NCBI GenBank assembly: GCA_051941275.1 | Contig: JAVEBF010000051.1 | Span: forward strand, 1-39,128 | Source of the DNA: Dirinaria sp. TL-2023a | Taxonomy: Eukaryota | Length of the DNA: 39,128 bases | Direction of reading: 5' to 3' | Shown here: positions 1 through 39,128 of the stretch, piece by piece | How the letters are laid out: each line of letters opens with the position of its first letter | Numbering within the stretch: the stretch's first letter is position 1 | Program-made: the position numbers and the translations under genes | Notes under the pieces: generated by a model | Seen by the model: only the letters and a program-made list of their open reading frames with translations | Database searches by the model: none | What the model was told of the DNA's origin: nothing

Positions 1-201
1 TTATTATACCCATGACGAATTGATCTTTTTGGAATTGGATTTGGAAGATGCCATTTTTGAAATTGAAATGGAGACCCAAAAAAGATAATATACAAGGTTT
101 TGGGTATATTATTAAATTTATATAAACATTCATCCCCGGAATCTATCTGCCTTCTCTCCTCTTTCTTTTCTTTTCTATCAATGAGGCCTTTGATTGATCT
201 C

Positions 202-2279
202 TCACGAATCATCACCCGCACACAGCCCCCCGTCTCTCCCCTCCGTAATGCCAGGGTGCACGGTGAACTCTCCCCAAGTGGGGAACTCATCCAACGCCTC
301 CGCCTCTTTGACTACGCTACTCACCACACTGACCTTCAAATCCTGCACCTCTGCACTCGGCACATACGTATCGTCCATCCTCGTGACCCTCCAATGCAGA
401 TTCCGTCTCAGATACCCTTCTACAGCCTCACAATCCTCCAGATCGACCTGTCCGGCATCGGCTTGCGCCTGCAGGGTGCGTGTCAGCGGGATGGTGCCGG
501 TGACGATACTCGAAAGGGCACTGTCGAGCGCTGCGGAGGCGTTGGTGAAGGGCGTGAAGACGGCGTGCGAGCCGACGAGGTTGGGTTCGAAGGACCAGCA
601 GGCCGGGTCCGGGTTGAAGTCCCCGAGGAAGATGTGGATGAAGAAGGCGGTCTGTAAAGCCATTTTCTCGACCCGGATGTTCGTGATCCATTCCCTGTAG
701 TAGCCCGGTGCGAGCGCTTGTAGGGTCGTGGCTACGTTGGCGGATGCGGCTGCGGCGGGGGCTACGCCGGCTGCGACGGCAGCGGCGAGGCCTTTGTTTG
801 TTGTTGTTCCTGCAGAGGAAGAAGAAGAAGAGGAGGAGGAGGAGGAATCGGGTGCAGTGGCTTGCATGGCGCGCTTGGTGATTTTTTTCCCCGACGACGG
901 GCCGTAGAGTTTGTTCACGGCGGCTTTGGCGGACGAGACGGTCGCGCCGTCGGTTTCCGGGTAGGTGTACCCGAACGTGGTCGTGTAGCGGGCAGAGGAT
1001 GAGGTCCAGAATGTGCCGGACGTGTCTTTGTGGAAGGGCGCGAGCGGGGTGTTGGTGTCGACGTTTTGGCCAGCTTTGAGCACGGCGGTCCCGTATTTGA
1101 TTTGGTTCTTGGCGGGCATCCAGTTGTTTGGGTAGATTGCTTGCCAGATGGCGAAGAGGCGGTCCACGTTGGCGTGGTGGAGCCAGAAGATGGGGTCGAA
1201 CGCTGAATAATCGATCTGTAAAAAGAGGTTAAAATTCAGGATTTGGTGGGAGAAAAAAAAAAAGTGCGCGTAGAGAACGTACGATAGCCATGTGTCCACC
1301 ATTGCCCACTAATCCGTGGATTTGATCATGGATGGATTCCAAACTGTCATATGTGCCTGGCGAGTTCGGGATCCAGCCCTCATTACCAAAATGCTCGAAT
1401 TTCCAGTACACTTGAAGGATGTTCATGAATCGCTGACTGTAGGAAGGTTGGGACTGCAGGATTTGTGCTGCCACTGCGTCATTGCGACTGGTCGCCGACG
1501 CCGTTTTCGATGATGGGTATCTCAAGGTGCTCTTCCAGATATCAAACTACTCGCCATTAGCACACTTTACACGCATCATGCGGTTGTCAAAAACGTACCG
1601 GGTTGTTCGGAAGGTCGGACGCGGATAAGGGATGGAATTTAAACGCGTACAACGGATTGACAATTCTTGTCGTTCCATTGGGCAGGGAAAGATCCAGGTA
1701 TGACTGCGTGCCTGTCCAGGTTCCCTTGAAAAACGACGGATATACCTGACCCCCTTGTGCTGGAGCAGCCCAATCCCAGTAGGGCATGCGGAAAGTTTTC
1801 GCAGCGGCAACGTAGGTCGATTTGTCTTGTGTCATCTCGTTCGCAACCTCCTGAACAATGCCGTATAGGATCTGTTCGTACAGAGCCAGGTATGGTCGGT
1901 GCCAGGTGGGAAAGAGGACGATCTCGTGTGTACAGTAGCCCGCACTCTGTTGCAATTGGACCCCATCCCAGGGCACAAAAGGCCGGCCGTGGATGCCCGA
2001 CACCTGATAATAACTCGACCTGTCCGACTGAGACATGCCTTGGAACCTATTCAAAGCCAGCAGGAAGAGGTTCCATTGCGGAGTATTCTTCTGCAGCTGG
2101 CGAATCTCCAACCGCTGGTGGGTACCGGAGGACTTGAGACCGGTAATGGCGAGAGTGGAGGCGCGTCTGCTGAACTGGGAGTCCTGTTGATCCTGCAGCG
2201 GCACACCATACACAATACTAGCAATTACACTTGTAAGAAGGAAAAAGAGTGTCGAATGCAACCCGAATTGGAAAACCAT
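202..2279 (-). CDS. Secreted fungal tyrosinase (type-3 copper protein) with C-terminal shielding domain, about 652 aa; exons 2279-1599, 1546-1283, 1215-202
   Basis: Hydrophobic N-terminal signal. CuA motifs GIHGRPF...YCTHEIVLFPTWHRPYL, PYWDWA, CuB motifs HDQIH and DPIFWLHHANVDRLFAIWQ, and a LYG core end. Introns 1598-1547 (GTACGT..GCTAAT..TAG) and 1282-1216 (GTACGT..CAG) join three ORF-track fragments in frame. Confidence 0.93.
814..846. repeat. (GAA/GAG)n trinucleotide microsatellite encoding the poly-Ser run in the tyrosinase linker
   Basis: gaggaagaagaagaagaggaggaggaggaggaa is visible directly and reads as a Ser run on the minus strand. Confidence 0.85.
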
Positions 2280-3053
2280 GATAGCGAATGTGGTGCGCCT
2301 GGTGGCGAGTATAAAAGATCGTAGTAGTGGGAATTCTACAGCAGATAGCCACGAGAGGACATAGCACTACGCTTCTAATGCGAGCAAAGACAGCGCTATA
2401 ACAGACATGAAAGAAAGACGAGTATGAATGAGACAACGAGCAGCACAGCCCAACAGACACGAGAGGCAAAAGAGAAAATAGTAGTAGTGAAAAGAGCAGA
2501 CCAGGACAAGCCATGGTCATTGGGGGAAGACTACGTAGTCAGCCAGCAATGCAGCCAGCGGGACCCAGGGGGCCGTCAAACACGAGAAAGGTCATTAGTT
2601 AATCTCCCAAAGTGGTCCGGGTCGAGTTTAGACGACCTTAGATTGAAACCGACAGCGACGGTTCAAACCGGCGGAGCCCCTGAACGAGAAACAATCACAC
2701 ATCAGATTCAGTACGTTCCGTCGCTGTGGTTCGATTGAGCCGCAACCGAGCGAATCGCCGTTCTCCGCTAGAGGCCCACTGAGCGACCGAGGGGATCTTT
2801 TCACTACTGCTCCGTATTGTGATATTACTGAGACACTCTACCGGTGTGGCACAGGGCATTATCGTTGGGCACTACAGTGAATAGACGATAGACAGGGGAA
2901 TGTCCGAATATAGCAATTGGGCACATTATTGGCATATCCATAATCCGTCCCGGTGCGCGGCAGCAAGAGAGAGGAAGAAGCTTTGGGGAAGCTGCATGCG
3001 ATTGGCCCAATGGTCTTCCAAGCTTTGGGCTTCTGTTCGCGCTGGTCCCTTTC

Positions 3054-3097
3054 GGGTCCCTGGGACCCTGATTCCCTGAACCCCCTGAACCCCCTGA
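3054..3097. repeat. 7-bp inverted repeat GGGTCCC-T-GGGACCC followed by four tandem CCCTGA units, upstream of the tyrosinase
   Basis: Inverted repeat at 3054-3068; CCCTGA at 3066, 3074, 3083 and 3092. Confidence 0.7.
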
Positions 3098-3682
3098 GCA
3101 TCACACACGCACACGCAAATCTCTATCCTATGGACCTGAAAAGTGCAAGGCTGTCCGGTGTACCAACCAACTTGCCGAACTCCCTTGAAAGTACTTATGA
3201 ATATATCTCCACATCTTCACTGCTGCTTCGGATCATAGCCTTTACAAGACAGGGTACCCCATTCTTTCAAGGTATTATTATTCCGCCTCGCACATGCAGC
3301 GGCTCCTTGGCCTGCGGATAGTGCCAGCCATCCCGAGATTAACCCAACCGTTAAATCATCCTCCCGCTAACCGCCCAACGCACATGCTGACGCTGCAACG
3401 GTTTAGTGTCCAGCTCAAGTAATATTAATACGTAGATATCTCGGATGTGAGCATCACGTTCACACCTCGTTGTTTAGGTGGGTAGCCTGTTCAGCGTAAG
3501 ACATGTCGCCCAGCCTTAGGAAATCGTCAACTACACAGTCAAAATGAATCACACGACGCTGGCTGCAGGAGTACGTAGTGATAGCGCATGATCGTGAACG
3601 AAGCAAAAACCTCGACAACAGAGGTCCCTCATCCAGCACGGGGCTTCACTGCCCGGTCCGTCTCTGCTCCTAAAGTTCTCCG

Positions 3683-5864
3683 TCATGCTTCAGCTGGCTC
3701 TTTCTCCTGCTCTACGGGTGCTTCAGATGCATGAAAAGCGTCCCCAAATGCCGTGTCATCCAGCCCCAAGTCTCCATGATCGTCGAGCCCCAGCTCGGCG
3801 TTGTTCCCTTCCTCGAACCCGGACAGTGCTTCACCCGCCGTATCCAGATTGCCGAAGTCCACCGTGTCCTGGAAGTCGGTCGGATTGAATTCCGAGGGCG
3901 CGTTGTCGCCCTGCTCGGGTGCAAAATCTTGGAGAGCCGCCCCAGCGGTGTTGAAATCATCGCCAGACGGCTCAACATGGCCTTCCGCAGATGCTTCCTG
4001 GACCACCTCTTCCAACTCGGGTGCTCCGTGGGCCTGAGGAGTGTTCGAATCATTGTCCTTATTGACCAATACCCAATCGCCTATCTCGGCATCTTTGTTG
4101 TCAACGTCTGATCGGCCTTCAGCCATGGTGATGTCTTCACCTGGCACCCTTTCGATTTGCTCAAAATCTTGAGCGCCGTCGCTTTGGATTGCCTCCGGTG
4201 GCTGTTGGTAACTCTTCGGGGTTTGGCCAGCAGAGTCATTGTCTCTATTGGCCTTGTCTTGTCCGTTCTGGAATGGTGCAGGATCGGCCGTTTGAGCGTC
4301 GAAATCGTTCATTTGCTCGTCAATGTCAAGGCCTCGAGCGTCCGCATCGTTTGCTTGGGTTTTCTCCTCCAAACCCCCGTTCTGTATACATTCAATATCT
4401 TTCACAGACTTTACGGTCTGGCCCAGGCTCTCAGCTACTTTCTCAACCAGCTCTTCTAGCCGCTCGGTCTGGCCAACGCTGACTTCGCCGTTTGGCTTGG
4501 TGGCAGCTTGGCTTCTCAATTGATGCTCAGCTTCCTTGAGCATGACGCCTTTGTTGATTTTAGACATGCGTTTCGCATGCTGTTGTCTCAGTTTGTCCAT
4601 TTCAGATTGTATTGCGGATATTCGTTGTGTAGCCTTCGCCATAAAATCTTCAGCCTTACCTTCCGACAAGCGTCCCACTCGAGGGATTGTTTTACCAGTG
4701 CCCAATGGAGATTCGTTGCTCGTAGGCGTACCAAAGAAATCTCTTGTAAGGGACTCGATTTCGCCTTTTCGACCCAAGCCGAGTTCGACTGGTATAATCT
4801 GACTGGTGCCGTATGGCGAGGAGAAGATCTCTTCCATCCATTCGTGATGCTGCTTGTAGCGAGCGGCGCTGATGTCTCTGGGCGTAAGAGTGTCCAGGCT
4901 ATCGCCATGGATGGCATCTTCCACATCGATGCTCGAATCCTGCAGCACAGCGGCCACTGGAGGTCTGGTCATTCCATGCGCATGGCCAGGTCCCACCTGG
5001 CGTTGACGCTTTGCCGGTGAAGGGCCGACGCCACCATGGCTCCCTGCCTGCTGATGTAGCATGTACGACTGCTGGCTGCGGTGCATCTGGTTCATAACGT
5101 TGTTCGGATAAGTAGAAGCAGGATGCCAACCTGCTTGTGGCACTCCACTGTTCGGTAAATTGATGTTAGGCCAACTGTTCCGGTCATGGAGCATAAAATC
5201 TTTTCGGACCAGTTGACCATGCTGGTGTAGATATTTCCGTTGGGTCAGCGCCGTCTGGATCTGCGCAGTCACTGCTATGCGGTTCGCAGGAATATGATAC
5301 TGGGATTCAGCTCGAGTATAATGCACAAGCCACAAAGACGTGTCAGGTGCCAGTGTGCTCGGGTTCGGATGTGCAGTCGGCACCAAACGATATCTTTTTC
5401 GAGCATGGGTAGCTAGAGTCTCATGAGATGGGTGGTAACCACTTCTGTAATAGTACATTTCCACCATCTACCAGTGTCAGCATCGAGAGCCAGCAGACGC
5501 CCTGTCTCGATTTGCTTACGTAGCCCCGGACCTCTTGAACAAAAGGTTGCTCCACACCTGCCCAGACATAACCATCCGTGGCGAAGTGCGTCCCGAGTTG
5601 TGGAGGTTGCCATACGATCATACTGTAACCATCGGCTGGCGCGTCTAGAAACTGCCAATGCATGGGCGCGAATTCCCGCGTTATCTGTGGTGCTTGCACC
5701 AAGTATTCGACAACCTTCTCCAGAGGAAGGGTGGCATAGTGAGGGTAGTTCTGATTGGATATCAGGTGGATATGCGGCAACTGGAGCTCGTTAGAAAGGT
5801 ATGTCAACGAGATTATCGGCTCTCTTACCAGCGCCGGTGGGACTCCACCCGCAGGATCGTTCAT
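3683..5864 (-). CDS. ssr4: DUF1750 / Ssr4-like SWI/SNF and RSC complex subunit, about 693 aa; exons 5864-5829, 5780-5520, 5467-3683
   Basis: Family-like segments LPHIHLIS, W.FLDAPADG, FATDGYVW, HARKRYRL, LWLVHY and RYKQHHEWMEEIFSSPY, plus an acidic tail. Introns 5828-5781 (GTAAGA..CTAAC..CAG) and 5519-5468 (GTAAGC..CTGAC..TAG) keep frame. Confidence 0.82.
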
Positions 5865-6282
5865 ATTACTAGTCGCGCTGCTCACAGCTTGATCTCAGAC
5901 TTCCAGCTTGAGCGTAAAATGGCTGGTGATAAAGCTTTCAGTTCAGCTTGACTGTTGGTCATGAGTGGTAGGAGGAAGGTAGCTCGTGGAAGGAAAGACG
6001 CTAAGATGTAAAGGGTTTAGCACCATCTTCAAGCCCAATACTACCTTAAAAGCCTACAGTACATATTTATGCTATCTATCTCTACAGCACATCACTACTT
6101 CAAGTATTGAAAGCCTCTAGAAGCTCAGCAGTACCTTCTCATATAAGACAGGTATTTGTGAAACATCACCATCCGCAGGTCAAAAGCTCTCTACTCGGAA
6201 ATCTACATGCAACCATTGGTGAAATGTCACTCTGCCAAAGCCAACCAAGTTTCCGGGTATACAAAAGGTGCTCGCGCGCGCA

Positions 6283-7996
6283 ATGAATAATACGCAGTTT
6301 CGTCGTATGGTGGTGGACAGTCCCGCTACGGCATCAAAGAGTGATGGGGGAGTGTCTGGATCTGCGCCCCGTGGAGGCGCTGCCACGCCAGCTCTAGGTT
6401 CGCGCATGAGATCTAGTATTCCAATGACACCGTACGTCTGCCGCTCTTTTCAAAGTTTCCTCACCAAATTTTAACGGTAGACGCAGTCGCTCTGTTGTAG
6501 GTTCTTCCGGAAATGACTTCGCTCGCCAAGTCGCAGAACGCGACGCATCGCTCAAGGCTCCTTCGATCAAAAAGTTCCGCTCTGCTGCTGCCCCGAAGGG
6601 CACCAAGCTTGCCTCTGGCTACACCGATCGAACCCAACAGAGAATATCGGAAGAAGAGGACGACAAAGCGACGAGGGTCAAGGCACTAGAAGACATGGTC
6701 AAATTGGGCCAAATGGATCAAGCTACGTTTGAAGCATTGAGAGATGAAATCGTAGGTGGTGACGTAAAAAATGTTCACTTAGTCAAGGGCTTAGATCGGA
6801 AATTATTGGAAAGGGTTCGTCGCGGCGAAAACGTGCTCGCGGACAAGACTGAGGCAAATGAAGCTTCCACGAAGGTTGCCAGCCCAGAGCGACGGGCCTC
6901 TCCAAGCGCGGATAACGACTTAGACCAAGAGTTCGAGCAACTAGCAGACAAGGAGGTCCAACCAGTTGCGAAGCCTGAGAGCGAGAAAAAGGGGGTCATG
7001 GCGCCGCCTCCACCAGTAGCCGGAAGGAAGAGAACGCGTGATGATATATTGAAGGAGTTGAAAGCATCACGACAAGCAGCCACACCAGCATCAACAGAAT
7101 CTCAACCTGCAAAACCCAGCTTGGGCCCACGTTTCATGAAGGTTGGAAAGAAGAGAGAGAGCTCAAGGATAGAAAGGGACGAACGAGGTAGGGAAGTCTT
7201 AATTACGGTAGACGAGAATGGCAAAGTGAAAAGGAAGGTTAAGAAGGCAAAGGAGGCGGCGCCACCAAGTCATGGGCTGCTAATGCCTGATAAGGACGCA
7301 AAGCCGTTAGGCATGGAAATTGTTGAAGCGGCACCAGCGCCCGAAGTTGAAGAAGTAGACATTTTCGAGGGTGTGGGTGCAGACTATGATCCCCTAGAGG
7401 GTCTGGGAGATGGCTCGAATGACTCAGAAGACGGAGAGACGGATTCTCGGGTGTCTCCACCAGATGGTGAAGATCAAAGTACTTCATTGCGGCCACCACT
7501 ATCAACAGGTCAGGCAAGCATGCCACCACCACCATTACCGACCAAAGCCACAGCAAACAAACGTAATTACTTTGGCGATGCGGAAGAAGACCCATCCGCA
7601 AATACAGGAGCAACGTCCAAGAGTCTCGATGACCCGACGATTCTTGCGGCACTCAAGAAGGCTGCGACGCTCAAGCCGTTATCAGCGGGCGATACCGACT
7701 CTGTGGGAGAAGAGGAAACGGCGAAGCTCGCACGCCGTAGGAAGATGCTCGAAAACCAAGACCGTGATGCGGAAGACATGGACTTGGGATTTGGCAGCAG
7801 TCGCTTCGGTGACGAAGAAGAGGCAGATGGGAAGAAGGTCAAGCTCTCAGCGTGGGGTAAGGATGGGGAAGATGGGCAAAGAATCGCGGAGGGGAAAGGG
7901 CCCCGAAAACGAGGCCCGAAAAAGAAGAAGGGAGACGCGAACAACGCGGAAGACGTACTGAAAGCCATGCAGCGAATGAAAGAGAAGCGTGGTTGA
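6283..7996 (+). CDS. RED/IK-like N-terminal domain protein (spliceosome-associated), about 552 aa; exons 6283-6431, 6487-7996
   Basis: MNNTQFRR start, GSRMRSSIPMTPRSV, KFRSAAAPKGTKLASGYTDR and GGDVKNVHLVKGLDRKLL (RED_N-type motif), DIFEGVG.DYDP, Lys-rich C-terminus. Intron 6432-6486 (GTACGT..TTAAC..CAG). Confidence 0.82.
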
Positions 7997-9712
7997 ACAG
8001 AAACCCTGAGCCTTGAAGACTTTTGAAGTGAGCGAGGTTGTCACCAGGTGCCCTCCAGGGGTGCCGTCCCTGAGGCGCCGTACTAATCAGGCTCATGTCC
8101 TCACAAGCATGAGCTCGAGAGTAATTTATCAACACTGCCGGTCTCTGACCTGGCGCTTTCCCATGGGCTAGCTGTACGACGACCATGCTGGCACACGTGC
8201 ATGGGGCGATGAAGCAGCATCGTGCATCGACCTCTGGACAGTACAGATGGGCCACGATGCGAGTTAGCGCTTGCGCTGTGCATCATGGTTACCATTGACG
8301 ACGAAGTTTTATTATTCGAGCAGCTCGCATCTTTTGTCAGCACGAGATTCTGCGTGTTAATCCTCCCGCCAGCATCGATTCTCCTAGCATGTCGATCATT
8401 TGCTACCTTACGACAAACGGCGTGAGCAAGAGACGAAACGAGTCAAGCCATATCCAGGCAGGAAACTTGGAATTGAACCCCACCGAGGTCGCAGATGGTT
8501 TGCATTTGACCTGATCAGGGATGATGAAACAGGTGGGAACAATGAAAGGGACAGTGAGGTGGTGGTGGTAGTGGTGGAGAAAGAAATGGAGCTGCAAGTC
8601 GTCGCTGCAGGCCAAAAGGAGATTTGAGTGGAGGAAAAGTCGAGATCCGAATGCCGGGATTCTGGGCGTTTGAGTGCGTGGTTAGTGCCGCCTTGGCATG
8701 TCTGAAACGGCCGAGGTCCAATTGGCGACTGACTGCACCGTAGACTGCAGTCACTGTCCCAGTGTCCCTCGTGTACCTGCAGTAGTCGCCTTCTTAGCCT
8801 GTTCCCAAACCAGCTTCGGGGGCGGCAGGACAGGGGAGAGACGCCACAGCGCGTGCCCCTGAAACCATCATTTTCTGGTCAACCTGAACCCTGAACCGCC
8901 CTCAGCGTAGAAATTGTAGGGTAGTAATCGAATCATCCATGGGTCGAGCCTGCAGGTAGCATCAGAATTCAGAGTAGCAAGCAGAGAGCGACAAGACAAA
9001 CCATGTCACTCGTCCACTCGCTCTCTTCCTCGCGGTAACTTGCGCAAGCAGATCACATCTTGGGAGCGATTCGCCCTCTCCCCAGAATGGACAACGGATT
9101 GCCGCTTTGCCAATACCTAGGATAATAGGCCACAATAGGTGCCAGCACCATGCAAATATTACGCCATCGAACAGTCTTCGCCTTTTCGCTTCTGCCCGAT
9201 GCTGCACCTGGGAATCCTGGACCCGCGCAAAAAGCTCGTCTCGATGGAAGGGTGTCGACCGGGGCGAGATTAGGGAGAAGGCGGCGTCCTTTGACACGCC
9301 AATGGAAAGCCAATGGAAACGCCCCCGATCGCCCCATTTGTCCAAAAAGAACAAAACAGCCCGGGACACTAAACAAACACTAGTCCGGCTTCTTTCATAT
9401 ACCTTCCTGCCCGCCCCTTTTGGTCTCCCTCTCTTTTTCCTCTTCTCTTTTCTTCTTCCTCTCTACCCATCGTCGTCGTCGTCCTTGTCCTTCTTGGTCT
9501 CCCCAGTCACTCATTGACAGAGCAGTCGCTCGTTCCCTTCTTTCAAAAATCCCAAGAGAGTGTCCCGTCACTCCCTTCACCCTCTTTCCCGAAAGCCCTG
9601 GTCGGCTTCTCGCTGCAAATTGCAAATTGCAAATTTATCTGCCAATTTCCACGCTTTCACCTACTGATACATATCCGACATTTTCCACCGTATTTATTGT
9701 ATCAACGTCGTC

Positions 9713-11359
9713 ATGCCTCGTTTCAATATCGCCCTCGCCGCACTTTTTGCCCCAGTGGCCCTCGCGGTTCCCAAGGCACAGATTTATGGTTATGGCGGTT
9801 ACGGCCACGGGTATGGCCACGCACATAAGCACCCGGCTCCTTCGGCTGTCTCCAGTGCTCCTGTTCCTTCTGGCACTGGCGCGAGCCCCATTGGTGGCTC
9901 GTCTGCGCCATACGGCTTCGGCAACTCGACTGGCATCAGCGGTCCTACCGGTACCGGCACTGGGATCATTGGCACTGGCTCCTCGTCTCTGCCTCTTCAC
10001 ACTGTAACGGTCGTTCCTGTGCCAGTGTCTAGCGGTGTTCCTGGAACTTCTCCAGCTGGGACCTCTGACCTCGGCAACTCCCCGACTGGCGGTTCTTCAG
10101 CTGGTGAATGTGGGCCAGCTACCGTGACCGTGACCTCAGCCAATACGGTCACAGTCACTGTCCCTGCGACTTCTGCCCAAGAAAGCTCGCCTTACTCGGC
10201 CTCGTCAATCCAGTCTGCTCCATATCCCGTCGGCAATAGCACGACCGCAGCCGGACCCACTGGCAGCGGTACAGGCTATGGGACCAGCTTCCCTTTGCCC
10301 AGTGCACCAAGTGTCCCAGTTGTGAACAGTCCACCTGCCAGCACTGACACTCCCGTTGAGACGAACACCGGGTCTCCAGTTGGGGGCTCCTCGGCACCGG
10401 TCTCTGCTCCTGCCTATACGCCCGCCTCTGAAGCTCCTGCTTCGAGCCCTTCGCCCGTGGCCCCGGAGACGACCCCCACAAGCGCCAAGTACAGCGCACC
10501 ATATGTGCCGGCCAGCTCTCCATCTATCCCTGGTGCCGGTTTCTACTCCAAGGCTTCTTCGTCCAAGGCTCCGTCTGCCTCCACTCCCGCCCCTGTCGTA
10601 GCCAGCACCCCTGTGTCGTCCCCTGCACCAAGTCCGTCTTCGTCGCCCTCCACCAGCGGTGGTGACGTCGTTCCTCGGGGTCTCGTCTACAACACTGCCT
10701 CCTTGACAGACCTGTTCAAGGGCAACGCAGTCGGGTGGTGCTATAACTGGGATTCCCAGCCCGGTGGCACGGTTCCCTCGTCCTTCAACTACGTGCCCAT
10801 GCTTTGGAGCACTTCGGACCTGCACCTTCCCAACTGGAAGTCCAACGTTGAGACCGCCATCTCCAACGGCGCGACCCACATCCTTGGCTTCAACGAGCCG
10901 GACCTCTCCGCACAGGCGAACATGGCTCCTCAAGACGCCGCCAGCGCGTGGACCAACATGGAGCAGTTCGGCGGCAAAGTGAAGATCGGCTCTCCAGCCG
11001 TCTGCAACGGCGGCGGCGCAACCGGTCTCAGCTGGCTGTCGTCCTTCTTGGACAAGTGCTCCAGCTGCCAGATCGATTTCATCGCCATCCACTGGTACGG
11101 GCTCGCCACCAGCGACGGCGTCGCTGATCTCAAGAAGCACATCGGCGACACCCAGAAAATCGCCGGCGGGCGTCCCATCTGGCTGACCGAGTTCCAGCCC
11201 AGCGGCTCCACCTCGGACCAACAGAACTTCATGAGCCAGATGCTGCCGTGGTTGGATGACGCGAGCAACGGCGTTGAGCGATACGCGTATTACCAGGTCG
11301 ATGGCATTCTGGCCAGCGGCAACGCCCTGACTGCGTTGGGAGATAAATATGCCTCCTAA
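9713..11359 (+). CDS. Secreted GH128 (Asl1-like) beta-1,3-glucanase with a long Ser/Pro/Thr-rich N-terminal region, 548 aa, single exon
   Basis: Signal peptide. C-terminal domain with WCYNW, YVPMLW, LGFNEPD (acid/base Glu), DFIAIHWY and PIWLTEF (nucleophile Glu), and VERYAY. Confidence 0.9.
   Translation: MPRFNIALAALFAPVALAVPKAQIYGYGGYGHGYGHAHKHPAPSAVSSAPVPSGTGASPIGGSSAPYGFGNSTGISGPTGTGTGIIGTGSSSLPLHTVTVVPVPVSSGVPGTSPAGTSDLGNSPTGGSSAGECGPATVTVTSANTVTVTVPATSAQESSPYSASSIQSAPYPVGNSTTAAGPTGSGTGYGTSFPLPSAPSVPVVNSPPASTDTPVETNTGSPVGGSSAPVSAPAYTPASEAPASSPSPVAPETTPTSAKYSAPYVPASSPSIPGAGFYSKASSSKAPSASTPAPVVASTPVSSPAPSPSSSPSTSGGDVVPRGLVYNTASLTDLFKGNAVGWCYNWDSQPGGTVPSSFNYVPMLWSTSDLHLPNWKSNVETAISNGATHILGFNEPDLSAQANMAPQDAASAWTNMEQFGGKVKIGSPAVCNGGGATGLSWLSSFLDKCSSCQIDFIAIHWYGLATSDGVADLKKHIGDTQKIAGGRPIWLTEFQPSGSTSDQQNFMSQMLPWLDDASNGVERYAYYQVDGILASGNALTALGDKYAS
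9905..10276 (+). repeat. Internal peptide repeat in the GH128 stalk: APYGFGNSTGISGPTGTGTG (9905-9964) and APYPVGNSTTAAGPTGSGTG (10217-10276)
   Basis: Seen in the translation. SPxGGSSA also occurs three times in the stalk. Confidence 0.7.
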
Positions 11360-11914
11360 ATACTTAAGTACCGGTGAAATTGTTTTCTGTTGGAGATGAT
11401 TGGGAGTAGTGAGGTGGGGTAAGGTAAAAAGCATTTACTGCAGCAGCAGCGGAAGGTTTAGACGGACCGGGTAGGAATAGGTACACACGCATTATTGTCA
11501 GGAATCTCAAGAATCTGTTAGACAGAAGATACTTTACTGTTCTTCGTGCACATATTTGATAGTGTTAGTACTTGTGGCAAAATACGATTATGTTTGTCCA
11601 TCTCAACTGTCTTTCTCGCATAGAAACCTTGTCTCATTCGTCGTACTCGCAAGCAGAATTGTAAGAAACAAAGAAATTTTTCTTCTACCTATACCTCCAA
11701 TGGAGCCATCGAACTCATCTACTATGATCTCTCCAATAATTAAAAGATATATGAGCGTTGAGGTATTTTGTCAAAGAAAGAGAAAGAGGATCTTACTATG
11801 ATTCGTCCCAAGTCCGATTCAGGCCAACTAGCTTCTATCCGACAGTCAAATCCCTCGAGCTGATCAATATTATTACTCGTACACGGCGGTAGTGCATACA
11901 CGGCTTAAGATCAA

Positions 11915-13390
11915 TCAAGGCATTCCATTTTCTTTCTTCTCATTTGGTCTATCTATTATCTCTTCCAACACACGTTCATTTCCCATCCCTTCAACTCTCT
12001 CAGCTTCGTCCCTCGCGTTCCTCACTTCCCACTCGAATTCCTTCAGTGCCCTGATCTCACTACTCATAAACAATCCTCCAATCAAGCCATCCACGACCCC
12101 TGCCCCGAATCCCAGCGTGCTCAGGAGCATGAGCAAAAACGACACGAATGCTCTTGGAGACCACCAAACAGCGATGAAGCAAGCTATGGATATTGTGACG
12201 GAGGTGATGAAATGCGCCAGACGCAGGCGGCGCTGCCGGCGCTCGCGGGCAGAGTAAGTCGAAATGAGGGAGAGGATATGACTGTATGTGGATGCTGGAA
12301 GGGGAGCTGGGGTGGGAAGGGCGCTACTGCGGTCTGGATTGCGGGAGATTGTGGCTTCGACGGAGAAGTGATCGCTGAGGGAACAATCGAGCGTTGGATG
12401 CCGCTCCGTCATGCCCACTCTCACGGACTGCACATGCCATCGTTCGCTCTCGTTGCTGCCAATGCCATTGCCGAAAAAGATGTAATCGAGGCGTTTCGCT
12501 CGAGGATCAGGTGTATCGACGTCTATGGAGATCTTCTCGCCTTTCGAAAGGCGCTTCTGGAGCTCCTTGCTCCATCTCCACGTGTTGAGTACACCGTCGC
12601 ACGTCGCTCCATTTTCTTTGAGGTTGAACTCCGCATTTGGAATGGGCCGTCCCCTGGCTTTCTCAAGGGGTTGACTTGCTGCGCCTAACGAGGAGTCGGG
12701 GTAACGAACCCTCCAGACATCCTGTACAGGTGCATGCGCTTCGATCAACTGGTGCGCCAGGCTCAATGGCACCATGTTGAAATCCCCGAGGCCGATCACC
12801 ATATGCCCGCGTTCAGCGGAAGCTCGCAGTAACTTTGCGATCTCCCATGCCTGAGCAGTGCGATGGCAGAGATAGCTGTCATTCGGTTCTCGTTCGTAAG
12901 GTGCGTGGAGATGCGTGCAGAACACGTCTACTATTTCCCTTTTGCACTTTCCAGAACCCACCGGAGCAGAAGATGGGAGAAGAATGCTAGCGCACGCAAC
13001 GCCCTTCCCTACGTACCAATCTCCCCGGAAGAAAGCGGTCGGCCGGCCATTGAGGGGATACTGCACCATTGAGCTGCTGGCTATAGGATACTTGGACAAG
13101 ATAGCGAGACCACCGCCAAAGATGCCAGAATGGTAGAATTTGCCATAGGGAAGGATAGTCGATGTGAGGCGGCGGATGGAGAGATAGTCCTCTTGGGTCC
13201 AGCATTCCTGGAGGCCGACGATATCTGGTTGGATAGCGGCTTTCGAGATCTGGTGGCCTATTTCATGGAGGCGCTCTTTACGAAGTTTGGCTATATATTT
13301 AAGACCCCAGCAGTTTAGGGTCAGGATATTGAAAGACGTGGGAGCTGGTGGCGAGTCCGAAGTGAGGGCGTCCTTTGGAGGGGGATTCAT
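11915..13390 (-). CDS. ISC1: Inositol phosphosphingolipid phospholipase C (neutral sphingomyelinase family), 491 aa
   Basis: TLNCWGLK, LQECW, GGGLAILSK, P-loop-like FRGDWYVGKG, THLHAPY, GDFN, RLDYIF and SDHFSV motifs, with two C-terminal hydrophobic helices. Confidence 0.93.
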   Translation of the reverse strand: MNPPPKDALTSDSPPAPTSFNILTLNCWGLKYIAKLRKERLHEIGHQISKAAIQPDIVGLQECWTQEDYLSIRRLTSTILPYGKFYHSGIFGGGLAILSKYPIASSSMVQYPLNGRPTAFFRGDWYVGKGVACASILLPSSAPVGSGKCKREIVDVFCTHLHAPYEREPNDSYLCHRTAQAWEIAKLLRASAERGHMVIGLGDFNMVPLSLAHQLIEAHAPVQDVWRVRYPDSSLGAASQPLEKARGRPIPNAEFNLKENGATCDGVLNTWRWSKELQKRLSKGEKISIDVDTPDPRAKRLDYIFFGNGIGSNESERWHVQSVRVGMTERHPTLDCSLSDHFSVEATISRNPDRSSALPTPAPLPASTYSHILSLISTYSARERRQRRLRLAHFITSVTISIACFIAVWWSPRAFVSFLLMLLSTLGFGAGVVDGLIGGLFMSSEIRALKEFEWEVRNARDEAERVEGMGNERVLEEIIDRPNEKKENGMP

Positions 13391-13708
13391 GTTTGAACTT
13401 AATGACCAAAATCTATGAAAGAACGGAAAGAAGTGATATCGACGTGGTCAAGGCTCTCTCGACCAGGATGAAGAACAGAATATTTTTTCAAATACTACCT
13501 AGAACTGACACATGTGTAAAACGATGGAAGAATCAACATATGAGATGCAGGAAGGAAACTCTCATACCCTGGATTAGAGCAAAATTGACCAATCACAATT
13601 CTTCCGATTTTCAGACCATTCACTAGCCAAAGATGTTCATTGAGATGTAGCGAGGCAGAAAAGAATGGACAAGAATCCACTTCGATGTCCAGAGCAAGAT
13701 GCTTTCTT

Positions 13709-13806
13709 CAGACCCCATGATAACCCTAAGCTGCAGCTCGAGCCATTGGCGACCCTGAGATGGGTGGCTTTCGAAATGCAGACCCTGTCATAACCCTGAC
13801 TTGCAG
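13709..13806. promoter_or_regulatory. 28-bp imperfect direct repeat carrying TAACCCT (telobox-like) in the divergent ISC1/SWD3 intergenic region
   Basis: cagaccccatgataaccctaagctgcag (13709-13736) and cagaccctgtcataaccctgacttgcag (13779-13806) match at 22/28 positions and start 70 nt apart. The regulatory role is inferred. Confidence 0.5.
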
Positions 13807-13940
13807 TACGATCTCGGTTGAGTGGAACATTAATATTCTTCTCGTTCCTAAAGCATCTCTTTCGTGCTTCATGATATTAAAACCCTAAACAGAAGCTCAA
13901 CTTCCTTGTGGTTCGTCGTGCTTCCACCACAGCTATACAA

Positions 13941-15425
13941 ATGGCAGACACAGACACAGAGCAAAGCCGCTCCCCCAAAAGACGTCGAATCGAGAACTAC
14001 GACGGGACGTACGAGGGCACACCGCGGTACAGCTCTCCAGACGAGCTCGCCGGAACCCCCGATCAGAACCGCTACAGCGAACCGCGAAGCGCCACATTCC
14101 GCCGCGACCCACCGACGGAACGGCGGGATCGCAGTTACCCTGGATCTTCGCTCGAGCGGGAGGAGAGCCCGGACGAGTTGGACCATACCGCGCCGATTAT
14201 TGCAGGGCAGGAGACCGAGGAGGAGGACGAGGAGTATGAGAGCGAGGAGGACGAGGAGCGGGATGATGACGGCAGCGCCACCCCCGTCCCCACGAGGGTC
14301 AGGACTCCCATCCCCGAGAAGCAGGAGGCCGTGTTCGTGCCTTATAGGCCGAGGGCGGTATTGCGAGGACATAAGCGAGGGGTCGCCGCGGTGCGGTTCT
14401 CGCCCGACGGGAAAATGATCGGCAGTTGCTGTGAGTAGTCAGGCCAAAAAAAACCCCCCGGATCCACGATTCAATGAGGCGAGGGAGGTGTCAGTCTGTG
14501 CTGACTGGAAATGTTTTGGAATATAGCCGCTGACGCCAGTATCAGAGTCTGGGACACGGCGAGCGGGAAGTGCATTGGCATCCTCGAGGGTCATCTGGCT
14601 GGGATATCGACCTTGGCCTGGTCGCCCGACAGCAAGACGATCGCGTCCGGGTCGGACGATAAATCGATCCGTCTGTGGGACGTCTCGACGGGCAAAGCGT
14701 ATCCGCATCCGCTGCGCGGCCACCACAACTACATTTCGACGCTGTGCTTCTCTCCGAAAGGCAACATGCTCGTGTCGGGATCCTACGACGAGGCGGTCTT
14801 CCTCTGGGACGTGCGCACAGGACGGATCATGCGCTCGCTGCCCGCGCACTCGGATCCCGTTGGTGGAGTCGACTTCGTGCGCGACGGCACGCTGATCGTG
14901 AGCTGTGCTGGGGACGGCTTGATCCGGGTGTGGGACACCATGAGTGGGCAGTGTCTCCGGACTTTGGTCCATGAAGATAATGCGGCGGTGCAGAGCGTAC
15001 GGTTCAGCCCGAACGGGAAATACGTGCTAGCGTGGACACTGGACGGATGCGTCAGGCTCTGGGACTACGTGGAGGGAAGATGTCTCAAGACGTATCAAGG
15101 CCATGCCAACGCGAAGTATGGCTTGGCCGGCGCATTCGGGGTTTATGGTGGTCGGAGTTGGGAGCGGGGGAAGAAGGCGTTTGTTGTGAGTGGGAGCGAG
15201 GACGGAGGTATATTGTGGTGGGATGTGGTCAGTAAGGATGTGCTGCAGAGGGTTGATGGCCATGAAGGCGTCGTTTTGGGCGTTGATACCTGGGAAGGGG
15301 ACGAGAGTGGGCTCGTGGTGAGTTGTGGGTTGGATAAGACGATCAGGATCTGGGAAAGGGATGAGCAAAGGGACGAAGCAATGCCCGATGGCGTCGATGC
15401 CGACCCAGACGCTATGGTAGACTGA
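13941..15425 (+). CDS. SWD3: WD40 repeat protein, WDR5/Swd3 (COMPASS subunit), about 462 aa; exons 13941-14430, 14527-15425
   Basis: Seven WD repeats including LRGHKRGVAAVRFSPDG, GHHNYI..CFSPKGNMLVSGSYDEAV, LPAHSDPV and CLKTYQGH. Intron 14431-14526 (GTGAGT..CTGAC..TAG) restores SCSADASIRVWD. Confidence 0.92.
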
Positions 15426-15756
15426 AGCCTGAGTCGAAAGGCTTCGAAAAAGGGTTTCACTCAGGCAAAACTGATTCCATGTACTATATGAGTCTGATGC
15501 AATCGACTATTCTCGGGGCCACTTGAGGCTGTAAAAGCGATGTTACTTCTCTTTCTTGGGATAAGTTGATTTTTTCCCCCCTCGAACACTCTTAGGAGCG
15601 GACATCGGAAATTGGGAAATTTAGCGTTCCTTTTTTTTTTGTGTTTTTTTTTTTAGAGACACATACGGAGCCCGAAAGGTACAGCTTGCCGATTTCTCCT
15701 ACTATTTGCAATACATAATCATTGCCCTCTTCGGTGGATTAGACATGCAATCTCAA

Positions 15757-18129
15757 TCACAGCAAGCCAACATCCAGAGACGACATCGCACAAGCAGCAA
15801 CAACAACAGCAGCAGCAAGTAATGCTCCGACCGAGGGACGCAAAGAGACACACGAAGCAGCGCTAGTCATCTGCTTCTGCTGCTGCTGCTGTTGCGACTC
15901 AGGTACGGTACTGTTTTCGTGACGCTGAATGAGGGCTTGTTGTTCATAGTAGCCGGCCATCGAATAGCCGGGCGGCGGTACACTACCACCCTGACCTAAG
16001 ATATCTGCAGCGATCTTTTCGGCCAGCGCGTAGATTGTGCTTTGCGGATGGCCTGGGCTCCCATTACTATTGTATGAGTTGGAAGGGGAGGGAAAAAAAA
16101 AAGAATAAGGTTCACGAGGAAGTATTGTGCGGCCTTTTGAGGAAAGGGAGTTACTATCAGAATGGAACTGACTTACCAGGGGGCAAGAAGGGGAACGCGC
16201 TGGCGTCCACCACCCGCAGATTTTGTACTCCAAAGACCCGCGCTCGGCTGTCGACTACAGCCATGTCGTCCGTGGCATTGCCCATCTTACAGGTCGCTGC
16301 CGCGTGGTAGATGGTCATGAAGCTCTTCTGGATGTAGGCCAGGATGTCCTGGTCCGATGTCACGTTCAGGCCCGGCAGAGTCTCTACATCTCCCACGGTC
16401 ACTCCGTCTTGGGCTAGAACGGACCAGACCTGGCGTGAGCGTTTGAAGCTTTCAATTGCGAGCTGTTGATCGGTCGGATCGGAAAGCCAATTGGGGTTCA
16501 GCACCGGTGGATCTTCCATGTCCGGGCTTGAGATGGTCACATTTCCGCGAGATAGAGGGGCTATCAGACCGGGATTGATAGTGGCGTAGTTGTAGCCGTC
16601 GTGGGGATCTTCTGTCTGTCGGTTTGTCTGATAGCCGAGATACGCGCTGATCGGTAGCCACTCGAGCTCCGGCCAGTCCGATGGGAAGGTAGCAAGTGCC
16701 GCGAGGGAAGATTTGGAAAGATTGCCGCGATATGGGCTTGGGAGATTCTCCCATCCATAATAGCCGGCACCAAACGCTGCAAGAGGCCCTGAACCATTGG
16801 CACGGAACTGTTCAGCAAGCTTGGCAGCTGCCGATGGATTGTTCAACGAATTGGAGCCAGTGAGAACGTTAACTCGGCGATTGGCCCCAAAGAGAATGTG
16901 GTCCCACATATTTTGTCCAACTCCGGCCAAGTCCTTGATCACTTGGATACCGAATTGCTGAAGAGTCTTTTGAGGGCCAATGCCGGAGACCATGAGTAAT
17001 TGAGGCGATTGGAAAGCACCGGCGCAGACGATTACTTCTTTTCTGGCACCCAGAGTGAAGTTCAGCGGCTTTGTACCATACGTGCCGGCCGTTGCTACTA
17101 ATACACCCGTTGCCGTATTGTTGTCGAATAATACCTTTCGGGCCAAACTATTCTTATAAATGATAGGCGCCGTACCGTTCTGTAGGGCAGCTTGCAAAAA
17201 GCTTGACTCGGAAGACGAGCGATAGCCATTTCTGGGATCAATTGACAGAGTGGAGTAAGCAGAACCATTGAGCACACCCGCGTTAAGACTATTGAGCACC
17301 TTCATACCAACTCCAACGAACCCCTTTTGAGCCCATGTTCCAAATGCATCTGCATAATTGCTGAATGAAACGTGTAATGGCCCTCCCTCGGGCTCGAAAA
17401 GACTTGGATCTTGAGGATAGATTGTTGAATTGTACAAAGCTGGATTATACGAAGTGTAGTTGCATGACTTTTTGTAGAAGGGCAAGAAATTGTCCCAGGA
17501 ATAACTTTGATCGCCCACCTCATCGGCCCACTTCTGAAGAGCGCCTTTTGTCGGACTGCAACAGTCGATCAGCTTTGCCTTTCATGTCAAAGTAAATGTC
17601 CTGGTGTGGAACACTAACCGATGATAGACCATGTAATGCCGGGCAGAGGAACCTCCGAGGGTCTTTCCTCGTGCGTAATGTATTGTGCGATTTCCGGCAG
17701 CCTGCGAAGCAGACATCGTTAGACCATGCCTTTTTGCCAATCTAGATCGCAAACACCTACGGGTTGCGGCACTGTGGAGAAGCCCCAATCAATGAGAGGT
17801 TGGTAATTCTTGGGATCTGATCCCGTGTAATAGTTGGCGTATCCAGGAACAGTGCTTCGATTGCCATTGTCGACTTCATAGAAACCTCCAGCCTCTACAA
17901 CGGCGACGCTGACGGCGGCGTCCGAAGCGAGTCTCGTGGCGAGTGTCAAACCTGCGGTCCCTCCGCCAACTATCACATAGTCGAAAGTCGCATTTGTGCC
18001 AGGAGCACTCAAGGAAGTCCCTAGAATGTCGCCAATCCCTCCACTAATGTATGTCAAGAGGTTGACCTCTCCCGACGCCGGCATAAACCAAAGGAAAAGT
18101 AATACAGCTTGGAACAATACGCAATTCAT
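15757..18129 (-). CDS. Secreted GMC (AA3_2-type) FAD oxidoreductase, PatE/versicolorin-B-synthase-like, about 708 aa; exons 18129-17761, 17701-17619, 17555-16177, 16052-15757
   Basis: Signal peptide, FDYVIVGGGTAG, RGKTLGGSS, GAFQSPQLLMVSGIGP, GVGQNMWDH, catalytic YHAAATCKMG and GHPQST. Three GT-AG introns (17760-17702, 17618-17556, 16176-16053) join the fragments in frame. Confidence 0.92.
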
Positions 18130-19236
18130 TGTCGCTGCCTGTACGTATGATCCGGAAAACGGGAAACGAGACTGTGCGAGGGAGTGAAATGAAAAGCGCA
18201 GCTAGCCAAAGTGAAGAGAACGCTTTGCAATCACGGCAAAAGCTTTGACAGTACTTACAACGGGTAAAAGGCGAGACTGGTCTCTGCAAAGCAGCAATTT
18301 CGATCCAAGGCGACATTATTGCATACAAGCTCAGACCGTGATTTAGACACCACCGGCTATCGCTTGCCGTCTGATCTTCCCTTTAGACCAAGCTTCGCAC
18401 GGGATCCTCCAAATCAGCTTCTGTTGCTGAAGATGCTATGATACAATGGCTGACGGCTAGTGGCCTGCAACCCCGCAACATCGTGGTTATTGCACGTTTG
18501 CTGCAAGGCACAGTCAATGTCTCCTGCTTCAGAGTGCCTTAGATGTCGATCTTTGCATGGAAGACGTGCTGAGTGCTTAGATACACTCAGGAAGGTAAAG
18601 CCCGTCACTATCTAGCGTGCCAGTCATCAGAAAAAACCATCGATCGAGCTGCAAAACCCGTCGATATCTAAACGGCTTGGCGCGTAGAACTTCAGAAGCT
18701 TCACCGCCCGAGAAACGTCCGAAGTTCACAAACACTACTAAGTAAGTCTTGCCACTCAATGGGAACGATCCAAATAACCTGGGGCTTGGAAAGGTGTTCT
18801 TTACTCCGGCAGCCTGAGTCTAGTACCAGATTTGTTCTCGATCTGGCATTCGCTTGTTGTATTTATAGTAGAATGAGCGGGTGTCGTGGAACTATGGAGT
18901 ACGAAGTATGATCTGTGGAATCTACATGTACTCATCCTCGCAACAGCATCCGGTCATCGGTATGGAGCTGCCTGTAATTATTGTTGACTTGGTGACTGAA
19001 AGCAGATTCCTTATGGGCATCTATCAGGATTTTCGCGTACGTACTCCTTGCTCGTCTTCGAGTTTTAGTCAAGATTAACGTTAATGGTAATATTGACGGA
19101 TACTTAGTGACTTGGTAGGTTGGCTATTTCGTGGCAGAATTGCCTTTGAGTGTCAATCATGTATTACCGAACATCAGACATGCATCTAAACATGTAACGC
19201 CTTCGGAAGAAACGCACCACAGACCGGTCCTGCAAG

Positions 19237-20432
19237 TTAGGTCTTTTGGAGCATTGTTAAAGACGCAATATCCTCTTGTACGATTGGCGAGTCAATACCA
19301 AAACATCGAATATTGTTACGCAATGCTCTCTTTGCGTACTGCTTGGCTGCCTCCCTTTCGCCATATTCTTCAAGTAGCATTGCCGCTTCCTTTAATTGAA
19401 CCCCAAGCTCTCTTTGACGGAGTTGTTCCTCTTCCAAGAGTTGGATTATCTCAAGACGTATTTTTAAAAGGCTAGTTGCTGCTGGTCTACTTGTTTTGCG
19501 CGGCGACAACCTGGACGCGGAGTCACTAATCTCATGGTCGAGTTCCATCAGTTGACGACGTCGTTCTTCACTAACTCGGCCAGTATGTGTGACCTGTTGG
19601 CAAGCATCACAACTGCAATCGAAGCCATACGCCTCAAGCCTCCTTCGCCGACTATACGCATCTTTGTGCGTTGGGCAATAACTCGTTTCAATCTCCTGTC
19701 CTGCACTGATGTCGATGATAGCATGCACAGTTTCCCGGTCGATATTGGCATTCCAAGCGAAATGTGCATTTGGCGTGCATGAATGATTAATTCGAGAGGC
19801 AAGTAGGAAGATACCAGTGTCGTGGCCCATTGCGAAACAATTTGCGTCCCAAATCCGGATTACTGGGCTTCGTCCAGGGTGATCTGGGCATCGAAGCTGC
19901 ATGTAGCTCCTTTTATCTTCTGGCGATAATGCGTCGAACGCTGCCTCAATTTCGGAATACAGAGCTTTCGGTCCAAGAACCGAGAATAGGCACTGGTCGG
20001 CCATGATTCGAGTACCTTTAGGGATGTCGACGAGCGCGAAGACACCTAGTCCTTTCCCGTCCGATGGCCGAATCTCGCATAGCCTCTCGCAGCCTGATGG
20101 GGAGGGTACGTTAGCGTCGCTAAGGAATTCGCTTTCCAAGTTCAGCTCCGTCAACAATGATCGCATCGCTGACATATCAAACGGCTCTTGTGCGTTTTGT
20201 CTGGCGTGAGCTGCTTCTGCGAGATCTGATTCCTCATGACCGCTGGAGACTGACTTTGGTGAGCTACTGGGGATTTCGATGGAACTCGTCTCGCTCGCCG
20301 TGTTCGACTGATTCTATATTTCTGTTTAGGGTCGATCACAGTACAGCGAACGCAACACAATCGCACCTTTGCCTCCCTCGCTCTTGCTCTTTGCTGCTGC
20401 CGGAGAGCAGCTGCTGACTTACTCTTTCCCAT
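19237..20432 (-). CDS. SET-domain lysine methyltransferase (fungal SMYD/Set5-like) with helical TPR-like C-terminus, about 380 aa; exons 20432-20367, 20313-19237
   Basis: GKGLGVFA, SRINHSCTPNA, GQEIETSY and post-SET FDCSCDAC. The first exon MGKSKSAAALRQQQRARAREAK joins through intron 20366-20314 (GTGCGA..TAG) and is less certain than the main exon. Confidence 0.85.
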
Positions 20433-21747
20433 GACTTTTTATAGTTGAAGGGGGGCTTTCAAGTTGACTCGGATGAAGAGCTTGTTTGGGATCAATGTAA
20501 TATTTTGCAGGCTAGGAACCCATTATGAGACGCCATCATCCAATAGTCTGCTTATTCTTGTGCATAAGATCAAATGATCAAGGGTTCCTTCCAAAAGAAT
20601 TGCGATTTGTGAACAATCACAGTCAGTCAAAGAGCTTAGTCAGAACATTCTAGAAGTGATGCTTAATTAAAGTGAAGATGACGTTCACAGTCACAAAACT
20701 CGGCCCTACCTGTAAGGTATTCCTTGATACTCACATTTCTGAGCACTCCATGATTCATGATTGAGGCTACTTGAGGCCTCAGGTCTCTCACCTTGATCAG
20801 TGGCAGCGGAAAGACTTCGGTATTTGCTGATCATTGTACGAGTACCACCAGCCGCAGAATTGTGTTGTGAGAGCCTTGCCCCTGAGGTAGAAGGAGAGCG
20901 GCCTTCGTATTTGCTGGAGGCCCCAAGACCAACTTTGAAATTCCACGCGTGTTTTGAAAAGGAGTTCGAGTACTATTCTTTCCGTGCGACTCGCTAGGTT
21001 AGAATAGCCTCTATGAATAGGAATGTGGCCTGCAGTACACCGTTGAGGAAGTATCTTTTACCTTACTGCACAACCAGCACCGCGCACTATTACACATCCC
21101 CAACATCCTTACTTATAACGGCGATTAGGTGTAACAGGAACGACCAATAGCAGGAAAGCCGACAGCACCAAGATATAGCCCATGATCGAGCTTGAACACC
21201 CTATAGAAATGCAATTTAAGGACTGTAAAAATTGCCTCTCGCAGGGCAAGAGCCAAAACTGAATCGATCTCCCGTCCTACCACGAGACGTTCTCGTCATC
21301 TCCAAAAACATGGATCCACATCCCTAGCTTGAAAGTCAAGCACCAAGGCTGAAAGAGGAGTCAAGAAAGAGCCCGAGAGAAGGGAAGACGAGGTGACTGT
21401 AGGTTTCAAACGGCTGCAAGCCAGATATATATAGTATCAATACATTCCCTTCTTATATACGTACCTAAGACCTACCTTAGATTGCCGATTCGAAACCGTT
21501 ACCCTGAAGCCTCATGTGCGACCTTACCCGTCCGTTGTCATCAAGCGCAGGTTGTTGCCCAGATCTGCGCCTTCGCTATGCCAAATGCGCATCCATCCCA
21601 AAATCCGTGTACTCATCATGATTTTAGCCCAGCTTTTGTTAAGAGGCCACCCAACCCTCGTGTTCGGTGCTGCATCATCCAAAGGCAGCTTTTACTCGCC
21701 AGGCGGACATCTGCGTCCGACACCACATGTTGCCCATCCATGTTTCA

Positions 21748-22968
21748 TCAAGCCCTGAGTTTCAATTCTTCCCCACAATCCAACACTGCTACATCGGTTC
21801 CGCTTTTACTTCTGGCGACCAGTTCCCTGACCTGCCCCACATTATACTTTCTCGTCGCAACTTTCATCACTGCAAGTCCACTGTTCTCCTTTTCTTCGTC
21901 ATGGGCACTGATCCAGCATCTGGCCATGAGGTTCTGCGCTATTTCTACGCCTCCGGGCAAGCCTGCATTGACGTTACCTCCAAGCCACCAAGGGTTTTGA
22001 ACTCGATCGAAGGAATGAAGTAGAGCCGTAAGAGGGAGCGCAGCGGAAGTGACGAGGTGCGAAGAGGCATACGGACGAATCAAGTCATAGGAGACCCCGT
22101 GGGGAGAGTATATCAACGATAAAGTTTTTTCGGGTATGGGACGAGAAGTGACAGAAGAGACAGACGAGACTGAGGGTGAGTTGGCCGTGTGGGTCTGCGA
22201 AGTCATACTCGTGGCCGTAGTCGCCGAACTCATTTGTGATGAAGCGTTGGACACTGTCGCCGTACTCGAGGATAACATGCTCGTTCTCTGAAGTGGTGAT
22301 TCGGGCGGGGTTAGGGGAGTGCTCTGCGCTTGAAACGATGGTTGCTGCGGTAATTCATACACTGAATTCGGAGGCGGCGTTGGTATAGAAAATGTAATCG
22401 GTGGCGGTGTTGGGGCTGACGGTGGGCGGTAAGTGATGCCTACAGCATTATGGAGGCCAGACATGTCCATTTTAGCAGGGATGAAAGCAATGGTTGCTTC
22501 GCCTGGTAGACCGTCGGGAGACGTCGGTGGGATATAGAAGCGTATAACGGAATCTGGTCTTCTATCGGAAAAGGTGGGAAGGGCGAATACTCGGGACGGA
22601 TCGAAATGTTTCATTCCTTGGATCCTTTTGGCTGCTGCAGGTTGAGCGAGCACGGTGATTGATTTAGACAGAGGATTGAGTTGGCGAAGTGTCGCCTCAT
22701 GACAGTGATCAGGTTTATCTTGGGAGACGAGGACGACGTTGGGTTCGGGGATTTGCGAAAGGTCTGAAATGCAAGATTCGACGGTGTGTTTCGATAGAAG
22801 GAATTTGGGATGCCACATGGAGCTCGGACCACTGAGCCAGGGGTCGATGAGGACGGTGAAGGTGCCTGGAGGTTGTCGATGGTAAGACGAGACAAGTGTG
22901 GGTGTTTTGGGCGCGAAGGTGAGCAGGAAGGTGGTGTCGCCGTTCAAGTGCTTGACGGTTAAAGACAT
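21748..22968 (-). CDS. Hypothetical protein with metallo-beta-lactamase-like motifs and a Ser/Thr/Pro-rich insert, 406 aa
   Basis: Long clean ORF with VLIDPWL, SQDKPDHCHEATL (degenerate HxHxDH), YSPHG and WISAHDE. The fold assignment is inferred from motif resemblance. Confidence 0.7.
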   Translation of the reverse strand: MSLTVKHLNGDTTFLLTFAPKTPTLVSSYHRQPPGTFTVLIDPWLSGPSSMWHPKFLLSKHTVESCISDLSQIPEPNVVLVSQDKPDHCHEATLRQLNPLSKSITVLAQPAAAKRIQGMKHFDPSRVFALPTFSDRRPDSVIRFYIPPTSPDGLPGEATIAFIPAKMDMSGLHNAVGITYRPPSAPTPPPITFSIPTPPPNSVYELPQQPSFQAQSTPLTPPESPLQRTSMLSSSTATVSNASSQMSSATTATSMTSQTHTANSPSVSSVSSVTSRPIPEKTLSLIYSPHGVSYDLIRPYASSHLVTSAALPLTALLHSFDRVQNPWWLGGNVNAGLPGGVEIAQNLMARCWISAHDEEKENSGLAVMKVATRKYNVGQVRELVARSKSGTDVAVLDCGEELKLRA

Positions 22969-25812
22969 GACGTTGGCGGGGAGTGACTTTGTTGGATGCT
23001 CAGGTTGCGATCAATCGGCCTCACGCACATTTATATTCATCGCATCTACGTTCAAATCAAAATTTCTTGCCCATCATCCGCTCCGAAATGGCAGTATCAT
23101 CTTCGGCGTGTTTTGCACTAAGAGGAAGAAACGCGAAGAAAGAATGGAATGGGGATTGGGGAATGAGATGCGGCGAAGAGAATCAAGGGACGGCAGAAAA
23201 TTGGTGAAGGGAAGAGTCAAGTCTAAGCGGTCTTCCATCTCCATCTCGATTTGCGCTTCAACGACAACCAATGACACTCCCTCGCCGTTCGATTTTGGCT
23301 TCCCTGCAAGCATGTCTAGCCTGCTTAGCCTTGCCATCAACGTCACTGGAAATATTTGCCGAATCGCATCTCCGATCTTGTCCTTAGAAGAAAACGGGAG
23401 CCATGTCTGCTACTTGTACGAGTACTCGTACCTATTTCAGTCCACACAGCAAACAAACACGTCGCGGGGGCCGGTTTGACATGTGGCATTGGCAGCTTCG
23501 CAAAATATGTCCGATGCGATGATATGCAGAAAGTCCGCTCTTGACGCAGCCACTCACTCGAGTAACTGTCTATTGAGTAGGTACGAGTACCTTCTACGCC
23601 GTAACGACTGAACACTGGAGAGATATAATTTAGAACCAGCTCATCACTGAACAACCGAGTCTTATTATGTTGGAGAACCCTTAACAGATCCGCTTGAACT
23701 GCACTGCGTTCTGCGCTGGGAGAATCGACTTTCGATATCCTTGTGGTATTCAAAATGGATTCGCCCCCAAGTTCCGAGCCTGCCTGAACGTTTCAACTCA
23801 TGGCGCGATCATCTCCATTTAGCTTGTTACAGCCGAACCGAGCCTCCATGGCTACCGATCAACAATAATAAATCTCTTTGCCAAATGACAATTCTCGGCT
23901 CGCGCTTCGCAGACCTTCAATCTCTCAAGCATTAGGACGAGATTCTGTACAACTTAGCGCTTGGCGACATAGCTTTCCAAGCGTTCCATGTCTATATTCT
24001 CGCAACACAGCTTGGGATTCTGATGAATACTGTTGACCCAGTTTGCTGTCCCGCATGATGAGACTCTAGTTCACCTAATTATAGGTCGGCTGAGGGTGTC
24101 TATCCTTCATCTTAAGTGAAGCTTCAAATATATAATCCGGCTGCTTAGCCGTAGATTTTTGCTGCTTTAAGGTCCCCTGCTTGATTGACTTAAAGTCTTC
24201 GATGTGTTCTCCTACTGGTGAACCGGCAAGGTTCGTTTGCAGCCGAACTTCCGCCCAATCTCCAGCTTCTTGCAACAGAGCAAACCATGTTCTTTTTCTG
24301 TCCTGTTCTGTATTTTAGTTTGTCGTTTTCGTTTCAAGAAATTACCCAAGAGAAACCCAAAGCTACCTCCAAAGGTGGTATGCCAATATTGGCGTCTCAC
24401 AGGTAGATTACCCACTACTTTCCGGACGAGCGCTGCGTACGATGTCCTGGATTCTCATCTCATTAATTCACTACTTGTACGATGACTAGCATCGTCGCCG
24501 CATGTGCTGATCACGATCGAGTCTTGTCATGCTACTGGACGAAATGCCCGGCGTCTTGAGTCTGTGAGTGGCTCGGCCAGCATTGCTAAGGAATACTGAG
24601 TCTCTTTTCTTGGCAACCCAGGCCCTGGAGCTACCAATCGATGAGTATAAGTAGCTTCGCTTATTGGACACCTCAAGATAAGGGGGCCATTTTGTTCTGA
24701 CAGCTCAAGCAGGCGATGAGTCTAGCACCTTATCTCTTCGACTGTTCAACTTTGCCGCTCCCCTCGCCGTAGCGCTTTAATATCTTCCGATACAGTACGC
24801 TTCCATGGACTAACATACACCTAGACATTACGTGATGAACTATCGCTTTCGGACGGGGGAGGCAGGATCGCATGTCGGGCCTTAATGCTATGCATAGGTG
24901 ATTGAGGATATTTTAGACAAGAGACGGAAGCGTTCCCTTGGAGTGGGCTCATTATGTCATGAAAAAGAGGAGGACCTAATTATGATTGAAGAGATAGCGT
25001 TGAGGAAAATGCGAGAACGTGGATTTGCGACAAAGGAATGAATACTCTGCAAGCGTATCAAAGGAAACAGTAGAAACTAGGATGAGTGACTTCGAACGTT
25101 GCAGACTGAACAAGAGCCTATGGCTGTATAGTGCAACCTAAGGATATATTAATATTGATGTACATTATCCTGTTTTTCCTCGTTGCCAGATGCGGATCGT
25201 GGATAGATTCTTTATCATGTCGAAACCAAGTCTTTGTCAATGAAAGTATTCGTGACAATAATGCTACTGGAGAACTGAGTATGATCCCAATGTTTTACAA
25301 ATGCTCTGCGAATACCCGTGTTCAAAGTGTGTGCAGGCCAGTCAGAGCGACTACCTTACCTTAGGATGTGGCGGTGTTGGGATCCAAGCCATCTCCTCAG
25401 TAGCCCAGACAAATCTAGATTTCTCGCAGGTTTTCGGTTTGGCCCTTTGGGTGGGGGATCCCTCGAGTCTACCTAAGGTATCTTATGCTAAGGTGAACAA
25501 GTCACGTGACGACTCCGCTATCATCCTCGTCCTTTGTATGCGCAACTCGACGTCCCTGCAGTTGACCAAATCGCTGGCTCGTAGTTCTGGCTCCTGCTTT
25601 CAGCTCGAGCTCTTTTCACTGTACATACTGCAACTTATGTACATTTCGCTGTATCGTGCCGCGGCCACTCGGTGGCTTGTCTTGCTCGGGACTGGAGCGC
25701 CAATTGGATCGCCTCCCTCGAACGTGTGAAAGAGCCTGATTCGGTTCTCCCCACATTCGGACCTCTTTGCGCATGCACAGTGTGTACACATTCGCCTCTC
25801 AGCTCCGACAAC

Positions 25813-28800
25813 ATGACCAAGGGCCACAATCCCACCAAGCATGTCTCCAACGCCGGGCATAAGGTCGCTCGACGATTTCACGACAAAGTGATGGGCGCGT
25901 CTGAGCCCAGCCCAAGAGGAGCTCAACCACAACTGCGGACCGGTCAGAACGACTTGTGAGTGTCAGCGATCTCATTACTGATGTGCGCATTCTTGCTACC
26001 TGTTGTTGGGGGGTGTTAGTGATTCCTCAGAGAGCCTATGTCGGAACGCTCGACTCGTGACCAGATAAAGGTTGCTACTGGGCTATAGCAGGAAACGGTG
26101 CCACCTACACCACCATGGATTCACACACTTTCTTCTTATACGTTCCTCCCAAACTCCACAGTGCGAAGATTGCCTTGCAGCTGCCATTGCAACTTGCCGG
26201 TTGGCAAGCCTAGGGCGGAATGGGGTGTGTTACAAAACGCAGAGCCCAGAAACCAGCCACGAGGACCACATTGCTTTGGCATTTGCCAGTGATCAGGCTA
26301 ATACTCGTCTGTATTCCAGGAACTCGACCCAATATGAGGCATCGCCGGACACCCCATCGGCTACCACCTTCTGGTCAGAATCACCCGATGACTCTCCTCA
26401 AGATCCCCTCATGTCAGGCACTATCCGAGATTTTCAGCGCGAGCTCGGAAATGCAGACCCCTCGACATCGAACAGAATCGCAAGTGCGAAGAATGGAATG
26501 GCATCGCAGGGTCGAAATGCCGACATCGCCCCTTGGGCCAGCGACAATTCTTTCAGCACTGGTTCCTTCGATGCGAGGGATCTTTCGAGCCGAAGCGGTG
26601 CAAGCGATTTTCAAGATCCTGTATTCCGTAGTGATGACCGGAGGCCGTCGGTAATAAGCGCTACAAGCGTCAGTAGTCAAGCTTCAAAAAATTCAATGCC
26701 TACGAACAATCGACGTGCGCACAACAAGAAGCTTGCTGGGTTCTTCAACGAGGATAGCAGAGAATCATCCAAGAGCTCGGACACAAGCATAGCAACGACA
26801 GGTCAACGAGATCATTCAACTTCTTCACGTTCCAGGCGAAACAATTCTGTACATACGAACAACAGTACTGAAGGAAGACCAATATCCGAGAACAGCTCAA
26901 GGCCCCGAACCCCACCATCTAGCGAAGTCACTCCATGGCTTTTCCAAGATTTCAAGGTATGTCCACGTGTTCGTGTTTGTAATATAACTTTTCGCAAGTT
27001 TGCTTCTTGGCTGGGTGGCCCCGCGACTACTATTGGATTGTTCAAGCGCATAGAGGAATCTCGAGAGTGCAAAAAGACAAACACACTCACAATTGCATTC
27101 TCGTATCCGCACGGCGTCTTTAAATTAGCTTTGGCCGCACACCTCCGACGCACATATACCTCTGGTGCTTCGTTGTGCTCTTCCCGAGCCCAGTCTGATT
27201 CTGAGACTTACTCTTTCTCATTTCGTTGCGTTCGTCTTAAGGTCGGGGAAGGCGGTTGAGACGATGGGTTTGGTGGCTTCTTGCTTTTCTATTTTCGGTT
27301 TCGACACTTTCTGTACTCCCAAACATTCAGAGCGATCTGGGCCTTCGAGAAGACAAACACAGTCAGACACTAATGAAACATTGGTGCAGGAAATCCAGCA
27401 TTTTGGGGATGCTCTAGTCAGGGGTGCTCCTGCCGGACCTGACAGGGAACGATACACGGAAACGGATCCTTCCATGTCTTATACACATCATCATCACCAC
27501 CGACTTCATCTACCAGGCCACGGTCACCGACATTCGCGAAGCAGAGATGAACCAACGCCGCCAAAACCTCCCGCCAAAGATCCGAGCAATGGTCATGCTG
27601 TACGGCCTACAAAGGCACGCCAGGACTCTTCAGCTAGTATTCGGAACTTGAAGGACTCTATATCTGCCCCTATTGCTACCAGAAGTACATTTCCAATAAG
27701 AACTACAAGCCCCACGCCAAGCAGAGAAAGTGGTATCAGCCGTGAAGCAACCATGCCCGTTCAACGATCCCCAGCTGATGCGCATGGTGGAAAACGGTCG
27801 TTCCTGGACAAAATACGCCGCCCTAAAGGTGATCGCGGTGCCCACGATTCGCTGGCGCATCTTGCCGGTTCGACGAAATCACTACAAGACTCCATTAACA
27901 GTTCTAAATACGATGTCTCTGAGCTATCTCCCCACAGTCGAGGTAGAGAAGCGAGTGTGGCTACTTTCGATAGTGGCTCCACGGCTAGACCCGGCGATTA
28001 CGGTGAAGAATTCTCTCCTATCTCCAAAAAAGAAACCACCTCGTCGCGCATACTACACAGCCATGGAAAATTTCCAAGGCCTAGGAGAGGTTTTAGCTAT
28101 GAGAGTCAAAGCTCCAAAGAAGCAGAAAGGGCACGCCAGAACTCTGGTCCTAAGGATTCATTGTTCAGTCTAGACACTAATTTAGACGACATGGAAGGCA
28201 TTCTCAAAAAGCCCGATGACCCATCGATGAACCCTCCGCATGGGGGCATATTCACTGGGGAGCCGATCGAGGAGGAGCCTCGGAAGGTTCTCTTGGACTC
28301 GGCTCACGCTGACCCAGGCGCATGGGACGCCCCGGATTCTTGGGCGGTGAAGCGGGTAGGCGATGAAAACATGGGCCGATTACGGGAAATTGACGAAGCA
28401 GGTATACCGCAGAAGGTTGAAGATGATGGTACACCTCACTGTGTGCGGGTATTCCGAATCGATTCTACTTTTGCTACAGTCTCCACTGGCGTGAATACAA
28501 CTGTGGCAGAGATTCTACAGATCCTAGGCAAGAAGTCCTTCTTACAAGACGAACTGGACAACTACCAGATTATAATGCGCAAAAAAGATTTACAGAGGCA
28601 ACTTGCGCCTGGAGAAAGGCCTGTAGCGATTCAAAAACGGCTGCTCGAGCAGGCTGGCTATACGGCCAAGGATCGCATTGAAGAAATCGGCCGAGAAGAC
28701 AACAGCTATCTTTGTCGCTTTACCTTCGTTCCGACGAAGCTTAGTGGTTATTATAGCCTCGAGAAAGACCCCACCCACAGTAAGATGCAGAAGTTCAGTT

Positions 28801-31800
28801 CTGTCGACCTCTCTGGTAGAAGCTTGGTAACGATACCCATTACACTCTATCAGAAGGCAACAGAGATCATCTCTCTCAACCTTTCACGCAACCTTGCGCT
28901 TGACGTACCCAAAGACTTCATTCAAGGGTGTATCAACTTACGAGAGATCAAATTCATTGGTAATGAGGCATGGCAGCTTCCGCCGAGCTTCAGCCTGGCC
29001 ACGAGGCTGACCGTGCTCGATTTGTCTAATAACCGACTAGAGCAACTCGAACACGCGGAGCTGGACAAGCTGCAGAGCCTGACAAGTATCAAACTTTCGA
29101 ACAACAGATTGAGTCGTCTCCCAAACTACTTTGCAAAGTACAAGGCTCTGAGGAGTCTTAATTTGTCGTCTAATTACTTCGAGACCTTCCCGGACTTCAT
29201 ATGCGATCTGAAGTCGTTAGTTGATCTGGACATAAGCTTTAACTCGATCAAAGCTCTCCCAAGAATCGGACAGCTGACCGCTTTGGAGCGGCTGTGGGCT
29301 ACGAATAACATGCTTTCCGGGACCTTTATTGAAGAAATTCAAAACCTCAAGAACCTGAAGGAGATTGACGTCCGGTTCAACGCACTCTCAAGTATAGATA
29401 TTTTGTGCCAATTACCTCGACTAGAGCAGTTGATGGTTGGCCATAATGCGGTGTCGCAGTTCAAGGGCAGTTTCAACAAGATTCGGATCCTCTATCTTGA
29501 CCATAATCCCGTAACCGTATTCGATCTTAAAGCGCCTGCGCCGGGACTGGCATCACTGAATATTGCCTCAGCAAAGCTATCCCAGCTGGACGACGCTCTA
29601 TTTGACAAGATGCCCAATTTAACTAAACTCAACCTTGACAAGAATCACTTCGCAAGCCTGTCCAGTGAAATCTGCAAGTTAAGCAGATTGGAGTATTTGA
29701 GCATTGCACAGAACTCCCTCAGTTTTTTGCCGGCAAGTATAGGGAAGCTTGAGAGGTTACATTTTTTGGATGTTCGAGAATGCAATCTGAAGAAATTGCC
29801 ACCTGAGATTTGGAACTGCTACAGGCTTGACACTCTCAATGTGTCTTCCAACGTTTTGGAAACTTTCCCTAAGCTTGTTCCGCAGACACCACAGCAGGAT
29901 AAAGCAGCAAATGATCCGAGTACTGCCGGAAAGGACAATCCTTCTACGCCTGCATCTGCGACCGATGAATTGGGAAAACTTGAGGAATTCCAGAGTAGAA
30001 AGCCCAGCCAATCTGCCGGTGGACTTTTGAGCGTCGGTAATTCACCGGCAGGCGACAACACGAGGAATGGTTCCATTGTTTCTATATACGGTCCCGGAGG
30101 CCGTAAAGCGTCAGTAGTGTCCAGAAGCCCCACCGATGGGCCAATGAATCCAAATGACCGAAAGGATTCAGCCAAAGCTCACCAGAAGCTCGCAAAGACA
30201 TTTGCGAGCTCGCTGCGTCACCTATACATAGCGGACAACCGTTTGACCGACGATGTATTTGATGAGATCAACATGCTTCCAGAGTTAAGGGTACTCAACC
30301 TCTCCTACAATGAGCTATATGACATCCCTCAAGGCTCGCTCCGTCGGTGGCAGCACATTAATGAGCTCTATTTGTCGGGGAACGAGTTGACCAGTCTTCC
30401 GTCAGAAGATCTAGAGGAGATTACCTCGCTCAAGGTATTACACATCAACGGTAATAAGTTCCAGCAGCTCCCTGCGGAACTGGGAAAGCTTCATAAACTC
30501 GCAATATTAGATGTTGGCAGCAACCATCTCAGGTACAATATCTCGAATTGGCCCTATGACTGGAACTGGAATTGGAACAGAAATCTCAAGTACCTCAATT
30601 TTTCTGGTAACAAGCGCTTCAATATCAAACCCAGTCGAGGTTTCGGCACCGCAGGAGGACAGCAGATAGACCTTACCAGCTTTTCCACTTTAAACAGCCT
30701 TCGAATTCTCGGCCTAATGGATGTCACACTGACAACTCCAGCTGTGCCCGAGCAGAACGAAGATCGAAGGGTACGCACATCTGGTTCGCTAGCAGGGGCC
30801 ATGACCTATGGTATGGCCGATAGCCTTGGGAAGCACGAGCATCTCTCAACTATCGATATGATGGTACCTAAATTTCGAGGGCATGAGACAGAAACACTTC
30901 TTGGGATGTTCGATGGCCAAGCCTCCTCAGCTGGAGGCTCGAAATTAGCGCAGTATCTTCATGACAATTTCCAGATCCAATTCTCAGAAGAATTGAGCAA
31001 ATTAATACCCGACAAAGACACGCCAACCGACGCCTTGAGAAGGACGTTCTTAGCATTGAATAAGGATCTTGCGACCGCTGCAAGCCAGTCGTTTGATGAA
31101 AAGGAGCACCGAACTCCTCAAATCGGCCACCGAGGGTCTATCGCAGCGCAGAAGCTTACGGCGGATGATATCAACGCAGGCGGTGTTGCCACTGTCGCGT
31201 TTCTTGACAATATGGAACTGTACCTGGCCAACGTGGGAGATGCTCAAGCGTACCTTTTCCAATCGGACGGGGGCTCCAGAAGTTTGAGCCGCAAGCATAG
31301 CCCTGAGCGGGAACGGGAGAGAATTAGAGATGCTGGAGGCTATGTTTCGCGTCATGGAAAACTCAACGATGTCTTGGAAGTCTCGCGGGCTTTTGGATAT
31401 ATACAAATGATGCCGGCCGTTATGGCCGCGCCTGAAGTTACCCAGATTACCCTCAAGGAAAACGACGAAATGATCTTGATCGCCTCCAGGGAACTATGGG
31501 AATACCTCAGTCCAGAATTCGTCGTTGACGTTGCGCGTTCCGAGCGTGGAGATTTGATGCGAGCAGCTCAAAAGTTGCGTGATCTGGCCATGGCTTTTGG
31601 TGCAACGGGCAAGATTATGGTCATGATAATTGGCGTCAGTGACCTCAAGAAGCGTGAGCGCAACCGTTATAGGGGACAAAGTCTGTCAATGGGTCCTACC
31701 CGCGAGCAAGATGATCTATTCCCTACCAAGACCAGGACCAAACGCCGGGAGACAGACCGTCCCGATGATTCAATCTTGCAAAGACTCGATAAAGAGATTG

Positions 31801-33037
31801 AAGCCCCTACAGGAGATTTAGCAATTGTCTTTACGGATATTAAAAGCTCGACGGCGCTTTGGGAGTCGAATGATCTCGCAATGCGGGCAGCGATCAAAAT
31901 CCACAACCAGACTATGAGACGGCAATTGCGTCTTATCGGTGGGTATGAAGTTAAGACTGAAGGTGACGCTTTCATGGTTTGCTTTCCAACAGCCACTTCT
32001 GCCCTCTTGTGGTGCTTCAATGCCCAACAGGCGCTTATAGACGCCCCATGGCCTAGTGAGATCCTCAACAGCGTCCACTGTCAGGAAGTGCAGGACGCAG
32101 ACGACACTGTGATATTCCGTGGGCTTTCAGTCCGCATGGGTATTCACTGGGGAAACCCTGTATGTGAAATGGATCCAGTGACAAGACGTATGGATTACTT
32201 TGGACCCATGGTTAATCGAGCAGCCCGTGTCTCGGCGGCAGCAGACGGCGGACAGATCTTCGTCTCGTCGGACTTCATTGGTGAGGTCCAACGCACGCTC
32301 GAAACCTACGTTGACTCCGAGCGATCTGGGTCTACAGACTCAGAGGAAAGCATGAGTGACGACGCTATGAGCACGGCAATCCGTCGGGAGCTAAGATCTC
32401 TTAGCAGTCAAGGGTTCGAAGTCAAGGATCTGGGCCTGATGAAATTGAAAGGTCTTGAGAATGCAGAATATGTCTACATGATGTATCCGCATTCGCTAGC
32501 CGGCCGATTAACAGCGAAGCAGCAACAAGCTGATGCCGAGGCCGCCGCTGCCGCGAATCAAGCTGCGAGCATGTCGAAAGATAGCCAGCTCGCAATCGAC
32601 ACGCAGAACGTGTGGGATTTGTGGAGTGTTAGTCTGCGACTTGAGATGCTTTGTAGCGTCCTGGAATGCCCCGATGCCACCTCATTGCAGCCTCCCGAAA
32701 CATCGCTTTTGGAAAGAATGAAGAACCGAGGTGGGGAGCAGACTGATAGATTCATGGTTTCGTTTTTGGAGCACCAAATCTCGCGCATTGAGGTATGTTC
32801 GGCCTTCACCGATCCCTGCTTCCTGCCGGTCCCACCCCGACTACATGTACTGACTAATGGTCTCAGACTTGTGTCACGACGCTCTCTATGCGCAATCTTA
32901 TTAGGCCATTTGAGGCTGGTCGCAGTCTTCTGGAGCAAGCGTGCCCGATGGATGATGTACTGCAGGAACTCTCCGCACAGCTAGCGGAGTTCAAGGCGTT
33001 GAAGAATAAGACCGGCCCAAACATTCATCCGGCCTGA
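25813..33037 (+). CDS. CYR1: Fungal adenylate cyclase, about 2117 aa; exons 25813-25955 (tentative), 26320-26956, 27390-32792, 32867-33037
   Basis: G-alpha-binding region (LDTNLDDMEGI), WDAPDSW, Ras-association domain (CVRVFRIDSTF), many LRRs, PP2C-like domain (GMFDG), class III cyclase (IVFTDIKSST, VKTEGDAFMV, RMGIHWG, DYFGPMVNRAARV) and a C-terminal helical segment. Introns 25956-26319, 26957-27389 and 32793-32866 have consensus donor, branch and acceptor sites and preserve frame. Exon 1 is supported only by phase match and ATG context. Confidence 0.95.
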
Positions 33038-33361
33038 TTCTTCTTAATCAAGGGGGCCGCTCGGCCACACTGATGGGCATTGCGAAGGCGTTATCAGGCT
33101 GCGGGGTCATGGGATCACGAGCGAACGCCGTTATGTAACGTCCAAGCCGGCAGGTGTACATCGGCTATACAATTAGGTACTCATTTGGATGACCGCTACT
33201 GGGAAGAGGTGTTGGGGTCCATGCATGGCCGGCTGTCGAGAGTACAAAATCGGGATTGGATAGCTTTCGATTTATATCGATTATATGTACAAGGTAATGC
33301 GCATTGTTCACATGATATCCATCAATTCACCAGGAATTCGCTAAATCCGACGGGTCATCGC

Positions 33362-34633
33362 TTATGGCGTCCCGTCCTTCTCTTGAGCTACTCTGAGCTC
33401 GCTCATTGCCTTCTGTGCCCCGCCGATTGCGAGATCTACCTGACCCTTCGCCTTCCCCTCCACATGCCCGTCCGGCATAGCTTGCACACCCGGATGTCTT
33501 GATCCCTTGTCCTTGGGCTTCTTAACTTTCTTCTTTTCTGACGGTGCAGGCGGATAAGCTTTCTGCTCAACGTCTTGCCATTCCTTCGAGGCTCGGAACT
33601 CGGCCTGTATGGGCGCCAGCAGGTCCATTAAAGCAGCCGTGACAGCTGGTTTGAGCAGTTGCGGCGTCAACACGTCGGATGCGTAGTCCGACTTCATCTG
33701 CTGTATGGAAGTGTAGGTCAAAGGCTCTTGCGGCTCCTCACCATCATCGGTCTTCTTCGGTCTCCGCTCGACGACAAACCTAGGCTCGCCATTGTTGATC
33801 AGCCCAGAGACGGGCAGTAGGACGTATTCCACGAAGCTTAATACGCCGTTCCCTTCCACCTCTTTCGGCGCTGCGTGCGCTTTTTTGAGCTTCCTAGTCA
33901 CCACCTCCGCTGCGTCAAGCACATCGATCTTGCTGTCCGGCTCACTGCTTGACATTTTGCCGCCGGCCAACCCCGGCACCATCGGATTCATGAGATGTGC
34001 TCGTTCCTTATAGCCGACTTTCGGTAACGTCTCCGCCGCAAGCGCGAAGATCTTCCTTTGGTCCACGCCCCCGAATTGCGCATCGACTCCCAGATGTTGC
34101 TCGTCTAATGCTTGCATGAGCGGATAGATGAGCCCACTCAAGGTCGCGTTATCAACCTGCTTCACCACCTCCGCGCCGGCCTTCTTGGCATCGTGCTCCG
34201 TCACCACCGAGCTCAACCGGAACAGATCCATGGTGTATTCCGCGCTCAACTGGTAGGAGCTGCCGAGCACAAACTCCAACTTTTCGATCGGGACCTTGAT
34301 CACTTTCAACAGGGCCACGATGAGGAACCGGTAGTATTCGGCGCGGTGTTTGACGAGCTCGATGGGCGCTTTGAGGTTGTCGAGGAAGCCATGGATGTCG
34401 GCGAGCAGGATCTTGACCGTGCAGCCGGCGCGGAGGAAGTGGGCGATCTTGAGGATGGGGACGAAGTAGCCGCAGTGTGGCCGGCCCGTCGTCGCCGTGC
34501 CCCAGTAAATGACCAGCGGCCGCTTCTGGTTCTTGATCACGTCCTCAATGATCTCTGGTTTCAGGACTTCCTGCAGGTTTTCGTGGATCAGGGCGATTTT
34601 CTCGTCGGCGCTGAGGTCGGCGGTGGCGGCCAT
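33362..34633 (-). CDS. TYS1: Cytosolic tyrosyl-tRNA synthetase, 423 aa, single exon
   Basis: YWGTATTGRPHCGY (HIGH equivalent), YPLMQALDE, QFGGVDQRKIF and KMSSS. Confidence 0.97.
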   Translation of the reverse strand: MAATADLSADEKIALIHENLQEVLKPEIIEDVIKNQKRPLVIYWGTATTGRPHCGYFVPILKIAHFLRAGCTVKILLADIHGFLDNLKAPIELVKHRAEYYRFLIVALLKVIKVPIEKLEFVLGSSYQLSAEYTMDLFRLSSVVTEHDAKKAGAEVVKQVDNATLSGLIYPLMQALDEQHLGVDAQFGGVDQRKIFALAAETLPKVGYKERAHLMNPMVPGLAGGKMSSSEPDSKIDVLDAAEVVTRKLKKAHAAPKEVEGNGVLSFVEYVLLPVSGLINNGEPRFVVERRPKKTDDGEEPQEPLTYTSIQQMKSDYASDVLTPQLLKPAVTAALMDLLAPIQAEFRASKEWQDVEQKAYPPAPSEKKKVKKPKDKGSRHPGVQAMPDGHVEGKAKGQVDLAIGGAQKAMSELRVAQEKDGTP

Positions 34634-35397
34634 TGTGCGTAAACGGAGGCTGGGTAGGGGCAGGGTAGTAGTAAAGCACTGGCATACTCTGTAGCTGGTT
34701 CTGTCTGGATGCGTTTATTCCGACTCATCGACCGAACGCGCTGACCACCACTGCCTTACTCATCTTTTCATATTTCTTGGCAAATTTTGCTACGGAGTAA
34801 TAGTCGCTCAGATACATCATACGTGAATGCCAAGCGAGCCAAGCACGCCAAGTTCATCGCTTGGAGCGGACAAGCGGCAGCTAAAGTGATTAGACGCTGA
34901 TCACTGCAAAGTGTGCGAGCTAATGCAGGCTTAGTGGCTTCCTTATCGATAGCGCATCGTCCCGCCAACTCTCCAGCCTTCGATTTCCTCATATTTGGAT
35001 TGACTTTTCGTAGCCACCGAGTATTCTACCAACGAGATCACTCTATCCCATGTCAATCCTCACAGAAAAGTGTCAATCTTTAATCTAGCTGGCTGGTTGT
35101 ACGCGTCAGATGGTGGCTGGAAGAAAACCCGGTGGTTAGCATTATTTGCGGAATCGTAAATATCTCTATCGCTCTGCAAGTACCCCCTTCCGCTTCACCT
35201 TCCCACAAACATTGTTACTGCAAAGTAGCTATCCGTATTCCTCTACCCGTATCCTTTGAATCATCAATCCATCTATCCTTCTGTCACTGCGTATCCAATA
35301 TCTTCACAGTAGCTGTTTATTGGTGCTTGCAGGTCTATCTTCCCTCCACGAGCAAGAGCTCGCTCTCGCCATCCTACTCTCCACCCCACTCCTCAGC

Positions 35398-36942
35398 ATG
35401 AAGTCCGCGATACTCATCGCAGTGCTCGCGACTCTTCAAGCTGGCCCAATAGCGGCTCAAACTTACACTTCTTGCAACCCTCTCACAAGCGGTAAGCAAT
35501 TCTGTGGCATCCCTCACTCCAACAGCAATGGCTAAACACCTCCTAGGAAACTGCCCTGCAGACACTGCACTTGGACGCTCGGTCGACATCGACTTCACAC
35601 AGGGACAGTCCGACTCGTTCACGCCCCAAGGCAACCCGACGTACGACTCGAGCGGCGCTGGCTTTACTGTAGCGAAATCAGGCGATTCGCCGCAACTCAC
35701 TTCGAAATGGTACATCATGTTCGGTCACGTCGAGTTCACCTTGAAACCAGCGCCGGGTGTTGGTATCGTTAGTAGCGCTGTGATGCAATCGGATGACCTC
35801 GACGAAATCGATTGGGAGTGGCTGGGTGGTGACAGTCAGCAAGTCCAGAGCAACTACTTCGGCAAAGGCCAGACAACGACCTACAACCGTGGGGCGTTCC
35901 ATGCAAACCCCAACAATCAAGCGGCCTTCCATACCTACACAATTGATTGGACGGCGGACCAGATTGCGTGGCAAATTGACGGGACCACCGTACGGACGCT
36001 GACACCCGAAACCGCCGAGGCCGGACAGTACCCGCAGACTCCGATGATGATCAAGGTTGGGTCCTGGAGCGGAGGAGACCCATCTAATGCTCCAGGCACT
36101 GTCCAATGGGCTGGTGGCCCTACCGACTATTCCGCGGGACCCTACACCATGTATGTCAAGTCAATTGCCGTCACTGACTACTCCACTGGCTCTCAATACA
36201 CCTACTCCGGCACCGATGGCACGTGGCAGTCCATCAAGTCCAATGGAGGCGCCATCAACTCGAACTCAAAGGGCGCGACACCGGTGGACTCGGCAGCACC
36301 AGCGGTGACTTCAACATCCAATAGTGCTCCAATGCCGTTTGAAGGTACGCACCGTGACACTTCTTCGACCATCGTCAAGAGTGGCTACCCATGGGTCGCG
36401 ACCACGCTACAGACGAGTGCGACGTCGACAGCGACAACTTACCCCGGTCTGCCCGCCGGCTGGACTGTGACTAGCTCTGGCAAAGTACTCCCGCCGAGCA
36501 ACGCGGCGCCTGTGAGTGAGCCACCCTCCGTCCTCTGGCGGTTTACCTCTTATCGAATGTACATGCTGACTTGACATTGCAGTCTCCATCTCGCCCTACC
36601 TCTACATCGCAGGATTCCTCGCCGCAGGCTTCGGGTGCAGCTGGCGGATATAAAGTCACGACGGGGTGGGATCAACGCGGGTTCAAGACGACCAAGACTG
36701 TTGCCGACTCCGCCGCGACTCAAAAGCCCCAGTACAATGAGCAAGGATTTCTCATCACCCCGACTCCAGCTCTGCAGTCTCGATCATCGCCGACACCGGC
36801 TGCCAAAGTGGCTGATCAGGCCAGTAGCGGTGCCAATGTGCAGGTACACAAGGCTGCTGCTACGAACGGCGCGCAAGCGAAGAGTTTCGGCTCTCTCCCT
36901 TTCCTCGGTGCTGCATGTTTGGGCGGTGCATTACTTCTTTGA
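35398..36942 (+). CDS. GH16 Crh-family chitin-glucan transglycosylase, GPI-anchored, long form about 472 aa; exons 35398-35491, 35547-36511, 36583-36942
   Basis: Signal peptide, QTYTSCNPL..CPAD, catalytic DLDEIDWEW, FHTYTIDW, PQTPM, WAGG.TDY, a Ser/Thr-rich stalk and a hydrophobic C-terminus. Introns 35492-35546 and 36512-36582. Confidence 0.92.
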
Positions 36943-37727
36943 GCGTTCCAGCGGCATTAGCGTAGGTGTTTCGTTTTTACTTTCCCTTCCGGAGCCACGA
37001 ATGTATGAACAGGCTCTGAACACAGAGGAGCATTATTGACGGTATGGGAATACGGCAAATGGGGAATTAAGCGGGTCCAGGAAAAGGTCGAGACGATACT
37101 GCGGTTTAGAGTACTAGAGAACCCTCAAGGGATCCTTTTGTGTAGAAGACACATTAATTAAAGCAAGAAGCATGAATACGATTCACCAAAACAATCTTAC
37201 AATTTTCCAGAAGCCATCGGTCCCACCAGAGCTGTTGGGGGGGGTTTCGATGTACCCAGGTTACGCCGGGCTTAGCAGCTCGGCACAGGGACAAAGCTCA
37301 GCACTCAGCAGTCTCATATTTGTCTCCGACTGCATCTTCTCATGTTTATTTTTCACACGATCGTTTGTTTTGACAAGGAATAGGTACTCTCAATTCAGTC
37401 AGTCGAGCAAGATCAAACAACTCTATTATTAATTGCCCGGAAAAATAAAAAAAGCTGTTTCTAACTGGCATCGGCAAGGCCGATGAAATGGAGTAAAGAG
37501 GGCAACTATTAATGCATTTCGAAACGCGGGGTCTGTGACGTTCAGGTTCGAAGGGCCTCTTTGTTGAAGAAGGTTAGCGCTGCGAGTCTAAGGGACGATG
37601 CGCTCCATAGGACTTCCCCGAATCTCGATATCGGGATGACTTCTACCTTACCTATGGCCCCCATCTTTCCGGGCGGGTAAGGGAGCATGAGTCTCGAAAA
37701 AATCATGCAACGATAAAGAGCATCAAG

Positions 37728-39128
37728 ATGCTTGGGATATCCCACCTCCACTACCTAGGCTTCCTCGCCGCCTTTGTATACGTCTGTGTATACATTAATC
37801 GAAAGATCAAGGAACACCATGAGATCAAAGCTTTGGGGGGCTTCGCCCCGAAACTGCCCTCGCGATTACCTTGGGGTAGGCTAGGCACTTGTCACGCCAA
37901 TTCGAATCGTTGATTCTCCTTGTCCGCTTGCTGATAGAGAGATTTGATCAGGGATGGACGTTGTCGTACGCTTCGTCCGCAGTCAACTTCGGCACGAGGA
38001 TCTCAAGACCTGGCTCTGGCTCTATTCGCATTCCAACACCGAGGAGAATAAGACGGTCGAGTGTAATATTGGGGGGCAACGTATGATCTTCACCGCCGAT
38101 CCAGACAATATCCGCGCTGTGCTGGCGAGTCAGTTCGACGACTATGGCAAGGGCGAGCCGTTCCATGAGGATTGGAAAGACTTCCTTGGAGACTCCATCT
38201 TCACGACGGACGGGCAGCAGTGGTCCGAGAGCAGGAATCTGCTGCGGCCGCTTTTCATGAAGAACCGGGTCCGCGATTTCGAGATCTTTGAACGGCATAC
38301 TCAGAAGCTGATTGGCTTGATTGGGGCCAAGGGCCAAATGGTTGATATATCGGAGCTGTTTTATAGGTGAGTGCGCTTTTATGGGCGGGTTGGCCTTGAA
38401 AGTATCTGATGTGCCATCAGCTATACGCTAGACACAGCAACGGACTACCTCCTAGGAGCCTCGGTGAACTCGCTCGATACGGAAGATAATGACTTCGCCA
38501 CGTATTTTGACGAAGTACAACGTGTGCAGAGCCTCGTAGCACGCGCCGGGTACGTTCTTCCTCCCCCCTTTATCAAAAGTTGGATGCTGACAACAATGCT
38601 TTCTAGGCCGTTCAATCGCCTTATCCCGCGAAAATCGTTCAACGAAGGCATGAGAATGATCAACAATTACATCAACTTCTTCATCGACCGAGTGCCCCCG
38701 CCTTCTTCCGCCGGAGAAAAGGATACGAAAGAAGAAGGCTACACCTTCCTGCACGCTCTCTCCCGGCACACGTCTTCCAAAAAAGTCATGCGCGATCAAC
38801 TCGTCGCGATCCTGCTGGCAGGAAGGGACAGCACAGCAGGCACCCTATCCTTCCTCTTCGCCGAACTATCGCGGCACCCGGACGTCCTGGCCAAGCTGCG
38901 GAGAGAAATCCTCGACACCGTCGGCGCCCAGCGCGCACCCAGCTTCGAAGACATCAAAACCTGCAGCTACCTGCAACGAACCATCTCCGAGACCCTGCGC
39001 CTCTACCCGGCGGTGCCGTACAACGTGCGCCTCGCGCTCAAAGACACATCCTTACCTCACGGCGGCGGGCCGGACGGGAAACAGCCCATCGGCATCCTGA
39101 AAGACACCCCCGTCGGCTACTCCACCAT
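37728..39128 (+). CDS. Cytochrome P450, CYP52 clan (alkane/fatty-acid hydroxylase-like), truncated by the window end; exons 37728-37875, 37952-38366, 38421-38549, 38607->39128
   Basis: N-terminal membrane anchor, FLGDSIFTTDG..W..SR.LLRP.F, I-helix LLAGRDSTA, ETLRLYP.VP.N.R and LPHGGGPDG. Three GT-AG introns (37876-37951, 38367-38420, 38550-38606). The heme Cys lies beyond the window. Confidence 0.92.

Follow-up and report, generated by a model that had tools for sequence, protein, structure and literature searches.

The CYR1 locus

The window analysed here, a stretch of 39,128 nucleotides from Dirinaria sp. TL-2023a, carries the gene for a Cyr1-type adenylate cyclase of a lichen fungus, identified from the Pfam domains of the protein P0002 and laid out in Table 1. 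The cyclase domain follows PP2C, and the LRR, RA, and G-alpha-binding domains lie N-terminal of PP2C, the same order as in the fungal Ras/G-alpha-regulated class III cyclases (S. cerevisiae Cyr1, C. albicans Cyr1, M. oryzae MAC1, and N. crassa cr-1); like fungal Cyr1, the protein has no transmembrane segment. The ordinary full-length form is represented by P0123, a public gene model of 2117 aa whose exon 3 is identical to that of the window and whose intron 2 junction, at residue 260, is the same. Exons 1 and 2 together encode the 259–260 residues that would be absent from the shorter form considered below. All Pfam domains lie in exon 3 and would therefore be kept in that form, in agreement with the first-pass annotation, which had proposed that an isoform begun inside intron 2 retains every known domain.

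Table 1. Features of CYR1 in the window. Domain coordinates were converted from Pfam matches on P0002, and the end coordinate of exon 4, 33037, was counted from the translation.
Feature	Position	Strand	Evidence
Exon 1, full-length start codon at 25813 (MTKGHNPTKH...)	25813..25955	+	Translation; RNA joint 25955>26320 in X1 and X2
Intron 1, 364 nt, unusually long too	25956..26319	+	GT..AG joint skipping 364 nt in X1 and X2
Exon 2, last residues ...TPWLFQDFK	26320..26956	+	Translation
Intron 2, 433 nt, GT..AG, removed in RNA	26957..27389	+	Joint in X1, X2, and X3
Conserved 5' intron element GTRWGY-YCACGTGTYCGTGTTTG..CAAGTTTGC	26957..27010	+	Intron alignment; exon-2-frame translations
ATG-free stretch; might serve a putative short transcript as promoter and 5' leader	26962..27263	+	Sequence; ATG count
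Candidate alternative start codon within ACGATGG, with A at -3 and G at +4	27264..27266	+	Sequence; ATG at -126 also in relatives
42-codon intronic frame MGLVASCFSIFGFD...TNETLVQ, in frame with exon 3	27264..27389	+	Translation; cross-species comparison
Branch-site-like ACTAAT	27369..27374	+	Sequence; CTRAY column conserved in intron alignment
Exon 3, carries every recognised domain	27390..32790	+	Pfam; RNA joint 32790/32865
G-alpha-binding domain (exon 3)	28134-28214	+	Ad_cyc_g-alpha PF08509, E 1.5e-8
RA domain (exon 3)	28443-28727	+	RA_3 PF23010, E 1.8e-32
LRR (exon 3)	about 28941-30461	+	LRR_8, LRR_4, LRR_14
PP2C domain (exon 3)	30855-31613	+	PF00481, E 9.6e-57
Cyclase, class III catalytic domain (exon 3)	31806-32273	+	PF00211, E 2.6e-24
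Intron 3, 74 nt	32791..32864	+	RNA joint in X1-X3; in X4 with a short side
Exon 4, C-terminal 56-57 residues to stop	32865..33037	+	Frame-2 translation matches P0123 C-terminus

Architecture of intron 2

The extent of intron 2 given by the first-pass annotation agrees with RNA. Contigs from X1, X2, and X3, which are three runs on one sample of one study with contigs at about 5x depth, join 26956 to 27390 across a GT..AG intron (listed as 26954>27388, cut at +2; 433 nt skipped), and P0123 uses the same junction. The donor is GTATGT at 26957 and the acceptor is the CAG ending at 27389. Eighteen lichen-fungus loci carry an intron of 319–441 nt at this site; seven non-lichen fungal loci (L024, L028, L031, L032, L033, L043, and L044) have none, and L030 and L041/L045 have a short one. 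In the whole-intron MAFFT alignment, which is trustworthy at the two intron ends only, the conserved 5' element is common to the window, L001, L007, and L019 and is partially present in L008 and L021.

The intron holds three ATGs in the window versus 6.7 expected, with none between -431 and -126, so that 305 nt free of ATG precede position 27264. This stretch contains a pyrimidine-rich tract (about 27176–27232) and TATA-like strings near 27120–27170. The exon-2 frame reads 300 nt into the intron, up to a TGA stop at 27257–27259 that ends 4 nt before the ATG; the corresponding read-through spans 33–198 nt in other loci and 450 nt in L016, and since its length is not conserved it is treated as chance. 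An Rfam scan of 26800–27500 with E up to 1 returned no matches, and neither the whole intron nor its last 150 nt folded more stably than shuffled sequences (z +0.64 and +0.50, respectively). On these two results, a snoRNA or structured-RNA reading and a donor-to-branch 'zipper' stem were set aside for the window sequence. Some relatives have an ATGATG start, which suggested a box C/D; this reading was rejected too, the window having no CUGA downstream of the ATG.

The intronic frame in the window

The ATG at 27264, its ACGATGG context, and the pyrimidine-rich tract before it are present in the sequence as described in the first-pass annotation, and our translation of the stop-free frame running from it into exon 3 is the same, letter for letter. 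A transcript begun upstream within the intron would thus have a first AUG that is in frame, in good context, and open into exon 3. The branch-site-like ACTAAT is read as Thr-Asn in this frame, which explains a conserved [TA]N close to the end of the peptide.

The last 126 nt of the window intron pass from a T-rich, A-poor part to an A-rich, T-poor part, so that just two stop triplets occur over the three frames. Among relatives with a closed frame, stops are nonetheless absent from 4 of 21 frame-instances, which sets the chance of 42 open codons at about 0.19. In the window alone, the case for a frame beyond chance is weak. The same composition favours the main rival explanation, which we regard as possible but rather doubtful, namely that the ATG block ~126 nt before the acceptor and a pyrimidine-rich motif ~60 nt before it are non-coding cis-elements. 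They would serve either splicing, as U-rich signals ahead of the branch site, or transcription, as a transcription-factor site, and the frame would be a by-product of composition and shared descent. Fungal introns often have pyrimidine tracts between donor and branch site. In keeping with such an element, few stop triplets occur in any frame (frame 2 of the last 126 nt has none in 5 of 11 lineages), and the T-rich block yields a hydrophobic translation in all three frames. An element of this kind has neither an Rfam match nor a stable structure to show for itself.

Recurrence of the frame in relatives

We compared the window with 120 relatives, 92 of which are genomic ORF-called proteins. Upstream of the exon 3 junction, the frame stays open over 33 codons or more in 48 of the 92, a tally that rests on prokaryote-style ORF calling, where a leading M is not necessarily ATG if DNA is absent, and on sequences that are phylogenetically non-independent; a further 12 are open for fewer than 33 codons, and 32 start downstream. 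The open state occurs in all seven major clades, told apart by eye on a tree of 122 sequences, with Dirinaria, Heterodermia, Physcia, Umbilicaria/Lasallia, Trapelia, Lepraria, and Teloschistales among its members. From the conserved Met to the acceptor, 42 codons is the commonest length (14 of the 48 peptides), followed by 39 codons (9/48) and 43 codons (8/48). In DNA, an ATG lies in frame exactly at -126 in the window, L008-L015, L018, and L020, and identity at 4-fold sites among these clades is 0.25–0.36, i.e. near saturation. Pairwise nucleotide identity with free end gaps was set aside because shuffled controls were equally high, and the 4-fold-site figures alone are used. All four DNA-testable starts are ATG, and position -3 is a purine in each of the 25 peptides whose conserved Met lies inside a called ORF (19 A and 6 G). 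Judged from these sequence comparisons, the recurrence of the frame across species appears clearly to exceed chance. A non-coding element leaves unexplained both the exact 126-nt spacing to the acceptor across clades saturated at synonymous sites and the invariable purine at -3.

The frame is also often broken. In the unbiased DNA sample, 4 of 11 independent lineages are open (window, L001, L008, and L018), versus roughly 3% expected at mutational equilibrium, and 7 have lost the frame. About half of the lineages are broken by 2–5 stops, by frameshifts, or by an in-frame TAG acceptor; the arrangement thus cannot be essential. Over the last 126 nt, frame-0 stops number zero in the window, L001/L003, L008-L015, and L018, and two to five in L004/5, L007, L014, L016, L019/23, L020, and L021. 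No lineage has exactly one, a gap for which the non-coding reading offers no explanation. Closed loci sit beside open close relatives (L021 versus L008, and L016/L020 versus L018), and the ATG block persists with the frame lost in L007, L014, L019, and L020. The resulting even split of block-bearing lineages, with the four open ones set against the closed L007, L014, L019/23, and L020, speaks for the block as a cis-element.

Substitution pattern and codon usage

How the frame evolves differs between lineages. L001 and L003 show four differences over the 156-nt frame, all at third positions and all synonymous, compared with 11 mismatches in 275 nt plus one gap in the upstream intron, and with 20 synonymous versus 13 non-synonymous codon differences in exon 3. 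Among Umbilicariaceae sequences at least 90% identical overall, the frame varies in length by whole codons (35, 36, and 37 codons). Both observations go unexplained if the stretch is a non-coding element. That reading gains from the L008 group, where variation in the locus peaks in the last 126 nt and the changes are mostly non-synonymous: between L008 and L009, six sites in the 126 nt produce one synonymous and four non-synonymous codon changes, and the other intron sequence has 3 differences in 291 nt. Overall, the peptide diverges 1.1–4.6 times faster than residues 1–300 of exon 3, which counts against a coding role. In favour of one, peptide and first 300 exon-3 residues are equally well conserved in clade E1 (P0113-P0121), with p-distances of 0.284 and 0.265, respectively.

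Codon usage is likewise on the side of a non-coding stretch. The log-likelihood per codon, a measure that discriminates weakly, gives no exon-like signal in frame 0, with -0.33 in the window and -0.07 to -0.12 in L001, L008, and L018, compared with +0.09 to +0.25 per codon for held-out exon. The hydrophobic character of the leader recurs across the 48 peptides, with a mean Kyte-Doolittle value of 1.30 over residues 2–13 versus -0.90 over the rest.

A lipid-anchor motif in one lineage

The first-pass annotation had read the N-terminus as a dual lipid anchor and had suggested checking orthologous introns across Pezizomycotina for a conserved in-frame MGxxxS/C. N-myristoylation follows the PROSITE-type pattern G-{EDRKHPFYW}-x(2)-[STAGCN]-{P}. 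As a string of letters, MGLVASC in the window fits this pattern and has a Cys at position 7, and its nearest relative, P0003, reads MGLVAAC. Across the orthologous peptides no such conservation was found: the pattern occurs in only these 2 of the 48, and Gly2 occurs in 9 of the 48. The other lineages with Gly2 depart from the pattern through Phe at position 3 or through Val, Arg, or His at position 6. Cys is present among the first 10 residues in 22 of the 48 peptides and Trp in 21, with Cys7 alternating with Trp. This interchange (TGY/TGG) is what one would see if conservation applied to 'TG' and to the lack of a stop, as the non-coding reading would have it.

That myristoylation of Gly2 and palmitoylation of Cys7 should make the lipid anchor the purpose of a short form is, on this evidence, distinctly improbable. 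The motif in the window and P0003 is what recommends it, but the pattern is confined to these two, the other Gly2 lineages break it, and Trp replaces Cys in about half of the 48. In P0003 a second Met immediately precedes the first (MMG); initiation there would keep Gly2 from being exposed, and the whole proposal rests on the putative intron-started transcript. Dual acylation would be lineage-specific at most. The window resembles the dual-acylated SH4-type N-termini of G-alpha-i, Src-family kinases, and fungal G-alpha in its Met-Gly, its Ser6, and a nearby Cys. In SH4-type dual acylation, Cys stands at position 3; in the window it is at position 7, and the motif is limited to the two peptides above. 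Unlike in SH4-type N-termini, the feature common across lineages here is a short hydrophobic stretch.

Transcripts and gene models

The intronic promoter that the first-pass annotation had placed upstream of the ATG drew no support from RNA. None of the contigs of X1-X4 covers the interior of intron 2, a weak negative given contigs only, one sample, and about 5x depth, and uninformative as to rare transcripts; the depth in bins spanning 26918–27465 is all accounted for by exon parts. RNA origin among relatives was judged by a spliced intron-3 junction; one of 161 non-NCBI long relatives, P0038, is of RNA type, and it shows canonical splicing and the full N-terminus, a second weak negative, from a test without power. 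That the RNA shows canonical splicing only agrees with a non-coding intron.

The ATG might also lie behind an alternative 3' splice site, for which an AG just upstream would sometimes be used, inserting 42–44 codons between exons 2 and 3 of the full-length protein. Such an AG exists in the window (GAG/ACGATG, cut at 27260/27261) and in L008 (TAG/GAAATTATG), and in the window the AG at 27259–27260 preserves the exon 2 frame. NCBI gene models with a recognisable junction point the same way, in that 15 of the 24 include intron-derived residues, with P0031, P0048, P0051, and P0213 joining FQDFK 1–3 codons before the Met. These models are assumed to be ab initio predictions, however, and a single RNA joint is listed for intron 2. 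In L018 the ATG follows immediately on a stop codon, with no AG at that point, and a splice site needs neither the conserved ATG nor the purine at -3 and so does not explain them. We consider the chance of such splicing very small. Because 15 of the 24 models splice into the intronic frame and 9 of the 24 use the RNA-supported junction, the annotation of CYR1 is inconsistent across lichen genomes.

A model for a possible shorter Cyr1

Our preferred model is one in which a start inside intron 2 gives rise to a Cyr1 without its first 259 residues, equipped with a short, hydrophobic, and fast-evolving leader. We give this reading about an even chance. The main mRNA removes the 433-nt intron 2, a step that RNA shows directly. 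The 3' third of the same intron would double as the first coding segment of a shorter transcript started within the intron, with position 27264 as its first AUG. Translation would cross the branch site and acceptor within its first 42 codons and continue directly into exon 3; both signals would stay unspliced because the short transcript has no donor upstream of them. The predicted product of about 1899 residues would be without the first 259–260 disordered residues, would retain the G-alpha-binding, RA, LRR, PP2C, and cyclase domains, and would open with about 12 hydrophobic residues in its leader. The start codon, its context, and the length and openness of the frame seem to be the main targets of selection, and the peptide sequence only a weak one. 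The arrangement is probably old within Lecanoromycetes and appears to have been lost repeatedly. In the lineage of the window, the leader happens to fit the N-myristoylation pattern, which is a lineage-specific possibility and not the conserved function. What stands of the isoform first proposed is the in-frame ATG with an open frame in 48 of the 92 relatives and in all major clades, with the domains kept; the lipid anchor and the intronic promoter drew no support.

A more elaborate version holds that CYR1 has had a second promoter through most of Lecanoromycetes history, that the hydrophobic leader directs the enzyme to another membrane or compartment, that many lineages lost the arrangement, and that a Dirinaria-like lineage gained a myristoyl-plus-palmitoyl anchor. 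We think it unlikely.

Relation to known systems and significance

In ascomycetes, Ras, G-protein, and CO2/nutrient signals converge on Cyr1, the only source of cAMP. Little is understood of its N-terminal region and of how it associates with membranes. The feature that sets the present gene apart from the fungal Cyr1 family is the conserved in-frame start within an intron. The portions of the literature available to our search yielded no alternative or acylated N-terminus and no second N-terminal form of fungal Cyr1. Fungal isoforms arising from alternative transcription starts (Cryptococcus alternative TSS usage, bioRxiv 10.1101/2023.07.18.549460; review PMC9604717) offer a parallel in which the start sites were measured. 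As in those isoforms, an internal start in CYR1 would lead to a downstream first AUG and a different N-terminus, the start here being predicted from sequence.

If the frame proves untranslated, it is a warning that an intron can retain a start codon in good context together with a frame that stays open throughout a clade. If instead both a second promoter and an anchor are real, a single gene of a lichen-forming fungus would supply cAMP from two sources separated in space. If the shorter Cyr1 exists, its conserved second N-terminus would constitute a natural experiment on the role of the first 259 residues and would give a handle on compartmentalised cAMP signalling in genetically difficult fungi.

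Gene structure

The gene in the window belongs to a lichen-forming ascomycete and encodes an adenylate cyclase of the Cyr1 type; its features are collected in the table. Joints were read in the RNA contigs of four lichen metatranscriptome runs (X1–X4, all of one study, with X1–X3 representing one sample). The X4 contigs are ~91% identical to window positions 28217–32545 (88 differing letters in 952 and 214 in 2310) and their probable source is a related fungus present in a different sample of that study. A public model of 2117 residues, P0123, has an exon 3 identical to that of the window and the same intron 2 junction. Because the RNA joints and the P0123 junction agree, intron 2 is real and normally spliced out. 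The first-pass annotation had placed an alternative start inside this intron; re-reading the sequence confirmed its donor, ACTAAT, acceptor, ATG and 42-codon open frame. It had also proposed that a form starting there keeps every known domain, and this holds: the putative short form would drop 259–260 residues and retain every recognised domain, all of which lie in exon 3.

Features of CYR1 in the window
Feature	Position	Detail
Full-length CYR1 start	25813	
Intron 1 joint	25955/26320	364 nt; RNA contigs of X1 and X2
Intron 2 joint	26956/27390	RNA contigs of X1, X2 and X3
Intron 2 donor	26957	GTATGT
Long exon-3 frame	27129–32984	G-alpha-binding motif, RA, leucine-rich repeats, PP2C, class III cyclase
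Intronic ATG	27264	context ACGATGG; then 42 stop-free codons into exon 3
ACTAAT in intron 2	27369–27374	
Intron 2 acceptor	ends 27389	CAG
Intron 3 joint	32790/32865	74 nt; RNA contigs of all four runs

Intron 1 (25956–26319) is also long, and its last 251 nt are open in the exon-2 frame, without a Met. At the other end of exon 2, this frame continues through the first 300 nt of intron 2 and stops at a TGA (27257–27259) 4 nt before the ATG. This read-through is not kept in relatives, where it extends 33–198 nt in most and 450 nt in locus L016.

Recurrence in genomic loci

A metagenome scan yielded 48 genomic loci. Eighteen lichen-fungus loci (~11 distinct lineages including the window) carry an intron of 319–441 nt at the intron 2 site. 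No intron occurs at this site in the non-lichen fungal loci L024, L028, L031, L032, L033, L043 and L044, where ..PW.[FY]Q.F.D[VI]..[YF]G.AP is uninterrupted, and in the non-lichen loci L030 and L041/L045 the intron is short (about 100–234 nt) and stop-ridden. Within the sampled loci the long intron 2 is therefore a feature of Lecanoromycetes.

The last 126 nt of the intron, read in the exon-3 frame, contain 0 stops in the window, L001/L003, L008–L015 and L018/L022, and 2–5 stops in L004–6, L007, L014, L016, L019/23, L020/40 and L021; none of the ~11 lineages has exactly one. In four closed lineages the in-frame TAG is the acceptor itself. An in-frame ATG lies at exactly −126 in the window, L008–L015, L018 and L020, although L020 is otherwise closed. 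Since four-fold sites of exon 3 are near saturation (identity to the window 0.36 for L001, 0.33 for L008 and 0.25 for L018), neutral descent cannot explain why an ATG is shared at a fixed distance. If the three frames of the closed lineages are taken to represent equilibrium, 4/21 are stop-free; together with how often an in-frame ATG should fall within 12 codons by chance, this gives ~3% per lineage for an ATG plus an open frame, by our own arithmetic rather than a fitted model, against 4 of 11 lineages observed. The intronic ATG and its frame are not an accident of one genome.

Recurrence among relatives' proteins

Residues 1–520 of the exon-3 frame matched 560 relatives, of which the best 120 were analysed. 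The majority come from lichen genome or metagenome contigs on which ORFs were called in prokaryote style, and so reveal whatever is in frame 5' of the acceptor. Among these 120, the frame upstream of the junction is open for 33 codons or more in 48 and for fewer than 33 in 12; 32 start further downstream or failed the junction pattern, 27 are NCBI gene models and one (P0038) is a spliced, RNA-type record. By tree neighbours among the DNA loci (L004/P0102, L014/P0111, L020/P0092, L007/P0109, L019/P0093, L021/P0097), the proteins starting downstream correspond to closed introns. The open state occurs in 7/7 major clades, told apart by eye in a tree of 122 sequences that left out nine proteins without the anchor motif; named members include Dirinaria, Heterodermia, Physcia, Umbilicaria/Lasallia, Trapelia, Lepraria and many Teloschistales.

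The 48 open peptides, whose Met was positioned with an approximate hand-set offset, share a beginning: Met, a small residue and about ten hydrophobic residues, often with Gly and an acidic residue last. From Met to acceptor there are 42 codons in 14 peptides, 39 in nine and 43 in eight. The codon before Met begins with a purine in all 25 peptides with an ORF-internal Met (19 A, 6 G), and mean Kyte-Doolittle hydropathy is +1.30 for residues 2–13 versus −0.90 for the remainder.

Signs of translation

Several observations favour translation. First, all four differences between L001 and L003 in the 156-nt frame are third-position and synonymous; the intron upstream of the frame has 11 mismatches in 275 nt and one gap. 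Second, Umbilicariaceae sequences that are at least 90% identical overall carry peptides of 35, 36 or 37 codons, so the indels are in whole codons. Third, clade E1 conserves the peptide as well as it does exon residues 1–300 (p-distance 0.284 versus 0.265). Fourth, the 305 nt upstream of 27264 lack an ATG in the window, and intron 2 has 3 ATGs versus 6.7 expected.

Other observations count against translation; a non-coding element with the open frame as by-product is a possible but less probable reading. The peptide diverges 2–4.6 times faster than exon-3 residues 1–300 in the majority of close comparisons, and within the L008 group no part of the locus varies more than the 126 nt, where changes are mostly non-synonymous. 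Peptide codon usage is not exon-like, least of all in the window. The stretch is T-rich and then A-rich, a composition that leaves few stops in any frame and makes the T-rich block read as hydrophobic in each. Four lineages keep the ATG block and have lost the frame. A start within intron 2 is seen in none of the RNA records, both RNA data sets being too thin for absence to be read from them.

On balance, we give a real alternative Cyr1 N-terminus from an intron-internal start an even chance. The targets of selection would then be the start, frame and length, not the peptide, and the short form would have been lost repeatedly. Use of an alternative upstream acceptor is very unlikely.

The proposed lipid anchor

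The first-pass annotation had read the window's MGLVASC as a dual-acylation anchor. This heptapeptide does fit an N-myristoyltransferase-type sequence pattern; among the other open peptides only P0003 fits, with an extra Met in front. The anchor is not conserved: Gly2 occurs in 9/48 peptides, Gly2 lineages other than the window and P0003 break the pattern, and Cys alternates with Trp (22 versus 21). At the sequence level the conserved property is not dual acylation, whatever else is conserved; what recurs is a putative short hydrophobic N-terminus, which may partly reflect base composition. It is unlikely that a myristoyl/palmitoyl anchor is what the short form is for; that reading would be one version of the intron-internal start and does not compete with it.

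Annotation and significance

The first 25–55 nt of intron 2 (26957–27010) are conserved across clades with saturated synonymous sites. In consensus they read GTRWGY followed by YCACGTGTYCGTGTTTG and then CAAGTTTGC, with a CACGTG palindrome inside; the element is present in the window, L001, L007 and L019 and partial in L008 and L021.

CYR1 annotation across lichen genomes is inconsistent. The 27 NCBI models among the best 120 of 560 relatives comprise nine with the canonical junction, 15 with intron-derived residues and three without a recognisable junction pattern; P0028 and P0053 start inside intron 2. The junction of the nine, FQDFK/E.., is the one supported by RNA; the public models that disagree with one another lie among P0014–P0061, P0187, P0212 and P0213. 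The intron 3 orthologue (window 32791–32864) is open and in frame in P0003, P0006, P0182 and P0186, whose ORF calls run through it into exon 4; P0182, an NCBI model, treats it as coding, and the window's intron 3 shifts the frame.

We found no alternative Cyr1 form of this kind described in the portions of the literature covered by the search. If real, it would add a central signalling enzyme to the known examples of alternative-promoter isoforms.

Follow-up and report, generated by a model that had tools for sequence, protein, structure and literature searches.

The last intron of a Crh-type GH16 transglycosylase gene of the lichen fungus Dirinaria sp. TL-2023a opens with two overlapping splice donors that share a single acceptor, and we consider it quite probable that this arrangement, with both downstream reading frames conserved, gives rise to two products that end in different anchor-type tails. 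The gene occupies positions 35398-36942 of the + strand of the window, i.e. the whole stretch of 39,128 nucleotides (contig JAVEBF010000051.1, positions 1 to 39,128) that has been analysed, and its features are listed in Table 1. From the conservation of the arrangement across orthologues we infer that both donors are used in Dirinaria, which would then make both mRNAs. Both tails may act as cleaved GPI signals, and the two isoforms would differ in their reach, or in membrane-versus-wall retention.

As predicted from its sequence, the gene encodes a Crh-family GH16 chitin-glucan transglycosylase: the nearest solved structure is that of A. fumigatus Crf1 (6ibu, E 7.2e-78), and the exon-2 translation matches PF00722 at residues 28-188 (E 5.1e-47) and contains DEIDWEW, which has the form of the catalytic motif E-I-D-[WFL]-E. 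This motif and the Crh consensus GTIXWXGG are both quoted in passages of PMC7389268; against the latter, the window reads GTVQWAGG, with V replacing I. The N-terminus of the gene product, as read from the spliced translation, is hydrophobic (MKSAILIAVLATLQAGPIAAQ).

Table 1. Features of the Crh-type gene and of its dual-coded last exon (positions refer to the window)
Feature	Position	Strand	Description
Exon 1	35398..35491	+	Start codon, N-terminal signal-peptide-like segment MKSAILIAVLATLQAGPIAAQ...; spliced product = P0004
Intron 1	35492..35546	+	55 nt, GTAAGC...TAG
Exon 2	35547..36511	+	GH16 (Crh) catalytic domain with DEIDWEW, Ser/Thr-rich linker, conserved ...YPGLPAGWTVTSSGKVLPPSNAAP
Donor 1	36512..36517	+	GTGAGT, phase 0; leads to the long 472-aa form
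Donor 2	36516..36521	+	GTGAGC, 4 nt 3' of donor 1
Last intron	36512..36582	+	71 nt via donor 1, 67 nt via donor 2
Branch-like CTGAC	36566-36570	+	In the last intron
Acceptor AG	36581-36582	+	Exon 3 from 36583
Dual-coded overlap, long frame	36583..36653	+	SPSRPTSTSQDSSPQASGAAGGY, Ser/Pro/Thr/Ala-rich stalk
Dual-coded overlap, short frame	36583..36653	+	(I)SISPYLYIAGFLAAGFGCSWRI, then TAA 36651-36653
Long-form-only coding region	36654..36942	+	3'UTR of the short mRNA
WDQRGF motif	36667-36684	+	In the long-form-only region
YNEQGF motif	36733-36750	+	In the long-form-only region
Hydrophobic C-terminus of the long form	36895-36939	+	LPFLGAACLGGALLL; TGA 36940-36942 next

Exon 2 ends with CCT at 36511 and the last intron opens with GTGAGTGAGC. 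When the window is spliced by script at the first donor, the product has 472 aa and is 100% identical to the annotated database protein P0004; when it is spliced at the second donor, the four nucleotides GTGA (36512-36515) stay in the mRNA, the frame is shifted and the product has 377 aa, ending ...PPSNAAPVISISPYLYIAGFLAAGFGCSWRI before the TAA at 36651-36653, with a hydrophobic C-terminal tail of 24 residues. The lengths and the C-termini that the first-pass annotation had given for the two forms are reproduced by this splicing, and its description of two donors 4 nt apart, one acceptor and a segment (36583-36653) that is read in two frames is confirmed in the sequence.

According to the mechanism that we propose, splicing at the first site would join ...SNAAP to SPSRPTS..., producing the 472-aa form, in which the catalytic domain would be followed by a Ser/Pro/Thr/Ala-rich stalk, by one or two [YW]D.[QR]GF motifs and by a classical GPI-type signal. 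Splicing at the second site would keep GTGA in the mRNA and the same 69 nt would be read one base off, as V-I-S-I-S-P-Y-L-Y-I-A-G-F-L-A-A-G-F-G-C-S-W-R-I-stop, which would place a hydrophobic anchor signal immediately after the small residues S-N-A-A, in a 377-aa form that is devoid of the stalk. The codons of the short frame mostly end in C, which is the middle base of the Ser, Pro, Thr and Ala codons of the long frame; through this interlock of C-ending with C-centred codons, a tolerant stalk of the O-glycosylation type may overlie the hydrophobic signal.

The part that is specific to the long form has been compared with known families and structures: a Pfam search of this part found no Pfam family, and the AlphaFold2 model of the long form has a mean pLDDT of 64 and values under 50 over most of the extension, with a low-confidence hairpin at residues 376-394. 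In the ESM Atlas, the best matches of the 119 long-specific residues are KRE1-like clusters, with scores of 0.88 and 0.86, which we treat as a lead only, since they lie under the 0.9 level; these matches probably reflect the Ser/Thr-rich composition and the GPI-type end.

The first-pass annotation had judged two GPI-like frames in one exon to be unlikely by chance, and we have estimated this chance by permuting the long-frame codons at the start of exon 3 (the first 30, 40, 60 or 119 of them), with 20000 shuffles in each case. An alternative-frame tail of 20-32 aa with a hydrophobic end arises in 449, 142, 68 and 71 of the 20000 shuffles, respectively, i.e. in 0.35-2.2%; the tail of the window is thus unusual, yet possible by chance. 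The real evidence for the short tail is comparative and does not lie in a chance test on one sequence.

The claim that both ends are of the GPI type has been examined at the level of a sequence pattern. The fungal GPI pattern, attributed to De Groot et al. 2003, reportedly reads [NSGDAC]-[GASVIETKDLF]-[GASV]-X(4,19)-[FILMVAGPSTCYWN](10)>, and in this form it is matched by the long end of the window; the short end, which has an Arg two residues from its terminus, fits when as many as 4 additional residues are allowed at the C-terminus and otherwise does not, the strict pattern being missed because of the Arg in ...CSWRI. Across the 29 non-redundant lineages that have been drawn from the orthologous loci described below, the strict pattern is matched by 5/29 short ends and 19/29 long ends, and the relaxed pattern by 28/29 short and 23/29 long ends, with two of the long ends running off their contigs. 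At this level the long end of the window is of the GPI type, and its short end may represent either a weak signal of that kind or a membrane anchor of very small length.

The comparative evidence comes from 80 metagenome loci that, together with the window, reduce to 63 unique sequences (62 metagenomic sequences and the window), from which the 29 lineages used for lineage counts have been taken; judged by the nearest named relatives, the lineages that carry the arrangement are close to Lecanoromycetes, Dothideomycetes and Eurotiomycetes, with Pleosporales among the relatives of L074 and L077 and Eurotiales among those of L018. In each locus, the acceptor has been defined as the first AG that follows a CTRAY branch-like site, with coding criteria left unused, apart from L047, where it was set by hand to the one chosen by short-tail criteria, and L028, where it was shifted by 3 nt, the acceptor being of the tandem type there (TAG|CAG). 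The first-pass annotation had proposed that orthologues be inspected for a conserved GTGAGTRAG double donor, for two frames that stay open and for reduced synonymous variation in the overlap.

An in-phase GTNAGT double donor occurs in 50 of the 63 unique loci, and the extended form GTNAGTRAG in 46 of the 49 loci with an acceptor and in 28 of the 29 lineages; the loci are phylogenetically related, so that these counts do not represent independent events, and the universality of the first donor is partly a matter of construction, since the search for it required GT.AGT. A GT pair 4 nt apart is present in 50 of the 53 unique intron-bearing genomic loci, which is partly automatic, because the donor consensus GTRAGT itself has GT at +5/+6. 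The double GT alone is a weak argument, and the conservation of the extended GTNAGTRAG, as far as the compared sequences go, is a stronger one. In the donors of intron 1, taken as a control, RAG at +7 to +9 occurs in 0/6, a sample that is too small to weigh. The first GT has been lost in one locus (L037), and in 3/40 read-through proteins the residues are V-R-[KE], so the second GT is probably absent there.

Both frames that follow the acceptor are conserved at the orthologous loci. The tail that is read from the second donor measures 23-27 aa and carries a Pro at position 4-6 in all of the 48 loci (48/48 in each case), and its 12-aa Kyte-Doolittle window reaches 1.6 in 46/48. The frame of the first donor has a median of 125 open codons among 45 loci, with the [YW]D.[QR]GF motif in 43/45 and a hydrophobic segment in the last 15 residues in 41/45; the exceptions include L071, where the long frame stops after 6 codons, and L054, L062 and L070, where the long frame has no hydrophobic end. 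Six intron-less loci, as well as L041/L048, have the short tail only, the intron-less genes being collinear with the donor-2 mRNA, and the donor-2 tails are homologous to the sole C-terminus of the intron-less loci L040 and L035, which they match in the order of their residues: compared with shuffled tails, the median z is 5.8 for L040 and 4.9 for L035, with z > 3 in 25/29 and 24/29 lineages, respectively, whereas the long frame, used as the control against the same intron-less C-termini, has a median z of 0.3 and z > 3 in 0/29. For the tail of the window compared with L040, the observed score is reached by 0 of 2000 shuffles.

The codon usage of the overlap bears the mark of the second frame. 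The proportion of C at the third position of the short frame has a median of 0.67 in the overlap vs 0.38 in exon 2, and the overlap value exceeds the exon-2 value in 29/29 lineages; in four intron-less tails, third-position C is only 0.08-0.33. A C bias that is present in the intron-bearing tails and absent from the intron-less ones therefore indicates selection on the long frame within the overlap. The entropy at the three codon positions is 1.15/0.63/0.93 bits in the overlap and 0.55/0.31/1.51 bits in exon 2, i.e. every codon position of the overlap is less free than a normal wobble position. Judged by these comparisons of genomic sequence, the overlap is a probable dual-coding exon, with both frames open and apparently under purifying selection, and the whole looks like a conserved arrangement rather than an accident.

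Spliced transcripts of relatives use either donor, which, together with the conservation of both frames, upholds the alternative hydrophobic C-termini proposed by the first-pass annotation. The cDNA contig L080 equals the genomic locus L074 minus nt 1161-1222 (100% identical) and the cDNA contig L079 equals L077 minus nt 1000-1063 (99.5-100% identical), both of them, in two species, corresponding to the first donor; in a further species, the cDNA contig L057 has two introns fewer than L059, with an exon junction that is the one of the second donor. The full ORFs of L080 and L057 encode 443 aa and 373 aa, respectively. RNA runs have also been searched with the orthologue L074: the donor-1 joint is present in runs X1 and X2, as the only joint in X2, and in X1 a 101-nt contig of depth 5.8 ends at nt 1164 of L074 and continues with ACTTTCCC, which equals the first 8 nt of exon 3 and makes this a donor-2 joint. 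Both joints of one species (L074) thus appear to be present in run X1, the donor-2 joint being represented by a single contig that extends only 8 nt past the junction.

Annotated proteins fall into the same two forms. Among close relatives, P0151, of the short form (372 aa), is named Alternaria atra and P0132, of the long form (442 aa), A. rosae; in the 250 residues that lead up to the junction their identity is 95.6%. In an arrangement of the Teloschistales type, the Logan proteins P0017 (short) and P0019 (long) share 338 identical aa, after which their sequences part; a different donor pair may lead to the two ends there. In total, 13 of the 91 classified annotated or assembled proteins are of the short form. 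We have also considered that the two length classes might be paralogues, and have rejected this, given that in 45 cases a single locus encodes both ends.

Three other explanations of these observations have to be weighed against the production of two anchored forms. The use of the second donor might be splicing noise of the GYNNGY type, with the long form as the sole functional product and the short tail as a by-product of a Ser-rich (TCN) stalk. GYNNGY events are described as mostly noise in PMC4267661, consensus donors have GT at +5/+6 anyway, TCN serine codons that are read one base on become xTC and thus encode Ile, Leu, Phe or Val, and the window shuffles do yield such a tail at the low rate given above (0.35-2.2%); what a by-product of this kind leaves unexplained is that the tail keeps its length in all 48 loci, that it keeps its motifs, that it matches the intron-less C-termini in order (z about 5-6, against 0.3 for the long-frame control) and that RAG follows the second GT in 46/49 loci. 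Of the transcripts, L079, L080 and run X2 show the first donor only, but the full-length mRNA L057 uses the second one, and the short form accounts for 13/91 proteins, so we regard noise as very improbable. We give even less credence to the converse explanation, that the real product, and the ancestral one, is the short form and that the long frame is an annotation artefact or a decaying relic, with non-productive donor-1 transcripts. The intron-less relatives and L041/L048 do encode just the short end, all of the short tails are intact (48/48) and 4/45 long frames are either damaged or atypical, and the long-specific part combines a lack of Pfam family with low pLDDT; a relic, however, would not be expected to retain a median of 125 codons, the motif in 43/45 and the hydrophobic end in 41/45 loci, nor to impose on short-frame third positions a C bias that is seen in 29/29 lineages and is absent in intron-less relatives. 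The first GT is moreover kept in 50/53 intron-bearing loci, the intron-less tails have no Val at that point, and the full-length mRNAs L079 and L080 use the first donor.

An explanation that we consider improbable, to a lesser degree, is that both frames are kept across the clade while each species, Dirinaria included, essentially uses one donor in a lineage-specific manner. The metatranscriptome contigs are each of a single form (L057 short; L079 and L080 long), X2 has one joint, and annotations give one form per genome; the sighting of one form does not make the other absent, since contigs drop minor variants. Against a single donor per species, intact frames within a lineage need selection in that lineage, and X1 has both joints of the L074 species. 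The production of two anchored forms from one locus is therefore the reading that we retain. A further-reaching version of it, in our opinion somewhat doubtful, is an ancient regulated switch, in which the register chosen within GTNAGTRAG would pick either the short tail or the stalk, the hairpin and a second, unrelated GPI signal, and would thereby distribute the two forms between the plasma membrane and the outer wall. The short tail would, in such a switch, sit directly behind the catalytic module, the long stalk would be glycosylated, and the NNC / NCN interlock of codons might serve more generally to lay a hydrophobic signal over a stalk of Ser, Pro, Thr and Ala.

Crh transglycosylases link chitin to glucan in the wall, and the splicing event would swap the predicted signal that decides where such an enzyme is tethered. 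To our knowledge, fungi seldom have conserved alternative splicing from which two functional proteins result, and exons that have stayed dual-coded over long times are uncommon in any organism. Public annotations of the orthologue group give either about 370 aa or about 450-480 aa; if both forms are made, each of these annotations misses one product, and an isoform may have gone unnoticed when Crh enzymes of filamentous fungi were knocked out or localised. The locus would, in the same case, offer a compact natural system for the choice between overlapping 5' splice sites, and would also be informative on how a GPI-type signal can be encoded beneath a second reading frame.

The closest known system belongs to the same enzyme family as the window gene: the A. 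fumigatus gene crf1 (Crh5; Crf1, Crf2, Asp f 9) is described, in the relevant parts of PMC6443627 and PMC2721682, as one gene with several products that have different C-termini, a GPI anchor being predicted in Crf1 only. In Crf2, residues 1-327 of Crf1 run on in frame into residues 390-395, and splice sites were not found at these positions, according to the corresponding part of PMC2721682; we have therefore rejected an in-frame deletion of the Crf2 type as the same phenomenon. A 4-nt tandem donor, a frame shift, a second anchor signal and conservation across species are features of the window gene that the same parts of PMC6443627 and PMC2721682 do not describe for crf1. Our full-text literature search met with no description of a Crh gene in which tandem donors give two anchor tails.

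Among animal genes, alternative mRNA processing of NCAM and acetylcholinesterase swaps a C-terminal membrane-attachment signal; these genes use alternative exons and exchange a GPI anchor for a transmembrane or soluble form, whereas here a single exon is read in two frames. In fungi, conserved splicing produces peroxisomal PTS1 forms of glycolytic enzymes, i.e. two targeting outcomes from one gene. The SKI7/HBS1 gene is presented, in PMC3597508, as a rare, ancient, conserved fungal case of alternative splicing, with two functional proteins from one gene. Both cases concern other genes and other targeting signals, and, unlike the present one, are not known to involve a pair of C-terminal anchors in overlapping frames. 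With regard to the splice sites, the window resembles the animal GYNNGY (delta-4) 5' splice sites, which, according to PMC4267661 and PMC2423196, consist of a GY pair 4 nt apart within one U1-binding region, the choice between them being frame-shifting, and which in humans are described as mostly noise (PMC4267661): the window has its two GTs at 36512 and 36516, and its reading frame likewise depends on which of them is chosen. The event takes place in the last intron of the gene, so no stop is introduced before a later exon junction, and, as a difference from the animal sites, both downstream frames are conserved coding frames here, each with an anchor-type tail.

The Crh gene of the window comprises three exons at 35398-36942 of the + strand; the translation of exon 2 contains a GH16 domain (Pfam PF00722, E 5e-47) and the motifs DEIDWEW and GTVQWAGG, and the closest solved structure to the exon-2 product is A. 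fumigatus Crf1/Crh5 (6ibu, E 7e-78). Scripted splicing reproduces the coordinates and both product lengths of the first-pass annotation: donor 1, at 36512, leads to a 472-aa product identical to the database protein P0004, whose source name is a MAG of Dirinaria sp. TL-2023a, while donor 2, at 36516, leads to a 377-aa product with the C-terminus PVISISPYLYIAGFLAAGFGCSWRI and a stop at 36651-36653. The overlap at the start of exon 3 (36583-36653) is therefore read in two ways, which we refer to as “the long frame” and “the short frame”. Upstream of the Crh gene, in divergent orientation, lies a 450-aa open frame (33362-34714, - strand) that contains ...GRPHCGYFVPILK... and KMSSS, class I tRNA-synthetase motifs, and looks like a tyrosyl-tRNA synthetase.

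Exons and introns of the Crh gene in the window
Feature	Position	Strand	Source
Exon 1	35398-35491	+	window sequence
Intron 1	35492-35546	+	window sequence
Exon 2	35547-36511	+	window sequence
Last intron	from 36512, AG end at 36581-36582	+	window sequence
Exon 3	36583-36942	+	window sequence

The possibility that the second reading is an accident was assessed by randomising the order of the exon-3 codons in the long frame and scoring alternative-frame tails of 20-32 aa with a hydrophobic end: such a tail arises in 0.35-2.2% of 20000 shuffles. The earlier expectation that two GPI-like frames are unlikely by chance holds in that such tails are rare, but the window sequence by itself is only moderately unusual; the GT at +5, moreover, belongs to the normal donor consensus, and the case therefore depends on the relatives. 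In the window, an open third frame also spans exon 3 (36575-37039, + strand, about 151-154 codons, HCSLHLALPLHRRIPRRRL...); in relatives, this frame extends over 0 to 135 codons, and its length is probably due to chance in GC-rich sequence. Open-frame length alone is therefore no proof, and the argument is carried by the motif and the hydrophobic end of the long frame.

A metagenome search with a profile built from alignment A1, which covers the conserved end of exon 2, gave 273 pattern matches, of which 97 were confirmed and 80 loci were kept; together with the window, they correspond to 63 unique sequences. An in-phase GT.AGT is found in 50 of the 63, including L027, which ends before the acceptor; six are intron-less (L034, L035, L036, L039, L040 and L043), three are spliced cDNA-type contigs (L057, L079 and L080), and L038 ends before the donor site. 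L037 has lost the first GT (donor region GGCAGTAAG, at about 2660 of the locus), so that donor 2 alone remains; its contig stops before the region that would show the long frame. In L041 and L048, whose sole donor is displaced by one base, only the short tail is encoded: the intron (at about 2605-2760 of the locus) is located at nearly the same place, with a single phase-1 donor, ACAG|GTGAGTCA, followed by the tail VSIPLRMLLLISCSLSLGLAMGFLL, and both other frames lack the long frame and its motif. Because the donor search itself demanded GT.AGT, we give the double donor as 50 of the 53 unique intron-bearing genomic loci. The second GT is followed by RAG in 46 of 49 loci, and in 28 of the 29 non-redundant lineages (<90% identical in the overlap), in agreement with the GTGAGTRAG-like double donor that the first-pass annotation proposed to look for in orthologues; the donor 9-mers (n=49) are GTGAGTAAG (16), GTCAGTAAG (14), GTGAGTGAG (11), GTAAGTGAG (3), GTTAGTAAG (2) and GTGAGTACG (3). 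Unspliced protein predictions continue after ...SAP with V-S-[KE] in 37 proteins, since GTNAGYRAR is translated straight through, versus V-R-[KE] in three (P0051, P0078 and P0115); the latter corresponds to GTNAGG/CGN, which suggests that the second GT is missing in a few lineages.

For the comparison of the two frames, acceptors were set without any coding criterion, by taking the nearest AG downstream of a CTRAY branch-like site (by hand in L047 and L028), replacing an initial choice that was based on short-tail criteria. Donor 2 then leads to a tail of 23-27 aa (median 26) with a proline at position 4-6 in 48/48 loci; 46 of these tails contain a 12-aa stretch with a Kyte-Doolittle value of at least 1.6, and 43 have a tryptophan within their final four residues. 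The donor-1 frame is closed by a stop in 45 loci, after 6-155 codons (median 125). Among these, the motif [YWFH][DNE].[QRHKSL]GF is present in 43 (missing in L018 and L071) and the final 15 residues are hydrophobic in 41 (exceptions L054, L062, L070 and L071), so both frames do stay open in orthologues, a point that the first-pass annotation had proposed to check. In L071 (from about position 91), the short tail is preserved, but a TAG closes the long frame after 6 codons; this TAG makes a new AG, and splicing from donor 1 to it would restore a long frame of 142 aa. The stop could be a sequencing error, long-form decay or an acceptor shift. The acceptor of L028 is a tandem of the NAGNAG type (CTCTAG|CAG|TCAAC) that would lengthen or shorten both isoforms by one codon.

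The short tail is, on comparative sequence evidence, a real C-terminus: the intron-less relatives, whose genes are collinear with the donor-2 mRNA, finish directly in the same kind of tail (e.g. ...NSAPTLNVPCRMILAVVASVAAGFLLSWRV in L040). In ungapped, end-anchored BLOSUM62 alignments, with z calculated against shuffles of the same residues, the 29 lineage tails score a median z of 5.8 against L040 (z >3 in 25/29) and 4.9 against L035 (24/29), while z >3 is reached in 14/29 against L039 and in 0/29 against L034; for the control, in which these nucleotides are translated in the long frame, the median z is 0.3 (z >3 in 0/29). The score of the window tail against L040 was reached in 0/2000 shuffles.

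The register of exon 3 places position 2 of the long frame at position 3 of the short frame. At short-frame third positions, the median share of C is 0.67 in the overlap; exon 2 of these loci has 0.38, and the overlap is higher in 29/29 lineages. In the four intron-less tails, the share is 0.08-0.33. Ser, Thr, Pro or Ala account for 64% of the long-frame residues in the overlap. The entropies of the three codon positions are 1.15, 0.63 and 0.93 bits in the overlap (15 lineages with 26-aa tails) and 0.55, 0.31 and 1.51 bits in exon 2 (22 codons); no overlap position therefore varies as freely as an ordinary wobble position. The short frame sets the order of the hydrophobic residues, and the long frame accommodates this order as a Ser/Pro/Thr/Ala stalk, provided that the shared base remains C.

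Transcripts of relatives document both joints. By blastn, L080 equals the genomic L074 (100% identity) minus nt 1161-1222, a GT..AG intron whose donor 1 is GTCAGT, and L079 equals L077 (99.5-100%) minus nt 1000-1063, again by donor 1; L057 is free of two introns that L059 has (92-96% identity), with the donor-2 junction ...CCTGTCA|CAATCC. L080 and L057 contain complete ORFs (443 and 373 aa) and UTRs. In the Pleosporales-like L074/L077, donor 1 is a weak-looking GTCAGT and donor 2 a consensus-like GTAAGC or GTAAGA; since the L079 and L080 mRNAs nevertheless use donor 1, the consensus match is no predictor of donor choice. A run search with L074 returned 13 RNA rows containing the stretch, and the donor-1 joint (1160^1223 in L074 numbering) is present at depths of 8.24 and 16.1 in X1 and X2, Logan contigs of metatranscriptomes, which give no ratios; the raw-read runs X19 and X20 yielded 0 reads, a result that bears on neither donor. 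In X1, a 101-nt contig (depth 5.8) spans L074 1072-1164 and continues with ACTTTCCC, the 8 nt with which exon 3 opens at 1223, and is therefore the donor-2 joint: the evidence for both joints in one species is thin but direct.

The best 120 homologues of the window protein fall into two length classes: a long one (about 455-490 aa), in which a Y[DN].QGF region is conserved and the C-terminus is hydrophobic, and a short one (about 370-385 aa) whose last ~25 residues resemble the alternative-frame tail of the window, ending, by source name, in ...SVIDIPYRVVYLVTSCLAAGFVLGFSGGS (Lasallia) and ...PVIDIPTRLLYIIASSVAGGLFLGCGL (Patellaria). Among the best 120 proteins found with L080, 91 were new: 13 spliced short, 23 long, 30 read-through, 19 without the anchor motif, one long form with read-through and 5 other. 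The short P0151 (named Alternaria atra) and the long P0132 (named A. rosae) are 95.6% identical before the junction. The nearest named proteins of the dual-coded loci belong to Lecanoromycetes (Lecanora 90%, Pleopsidium 93%, the window's own protein 79-84%), Dothideomycetes (Glonium 94%, Aulographum 84%, Amniculicola about 80%) and Eurotiomycetes (Thermoascus 80%). Among Teloschistales-type relatives, the Logan proteins P0017 (short-tailed, 377 aa) and P0019 (the long form, 460 aa) share 338 identical residues and then diverge, which implies a long-form donor about 13 codons further upstream; in this group (also P0025, P0033, P0048 and P0064), ...LPSGYK directly precedes the departure of the long form and ...HSAAP that of the short form, and these protein sequences imply another donor geometry with the same two kinds of end.

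The claim that both ends fit a GPI signal holds for the long end of the window, judged by a GPI pattern attributed to De Groot et al. 2003, while the short end fails its strict version and matches when the pattern tolerates as many as four additional residues at the terminus; among the 29 lineages, strict matches number 5 short and 19 long ends, and relaxed matches 28 and 23. Short tails typically consist of 14-19 hydrophobic residues followed by a W-[RW]-[ILF] end, and would rather be GPI signals than complete membrane spans. No Pfam family was found in the long-specific part of the window protein, all ESM Atlas hits of this part were below the 0.9 level, and AlphaFold2 models it with low confidence, except for a weak hairpin (residues 376-394) over the first motif. 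This motif, [YW]D.[QR]GF, is repeated at 36667-36684 and 36733-36750, is conserved in the long forms, and matches no Pfam family; (V/I)(V/I)T stretches flank it, and it is predicted as a weak beta-hairpin.

The structural interpretation of the first-pass annotation is supported by the donors and frames conserved in relatives and by their transcripts, and we consider it quite probable that a conserved pair of alternative 5' splice sites over a dual-coded exon start yields two differently tethered Crh isoforms, with dual use in Dirinaria itself inferred from relatives and GPI attachment of each end putative. A full-text literature search of main articles found no description of such a tandem-donor, two-tail arrangement in Crh genes, and neither splicing nor introns come up in the paper on the A. 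niger crh family (PMC7389268). GYNNGY donors are known and are described as mostly noise (PMC4267661). Few conserved splicing events in fungi are known to yield two proteins, SKI7/HBS1 being one (PMC3597508). The A. fumigatus crf1 gene is reported to give rise to Crf1, Crf2 and Asp f 9, Crf1 alone having a predicted GPI anchor (PMC6443627, PMC2721682); it thus resembles the present gene in forming several products, but Crf2 lacks aa 328-389, an in-frame deletion at whose borders no splice sites could be recognised (PMC2721682), and a single form is GPI-predicted.
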